A DNA stretch of 64,000 bases from NCBI RefSeq assembly GCF_050320075.1, contig NZ_CP190018.1; one strand, written 5' to 3'. The notes beneath the pieces are model-generated. The model did no database searches and was not told the origin of the DNA. It was given only the letters and a program-made list of their open reading frames with translations. This DNA is from Escherichia coli (GTDB taxonomy: Bacteria; Pseudomonadota; Gammaproteobacteria; Enterobacterales; Enterobacteriaceae). The position numbers and the translations under genes are program-made. This document shows positions 1 to 64,000 of the stretch, piece after piece. Position 1 is the stretch's first letter; each line of letters opens with the position of its first letter.

Positions 1-8
1 GACAGACG

Positions 9-284
9 CTATCGCACAGGATGGATAAGATAATTCGCCTTTGTCGGAAAAGGGGGCGGAATTTCTTCTGTGAGGTTTAATGGTGGCGCATCTTCTCTCA
101 TTTTTAACAAAATCGCCTGTGATGGCTGAAATTTTGTAGAGTGAGTTGTCGTCATCGCTGACGTTTTTTCCGTCTCTTTATAGCTCGCCTCACTACCACC
201 ACCAGAAATAGAAAATGCAAAAACATTGCACGCCATAATAGAGACCAATAAAAATAAGCTAAAAAGCATTAAGTTTACTTTCAT
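9..284 (-). CDS. ypdI: small putative lipoprotein YpdI (91 aa)
   Basis: Track ORF; hydrophobic N-terminal signal ending in lipobox-like IMAC; divergent from yfdX as in K-12 gene order. Confidence 0.6.
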   Translation of the reverse strand: MKVNLMLFSLFLLVSIMACNVFAFSISGGGSEASYKETEKTSAMTTTHSTKFQPSQAILLKMREDAPPLNLTEEIPPPFPTKANYLIHPVR

Positions 285-426
285 AGAAAGTTATCCTGAA
301 AATGGTTCACTGAAAACCTACGACGTTATTGCTGTATTTACATATAATTAATCAGTATTTACATCGATATAATAAATGACATCTCTTTTTGGTATATAAG
401 AATAGTTCTCTGTGACAGGAAGCATA

Positions 427-444
427 TTCCTACAATTGTAAGAC
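427..444. promoter_or_regulatory. candidate EvgA box upstream of yfdX
   Basis: TTCCTACA-AT-TGTAAGAC, an 8-2-8 near-palindrome matching the EvgA inverted-repeat consensus TTCYTACA-N2-TGTARGAA; a weaker second copy lies near 465-482. Confidence 0.5.
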
Positions 445-579
445 TAAAATACTTCTTGCGATAATAACTACAACTGTAAGATAACCCTTTCAAAATGACC
501 GTTGCTCTCTGATTTCTCATTTCATGCTCACCCAATATGATGGCGGCGTTTTCTAAAACTGTTAAAGAATGAGGTAAGT

Positions 580-1212
580 ATGAAACGTTTAATTATGGCT
601 ACGATGGTCACAGCAATTCTGGCATCTTCAACTGTATGGGCGGCTGATAATGCACCGGTAGCGGCACAACAGCAAACTCAGCAAGTTCAGCAAACCCAGA
701 AAACGGCAGCAGCAGAGCGTATCTCTGAACAAGGTTTATATGCGATGCGTGACGTGCAGGTAGCGCGCTTGGCTCTGTTTCATGGCGATCCGGAAAAGGC
801 AAAAGAACTGACCAATGAAGCTTCAGCTTTGTTGTCAGATGACAGTACCGAATGGGCAAAGTTCGCTAAGCCAGGTAAAAAGACCAATGTCAATGATGAC
901 CAATATATTGTCATTAATGCATCTGTCGGAATTTCTGAGAGTTATGTAGCGACACCCGAAAAAGAAGCCGCGATAAAAATTGCCAACGAAAAAATGGCGA
1001 AAGGGGATAAAAAGGGCGCAATGGAAGAGCTGCGCCTGGCCGGTGTTGGCGTAATGGAAAACCAATATCTGATGCCGCTCAAACAGACTCGTAATGCACT
1101 TGCTGATGCGCAGAAACTGCTTGATAAAAAGCAATACTACGAGGCAAACCTGGCGCTTAAAGGTGCGGAAGATGGAATCATCGTCGATAGCGAAGCACTG
1201 TTTGTGAACTAA
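580..1212 (+). CDS. yfdX: periplasmic protein YfdX (EvgA-regulated, function unclear)
   Basis: Track ORF 210 aa with signal peptide; sequence recognised as YfdX; upstream of frc. Confidence 0.9.
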
Positions 1213-1266
1213 CGCTGACAGGCAGTATATTGAGGTAAAGGATTTAACTCCCTCCAGCCGACAATT

Positions 1267-1303
1267 TTTTATGACCACAATACGACAGGTTGTGGTCATA
1301 AAA
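1267..1303. terminator. hairpin terminator downstream of yfdX
   Basis: Perfect 14-bp inverted repeat TTTTATGACCACAA / TTGTGGTCATAAAA with 9-nt loop, about 55 bp after the yfdX stop, with A/T-rich flanks. Confidence 0.5.
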
Positions 1304-1455
1304 TTATTTGGCGCTCGCGGTTCTATAAACTCGCATTTTATCTTCCTCAAAGTAAACCGCAATAATCCCGTGTCATCACAAATCATTTATTATGTTATGT
1401 TTTATGGTACGCTTTAAAAGGCGTAATCATACCCTTACTTGTAAATCACCGGCGC

Positions 1456-1473
1456 TTCTTACAGTTGTAAGAA
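1456..1473. promoter_or_regulatory. EvgA box upstream of frc
   Basis: TTCTTACA-GT-TGTAAGAA, a perfect 8-2-8 palindrome matching the EvgA consensus, about 250 bp upstream of the frc start. Confidence 0.6.
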
Positions 1474-1724
1474 TAACATCACAAATGTCGCGGCTCTCTC
1501 TGATTACCGCGAACCAATATTTATCATATTCTTCTTTTCGTCCTCACTACTTACCATGCAGAAAGGAATTGGAAGTGGCGATGAAATGATTTTCAGCACT
1601 TGATACAGGAATTTAAAAATATCGAGTGCAGCTACGACGATATTTTGCGGATTATTTATAGAGGGCGTTATGCCTTAAATAAACGCTAAATTAACATATA
1701 TTTAATTAACTAATAGGTATTGCT

Positions 1725-2975
1725 ATGTCAACTCCACTTCAAGGAATTAAAGTTCTCGATTTCACCGGTGTGCAATCTGGCCCATCTTGTACTCAAATGC
1801 TGGCCTGGTTTGGCGCTGACGTCATTAAAATTGAACGTCCCGGCGTTGGTGACGTAACGCGTCACCAGCTGCGAGATATTCCTGATATCGATGCGCTTTA
1901 CTTCACCATGCTTAACAGTAACAAACGTTCTATTGAATTAAATACCAAAACAGCGGAAGGCAAAGAGGTAATGGAAAAGCTGATCCGCGAAGCTGATATC
2001 TTAGTCGAGAACTTTCATCCAGGGGCCATTGATCACATGGGCTTCACCTGGGAGCATATTCAAGAAATCAATCCACGTCTGATTTTTGGTTCGATCAAAG
2101 GGTTTGATGAGTGTTCGCCTTATGTGAATGTAAAAGCCTATGAAAACGTTGCTCAGGCAGCGGGTGGTGCGGCATCCACTACGGGTTTTTGGGACGGTCC
2201 GCCGCTGGTAAGCGCTGCAGCGTTGGGTGACAGCAACACCGGAATGCATTTACTGATCGGTTTACTTGCTGCTTTGCTGCATCGCGAAAAAACGGGGCGT
2301 GGGCAACGAGTCACCATGTCAATGCAGGATGCCGTATTGAACCTTTGCCGCGTGAAATTACGCGACCAGCAGCGTCTCGATAAATTGGGTTATCTGGAAG
2401 AATACCCGCAGTATCCGAATGGCACATTTGGTGATGCAGTTCCCCGCGGAGGTAATGCGGGTGGTGGCGGTCAGCCTGGCTGGATCCTGAAATGTAAAGG
2501 CTGGGAAACCGATCCTAACGCCTATATTTATTTCACTATTCAGGAGCAAAACTGGGAAAACACCTGTAAAGCCATCGGCAAACCAGATTGGATTACCGAT
2601 CCGGCATACAGTACAGCCCATGCCCGACAGCCACATATTTTCGATATTTTTGCTGAAATCGAAAAATACACTGTCACTATTGATAAACATGAAGCGGTGG
2701 CCTATTTGACTCAGTTTGATATTCCTTGTGCACCGGTTTTAAGTATGAAAGAAATTTCACTTGATCCCTCTTTGCGCCAAAGTGGCAGTGTTGTTGAAGT
2801 GGAACAACCGTTGCGTGGAAAATATCTGACAGTTGGTTGTCCAATGAAATTCTCTGCCTTTACGCCGGATATTAAAGCTGCGCCGCTATTAGGTGAACAT
2901 ACCGCTGCTGTATTGCAGGAGCTGGGTTATAGCGACGATGAAATTGCTGCAATGAAGCAAAACCACGCCATCTGA
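1725..2975 (+). CDS. frc: formyl-CoA:oxalate CoA-transferase
   Basis: Track ORF 416 aa; family III CoA-transferase sequence recognised as Frc (YfdW); immediately upstream of oxc. Confidence 0.95.
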
Positions 2976-3028
2976 TATTAACGGGGGCTTCTGGCTCCCA
3001 ATTTATAAAAATTTCGAGGTTATTAATC

Positions 3029-4723
3029 ATGTCAGATCAACTTCAAATGACAGATGGTATGCATATCATCGTTGAAGCATTAAAACAGAATGATATTGAC
3101 ACTATTTATGGTGTTGTAGGTATTCCTGTGACGGATATGGCGCGCCATGCCCAGGCGGAAGGCATTCGTTATATTGGTTTTCGTCATGAGCAGTCGGCAG
3201 GCTATGCCGCTGCGGCAAGCGGTTTTCTTACCCAAAAACCAGGGATCTGCCTGACAGTGTCTGCGCCAGGATTCCTCAATGGTTTGACCGCATTGGCCAA
3301 CGCAACGGTAAATGGTTTTCCGATGATCATGATTAGCGGCTCCAGCGACCGCGCGATCGTCGACCTACAGCAAGGTGATTATGAAGAGCTGGACCAAATG
3401 AATGCGGCAAAACCGTATGCCAAAGCAGCATTTCGCGTTAATCAGCCGCAGGATCTTGGCATTGCATTGGCACGCGCTATCCGGGTCTCAGTATCGGGTC
3501 GCCCTGGCGGAGTTTATCTTGATTTACCAGCAAATGTCCTGGCCGCGACGATGGAAAAAGACGAAGCGTTAACCACGATTGTAAAAGTTGAAAATCCGTC
3601 GCCAGCATTATTGCCATGCCCGAAGTCAGTCACTAGCGCAATTTCGCTTTTAGCAAAAGCTGAACGACCATTAGTTATCCTTGGCAAAGGCGCGGCGTAT
3701 TCACAAGCGGATGAACAGCTTCGTGAATTTATTGAAAGTGCCCAGATTCCATTCCTGCCAATGTCTATGGCGAAAGGGATCCTCGAAGATACACATCCAC
3801 TTTCTGCGGCAACTGCGCGTTCGTTTGCCCTGGCAAATGCTGACGTTGTCATGCTTGTCGGTGCACGACTGAATTGGTTACTGGCACACGGTAAAAAAGG
3901 ATGGGCGGCAGATACACAGTTTATTCAACTGGATATTGAACCGCAGGAAATTGACAGCAACCGCCCCATTGCTGTGCCAGTCGTTGGCGATATTGCATCC
4001 AGTATGCAAGGTATGCTGGCAGAATTGAAACAAAACACATTTACGACTCCACTGGTATGGCGCGATATTTTAAATATCCACAAGCAGCAAAATGCACAAA
4101 AAATGCATGAAAAATTAAGTACAGATACTCAACCATTAAATTACTTTAATGCATTAAGTGCTGTGCGCGATGTATTGCGCGAGAACCAGGATATTTATTT
4201 AGTTAATGAAGGTGCAAATACCCTGGATAATGCACGAAATATTATTGATATGTATAAACCACGTCGCCGTCTGGATTGTGGTACCTGGGGTGTCATGGGC
4301 ATCGGTATGGGCTATGCCATCGGTGCTAGCGTGACCTCTGGTTCTCCGGTTGTCGCCATTGAAGGTGATAGTGCTTTTGGTTTCAGTGGGATGGAGATTG
4401 AAACGATTTGTCGATATAACCTGCCGGTGACGATCGTTATTTTTAATAATGGCGGCATCTACAGAGGAGACGGTGTTGATCTCAGTGGCGCTGGTGCACC
4501 ATCACCAACAGATCTATTGCACCATGCAAGGTATGACAAATTAATGGATGCGTTTCGTGGCGTTGGCTATAACGTCACTACGACAGATGAACTTCGTCAT
4601 GCTTTAACCACCGGTATTCAGTCGCGCAAACCGACCATTATTAATGTGGTCATCGACCCTGCAGCAGGAACTGAAAGTGGCCATATTACCAAACTTAACC
4701 CAAAACAAGTCGCTGGTAATTAA
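3029..4723 (+). CDS. oxc: oxalyl-CoA decarboxylase (ThDP-dependent)
   Basis: Track ORF 564 aa; thiamine-diphosphate enzyme family sequence recognised as Oxc (YfdU). Confidence 0.95.
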
Positions 4724-4791
4724 ATACTGACATCGTCTCCTCTTGCCAACTCATTATCGATGGTGAGGGGACCCTTATCGGAAATACTATT

Positions 4792-5736
4792 ATGCTAACA
4801 TTTTTTATTGGCGATTTATTGCCTATTATCGTAATCATGCTGTTGGGTTATTTTAGCGGCAGACGAGAAACTTTTTCAGAAGATCAAGCCCGGGCATTTA
4901 ATAAACTGGTATTAAACTACGCTCTTCCTGCGGCCCTATTTGTTTCTATTACCCGGGCAAACAGGGAAATGATTTTTGCGGACACTCGCCTGACCCTTGT
5001 ATCACTTGTGGTTATTGTCGGATGTTTCTTTTTCTCCTGGTTTGGTTGCTACAAATTTTTTAAACGTACTCATGCAGAAGCAGCAGTATGTGCATTAATT
5101 GCAGGTTCACCTACCATCGGATTCCTGGGATTTGCAGTTCTCGATCCTATTTATGGCGATTCCGTATCAACAGGTTTAGTTGTAGCAATTATTTCTATTA
5201 TTGTTAACGCAATTACTATTCCTATTGGTCTGTATTTGCTGAATCCTTCCTCAGGAGCGGATGGTAAGAAGAATAGTAATCTGAGCGCATTAATTTCTGC
5301 GGCAAAGGAGCCAGTAGTATGGGCACCTGTTCTGGCAACGATCCTGGTGTTGGTTGGGGTAAAAATTCCGGCAGCATGGGACCCAACCTTTAATCTGATT
5401 GCGAAGGCTAACTCAGGGGTAGCGGTATTCGCTGCGGGGTTGACTCTGGCTGCACATAAATTCGAATTCAGTGCCGAAATTGCTTATAACACCTTCCTGA
5501 AGCTGATTCTGATGCCACTGGCGCTGCTTCTCGTGGGTATGGCATGTCATTTGAACAGCGAACATTTGCAGATGATGGTACTGGCAGGTGCCTTACCGCC
5601 GGCATTCTCCGGAATCATTATTGCCAGCCGGTTTAATGTCTACACCCGCACTGGTACAGCGTCACTGGCTGTGAGCGTACTGGGCTTTGTCGTCACGGCT
5701 CCTTTGTGGATTTATGTCAGTCGACTGGTTTCATAA
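4792..5736 (+). CDS. yfdV: AEC-family membrane transporter YfdV
   Basis: Track ORF 314 aa, polytopic membrane protein; position between oxc and yfdE. Confidence 0.85.
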
Positions 5737-5764
5737 TTAATCATGTTATTGATTTTACATAAAT

Positions 5765-5795
5765 GCCGAAGTGTCTTTTCACCTTCGGCTTTTTT
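5765..5795 (+). terminator. intrinsic-terminator-like hairpin between yfdV and yfdE
   Basis: GCCGAAG-(11 nt loop)-CTTCGGC followed by TTTTTT; it overlaps the GTG that opens the track ORF at 5771. Confidence 0.45.
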
Positions 5796-5809
5796 CAAGG
5801 CATAAGCAA

Positions 5810-6955
5810 ATGACAAATAATGAATGCAAAGGGCCGTTTGAAGGCTTATTAGTTATCGATATGACACATGTCCTTAATGGACCTTTCGGAACTCAACTTC
5901 TTTGTAATATGGGCGCAAGGGTAATTAAAGTTGAGCCGCCGGGTCATGGTGATGATACCCGCACATTTGGTCCCTATGTGGATGGACAGTCACTCTATTA
6001 CAGTTTTATTAATCATGGCAAAGAGAGTGTGGTTCTTGATTTAAAGAATGATCACGATAAAAGTATATTTATAAATATGCTTAAACAAGCTGATGTATTA
6101 GCTGAGAATTTTCGCCCAGGTACAATGGAAAAACTGGGGTTTTCATGGGAAACGCTACAAGAAATCAACCCGCGTCTCATATATGCTTCATCGTCAGGTT
6201 TTGGGCATACCGGCCCGCTAAAAGATGCTCCAGCCTACGATACCATCATTCAGGCAATGAGCGGGATAATGATGGAAACAGGGTACCCTGATGCTCCGCC
6301 AGTGCGCGTGGGTACCTCTCTTGCGGATTTATGTGGCGGTGTCTATTTATTCAGCGGAATAGTGAGTGCACTTTATGGCCGCGAAAAGAGCCAGAGAGGG
6401 GCGCATGTCGATATAGCGATGTTTGATGCCACGCTGAGTTTTCTGGAGCATGGTCTGATGGCATATATTGCGACAGGGAAGTCACCACAACGCCTGGGAA
6501 ATCGCCATCCCTACATGGCACCTTTTGATGTTTTTGATACTCAGGATAAGCCGATTACGATTTGTTGTGGTAATGACAAGCTTTTTTCTGCGTTATGCCA
6601 GGCACTGGAGCTTACGGAACTGGTTAATGATCCCCGATTTAGCAGCAATATTTTACGCGTACAAAACCAGGCTATTCTTAAACAATATATTGAGCGAACG
6701 TTAAAAACGCAGGCAGCTGAAGTTTGGTTAGCCAAAATACATGAAGTTGGTGTGCCCGTCGCGCCGTTATTAAGTGTGGCTGAGGCCATTAATTTGCCAC
6801 AAACTCAGGCGAGAAATATGTTGATTGAAGCCGGGGGAATAATGATGCCAGGTAATCCGATAAAAATCAGCGGCTGCGCGGACCCGCATGTTATGCCGGG
6901 AGCGGCAACGCTCGACCAACATGGGGAACAAATTCGCCAGGAGTTTTCATCATAA
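5810..6955 (+). CDS. yfdE: family III CoA-transferase YfdE (acetyl-CoA:oxalate CoA-transferase)
   Basis: Track ORF 5771..6955; start moved to the in-frame ATG at 5810 (381 aa) because the upstream part lies inside the hairpin/T-run; paralogous to Frc. Confidence 0.85.
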   Translation: MTNNECKGPFEGLLVIDMTHVLNGPFGTQLLCNMGARVIKVEPPGHGDDTRTFGPYVDGQSLYYSFINHGKESVVLDLKNDHDKSIFINMLKQADVLAENFRPGTMEKLGFSWETLQEINPRLIYASSSGFGHTGPLKDAPAYDTIIQAMSGIMMETGYPDAPPVRVGTSLADLCGGVYLFSGIVSALYGREKSQRGAHVDIAMFDATLSFLEHGLMAYIATGKSPQRLGNRHPYMAPFDVFDTQDKPITICCGNDKLFSALCQALELTELVNDPRFSSNILRVQNQAILKQYIERTLKTQAAEVWLAKIHEVGVPVAPLLSVAEAINLPQTQARNMLIEAGGIMMPGNPIKISGCADPHVMPGAATLDQHGEQIRQEFSS

Positions 6956-6977
6956 ATGTAAGATGTGCTGGTAAATA

Positions 6978-7004
6978 GCTCCCACATTTGAATATTGTGG
7001 GAGC
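6978..7004. terminator. hairpin between convergent yfdE and evgS
   Basis: 9-bp stem GCTCCCACA / TGTGGGAGC with 9-nt loop located between the two convergent stop codons. Confidence 0.45.
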
Positions 7005-7010
7005 CGCTAT

Positions 7011-10000
7011 TTAGTCATTTTGTTGACAGAAAACAGCTATCTCCTGGTCCAGCTCTGCAATGTGTTCTTTAACAGAGTTCAGCAACTTAAGAATTTCAGG
7101 CTTACTGTCATCTGAAACAGGTGTTATTTCTAACTGATGGCTAATATTAATCAACTTTTGCAAATTGAGGATGTTAGCCGCACCGTGGATGCGATGAATA
7201 CACTGATGGAAAGTTCTGTTGTCGCCAGCTTCTAGTGCATGAAACGCAGCGGGTAGATCTTTATGCGTTTCATGCTGGAAAGTCATGAGAATCTCCTGCA
7301 TCAGTTGTAGATCGTTCGCCGTATTATTTTTCAGGGCCTCGATATCAAGGTGGCGATACTGAGGTGCAATAGGCGCAACCTGGTGTAACTGACTTAAATG
7401 TGTTTTCAGTACATCCAGGGTCAACGGTTTGAACAAACATAAGTTCATGCCGCAATTTAACCCTTTTTCACGTTCGTTAGCCTGTGCGTTGGCTGTAAGC
7501 CCCCAGATGGGTAAGGAAGAATTTTGCTCACGGAGTTTGCGAGTCAACTCAAAACCATCCATATTCGGCATATTAACGTCAGTAATAAGCAGATCATAAT
7601 GTTGCATACTGACTTTGTGTAGCGCTTGCACACCATCAGTTGCTTCATCAACATCATATCCTAATAGGTTTAGCTGGCGTTTGAGTAATAGCCTGTTGGT
7701 CGGATGATCATCCGCGATTAATATGCTCAACTTTTCAGGGAGTGTCATGGGTTGTTCTGCTTTTGCCTCGACAGCCGCCACTTGTTGGGTAATTTCTACC
7801 GGGATTGTGATCGTAAATGTCGTTCCTATGCCTGGATGACTTTCTAATGACAAATCGCCCTGCATGTTTTTAATTAATTCTTTGCAGATCATTAAGCCTA
7901 AACCAGAACCTGTTTGCTGACGACCTGCACTTGTTTGGCTATAGCGTTTAAACAGTTGTTGTTGTTCTTCCTGCGATAATCCACTTCCAGAATCCATAAT
8001 CGTCATTTTGATAACAGCGTGGTTGTCATCAATGTCACCCAGGGAGGTCGTAATTTTTACTGCCCCCTCGGTAGTAAATTTAAGAGCATTGCTCAGTAAA
8101 TTAGATAAGACCTGCTTAAACGCCTGAGGGTCGATCTTAACCTGGTAATGTTCTGGAAACGTACTGCTGCAACTTAATGCGATGGATTTGCTTGCAGCAA
8201 TCGCACCGAAAGAATGACAAGTGTTCTGGACTAAAGTAGGGATATCGACCCATTGTGGTTGAAGTTGATAGTTACCCGATTCAATTTTGTCGACATCAAG
8301 GATTTCACCAATTAAGCCGAGGAGTGATTGTCCGGTGGCGTAGGCAAGTGAAATCGCCTCCACCCGTTGCTCCTTGCTAAGACCAGAACCCGACAGAAGT
8401 TCCAGGAAGCCCATAATGGAGCTTATTGGTGTTCTTATTTCGTGACTCATTGTTGCCAGAAACTGGCTTTTTGCGACAGTTGCATTGATCGCTTTATTTC
8501 TCTCTACCTCGAGTGCATGAATTAAATCACGCGTCTCGGTAATATCTTGCCAACCACAAATATAAACAGCATGATCGCTGGCTGGCAGATTGCATAATGT
8601 ATGCCAGTGGTTAATGCATCTTTTCTCGATGCCATTATCAATTTCAAATACCTGTGTGTATATTGTTCGATTTTCTTTCGTTTCTGCTGTGACTTCATGC
8701 GCATTAGAAAAAACATCTTTAAAGGGTGAGTCACTGTTTTCTAATGGTAACATTGCATTTTTGTAGTAATCCGCAGTGAAATAATGTTCAAAAGCACTAT
8801 TATGACTAATGACATTACCTTGCCAGTTTACAACATAAGTTGGATTCGGTAAGGAATCCGAGAGTGCTTTTCGGAATGATATTTGGTTTTCTAAATCACC
8901 CTGAATGACTTTACGACGACGAACTGAGCGTAACAGGTAGAATCCCCATAAAAGGCTACTGCCAACTAATAAAACGGATAATGTCGTGACAATATAAAAT
9001 TGCTCGCTATAGAGGTCCCATGTGTCAATGGTCACATTGGGCATTTTAATCCATTTTTCCGTCAGGCGCAGAACTTCGCTTGGGGGAATTGCATTCAGTG
9101 CTTTATTAATAATATCCTTAAGTTCCGGTTCTCCGCGAGGAAAAGCGAACGAAAGCGATGCATTCGGAACGCCGGGAATAAGAAAATGATAAAGTTCATT
9201 AGGATAGTAATGGTCGATCATGTAACGTGAATTTAACTGTGTCGCGACCAGAGCATCAAGTTCGCCTTCCTTGACCTTGTGAAATGCAGCGCTGGCGTTA
9301 TCGACTTTTATCCACTCTACCTCCGGATACATCTCTTTTAATTGCGAATGAAGCTCATAATAATAGGGAATGGCAACTTTCATTCCTTTTTTTAATGTTT
9401 GTTCACTGTCAGGCGCTTTTTGCATGACAAAAACGTAAGGCGTTGTTATGAAGGCTTCAGCAAATAAAACATTATTTTCTCTATCTTCACTATAAATAGC
9501 GGCGGGCAATATATCCCATCCACCGGGGTTAAGCTGTGTCCCCGCATGAATATTGTGTGAAACGGTGATCGGAGAAAAATTTAAACCTGTTTGCAAGGTA
9601 ATAATATTAAGAATATCACCCATCACGCCCCGAACTGAGCCAGTTTCATCTGTCATAGAATAGGGTGGCGAGTAAGGATTTTCCAGCACCTTTAAATCGG
9701 GATGCTGCTTAATCCACTGTTTTTCATGTTCAGTGAGTTCTAATGGTTTGTTCAGAAAGGCCAGGTTTCCTGTATCAAGCCAATTTTGTGATACTTCATA
9801 GCGAACTTCATTTGTTAAAGCATCAACAAACCGATTGAGTACTTCATTAAGAACGACTGAATCTTTTCTGGTTAAGAAAAAGTTATATTGACGCGGCGAG
9901 TTATAATATTTCACTACATTTAAGGAGTGAGTGAAATAGCGGGAAATCATACTGCTGGTAATAATGTTACTACCAATAAAGTAATCATTCTGTCCGGCTG

Positions 10001-10604
10001 AGACGGATGCTAATGCCTGATATAAATTTGTAAAAGAGATAATTGTTGCTTTTGGAAATGATTGATGAATTACCTCATCTGGAGGGTAATTTGCTACCCG
10101 AGCAATATTTACTGGTTTTGATGAGGTAAGCGGTCTCATTGAATCGTGAAGGGTGGTGACCAGCGCCGGAAAGGTAATTATCAGCGGTTTGGTTGCAGCA
10201 ATGTCATCATTAAGAGGCGGCGAAGCAACTAAATGTGATAACACTATATCGACTTCCCCTTCTGTAAGCGCGTCCATTGCTTTTTGATGATCTGCGTATT
10301 CCCGGAGTGTTAATTTGATATTTAACGCTCTTTTTAAAAGATTTAAATAATCAGCATTAATACCACGAACCCGTTGCTGCGAATCGGTATGCAACAAAGT
10401 AGCCGTTTGGGACTTGTGTACTGCAATCACAAGATTTTTTTTGCTCGCTAACCAACGTAATTCCTTGTTGCTCAGACGTAGTGGATCAAGCGTGACACGG
10501 TTGTTACTACTGATGCCACGATATTCGATGTAATCTTCGTCTGCGAAACTTATGGTCGACCAAAGACCACAACAGAGAAGAATAATATAGGGTAAAAACT
10601 TCAT
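7011..10604 (-). CDS. evgS: hybrid sensor histidine kinase EvgS
   Basis: Track ORF 1197 aa with periplasmic domains, HisKA/HATPase, receiver and HPt regions; sequence recognised as EvgS. Confidence 0.95.
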   Translation of the reverse strand: MKFLPYIILLCCGLWSTISFADEDYIEYRGISSNNRVTLDPLRLSNKELRWLASKKNLVIAVHKSQTATLLHTDSQQRVRGINADYLNLLKRALNIKLTLREYADHQKAMDALTEGEVDIVLSHLVASPPLNDDIAATKPLIITFPALVTTLHDSMRPLTSSKPVNIARVANYPPDEVIHQSFPKATIISFTNLYQALASVSAGQNDYFIGSNIITSSMISRYFTHSLNVVKYYNSPRQYNFFLTRKDSVVLNEVLNRFVDALTNEVRYEVSQNWLDTGNLAFLNKPLELTEHEKQWIKQHPDLKVLENPYSPPYSMTDETGSVRGVMGDILNIITLQTGLNFSPITVSHNIHAGTQLNPGGWDILPAAIYSEDRENNVLFAEAFITTPYVFVMQKAPDSEQTLKKGMKVAIPYYYELHSQLKEMYPEVEWIKVDNASAAFHKVKEGELDALVATQLNSRYMIDHYYPNELYHFLIPGVPNASLSFAFPRGEPELKDIINKALNAIPPSEVLRLTEKWIKMPNVTIDTWDLYSEQFYIVTTLSVLLVGSSLLWGFYLLRSVRRRKVIQGDLENQISFRKALSDSLPNPTYVVNWQGNVISHNSAFEHYFTADYYKNAMLPLENSDSPFKDVFSNAHEVTAETKENRTIYTQVFEIDNGIEKRCINHWHTLCNLPASDHAVYICGWQDITETRDLIHALEVERNKAINATVAKSQFLATMSHEIRTPISSIMGFLELLSGSGLSKEQRVEAISLAYATGQSLLGLIGEILDVDKIESGNYQLQPQWVDIPTLVQNTCHSFGAIAASKSIALSCSSTFPEHYQVKIDPQAFKQVLSNLLSNALKFTTEGAVKITTSLGDIDDNHAVIKMTIMDSGSGLSQEEQQQLFKRYSQTSAGRQQTGSGLGLMICKELIKNMQGDLSLESHPGIGTTFTITIPVEITQQVAAVEAKAEQPMTLPEKLSILIADDHPTNRLLLKRQLNLLGYDVDEATDGVQALHKVSMQHYDLLITDVNMPNMDGFELTRKLREQNSSLPIWGLTANAQANEREKGLNCGMNLCLFKPLTLDVLKTHLSQLHQVAPIAPQYRHLDIEALKNNTANDLQLMQEILMTFQHETHKDLPAAFHALEAGDNRTFHQCIHRIHGAANILNLQKLINISHQLEITPVSDDSKPEILKLLNSVKEHIAELDQEIAVFCQQND

Positions 10605-10608
10605 GTGG

Positions 10609-11223
10609 TTAGCCGATTTTGTTACGTTGTGCGAATGTGTAAAGATCCATCAGTGATTTACATTCTAATTTTTCCATCAGGCGACTTTTATAAGTGCTGA
10701 CAGTTTTGTTGCTGATGAACATTTTTTCCGCAATGTCATTATTATCCTTGCCATCAAGAATATATCGCATGACACTAATTTCTTGTTTCGATAAGGAGTC
10801 GAGTTTTTGCTGGTCGGACGTTAAACTTCCAACAAACCGGTTGAGAGAGAAGGGGAAATAGCAGTAGCCATTTTTTGCAGCTTCAATAGCCGCAATGATA
10901 TTGTTCATGCCTTCTTTTTTACTCACGAATCCATTAGCGCCAGCATCAGCACAATGTTTCCCGTAAAAATGGTCATTTTTAGCGGAGACGATAATAATAA
11001 TTCCGCTATATTGGCGCTTCCTCAGCGTTTCTAACACCTGGATACCGTTAACTCCGGGGATATCGACATCAATGATGACGATATCAGGTTTAAGTGTTTC
11101 CACCCGCTGAACGGCACTTCCCCCTTCAGTCAACTCCGCTAAGATTTCAATATCGTTTTTGATCAATAAATTACGAATTGCTGCGATAGCAAGAGGATGG
11201 TCATCAATAATTATTGCGTTCAT
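10609..11223 (-). CDS. evgA: response regulator EvgA (LuxR/NarL family)
   Basis: Track ORF 204 aa, receiver domain plus C-terminal HTH; immediately upstream of evgS. Confidence 0.95.
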   Translation of the reverse strand: MNAIIIDDHPLAIAAIRNLLIKNDIEILAELTEGGSAVQRVETLKPDIVIIDVDIPGVNGIQVLETLRKRQYSGIIIIVSAKNDHFYGKHCADAGANGFVSKKEGMNNIIAAIEAAKNGYCYFPFSLNRFVGSLTSDQQKLDSLSKQEISVMRYILDGKDNNDIAEKMFISNKTVSTYKSRLMEKLECKSLMDLYTFAQRNKIG

Positions 11224-11447
11224 AGATTATTCCCTTTGCAATGAAGCATCTCCCTTCTCCCTGTAGTAATACAGACATAAGGCATCATCTCATTTTCTCA
11301 ATAAAAATAAGAAAATTAGAGCTTCCTTTAAGATAATTCGACAAGTATACCATATAAATAGTCGGCATAAATGAAATGTCAACAATAAAATCAGGGATTG
11401 TACCGATGATTTATAGTTTCACATTAGCACTATAAGTCTTCTCACTA

Positions 11448-11465
11448 ATCCTACATGCGTAAGAA
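11448..11465. promoter_or_regulatory. candidate EvgA box in evgA-emrK divergent region
   Basis: ATCCTACA-TG-CGTAAGAA, 14 of 16 half-site positions matching the EvgA consensus. Confidence 0.5.
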
Positions 11466-11638
11466 TTGTATTGCAAAAGCCACGGTTTAGTCCTCTGTTG
11501 TTTTTTTTGCACCTCATTTAAATTAGGCCTCCAACGTTCCTGGGACAATGTGCAACACATGCACTGTGTTTGATATGAAGAATGAATACTCTTTTCATTC
11601 AATTCATAAATTTCATCTATGCGAAATGAGAGATAATA

Positions 11639-12802
11639 GTGGAACAGATTAATTCAAATAAAAAACATTCTAACAGAAGAAAATACTTTTCTTTATTGGC
11701 GGTAGTTTTATTTATTGCGTTTTCAGGTGCCTATGCCTATTGGTCAATGGAATTAGAAGACATGATTAGTACAGATGATGCCTATGTCACGGGGAATGCA
11801 GATCCAATTTCTGCACAAGTTTCAGGCAGCGTCACTGTCGTTAATCATAAAGATACGAACTACGTTCGACAGGGTGACATTTTAGTCTCACTGGATAAGA
11901 CTGATGCCACTATCGCACTCAATAAAGCTAAAAATAATCTGGCAAATATTGTTCGGCAAACGAATAAACTGTACTTACAGGATAAACAATACAGTGCCGA
12001 AGTCGCTTCAGCACGTATTCAGTATCAACAATCTTTAGAAGATTATAACCGTCGTGTACCTTTAGCGAAGCAGGGGGTTATTTCAAAAGAAACGCTGGAG
12101 CATACCAAAGATACGTTAATAAGTAGCAAAGCGGCATTGAATGCTGCTATTCAGGCTTATAAAGCGAATAAAGCTTTAGTAATGAACACACCATTAAACC
12201 GTCAGCCACAAGTCGTTGAAGCTGCGGATGCAACCAAAGAAGCCTGGTTGGCGCTTAAACGTACGGATATTAAGAGTCCGGTTACCGGCTACATTGCCCA
12301 GCGAAGTGTTCAGGTCGGCGAAACAGTGAGTCCCGGACAATCGTTAATGGCTGTCGTACCGGCACGTCAAATGTGGGTTAATGCTAACTTTAAAGAAACA
12401 CAACTCACGGATGTACGGATTGGTCAATCGGTCAATATTATCAGCGATCTTTATGGTGAAAATGTTGTGTTTCATGGTCGGGTGACAGGGATCAATATGG
12501 GAACCGGCAATGCGTTCTCCTTATTACCTGCACAAAATGCGACAGGGAACTGGATCAAAATCGTTCAGCGTGTACCGGTTGAAGTTTCTCTTGATCCAAA
12601 AGAACTCATGGAACATCCCTTACGTATTGGTTTATCGATGACAGCAACTATTGATACGAAGAACGAAGACATTGCCGAGATGCCTGAGCTGGCTTCAACC
12701 GTGACGTCCATGCCTGCTTATACCAGTAAGGCTTTAGTTATCGATACCAGTCCGATAGAAAAAGAAATTAGCAACATTATTTCGCATAATGGACAACTTT
12801 AA
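11639..12802 (+). CDS. emrK: multidrug efflux periplasmic adaptor EmrK (EmrA paralog)
   Basis: Track ORF 387 aa, membrane-fusion protein family; stop overlaps emrY start (TAATG). Confidence 0.9.
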   Translation: MEQINSNKKHSNRRKYFSLLAVVLFIAFSGAYAYWSMELEDMISTDDAYVTGNADPISAQVSGSVTVVNHKDTNYVRQGDILVSLDKTDATIALNKAKNNLANIVRQTNKLYLQDKQYSAEVASARIQYQQSLEDYNRRVPLAKQGVISKETLEHTKDTLISSKAALNAAIQAYKANKALVMNTPLNRQPQVVEAADATKEAWLALKRTDIKSPVTGYIAQRSVQVGETVSPGQSLMAVVPARQMWVNANFKETQLTDVRIGQSVNIISDLYGENVVFHGRVTGINMGTGNAFSLLPAQNATGNWIKIVQRVPVEVSLDPKELMEHPLRIGLSMTATIDTKNEDIAEMPELASTVTSMPAYTSKALVIDTSPIEKEISNIISHNGQL

Positions 12803-14340
12803 TGGCAATCACTAAATCAACTCCGGCACCATTAACCGGTGGGACGTTATGGTGCGTCACTATTGCATTGTCATTAGCGACGTTTATGCAAATGTTGGAT
12901 TCCACTATTTCTAACGTCGCAATACCGACAATATCTGGCTTTCTGGGAGCATCAACAGACGAAGGCACCTGGGTTATCACTTCGTTTGGCGTAGCAAATG
13001 CCATTGCGATCCCTGTTACCGGCAGGCTGGCACAAAGAATAGGCGAATTAAGATTATTTTTACTTTCAGTCACTTTTTTTTCGCTGTCTTCCTTAATGTG
13101 TAGTTTATCGACCAATCTTGATGTGCTGATATTTTTTAGAGTCGTTCAGGGATTAATGGCGGGGCCGTTAATTCCACTGTCACAGAGTTTATTATTAAGG
13201 AATTATCCACCAGAAAAAAGAACATTTGCTCTGGCATTATGGTCTATGACCGTGATTATCGCGCCGATATGTGGGCCGATATTGGGCGGTTATATTTGTG
13301 ATAACTTTAGCTGGGGTTGGATATTTTTAATCAATGTCCCTATGGGGATTATCGTTCTGACATTATGCTTAACCTTACTTAAAGGAAGAGAAACTGAGAC
13401 TTCACCGGTCAAAATGAATCTACCAGGACTGACCCTGTTAGTGCTCGGTGTTGGTGGCTTGCAGATAATGCTTGATAAAGGGCGCGATCTGGATTGGTTC
13501 AACTCGAGTACAATAATAATACTAACAGTAATGTCAGTTATTTCTCTGATTTCTTTAGTCATTTGGGAGTCGACCTCAGAGAACCCGATTCTTGATCTCA
13601 GTTTGTTTAAGTCCCGTAATTTCACCATTGGTATTGTGAGTATCACATGCGCATATTTATTTTACTCTGGGGCGATAGTCCTTATGCCGCAGTTACTCCA
13701 GGAAACGATGGGGTATAATGCGATATGGGCCGGACTTGCCTATGCGCCCATCGGCATCATGCCGCTATTAATATCACCTTTGATAGGACGTTATGGCAAC
13801 AAAATTGATATGCGGTTGTTGGTGACATTTAGTTTTTTAATGTATGCGGTTTGCTATTACTGGCGTTCTGTGACATTTATGCCAACGATTGATTTTACAG
13901 GCATCATTTTGCCACAGTTTTTTCAGGGATTCGCCGTCGCCTGTTTCTTTTTACCCTTAACAACGATTTCGTTTTCAGGTTTGCCAGATAATAAATTTGC
14001 CAATGCCTCGAGTATGAGTAATTTTTTTCGTACCTTGTCAGGATCAGTTGGTACGTCGTTGACAATGACGCTGTGGGGACGACGCGAATCGTTACACCAT
14101 AGTCAGTTGACAGCAACCATCGATCAATTTAACCCCGTGTTTAATTCATCGTCACAAATTATGGATAAATACTATGGTTCGCTTTCAGGGGTTCTTAATG
14201 AAATTAATAATGAAATAACTCAGCAGTCACTTTCAATTTCTGCAAATGAGATTTTCCGTATGGCGGCTATTGCTTTTATCTTACTTACAGTTTTGGTTTG
14301 GTTTGCGAAACCGCCGTTTACAGCGAAAGGCGTTGGGTGA
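12802..14340 (+). CDS. emrY: MFS multidrug efflux pump EmrY (EmrB paralog)
   Basis: Track ORF 512 aa, 14-TMS-type MFS transporter. Confidence 0.9.
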   Translation: MAITKSTPAPLTGGTLWCVTIALSLATFMQMLDSTISNVAIPTISGFLGASTDEGTWVITSFGVANAIAIPVTGRLAQRIGELRLFLLSVTFFSLSSLMCSLSTNLDVLIFFRVVQGLMAGPLIPLSQSLLLRNYPPEKRTFALALWSMTVIIAPICGPILGGYICDNFSWGWIFLINVPMGIIVLTLCLTLLKGRETETSPVKMNLPGLTLLVLGVGGLQIMLDKGRDLDWFNSSTIIILTVMSVISLISLVIWESTSENPILDLSLFKSRNFTIGIVSITCAYLFYSGAIVLMPQLLQETMGYNAIWAGLAYAPIGIMPLLISPLIGRYGNKIDMRLLVTFSFLMYAVCYYWRSVTFMPTIDFTGIILPQFFQGFAVACFFLPLTTISFSGLPDNKFANASSMSNFFRTLSGSVGTSLTMTLWGRRESLHHSQLTATIDQFNPVFNSSSQIMDKYYGSLSGVLNEINNEITQQSLSISANEIFRMAAIAFILLTVLVWFAKPPFTAKGVG

Positions 14341-14447
14341 TGATAAAAGGAGGGGGTTATAGCAGGTAAGACCAGGGACCTTAAGTCTGCGCCATCGGCA
14401 GCATCGCTCACCCAGGGAAAGGATGGCGATGCTGAATTGAAAATTAA

Positions 14448-15776
14448 TTAGCGGCCTTTTGCCAGATATTGCTCCATCTCTTCTTCCGGCACCATTCCAC
14501 CTCCCGTCGCCCACACCAGATGAGTGGCATTACGCAGTTGTTCTGCGCTGAAACCGTGCATCTGTTGGTAACTTACTGATGCGCACACGCGCTGAGGCCC
14601 GGCCATACCCGCCAGTGCCGAAGGTTCAAGACGAATGCCTTCTTCCTGCGCCAGCCAGCCAAGCATGTCATACATGGTTTGATCGCTAAGGGTATAGAAG
14701 CCATCCAGTAGACGCTCCATTGCCCGCCCGACAAAGCCTGATGCGCGACCAACTGCAAGGCCATCCGCTGCGGTAAGGTTGTCGATACCAATATCCTGAA
14801 CAGAAATCTGATCGTGTAATCCTGTATGGACGCCTAACAGCATACAAGGGGAGTGCGTTGGTTCGGCAAAAAAGCAGTGAACATGATCGCCAAATGCCAG
14901 TTTAAGCCCGAATGCGACGCCACCAGGACCACCGCCAACACCACACGGCAGATAGACAAACAGAGGGTTATCAGCATCGACGATACGACCTTGCTCGGCA
15001 AATTGCGCTTTAAGACGCTGGCCTGCGACGGAATACCCAAGGAACAACGTGCGGGAATTCTCGTCATCAATAAAGAAACAGTTCGGGTCAGACTGCGCTG
15101 CGTTACGTCCTTCCTCGACTGCAACACCATAATCTTGCTCATATTCCACGACCGTAACGCCATGGCTGCGCAGTTTCGCTTTTTTCCATGCCCGGGCATC
15201 AGCAGACATATGTACTGTCACCTTAAAGCCAATGCGGGCGCTCATAATGCCGATTGATAACCCCAGATTTCCGGTTGAGCCCACAGCAATGCTGTATTGG
15301 CTAAAGAACTGTTTAAACTCCGGAGAAAGCAGTTTGCTGTAGTCATCTTCAAGCGTCAGCAACCCCGCTTCCAGAGCCAGTTTTTCTGCATGTGCCAGGA
15401 CTTCATAAATCCCGCCGCGTGCTTTTATGGAGCCGGAAATGGGCAAATGGCTATCTTTTTTCAGTAGCAGTTGCCCGCTGATCGGTTGTTGATATTCCTT
15501 TTCCAGCCGTTTTTGCATAGCCGGAATGGCAACCAGTTCTGATTCAATAATCCCCCCAGTAGCAGCAGTTTCAGGAAATGCTTTTGCCAGATAGGGTGCA
15601 AAACGGGATAAGCGCGCATGGGCGTCCTGAACATCCTGTTCGGTCAGGCCAACATAAGGTAAACCTTCAGCCAATGAGGTCGTGCCAGGATTAAACCAGG
15701 TGGTTTCTTTAAGAGCAACCAGATCCTTTACCAATGGATACTGGGCGATGAGCGAATTCATTTTAGCGTTTTCCAT
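14448..15776 (-). CDS. dsdA: D-serine ammonia-lyase (D-serine dehydratase)
   Basis: Track ORF 442 aa, PLP-dependent fold; recognised as DsdA; appears full length. Confidence 0.95.
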
Positions 15777-15793
15777 AGTACGTCTCTTTGCGC

Positions 15794-16012
15794 TTAGATG
15801 ATAAATGACAGCAGGAATGTGCCCGCCAGAGCGACGACTGAAGCGATAAATGTCGCTGTCGTATAGTATTTAAATGTTTCATTGAGCGTAGCGCCGCAAT
15901 ATTGCTTCGCCAGCCAGAAAAGCGAGTCCGTAACGATCGTGCAGCCAATCGCACCTGAACCGATAGCAATCGCAATAATTTCCGGGCTGATGTCGGGATA
16001 CAGCGGCAGCAC
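15794..16012 (-). pseudogene. dsdX: 3' remnant of dsdX (GntP-family D-serine permease), truncated by csc cluster
   Basis: About 72 codons encoding a GntP-family C-terminus directly upstream of dsdA; similarity ends at about 16012 where csc sequence begins; in-frame stop just upstream. Confidence 0.7.
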
Positions 16013-16254
16013 AATGATCCATATTTATATTTTCTTCTCCAGATTGGCGATGCCAGTTGGCATGTTTTACCTACTTGCCTACATGGTTACTCGTTGGCGA
16101 GAACAGAGGCGGAATTGGGTACAATTGTCCGGGAATTATTGTTATTTTTTATTGTATTGCCGTGTCGGGTGATAGGGCGTCGAGAATATCGTTGGATCTC
16201 GCCAGTGACGTCTGTTTCTGCTACAGTGCCCGTTTTACGGCAAACGGCTTGGGT

Positions 16255-17250
16255 ATGGCTTCATTAAAGGATGTCGCACGCCTGGCGGGAGTGTCGATGA
16301 TGACAGTCTCCCGGGTGATGCATAATGCAGAATCTGTGCGTCCTGCAACGCGTGATCGCGTATTGCAGGCAATCCAGACCCTGAATTATGTTCCTGATCT
16401 TTCCGCCCGTAAGATGCGCGCTCAAGGACGTAAGCCGTCGACTCTCGCCGTGCTGGCGCAGGACACTGCTACCACTCCTTTCTCTGTTGATATTCTGCTT
16501 GCCATTGAGCAAACCGCCAGCGAGTTCGGCTGGAATAGTTTTTTAATCAATATTTTTTCTGAAGATGACGCTGCCCGCGCGGCACGTCAGCTGCTTGCCC
16601 ACCGTCCGGATGGCATTATCTATACTACAATGGGGCTGCGACATATCACGCTGCCTGAGTCTCTGTATGGTGAAAATATTGTATTGGCGAACTGTGTGGC
16701 GGATGACCCAGCGTTACCCAGTTATATCCCTGATGATTACACTGCACAATATGAATCAACACAGCATTTGCTCGCGGCGGGCTATCGTCAACCGTTATGC
16801 TTCTGGCTACCGGAAAGTGCGTTGGCAACAGGGTATCGTCGGCAGGGATTTGAGCAGGCCTGGCGTGATGCTGGACGAGATCTGGCTGAGGTGAAACAAT
16901 TTCACATGGCAACAGGTGATGATCACTACACCGATCTCGCAAGTTTACTCAATGACCACTTCAAATCGGGCAAACCAGATTTTGATGTTCTGATATGTGG
17001 TAACGATCGCGCAGCCTTTGTGGCTTATCAGGTTCTTTTGGCGAAGGGGGTACGTATCCCGAAGGATGTCGCCGTAATGGGCTTTGATAATCTGGTTGGC
17101 GTCGGGCATCTGTTTTTACCGCCGCTGACCACAATTCAGCTTCCACATGACATTATCGGGCGGGAAGCTGCATTGCATATTATTGAAGGTCGTGAAGGGG
17201 GAAGAGTGACGCGGATCCCTTGCCCGCTGTTGATCCGTTGTTCCACCTGA
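16255..17250 (+). CDS. cscR: LacI-family sucrose operon repressor CscR
   Basis: Track ORF 16057..17250; start moved to in-frame ATG at 16255 (331 aa) where the LacI-type HTH begins (MASLKDVARLAGVSMMTVSRV). Confidence 0.9.
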   Translation: MASLKDVARLAGVSMMTVSRVMHNAESVRPATRDRVLQAIQTLNYVPDLSARKMRAQGRKPSTLAVLAQDTATTPFSVDILLAIEQTASEFGWNSFLINIFSEDDAARAARQLLAHRPDGIIYTTMGLRHITLPESLYGENIVLANCVADDPALPSYIPDDYTAQYESTQHLLAAGYRQPLCFWLPESALATGYRRQGFEQAWRDAGRDLAEVKQFHMATGDDHYTDLASLLNDHFKSGKPDFDVLICGNDRAAFVAYQVLLAKGVRIPKDVAVMGFDNLVGVGHLFLPPLTTIQLPHDIIGREAALHIIEGREGGRVTRIPCPLLIRCST

Positions 17251-17257
17251 TATTATG

Positions 17258-18691
17258 TTAACCCAGTTGCCAGAGTGCTCCATGTTGCAGCACAGCCACT
17301 CCGTGGGAGGCATAGAGCGACAGTTCCCGTTCTTCTGGCTGCGGATATATTCGGCTACTCATCACCGCCTCCCCGTCGTTAATAAATACTTCCACGGATG
17401 ATGTATCGATAAATATCCTTAGGGCGAGCATGTCACCCTGCGGGAGGGGAATACTACGGTAGCCATCTAAATTCTCGTGTGGGTAATACCGCCACAAAAC
17501 AAGTCGCTCAGATTGGTTATCAATATACAGCCGCATTCCAGTGCCGAGCTGTAATCCGTAATGTTCGGCATCACTGTTCTTCAGCGCCCACTGCAACTGA
17601 ATCTCAACTGCTTGCGCGTTTTCCTGCAAAACATATTTATTGCTGATTGTGCGGGGAGAGATAGATTGATGCTGCTGGCGTAACGACTCAGCTTCGTGTA
17701 CCGGGCGTTGTAGAAGTTTGCCATTGCTCTCTGATAGCTCGCGCGCCAGCGTCATGCAGCCTGCCCAGCCTTCACGTTTTGAGGGCATTGGCGATTCCCA
17801 CATATCCATCCAGCCGATAACAATACGCCGACCATCCTTCGCTACAAAGCTTTGTGGTGCATAAAAGTCATGCCCGTTATCAAGTTCAGTAAAATGCCCG
17901 GATTGTGCAAAAAGTCGTCCTGGCGACCACATTCCGGGTATTACGCCACTTTGAAAGCGATTTCGATAACTGTATCCCTCGGCATTCATTCCCTGCGGGG
18001 AAAACATCAGATAATGCTGATCGCCAAGGCTGAAAAAGTCCGGACATTCCCACATATAGCTTTCACCCGCATCAGCGTGGGCCAGTACGCGATCGAAGGT
18101 CCATTCACGCAATGAACTGCCGCGATAAAGCAGGATCTGCCCCGTGTTGCCTGGATCTTTCGCCCCGACAACCATCCACCATGTGTCGGCTTCACGCCAC
18201 ACTTTAGGATCGCGGAAGTGCATGATGCCTTCTGGTGGAGTGAGGATCACACCCTGTTTCTCGAAATGAATACCATCCCGACTGGTAGCCAGACATTGTA
18301 CTTCGCGAATTGCATCGTCATTACCTGCACCATCGAGCCAGACGTGTCCGGTGTAGATAAGTGAGAGGACACCATTGTCATCGACAGCACTACCTGAAAA
18401 ACACCCGTCTTTGTCATTCTCGTCTCCTGGCGCTAGCGCAATAGGCTCATGCTGCCAGTGGATCATATCGTCGCTGGTGGCATGTCCCCAGTGCATTGGC
18501 CCCCAGTGTTCGCTCATCGGGTGATGTTGATAAAACGCGTGATAACGATCGTTAAACCAGATCAGGCCGTTTGGATCGTTCATCCACCCGGCAGGAGGCG
18601 CGAGGTGAAAATGGGGATAGAAAGTGTTACCTCGGCGCTCGTGAAGTTTTGCTAGTGCGTTTTGCGCCGCATGTAATCGAGATTGCGTCAT
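17258..18691 (-). CDS. cscA: sucrose-6-phosphate hydrolase / invertase CscA (GH32)
   Basis: Track ORF 17258..18700; start at the in-frame ATG giving 477 aa; GH32 motifs WMNDPNG and EC present. Confidence 0.9.
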   Translation of the reverse strand: MTQSRLHAAQNALAKLHERRGNTFYPHFHLAPPAGWMNDPNGLIWFNDRYHAFYQHHPMSEHWGPMHWGHATSDDMIHWQHEPIALAPGDENDKDGCFSGSAVDDNGVLSLIYTGHVWLDGAGNDDAIREVQCLATSRDGIHFEKQGVILTPPEGIMHFRDPKVWREADTWWMVVGAKDPGNTGQILLYRGSSLREWTFDRVLAHADAGESYMWECPDFFSLGDQHYLMFSPQGMNAEGYSYRNRFQSGVIPGMWSPGRLFAQSGHFTELDNGHDFYAPQSFVAKDGRRIVIGWMDMWESPMPSKREGWAGCMTLARELSESNGKLLQRPVHEAESLRQQHQSISPRTISNKYVLQENAQAVEIQLQWALKNSDAEHYGLQLGTGMRLYIDNQSERLVLWRYYPHENLDGYRSIPLPQGDMLALRIFIDTSSVEVFINDGEAVMSSRIYPQPEERELSLYASHGVAVLQHGALWQLG

Positions 18692-18725
18692 TTTTATCAT
18701 CCTGGTTAAGCAAATTTGGTGAATT

Positions 18726-18737
18726 GTTAACGTTAAC
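18726..18737. promoter_or_regulatory. candidate CscR operator O1
   Basis: Perfect 12-bp palindrome GTTAACGTTAAC in the cscA/cscK divergent promoter region. Confidence 0.5.
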
Positions 18738-18789
18738 TTTTATAAAAATAAAGTCCCTTACTTTCATAAATGCGATGAATATCACAAAT

Positions 18790-18801
18790 GTTAACGTTAA
18801 C
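18790..18801. promoter_or_regulatory. candidate CscR operator O2
   Basis: Second identical copy of GTTAACGTTAAC (both preceded by TG), 64 bp from the first. Confidence 0.5.
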
Positions 18802-18906
18802 TATGACGTTTTGTGATCGAATATGCATGTTTTAGTAAATCCATGACGATTTTGCGAAAAAGAGGTTTATCACTATGCGTAAGTCAGATGAATTTAAGGG
18901 AAAAAA

Positions 18907-19830
18907 ATGTCAGCCAAAGTATGGGTTTTAGGGGATGCGGTCGTAGATCTCTTGCCAGAATCAGACGGGCGGCTACTGCCTTGTCCTGGCGGCGCGCCAG
19001 CTAACGTTGCGGTGGGAATCGCCAGATTAGGCGGAACAAGTGGGTTTATAGGTCGGGTCGGTGATGATCCTTTTGGTGCGTTAATGCAAAGAACGCTGCT
19101 AACTGAGGGTGTCGATATCACGTATCTGAAGCAAGATGAATGGCACCGGACATCCACGGTGCTTGTCGATCTGAACGATCAAGGAGAACGTTCATTTACG
19201 TTTATGGTCCGCCCCAGTGCCGATCTTTTTTTAGAGACGACAGACTTGCCCTGCTGGCGACATGCCGAATGGTTACATCTCTGTTCAATTGCGTTGTCTG
19301 CCGAGCCTTCGCGTACCAGCGCATTTACTGCGATGACGGCGATCCGGCATGCCGGAGGTTTTGTCAGCTTCGATCCCAATATTCGTGAAGATCTATGGCA
19401 AGACGAGCATTTGCTCCGCTTGTGTTTGCGGCAGGCGCTACAACTGGCGGATGTCGTCAAGCTCTCGGAAGAAGAATGGCGACTTATCAGTGGAAAAACA
19501 CAGAACGATCGGGATATATGCGCCCTGGCAAAAGAGTATGAGATCGCCATGCTGTTGGTGACTAAAGGTGCAGAAGGGGTGGTGGTCTGTTATCGAGGAC
19601 AAGTTCACCATTTTGCTGGAATGTCTGTGAATTGTGTCGATAGCACTGGGGCGGGAGATGCGTTCGTTGCCGGGTTACTCACAGGTCTGTCCTCTACGGG
19701 GTTATCTACAGATGAGAGAGAAATGCGACGAATTATCGATCTCGCTCAACGTTGCGGAGCGCTTGCAGTAACAGCGAAAGGGGCAATGACAGCGCTGCCA
19801 TGTCGACAAGAACTGGAAAGTGAGAAGTAA
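18907..19830 (+). CDS. cscK: fructokinase CscK (PfkB family)
   Basis: Track ORF 307 aa, ribokinase/pfkB fold with GAGD motif. Confidence 0.9.
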   Translation: MSAKVWVLGDAVVDLLPESDGRLLPCPGGAPANVAVGIARLGGTSGFIGRVGDDPFGALMQRTLLTEGVDITYLKQDEWHRTSTVLVDLNDQGERSFTFMVRPSADLFLETTDLPCWRHAEWLHLCSIALSAEPSRTSAFTAMTAIRHAGGFVSFDPNIREDLWQDEHLLRLCLRQALQLADVVKLSEEEWRLISGKTQNDRDICALAKEYEIAMLLVTKGAEGVVVCYRGQVHHFAGMSVNCVDSTGAGDAFVAGLLTGLSSTGLSTDEREMRRIIDLAQRCGALAVTAKGAMTALPCRQELESEK

Positions 19831-19891
19831 ACGGCGAGGCCGCTCTTATCTCTAAATAGGACATGAATTTTTTAACGACAGGCAGGTAATT

Positions 19892-39789: not shown

Positions 39790-40722
39790 GTGGATAAAAT
39801 TTTCGTTGATGAAGCAGTAAATGAGCTGCAAACCATTCAGGACATGTTGCGCTGGTCGGTGAGCCGCTTCAGCGCGGCAAATATCTGGTACGGTCACGGC
39901 ACTGACAACCCGTGGGATGAAGCCGTACAGCTGGTGTTGCCTTCGCTCTACCTGCCGCTGGATATCCCGGAAGATATGCGCACCGCGCGTCTGACCTCCA
40001 GCGAAAAACACCGTATTGTTGAACGCGTGATCCGCCGCGTCAACGAGCGCATTCCGGTGGCTTACCTGACCAACAAAGCCTGGTTCTGCGGTCATGAATT
40101 TTACGTCGATGAACGCGTGCTGGTGCCGCGCTCGCCGATTGGTGAACTGATCAACAATAAATTTGCCGGACTTATCAGCAAGCAACCGCAGCATATTTTA
40201 GATATGTGTACCGGTAGCGGCTGCATCGCCATTGCCTGTGCTTATGCCTTCCCGGATGCGGAAGTTGACGCGGTGGATATCTCTCCCGACGCGCTGGCGG
40301 TTGCTGAACAGAACATCGAAGAACACGGTCTGATCCACAACGTCATTCCGATTCGCTCCGATCTGTTCCGCGACTTGCCGAAAGTGCAGTACGACCTGAT
40401 TGTCACTAACCCGCCGTATGTCGATGCGGAAGATATGTCCGACCTGCCAAATGAGTACCGTCACGAGCCGGAACTGGGCCTGGCATCTGGCACTGACGGC
40501 CTGAAACTGACGCGTCGCATTCTCGGTAACGCGGCAGATTATCTTGCTGATGATGGCGTACTGATTTGTGAAGTCGGCAACAGCATGGTACATCTTATGG
40601 AACAATATCCGGATGTTCCGTTCACCTGGCTGGAGTTTGATAACGGCGGCGATGGTGTGTTTATGCTCACCAAAGAGCAGCTGCTGGCGGCCCGTGAACA
40701 TTTCGCGATTTATAAAGATTAA
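39790..40722 (+). CDS. prmB: ribosomal protein L3 glutamine N5-methyltransferase PrmB
   Basis: Track ORF 39457..40722; start placed at in-frame GTG ([15 protein letters not shown], 310 aa); NPPY motif present. Confidence 0.9.
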
Positions 40723-40756
40723 GTAAACACGCAAACACAACAATAACGGAGCCGTG

Positions 40757-41842
40757 ATGGCTGGAAACACAATTGGACAACTCTTTCGCGTAACCACCTT
40801 CGGCGAATCGCACGGGCTGGCGCTCGGCTGCATCGTCGATGGTGTTCCGCCAGGCATTCCGCTGACGGAAGCGGACCTGCAACATGACCTTGATCGTCGT
40901 CGCCCTGGGACATCGCGCTACACCACCCAGCGTCGTGAGCCGGATCAGGTCAAAATTCTCTCCGGTGTTTTTGAAGGCGTTACTACCGGCACCAGCATTG
41001 GCTTGTTGATCGAAAATACCGACCAGCGTTCTCAGGATTACAGCGCCATTAAAGACGTTTTCCGTCCAGGCCATGCCGATTACACCTACGAACAAAAATA
41101 CGGTCTGCGCGATTATCGCGGCGGTGGACGTTCTTCCGCCCGCGAAACCGCCATGCGCGTGGCGGCGGGGGCGATTGCCAAAAAATATCTCGCCGAGAAA
41201 TTTGGCATTGAGATTCGCGGCTGCCTGACCCAGATGGGCGACATTCCGCTGGAAATCAAAGACTGGTCGCAGGTCGAGCAAAATCCATTCTTCTGCCCGG
41301 ATCCGGACAAAATTGACGCGTTAGATGAACTGATGCGCGCGCTGAAAAAAGAGGGTGACTCTATTGGCGCGAAAGTCACCGTCGTTGCCAGTGGCGTACC
41401 CGCCGGACTTGGCGAGCCGGTCTTTGACCGCCTGGATGCCGACATCGCCCATGCGCTGATGAGCATCAACGCGGTGAAAGGCGTGGAAATTGGCGACGGT
41501 TTTGACGTGGTGGCGCTGCGTGGCAGCCAGAACCGCGACGAAATCACCAAAGACGGTTTCCAGAGCAACCATGCGGGCGGCATTCTTGGCGGTATCAGCA
41601 GCGGGCAGCAAATCATTGCCCATATGGCGCTGAAGCCGACCTCCAGCATTACCGTGCCAGGGCGCACCATTAACCGCTTTGGCGAAGAAGTTGAGATGAT
41701 CACCAAAGGCCGTCACGATCCTTGTGTCGGGATCCGTGCGGTGCCGATCGCAGAAGCGATGCTGGCGATCGTTTTGATGGATCACCTGTTACGGCAACGG
41801 GCGCAAAATGTCGATGTGAAGACTGATATTCCACGCTGGTAA
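40757..41842 (+). CDS. aroC: chorismate synthase
   Basis: Track ORF, start at second Met ([10 protein letters not shown], 361 aa). Confidence 0.95.
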
Positions 41843-41845
41843 AAA

Positions 41846-42670
41846 ATGAACAAAACCGCGATTGCGCTGCTGGCCCTGCTTGCCAGTAGCGCCAGCCTGG
41901 CAGCGACGCCGTGGCAAAAAATAACCCAACCTGTGCCGGGTAGCGCACAATCGATAGGCAGTTTTTCTAATGGTTGTATCGTCGGCGCTGACACGCTGCC
42001 GATACAGTCCGAACATTATCAGGTCATGCGTACCGATCAGCGTCGCTATTTCGGACATCCGGATCTGGTGATGTTTATCCAGCGTCTGAGTAGCCAGGTG
42101 AGCAATCTGGGCTTGGGCACGGTGCTGATTGGCGATATGGGGATGCCTGCTGGTGGTCGTTTCAACGGCGGTCACGCCAGCCACCAGACCGGACTGGATG
42201 TGGACATCTTCCTGCAACTGCCAAAAACACGCTGGACCTCCGCGCAGCTCTTGCGCCCGCAAGCGTTAGATTTAGTTTCCCGCGACGGTAAACACGTTGT
42301 TCCGACGCTGTGGAAGCCAGAAATTTTCAGCTTGATCAAACTCGCCGCCCAGGACAAAGACGTCACGCGCATTTTTGTTAATCCGGCGATTAAACAACAA
42401 CTTTGCCTTGATGCGGGCACCGATCGCGACTGGTTGCGCAAAGTGCGACCCTGGTTCCAGCATCGCGCGCATATGCATGTACGATTACGTTGTCCTGCCG
42501 ATAGTCTGGAGTGTGAAGATCAACCTTTACCGCCACCAGGCGATGGTTGCGGGGCAGAACTGCAAAGCTGGTTTGAACCTCCAAAACCGGGAACAACAAA
42601 GCCTGAGAAGAAGACACCGCCTCCGTTGCCGCCTTCCTGCCAGGCGCTACTGGATGAGCACGTGATCTAA
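41846..42670 (+). CDS. mepA: penicillin-insensitive murein DD-endopeptidase MepA
   Basis: Track ORF 274 aa with signal peptide. Confidence 0.9.
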
Positions 42671-43479
42671 TGGAAACGTTTAATAGCCTGTTTATGGTTT
42701 CCCCGCTGTTGCTGGGAGTTCTCTTTTTTGTCGCCATGCTGGCGGGATTTATCGACTCGATTGCCGGTGGCGGTGGGTTACTCACCATTCCGGCATTGAT
42801 GGCGGCGGGGATGTCTCCCGCTAACGCGCTGGCAACCAATAAACTGCAAGCCTGCGGTGGCTCTATTTCCGCCACTATCTACTTTATTCGCCGCAAAGTG
42901 GTTAGTTTAAGCGATCAGAAACTCAATATCGCCATGACCTTTGTCGGCTCAATGAGCGGCGCATTGCTGGTGCAGTATGTTCAGGCTGATGTCTTACGGC
43001 AGATTTTGCCCATTCTGGTGATTTGTATCGGCCTCTATTTCTTGCTGATGCCAAAGCTGGGTGAAGAAGATCGCCAGCGTCGGATGTACGGTTTACCCTT
43101 CGCGTTAATTGCCGGTGGCTGCGTCGGTTTTTATGACGGCTTCTTTGGTCCGGCAGCGGGATCGTTTTACGCGCTGGCCTTTGTTACGCTGTGCGGATTC
43201 AACCTCGCCAAAGCCACGGCTCACGCCAAATTACTCAACGCAACGTCAAATATCGGCGGTTTACTGCTGTTTATTCTCGGTGGCAAAGTGATTTGGGCGA
43301 CAGGATTCGTGATGCTGGTGGGGCAGTTCCTCGGCGCGCGCATGGGTTCACGACTGGTGTTGAGCAAAGGACAAAAGCTGATCCGCCCGATGATCGTTAT
43401 CGTCTCGGCGGTGATGAGTGCCAAATTACTTTACGATAGCCACGGACAGGAGATCCTCCACTGGTTGGGGATGAACTAA
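42670..43479 (+). CDS. yfcA: TauE/SafE-family membrane protein YfcA
   Basis: Track ORF 269 aa, polytopic membrane protein. Confidence 0.85.
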   Translation: METFNSLFMVSPLLLGVLFFVAMLAGFIDSIAGGGGLLTIPALMAAGMSPANALATNKLQACGGSISATIYFIRRKVVSLSDQKLNIAMTFVGSMSGALLVQYVQADVLRQILPILVICIGLYFLLMPKLGEEDRQRRMYGLPFALIAGGCVGFYDGFFGPAAGSFYALAFVTLCGFNLAKATAHAKLLNATSNIGGLLLFILGGKVIWATGFVMLVGQFLGARMGSRLVLSKGQKLIRPMIVIVSAVMSAKLLYDSHGQEILHWLGMN

Positions 43480-44027
43480 TGAACAGTACACACCACTATG
43501 AGCAGTTGATTGAAATTTTTAATAGCTGCTTTGCCGATGATTTTAATACCCGTCTGATTAAAGGCGACGACGAACCGATCTATCTTCCTGCTGATGCGGA
43601 AGTACCGTATAACCGAATCGTCTTTGCTCATGGCTTTTATGCCAGCGCAATTCATGAGATTTCGCACTGGTGTATTGCCGGGAAAGCGCGCCGTGAGCTG
43701 GTTGATTTCGGCTACTGGTATTGTCCCGACGGACGCGATGCCCAAACGCAAAGCCAGTTTGAAGATGTTGAAGTGAAGCCGCAGGCGCTGGACTGGTTGT
43801 TCTGTGTGGCGGCGGGATATCCGTTTAATGTCAGTTGCGACAATCTGGAAGGGGATTTCGAACCGGACCGCGTGGTATTTCAACGGCGGGTACATGCACA
43901 GGTGATGGATTATCTGGAAAACGGCATTCCTGAACGCCCGGCACGCTTCATTAAAGCATTACAAAATTATTATCACACGCCGGAACTTACGGCGGAACAG
44001 TTCCCGTGGCCGGAAGCGCTCAACTGA
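43479..44027 (+). CDS. epmC: elongation factor P hydroxylase EpmC (YfcM)
   Basis: Track ORF 182 aa recognised as YfcM/EpmC. Confidence 0.85.
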   Translation: MNSTHHYEQLIEIFNSCFADDFNTRLIKGDDEPIYLPADAEVPYNRIVFAHGFYASAIHEISHWCIAGKARRELVDFGYWYCPDGRDAQTQSQFEDVEVKPQALDWLFCVAAGYPFNVSCDNLEGDFEPDRVVFQRRVHAQVMDYLENGIPERPARFIKALQNYYHTPELTAEQFPWPEALN

Positions 44028-44060
44028 AGCCTGCGCCACGTTTTACAATGAGGAAAGAAG

Positions 44061-44339
44061 ATGATCGCGGAGTTTGAATCACGCATTCTGGCATTAATCG
44101 ACGGTATGGTTGACCATGCCAGTGATGATGAGTTGTTTGCCAGTGGGTATTTGCGTGGCCACCTGACATTAGCCATCGCAGAACTGGAAAGTGGTGATGA
44201 CCACTCCGCCCAGGCGGTACATACAACCGTTAGCCAGAGTCTGGAAAAAGCCATTGGTGCCGGTGAATTGTCGCCGCGTGACCAGGCACTGGTGACCGAT
44301 ATGTGGGAAAACCTGTTTCAGCAGGCGTCACAGCAGTAA
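44061..44339 (+). CDS. yfcL: small uncharacterised protein YfcL
   Basis: Track ORF 92 aa; position between epmC and mnmC. Confidence 0.8.
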
Positions 44340-44345
44340 GTAATG

Positions 44346-44377
44346 TGCCGGATAAGGCGTTCACGCCGCATCCGGCA
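44346..44377. repeat. REP element
   Basis: TGCCGGATAAGGCGTTCACGCCGCATCCGGCA between convergent yfcL and mnmC. Confidence 0.55.
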
Positions 44378-44394
44378 AACACTGCCAAAGTAGA

Positions 44395-46467
<2,073 letters not shown>

Positions 46468-46476
46468 CTATTAATC

Positions 46477-46511
46477 GTCTGATCGGACTTGTTCGGCGTA
46501 CAAGTGTACGC
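46477..46511. promoter_or_regulatory. fabB promoter FadR site and adjacent FabR palindrome
   Basis: GTCTGATCGGACTTGTTC (FadR-like) followed by GCGTACA-AG-TGTACGC, a 7-2-7 palindrome typical of the FabR operator. Confidence 0.55.
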
Positions 46512-46559
46512 TATTGTGCCATTCGAAACTTACTATAGTGCGACTTACAGAGGTATTGA

Positions 46560-47780
46560 ATGAAACGTGCAGTGATTACTGGCCTGGGCATCGTTTCCAG
46601 CATCGGTAATAACCAGCAGGAAGTCCTGGCATCTCTGCGTGAAGGACGCTCAGGGATCACTTTCTCTCAAGAGCTGAAGGACTCCGGCATGCGTAGCCAC
46701 GTATGGGGCAACGTAAAACTGGATACCACTGGCCTCATTGACCGCAAAGTTGTGCGCTTTATGAGCGACGCATCCATCTATGCATTCCTTTCCATGGAGC
46801 AGGCAATCGCAGATGCTGGCCTCTCCCCGCAAGCTTATCAGAACAACCCACGTGTGGGCCTGATTGCAGGTTCCGGTGGTGGTTCCCCGCGTTTCCAGGT
46901 GTTCGGCGCTGACGCAATGCGCGGCCCGCGCGGCCTGAAAGCGGTTGGCCCGTATGTGGTCACTAAAGCGATGGCATCTGGCGTTTCTGCCTGTCTCGCC
47001 ACGCCGTTTAAAATTCATGGCGTTAACTACTCCATCAGCTCCGCGTGTGCGACTTCCGCACACTGTATCGGTAACGCAGTAGAGCAGATCCAACTGGGCA
47101 AACAGGACATCGTGTTTGCTGGTGGCGGCGAAGAGCTGTGCTGGGAAATGGCTTGCGAATTCGACGCGATGGGTGCGCTGTCTACCAAATACAACGACAC
47201 CCCGGAAAAAGCCTCCCGTACTTACGACGCTCACCGTGACGGTTTCGTTATCGCAGGCGGCGGCGGTATGGTAGTGGTTGAAGAGCTGGAACACGCGCTG
47301 GCGCGTGGTGCTCACATCTATGCTGAAATCGTTGGCTACGGCGCAACGTCTGATGGCGCAGACATGGTTGCTCCGTCTGGCGAAGGCGCAGTGCGTTGCA
47401 TGAAGATGGCGATGCACGGTGTTGATACCCCAATCGACTACCTGAACTCCCACGGTACTTCGACTCCGGTTGGCGACGTGAAAGAGCTGGCGGCTATCCG
47501 TGAAGTGTTCGGCGATAAGAGCCCGGCGATTTCTGCAACCAAAGCAATGACCGGTCACTCTCTGGGCGCTGCTGGCGTACAGGAAGCTATCTACTCTCTG
47601 CTGATGCTGGAACACGGCTTTATCGCCCCGAGCATCAACATTGAAGAGCTGGACGAACAGGCTGCGGGTCTGAACATCGTGACCGAAACGACCGATCGCG
47701 AACTGACCACCGTTATGTCTAACAGCTTCGGCTTCGGCGGCACCAACGCCACGCTGGTAATGCGCAAGCTGAAAGATTAA
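46560..47780 (+). CDS. fabB: 3-oxoacyl-ACP synthase I (KAS I)
   Basis: Track ORF 406 aa; condensing-enzyme fold with active-site Cys (SSACATS). Confidence 0.95.
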
Positions 47781-47789
47781 TTTGGAGTA

Positions 47790-47822
47790 GGTCGGATAAG
47801 ACGCGTCAGCGTCGCATCCGAC
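47790..47822. repeat. REP element after fabB
   Basis: GGTCGGATAAGACGCGTCAGCGTCGCATCCGAC. Confidence 0.55.
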
Positions 47823-47856
47823 ATTACGCGCCAATGCGGCCTCCGGCACTAACGCC

Positions 47857-47882
47857 AAAGGGAACCCGATGGTTCCCTTTTT
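47857..47882 (+). terminator. intrinsic terminator after fabB
   Basis: AAAGGGAACC-CGAT-GGTTCCCTTT followed by TT. Confidence 0.65.
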
Positions 47883-48041
47883 CACATCATTGACAATCGC
47901 CGCCTGTTCCAGGCAAACTTCCCGCTTTGTCGATTTCCTTCTGAAAAGACGTGCGCGTTAAATCCTGCCAACGCACCGTAACCCTGAAACCAGAGAGATG
48001 AGACGGGGAAATTCCTCGCCTTGCGCTGCATTCTGGAGTAA

Positions 48042-50215
<2,174 letters not shown>

Positions 50216-50313
50216 TACGTATCCTTATACCTGAAATCTTCGCAAGTATGCCTGGCCGCGAGATTATGGCACACTTGTCCGGTTAACTCTCGTCTCATAC
50301 AGGTAACACAAAC

Positions 50314-51450
50314 GTGAAAATCCTTGTTGATGAAAATATGCCTTATGCCCGCGACTTATTTAGCCGTTTGGGCGAGGTGACCGCGATTCCCGGGCGTCCA
50401 ATCCCCGTGGCTCAACTGGCAGACGCGGATGCGCTGATGGTGCGTTCGGTCACGAAAGTGAATGAATCTTTGCTGGCAGGAAAACCCATTAAATTTGTTG
50501 GCACTGCCACCGCGGGGACCGACCATGTCGATGAAGCGTGGTTAAAGCAGGCGGGAATTGGTTTTTCCGCGGCACCAGGCTGTAATGCGATTGCGGTGGT
50601 GGAATATGTTTTCTCCTCACTGCTGATGCTTGCCGAACGCGATGGATTTTCACTGCACGACCGTACAGTGGGGATCGTGGGCGTTGGTAACGTTGGTCGC
50701 CGTTTACAGGCGCGACTGGAAGCGTTAGGGATTACAACCTTGCTTTGCGATCCGCCTCGCGCCGACCGTGGGGATGAGGGGGATTTCCGCTCGCTGGATG
50801 AATTAGTTCAGCATGCGGATATTCTGACTTTCCATACGCCACTCTTTAAAGATGGTCCGTACAAAACGCTGCATCTGGCGGATGAAAAACTGATCCGTAG
50901 CCTGAAACCAGGAGCGATTCTGATTAACGCCTGCCGTGGCGCAGTCGTCGATAATACTGCCCTATTGACCTGTCTGAACGAAGGCCAGAAGTTAAGCGTA
51001 GTGCTGGATGTCTGGGAAGGCGAACCGGAACTCAACGTGGAATTGCTGAAAAAAGTGGATATCGGCACGCCGCATATCGCAGGCTATACCCTGGAAGGTA
51101 AAGCACGCGGTACTACGCAAGTGTTTGAAGCCTATAGCAAGTTTATTGGGCATGAACAGCATGTTGCGCTGGATACGTTGCTGCCCGCGCCAGAGTTTGG
51201 CCGCATTACGCTGCATGGTCCGCTCGATCAACCGACGCTGAAAAGGCTGGTGCATTTGGTGTATGATGTGCGCCGCGATGACGCACCGCTGCGTAAAGTC
51301 GCCGGAATACCGGGTGAGTTCGATAAGCTGCGCAAAAACTATCTTGAGCGCCGTGAATGGTCATCTCTGTATGTGATTTGTGATGACGCCAGCGCGGCAT
51401 CATTGCTGTGTAAACTGGGTTTTAACGCCGTTCATCATCCGGCACGTTAA
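50314..51450 (+). CDS. pdxB: erythronate-4-phosphate dehydrogenase
   Basis: Track ORF 378 aa, D-2-hydroxyacid dehydrogenase family ([12 protein letters not shown]). Confidence 0.9.
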
Positions 51451-51515
51451 TCTCTTCTTCATGCTCTCTGCTGTAATATTGGCAGGGAGCTTTGCTATTT
51501 CTGGAGTAAACCACC

Positions 51516-52529
51516 ATGTCTGAAGGCTGGAACATTGCCGTCCTGGGCGCAACTGGCGCTGTGGGCGAAGCCCTGCTTGAAACGCTGGCTGAACGTCAGT
51601 TCCCGGTTGGGGAAATTTATGCACTGGCACGTAACGAAAGCGCAGGCGAACAACTGCGCTTTGGTGGTAAGACAATCACCGTGCAGGATGCCGCTGAATT
51701 CGACTGGACGCAGGCGCAGCTGGCGTTTTTTGTCGCAGGCAAAGAAGCTACCGCTGCCTGGGTTGAAGAAGCGACCAACTCAGGTTGCCTGGTGATCGAT
51801 AGCAGCGGATTGTTTGCTCTCGAACCTGACGTACCGCTGGTGGTGCCGGAAGTAAACCCGTTTGTACTGACCGATTACCGCAACCGGAATGTCATCGCCG
51901 TACCGGACAGTCTGACCAGCCAACTGCTGGCGGCACTGAAACCGTTAATCGATCAGGGCGGTTTGTCGCGTATCAGCGTTACCAGCCTGATTTCAGCCTC
52001 CGCCCAGGGCAAAAAAGCGGTCGATGCGTTAGCGGGGCAGAGTGCGAAATTGCTCAACGGCATTCCGATTGATGAAGAAGATTTCTTCGGGCGTCAGCTG
52101 GCGTTCAACATGCTGCCGTTACTGCCGGATAGCGAAGGTAGCGTGCGTGAAGAACGTCGTATCGTTGACGAAGTACGAAAAATCCTGCAGGACGAAGGGC
52201 TGATGATTTCGGCAAGCGTCGTCCAGGCACCGGTATTCTACGGTCATGCCCAGATGGTCAACTTTGAAGCACTGCGTCCGCTGGCAGCAGAAGAAGCGCG
52301 TGATGCGTTTGCTCAGGGCGAAGATATTGTGCTCTCTGAAGAGAACGAATTCCCGACTCAGGTGGGGGATGCTTCTGGTACGCCGCATCTTTCCGTTGGC
52401 TGCGTACGTAATGACTACGGTATGCCGGAGCAAGTTCAGTTCTGGTCGGTGGCCGATAACGTTCGCTTTGGCGGCGCGCTGATGGCAGTAAAAATCGCCG
52501 AGAAACTGGTGCAGGAGTATCTGTACTAA
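51516..52529 (+). CDS. usg: USG-1 protein (aspartate-semialdehyde dehydrogenase homolog)
   Basis: Track ORF 337 aa with N-terminal Rossmann motif GATGAVG. Confidence 0.85.
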
Positions 52530-53341
52530 TGTCCGACCAGCAACAACCGCCAGTTTATAAAATTGCGCTGGGCATTGAGTACGACGGCAGTAAGTATTAC
52601 GGCTGGCAACGGCAGAACGAAGTCCGCAGTGTGCAGGAGAAGCTGGAAAAGGCGCTCTCCCAGGTGGCGAACGAACCCATCACCGTCTTCTGCGCCGGGC
52701 GTACTGACGCAGGTGTACACGGCACCGGGCAGGTTGTGCATTTCGAAACGACCGCGCAGCGCAAAGACGCTGCGTGGACGTTGGGCGTAAATGCGAATTT
52801 ACCTGGTGACATCGCCGTGCGTTGGGTTAAAGCTGTACCTGATGATTTTCATGCCCGATTTAGCGCCACGGCTCGCCGTTATCGCTACATCATCTACAAT
52901 CATCGGCTGCGCCCGGCGGTACTGAGTAAAGGGGTAACCCATTTTTACGAACCGCTGGACGCTGAACGGATGCATCGGGCCGCGCAATGCTTGCTGGGCG
53001 AGAATGATTTCACCTCGTTCCGTGCGGTGCAGTGCCAGTCCCGAACCCCGTGGCGCAACGTTATGCATATTAATGTCACGCGTCACGGTCCTTATGTGGT
53101 GGTAGATATCAAAGCGAATGCCTTTGTACATCATATGGTCAGGAATATTGTCGGCAGCCTGATGGAAGTCGGTGCCCACAACCAGCCGGAGAGCTGGATA
53201 GCAGAGTTGCTGGCGGCAAAGGACAGAACGCTGGCGGCAGCAACGGCAAAAGCGGAAGGGCTGTATCTGGTCGCGGTGGATTACCCTGACCGGTATGATC
53301 TTCCAAAACCGCCAATGGGCCCGCTATTTCTGGCGGACTAA
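52529..53341 (+). CDS. truA: tRNA pseudouridine(38-40) synthase
   Basis: Track ORF 270 aa; start overlaps usg stop. Confidence 0.95.
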
Positions 53342-53423
53342 CAAGAATAATGCTCGGAACATTTCAGGCTGTAGCCAACGTAGTTACAGCCTGTAAGATG
53401 ACGAGTACAAGGCATAGGCTAAT

Positions 53424-54083
53424 ATGGACCTGATTTATTTCCTCATCGATTTTATCCTGCACATTGACGTGCATCTGGCAGAACTGGTCGCGGAGTATGG
53501 CGTCTGGGTTTATGCCATTTTGTTCTTAATTTTGTTCTGTGAAACCGGTCTGGTGGTAACGCCGTTTTTACCGGGTGATTCATTGCTGTTTGTTGCCGGT
53601 GCGTTGGCATCACTGGAAACCAACGATCTCAACGTCCATATGATGGTGGTGCTGATGCTGATCGCCGCGATTGTGGGTGACGCGGTGAACTACACCATTG
53701 GACGGTTATTTGGTGACAAACTGTTCAGTAATCCGGATTCGAAAATCTTTCGTCGCAGTTATCTTGATAAGACTCATCAGTTTTACGAGAAACATGGCGG
53801 CAAAACGATTATTCTCGCCCGTTTTGTGCCGATCGTCAGAACGTTCGCGCCGTTCGTTGCGGGAATGGGCCACATGTCGTATCGTCATTTCGCCGCTTTT
53901 AACGTCATCGGCGCGTTGCTATGGGTACTGATTTTTACCTACGCGGGTTATTTCTTCGGAACGCTCCCCTTCATTCAGAGCAACCTTAAACTGATGATTG
54001 TTGGCATTATTTTTGTTTCAATATTGCCAGGTGTTTTCGAATTTATTCGCCACAAACGCGCTGCGGCACGCGCCGCAAAATAA
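53424..54083 (+). CDS. dedA: DedA-family inner membrane protein
   Basis: Track ORF 219 aa. Confidence 0.85.
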
Positions 54084-54238
54084 AAAGTAACTCCGCGGTT
54101 CGACCACTTTTTTATCCAAAGTTTCGGGCTGTTATGTTTTAATGTGCAACATTCATGGTCTGTTGGGGGCAAAAATGGCATTATGCGTCCCCAAAGATAA
54201 AACTGGCATCGAACCAGGTTCAGACAGAAAGGTCCCTA

Positions 54239-55153
54239 ATGAGCTGGATTGAACGAATTAAAAGCAACATTACTCCCACCCGCAAGGCGAGCATTCCTGA
54301 AGGGGTGTGGACTAAGTGTGATAGCTGCGGTCAGGTTTTATACCGCGCTGAGCTGGAACGTAATCTTGAGGTCTGTCCGAAGTGTGACCATCACATGCGT
54401 ATGACAGCGCGTAATCGCCTGCATAGCCTGTTAGATGAAGGAAGCCTTGTGGAGCTGGGTAGCGAGCTTGAGCCGAAAGATGTGCTGAAGTTTCGTGACT
54501 CCAAGAAGTATAAAGAGCGTCTGGCATCTGCGCAGAAAGAAACCGGCGAAAAAGATGCGCTGGTGGTGATGAAAGGCACCCTGTATGGAATGCCAGTTGT
54601 CGCTGCGGCATTCGAGTTCGCCTTTATGGGCGGTTCCATGGGGTCTGTGGTAGGTGCACGTTTCGTGCGTGCCGTTGAGCAGGCGCTGGAAGATAACTGC
54701 CCACTGATCTGCTTCTCCGCCTCTGGTGGCGCACGTATGCAGGAAGCACTGATGTCGCTGATGCAGATGGCGAAAACCTCTGCGGCGCTGGCAAAAATGC
54801 AGGAGCGCGGCTTGCCGTACATCTCCGTGCTGACCGACCCGACCATGGGTGGTGTTTCTGCAAGTTTCGCCATGCTGGGCGATCTCAACATCGCTGAACC
54901 GAAAGCGTTAATCGGCTTTGCCGGTCCGCGTGTTATCGAACAGACCGTTCGCGAAAAACTGCCGCCAGGATTCCAGCGCAGTGAATTCCTGATCGAGAAG
55001 GGCGCGATCGACATGATCGTCCGTCGTCCGGAAATGCGCCTGAAACTGGCGAGTATTCTGGCGAAGTTGATGAATCTGCCAGCGCCGAATCCTGAAGCGC
55101 CGCGTGAAGGCGTAGTGGTGCCACCGGTACCAGATCAGGAACCTGAGGCCTGA
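54239..55153 (+). CDS. accD: acetyl-CoA carboxylase carboxyltransferase beta subunit
   Basis: Track ORF 54155..55153; start at in-frame ATG ([10 protein letters not shown], 304 aa); Zn-ribbon CDSCG...CPKCDHH. Confidence 0.95.
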
Positions 55154-55222
55154 TAACTGATAAGGGCAGGGCCACTGGCTCTGCCCTTTTGCTATTCTCA
55201 CCGTAACGAATCAGCGGATACC

Positions 55223-56491
55223 ATGATTATCAAACGCACTCCTCAAGCCGCGTCGCCTCTGGCTTCGTGGCTTTCTTATCTGGAAAACCTGCACAGTAAA
55301 ACTATCGATCTCGGCCTTGAGCGCGTGAGCCAGGTCGCGGCGCGTCTTGGCGTTCTGAAACCAGCGCCATTTGTGTTTACCGTTGCGGGTACGAATGGCA
55401 AAGGCACCACCTGCCGTACGCTGGAGTCGATTCTGATGGCGGCAGGGTACAAAGTGGGCGTCTACAGTTCACCGCATCTGGTGCGTTATACCGAGCGCGT
55501 ACGTGTGCAGGGTCAGGAATTGCCGGAATCGGCCCACACCGCCTCTTTTGCGGAGATTGAATCGGCACGCGGTGATATTTCCCTGACCTATTTCGAGTAC
55601 GGTACGCTGTCGGCGTTGTGGCTGTTCAAGCAGGCACAACTTGACGTGGTGATTCTGGAAGTAGGGCTGGGTGGTCGTCTGGACGCAACCAATATTGTCG
55701 ATGCCGATGTCGCGGTTGTAACCAGCATTGCGCTGGATCATACCGACTGGCTGGGGCCAGATCGCGAAAGCATTGGTCGCGAGAAAGCAGGCATCTTCCG
55801 CAGCGAAAAACCGGCAATTGTCGGTGAGCCGGAAATGCCTTCTACCATTGCTGATGTGGCGCAGGAAAAAAGTGCACTGTTACAACGTCGGGGCGTTGAG
55901 TGGAACTATTCCGTCACCGATCATGACTGGACGTTTAGCGATGCTCACGGCACGCTGGAAAATCTGCCGTTGCCGCTTGTCCCGCAACCGAATGCCGCAA
56001 CGGCGCTGGCGGCACTGCGTGCCAGCGGGCTGGAGGTCAGTGAAAATGCCATTCGCGACGGGATTGCCAGCGCAATTTTGCCGGGACGTTTCCAGATTGT
56101 GAGCGAGTCGCCACGTGTTATTTTTGATGTCGCGCATAATCCACATGCGGCGGAATATCTCACCGGGCGTATGAAAGCGCTACCGAAAAACGGGCGCGTG
56201 CTGGCGGTTATCGGTATGCTACATGATAAAGATATTGCCGGAACTCTGGCCTGGTTGAAAAGCGTGGTTGATGACTGGTATTGTGCGCCACTGGAAGGGC
56301 CGCGCGGTGCCACGGCAGAACAACTGCTTGAGCATTTGGGTAACGGCAAATCATTTGATAGCGTGGCGCAGGCATGGGATGCCGCAATGGCGGACGCTAA
56401 AGCGGAAGATACCGTGCTGGTGTGTGGTTCGTTCCACACGGTCGCACATGTCATGGAAGTGATTGACGCGAGGAGAAGCGGTGGCAAGTAA
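55223..56491 (+). CDS. folC: dihydrofolate synthase / folylpolyglutamate synthase
   Basis: Track ORF 422 aa; P-loop GTNGKGT. Confidence 0.9.
   Translation: MIIKRTPQAASPLASWLSYLENLHSKTIDLGLERVSQVAARLGVLKPAPFVFTVAGTNGKGTTCRTLESILMAAGYKVGVYSSPHLVRYTERVRVQGQELPESAHTASFAEIESARGDISLTYFEYGTLSALWLFKQAQLDVVILEVGLGGRLDATNIVDADVAVVTSIALDHTDWLGPDRESIGREKAGIFRSEKPAIVGEPEMPSTIADVAQEKSALLQRRGVEWNYSVTDHDWTFSDAHGTLENLPLPLVPQPNAATALAALRASGLEVSENAIRDGIASAILPGRFQIVSESPRVIFDVAHNPHAAEYLTGRMKALPKNGRVLAVIGMLHDKDIAGTLAWLKSVVDDWYCAPLEGPRGATAEQLLEHLGNGKSFDSVAQAWDAAMADAKAEDTVLVCGSFHTVAHVMEVIDARRSGGK

Positions 56492-64000: not shown

Follow-up and report, generated by a model that had tools for sequence, protein, structure and literature searches.

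In Escherichia coli K-12, the fabB promoter reportedly carries a FadR site and a FabR palindrome, which are said to have been described by Campbell & Cronan 2001, Zhang et al. 2002, and Feng & Cronan 2011 (cited through PMC4259882, PMC4537474 and PMC3896788). FadR activates fabB and is released by long-chain acyl-CoA, and FabR represses the gene (PMC4259882, PMC3896788, PMC11525553, PMC3462791, PMC4537474). FabR binding is modulated by unsaturated versus saturated acyl thioesters, and loss of fabR raises fabB expression in both E. coli and Salmonella (PMC3896788, PMC11525553, PMC4804515); FabR together with C18:1-ACP represses, and C16:0-ACP relieves this repression (PMC3896788, PMC11525553). 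FabR is the main regulator of fabB, FadR exerting the stronger influence on fabA (PMC3896788). At the E. coli fabA promoter, FabR overlaps the -10 and FadR overlaps the -40 region (PMC3462791). The E. coli FabR motif AGCGTACACGTGTTCGCT is available from PMC4273635 and also from PMC4804515, with ACAnnTGT as its core. As to binding, wild-type FadR shifts a 56-bp K-12 fabB probe, TCTATTAAATGGCTGATCGGACTTGTTCGGCGTACAAGTGTACGCTATTGTGCATTC, in gel-shift experiments and its W60G mutant does not, and in the W60G fadR mutant the expression of fabA and fabB is down 2-2.5-fold, with fabB-lacZ as the read-out for fabB (PMC4259882). The same probe is bound by FadR in a further study, where the FadR box and the FabR palindrome GGCGTACAAGTGTACGCT are marked on it (PMC4537474).

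Results

Layout of the operator region

The region was read directly from the window, that is, the whole 64-kb stretch of DNA analysed (64,000 nt). A preliminary description had placed FadR-like and FabR-like sequences in front of fabB, and both strings were confirmed at their coordinates: GTCTGATCGGACTTGTTC occupies 46477-46494, and GCGTACAAGTGTACGC, whose 7-nt arms are fully complementary around a central AG, occupies 46496-46511. That the palindrome directly follows the FadR-like site was right to within one base, a single G (46495) lying between the two strings. The published annotation counts this G within the 18-bp FabR site, and C 46494 lies outside the canonical 17-bp FadR box; the boundaries adopted here (46477-46493 for FadR, 46495-46512 for FabR) are refinements only. 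The features of the region are as follows:

46477..46493, plus strand: FadR operator, a 17-bp activator-type box GTCTGATCGGACTTGTT, assigned by its match to the fabA and K-12 fabB boxes
46495..46512, plus strand: FabR operator, 18 bp, GGCGTACAAGTGTACGCT, containing a perfect 7+2+7 inverted repeat (46496-46511)
46489..46494, plus strand: putative -35-like hexamer TTGTTC of the fabB promoter, in the 3' half of the FadR box
46512..46517, plus strand: putative -10 hexamer TATTGT of the fabB promoter, its first base being the last base of the FabR site
46560..47780, plus strand: fabB ORF, 406 aa, matching NCBIfam NF005935
44395..46401, minus strand: mnmC, a tRNA-modification gene and the divergent neighbour, matching NCBIfam NF002480 with 947 bits

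The downstream ORF (46560-47780) is unambiguously FabB: its score with NF005935, the NCBIfam model for beta-ketoacyl-ACP synthase I, is 804 bits (cut-off 630). RefSeq labels the gene fabB, with the protein WP_000817178.1, both in a K-12-like strain and in the strain matching 321 bp around the operators, this latter strain being 100% identical over the matching 321 bp. According to the RefSeq starts, mnmC begins with a GTG at 46401 and fabB begins at 46560, which leaves a 158-bp intergenic region. Both operators lie 48-83 nt upstream of the fabB ORF, the FadR box ending 66 nt before the ATG, and the FadR box in turn is 75 nt away from the mnmC start codon on its left (46477 vs 46401).

Comparison with the K-12 fabB, fabA and fad promoters

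The K-12 fabB promoter resembles that of the window in the gene it serves, the divergent mnmC, the distance to the start codon, and the sequence from CTGATCGG through the palindrome and TATTGTG. In the alignment with the K-12-like strain, positions 46479-46518 are identical, a span that takes in positions 3-17 of the FadR box, the complete FabR site, and TATTGTG. Set against the documented fabB sites, the earlier reading held: those of the K-12 probe (PMC4259882, PMC4537474) map exactly here and not elsewhere. The window departs from K-12 at the 5' edge of the FadR box or directly ahead of it, where three substitutions change AATGG (K-12) into ATCGT (window), box positions 1-2 being GT in the window and GG in K-12. 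It also carries one additional C after the -10 (GTGCCATTC), and its leader differs by one substitution and one missing base (CTCTATGTG in K-12, CTATAGTG in the window).

The E. coli fabA promoter (FadR box AACTGATCGGACTTGTT, FabR site AGCGTACACGTGTTAGCT) shows the same succession of FadR box, 1 nt, 18-bp FabR site, and TAnnnT -10. In both fabA and fabB, 2 nt separate the FadR box from the inverted repeat, and the 15-nt FadR core is identical; the palindrome, however, is imperfect in fabA (GCGTACA CG TGTTAGC) and perfect in fabB. The repressor-type fad operators (fadL, fadI, fadBA, and fadD) are likewise recognized by the FadR protein through boxes of the same 17-bp family, yet the fad-type boxes are closer to CTGGTCCGACC and are sited where binding blocks transcription, whereas the fab-type box carries CTGATCGGACTTGTT and sits at about -40, where binding activates. 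Two fad promoters with FadR sites also lie in the window, those of fadL (26957-26997) and fadI (27665-27681). The genes for the two regulators, fadR and fabR, map outside the 64 kb.

The FadR box

At 15 of 17 positions, the box at 46477-46493 agrees with that of E. coli fabA, AACTGATCGGACTTGTT, and with that of K-12 fabB, GGCTGATCGGACTTGTT, the mismatches being confined to positions 1-2. When the fabA box was searched with up to 3 mismatches allowed, it was the sole match in the 64-kb window (2 mismatches; 0.11 expected). In keeping with an activator-type FadR site, GTCTGATCGGACTTGTT is related to AACTGGTCCGACCTGTT and contains the fab-type core CTGATCGGACTTGTT. It lies upstream of, and overlaps, the putative -35, on the same strand as fabB, and the same placement was seen at 64 fabB and 49 fabA loci among the cross-species matches listed. 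A looser FadR core gave 12 matches in the window versus 3.4 expected, the fadL and fadI promoters among them. With a position weight matrix built from only five repressor-type fad sites, the box ranked 13th of about 128,000 positions, a moderate match, so that the matrix evidence alone is not convincing for it. As controls, the matrix recovered the fadL sites, which belong to its training set, and the fadI-proximal site, which does not and ranked third.

Binding of FadR to the window allele is predicted from its identity to the K-12 allele over box positions 3-17. Since box positions 1-2 and the bases just upstream vary freely among species, as judged from the cross-species matches and a 14-genus alignment, an effect of the 5'-edge changes of the window is unlikely.

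Regarding the fad promoters of the window, two tandem FadR boxes, CACTGGTCTGATTTCTA (26957-26973) and AGCTGGTCCGACCTATA (26981-26997), lie on the minus strand and precede the fadL ORF (25531-26877, same strand) by 80-120 nt. Their sequences are those of the K-12 fadL sites used in published gel shifts, and they are the top two matches of the matrix, which was partly built from them. A further FadR-like box, ATCAGGTCAGACCACTT, at 27665-27681, 27 nt upstream of the fadI start (27708) and between yfcZ and fadI-fadJ, is probably the fadIJ operator, because it ranked third with a matrix that does not include it.

The FabR site

Searching both strands of the 64 kb for the FabR motif AGCGTACACGTGTTCGCT with up to 3 mismatches returned 46495-46512 as the sole match, compared to 0.05 expected from shuffles. 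The site, GGCGTACAAGTGTACGCT, agrees with the published motif at 15 of 18 positions (3 mismatches), and this 18-bp palindrome is the same as that marked on the K-12 probe. FabR sites were taken to be placed in front of fabA, fabB or yqfA; here the site is directly downstream of the FadR box (1 base apart), over the spacer and the -10 edge. The palindrome alone is unremarkable, since 4 perfect 7+2+7 inverted repeats were seen in the window versus about 3.9 expected; what carries the case is the specific sequence, the pairing of the two sites and their location in front of fabB, and not the palindrome itself. As for FadR, binding of FabR to the window allele is a prediction from sequence identity to K-12.

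Promoter elements

The TAnnnT hexamer is fixed in position across genera, where it reads TATTGT, TAAAGT, TATCTT or TAGAGT in front of fabB and TATCCT or TAACCT in front of fabA. By analogy with fabA, TATTGT at 46512-46517 would be the -10 of fabB, with TTGTTC, 17 nt upstream, as a poor -35-like element (3 of 6 matches to TTGACA), and transcription would start at about 46524-46526. From such a start, the FadR box would extend from about -47 to -31 and the FabR site from about -29 to -12, positions which agree with the layout stated for fabA (PMC3462791). A consensus promoter scan returned no site with at least 9 of 12 consensus matches; this absence of a strong consensus promoter fits a weak, activator-dependent promoter, and decides nothing.

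Conservation within E. coli

We then defined a 39-nt core (46479-46517), consisting of both sites minus the first two bases of the FadR box, plus the -10 hexamer. Of 5426 complete E. coli genomes, 5425 carry this core with an identity of at least 99%, and each of the six genomes listed matches it at 100% over all 39 nt. The surrounding 321 bp (46380-46700), used as a query, found a match in 5425 of the 5426 genomes, each time at the mnmC-fabB junction, with 90-95% identity in 5317 genomes (about 94% in most strains) and 100% identity to strain CFSAN061763.

The 46380-46700 sequence itself represents a minority allele, as only 24 of the 5425 genomes match it with at least 99% identity; the FabB accession and the operator core are unchanged. 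On a larger scale, window positions 21,600-64,000 are collinear with strain CFSAN061763 except for small indels. Positions 20001-21600, about the first 1.6 kb of the compared stretch, are without match in the otherwise near-identical NZ_CP042899.1, which at this place carries the prophage integrase gene intS beside a tRNA-Arg, suggesting that the prophage content at the tRNA-Arg site differs between the window and NZ_CP042899.1.

Conservation across species

The composite arrangement was searched with the pattern CTGRTCNGACNTGTTNNGCGTACANNTGT in one genome per species, which gave at least 120 matches; as the set was chosen by the motif itself, it informs on specificity and on where the motif occurs, not on its prevalence among fabB genes. 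Among the matches listed, (i) a downstream ORF could be read for 114, of which 113 precede fabB (n = 64) or fabA (n = 49) and share its orientation, (ii) in a second tally, which comprised 66 fabB loci, the end of the motif is 46-67 nt away from the fabB start codon, (iii) the fabB matches include Escherichia, Citrobacter, Enterobacter, Yersinia, Serratia, and Rahnella, and also Pantoea, Erwinia, Photorhabdus, Xenorhabdus, Proteus, and Morganella, and (iv) the core CTGATCGGACTTGTT is present in 118 of 120, although 32 variants of the FadR core would have fitted the pattern. The single Vibrio match and the single Shewanella match among the loci listed are both upstream of fabA, in line with a published description of Vibrio and Shewanella fabB as devoid of a FadR site (PMC4537474). 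In the 14-genus alignment of the mnmC-fabB spacer, the composite operator with the TAnnnT hexamer is the sole long invariant block.

The only listed match whose readable ORF is neither fabA nor fabB was found in Acerihabitans arboris (locus L013, pattern at 9842-9870 when read in its own orientation). There, the operator CTGATCGGACTTGTTCAGCGTACACTTGTACGCT precedes a 190-aa ORF that by eye resembles an HxlR-type regulator, and which is followed by a ketoacyl-ACP synthase only 37% identical to FabB.

Alternative explanations

Both motifs might be chance resemblances in ordinary intergenic DNA to which nothing specific binds, as would suit the rank of the FadR box, only 13th with the fad-site matrix, and the number of perfect 7+2+7 inverted repeats, of which about 4 are expected per 64 kb and 4 were seen. 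However, each of the two specific motifs is unique in the window (0.05 and 0.11 expected), the stretch is identical to DNA reported to bind FadR, the core stays constant across 5425 of the 5426 E. coli genomes inside a more variable surround, and across Enterobacterales the composite motif, in the matches listed, stands almost only before fabA and fabB. A chance match was rejected on these grounds, and we give it practically no probability. Much the same holds for the palindrome being a hairpin (a terminator or an RNA element) or the site of another regulator rather than a FabR operator. The inverted repeat is indeed perfect, but its 2-nt loop is too short for stability, no T-run follows it and a terminator scan found nothing, and its position upstream of the putative start site would leave it outside the fabB mRNA. 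Moreover, its sequence is that of the published FabR site, and FabR footprints over precisely this palindrome are reported for K-12 in work cited by the literature (PMC3896788, PMC11525553, PMC4273635, PMC3462791). The hairpin or terminator was thus discarded for its loop, the missing T-run, its position outside the mRNA and its identity to the FabR site, and this whole family of explanations appears extremely improbable.

A more substantial question is whether the operators also, or mainly, control the divergent mnmC. A distance of 77 nt separates the mnmC start from the core motif (CTGATC..., 46479), both in the window and at 33 of the 64 fabB loci with a divergent mnmC, and this distance varies no more than that to fabB; distance variability therefore did not separate the two genes, that of mnmC being just as constant. 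In addition, a conserved block on the mnmC side, GCGCAAATTT (46456-46465), is separated from the FadR box by only 11 nt. Against a role centred on mnmC, the composite operator is also found before fabA, next to which there is no mnmC; additional bases set the mnmC-side block apart from the FadR box in Yersinia, Serratia, Rahnella, Photorhabdus, and Proteus; the operator-to--10 spacing is constant in all genera aligned; and control of mnmC by FadR or FabR is absent from the literature on these operators that was consulted. As the insertions fall on the mnmC side, the -10 spacing is fixed and fabA shares the operator, the operator belongs to the fabB promoter. Joint or main control of mnmC is accordingly judged highly improbable, and a putative additional effect of the operator on this gene unlikely. 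Conservation of the block GCGCAAATTT (46456-46465) and of a second one, GATCTTAAC (46433-46441), extends from Escherichia to Yersinia, Pantoea, and Erwinia. The minus strand of 46433-46465 contains TTGCGC-17 nt-TAAGAT, a plausible mnmC promoter that would stand back-to-back with the fabB promoter.

Discussion

Overall, we conclude with near certainty that this segment of an E. coli strain holds the operators of the fabB promoter. Both operators are known and already described, and the window stands apart only in two variable bases at the 5' end of the FadR box and in its leader, which differs by two 1-nt indels. The dual control of unsaturated fatty acid synthesis by FadR and FabR, which the preliminary description had expected from the paired sites, agrees with the literature (PMC3896788, PMC11525553, PMC3462791). 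In the account that follows, the sequence, the K-12 identity, the position and the conservation come from the present analysis, and protein binding, ligands and the direction of regulation come from published work.

A weak sigma-70 promoter (TTGTTC, 17-nt spacer, TATTGT) would be flanked and overlapped by two regulators. FadR, a GntR-family protein, would occupy 46477-46493, centred near -39 over the -35, and raise fabB transcription about 2-2.5-fold, presumably via contacts typical of activators that overlap the -35. Long-chain acyl-CoA derived from imported fatty acids would free FadR from the DNA, and activation would then be lost. FabR, of the TetR family, would bind 46495-46512, fill the spacer, touch the -10 hexamer and repress, more strongly with unsaturated acyl-ACP or acyl-CoA and more weakly with saturated acyl-ACP. 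Through both sites, the level of FabB, which limits the rate of unsaturated fatty acid synthesis, would be tuned to lipid supply and membrane needs.

One may ask whether the fab-type FadR box is fixed as one exact 15-mer, CTGATCGGACTTGTT, for reasons beyond recognition by FadR, the 15-mer possibly serving at once as a deliberately sub-optimal FadR site, a -35 element and a fixed-phase partner of FabR. By a minor extension of this idea, the minority allele of the window (GT at box positions 1-2 and the two 1-nt leader indels) would shift FadR affinity or fabB translation in the E. coli lineage concerned. We regard this proposal, with its extension, as speculative and rather doubtful.

As a promoter that ranks among the most thoroughly studied in bacterial lipid metabolism, the locus carries little weight as a discovery. 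Its value is one of calibration, both operators having been placed from raw sequence to within one base, and the cross-species scan shows the specificity of the composite motif for fabA and fabB. Given the exact conservation of the 39-bp core, FadR and FabR are expected to act on fabB in the strain of the window in the way they do in K-12.
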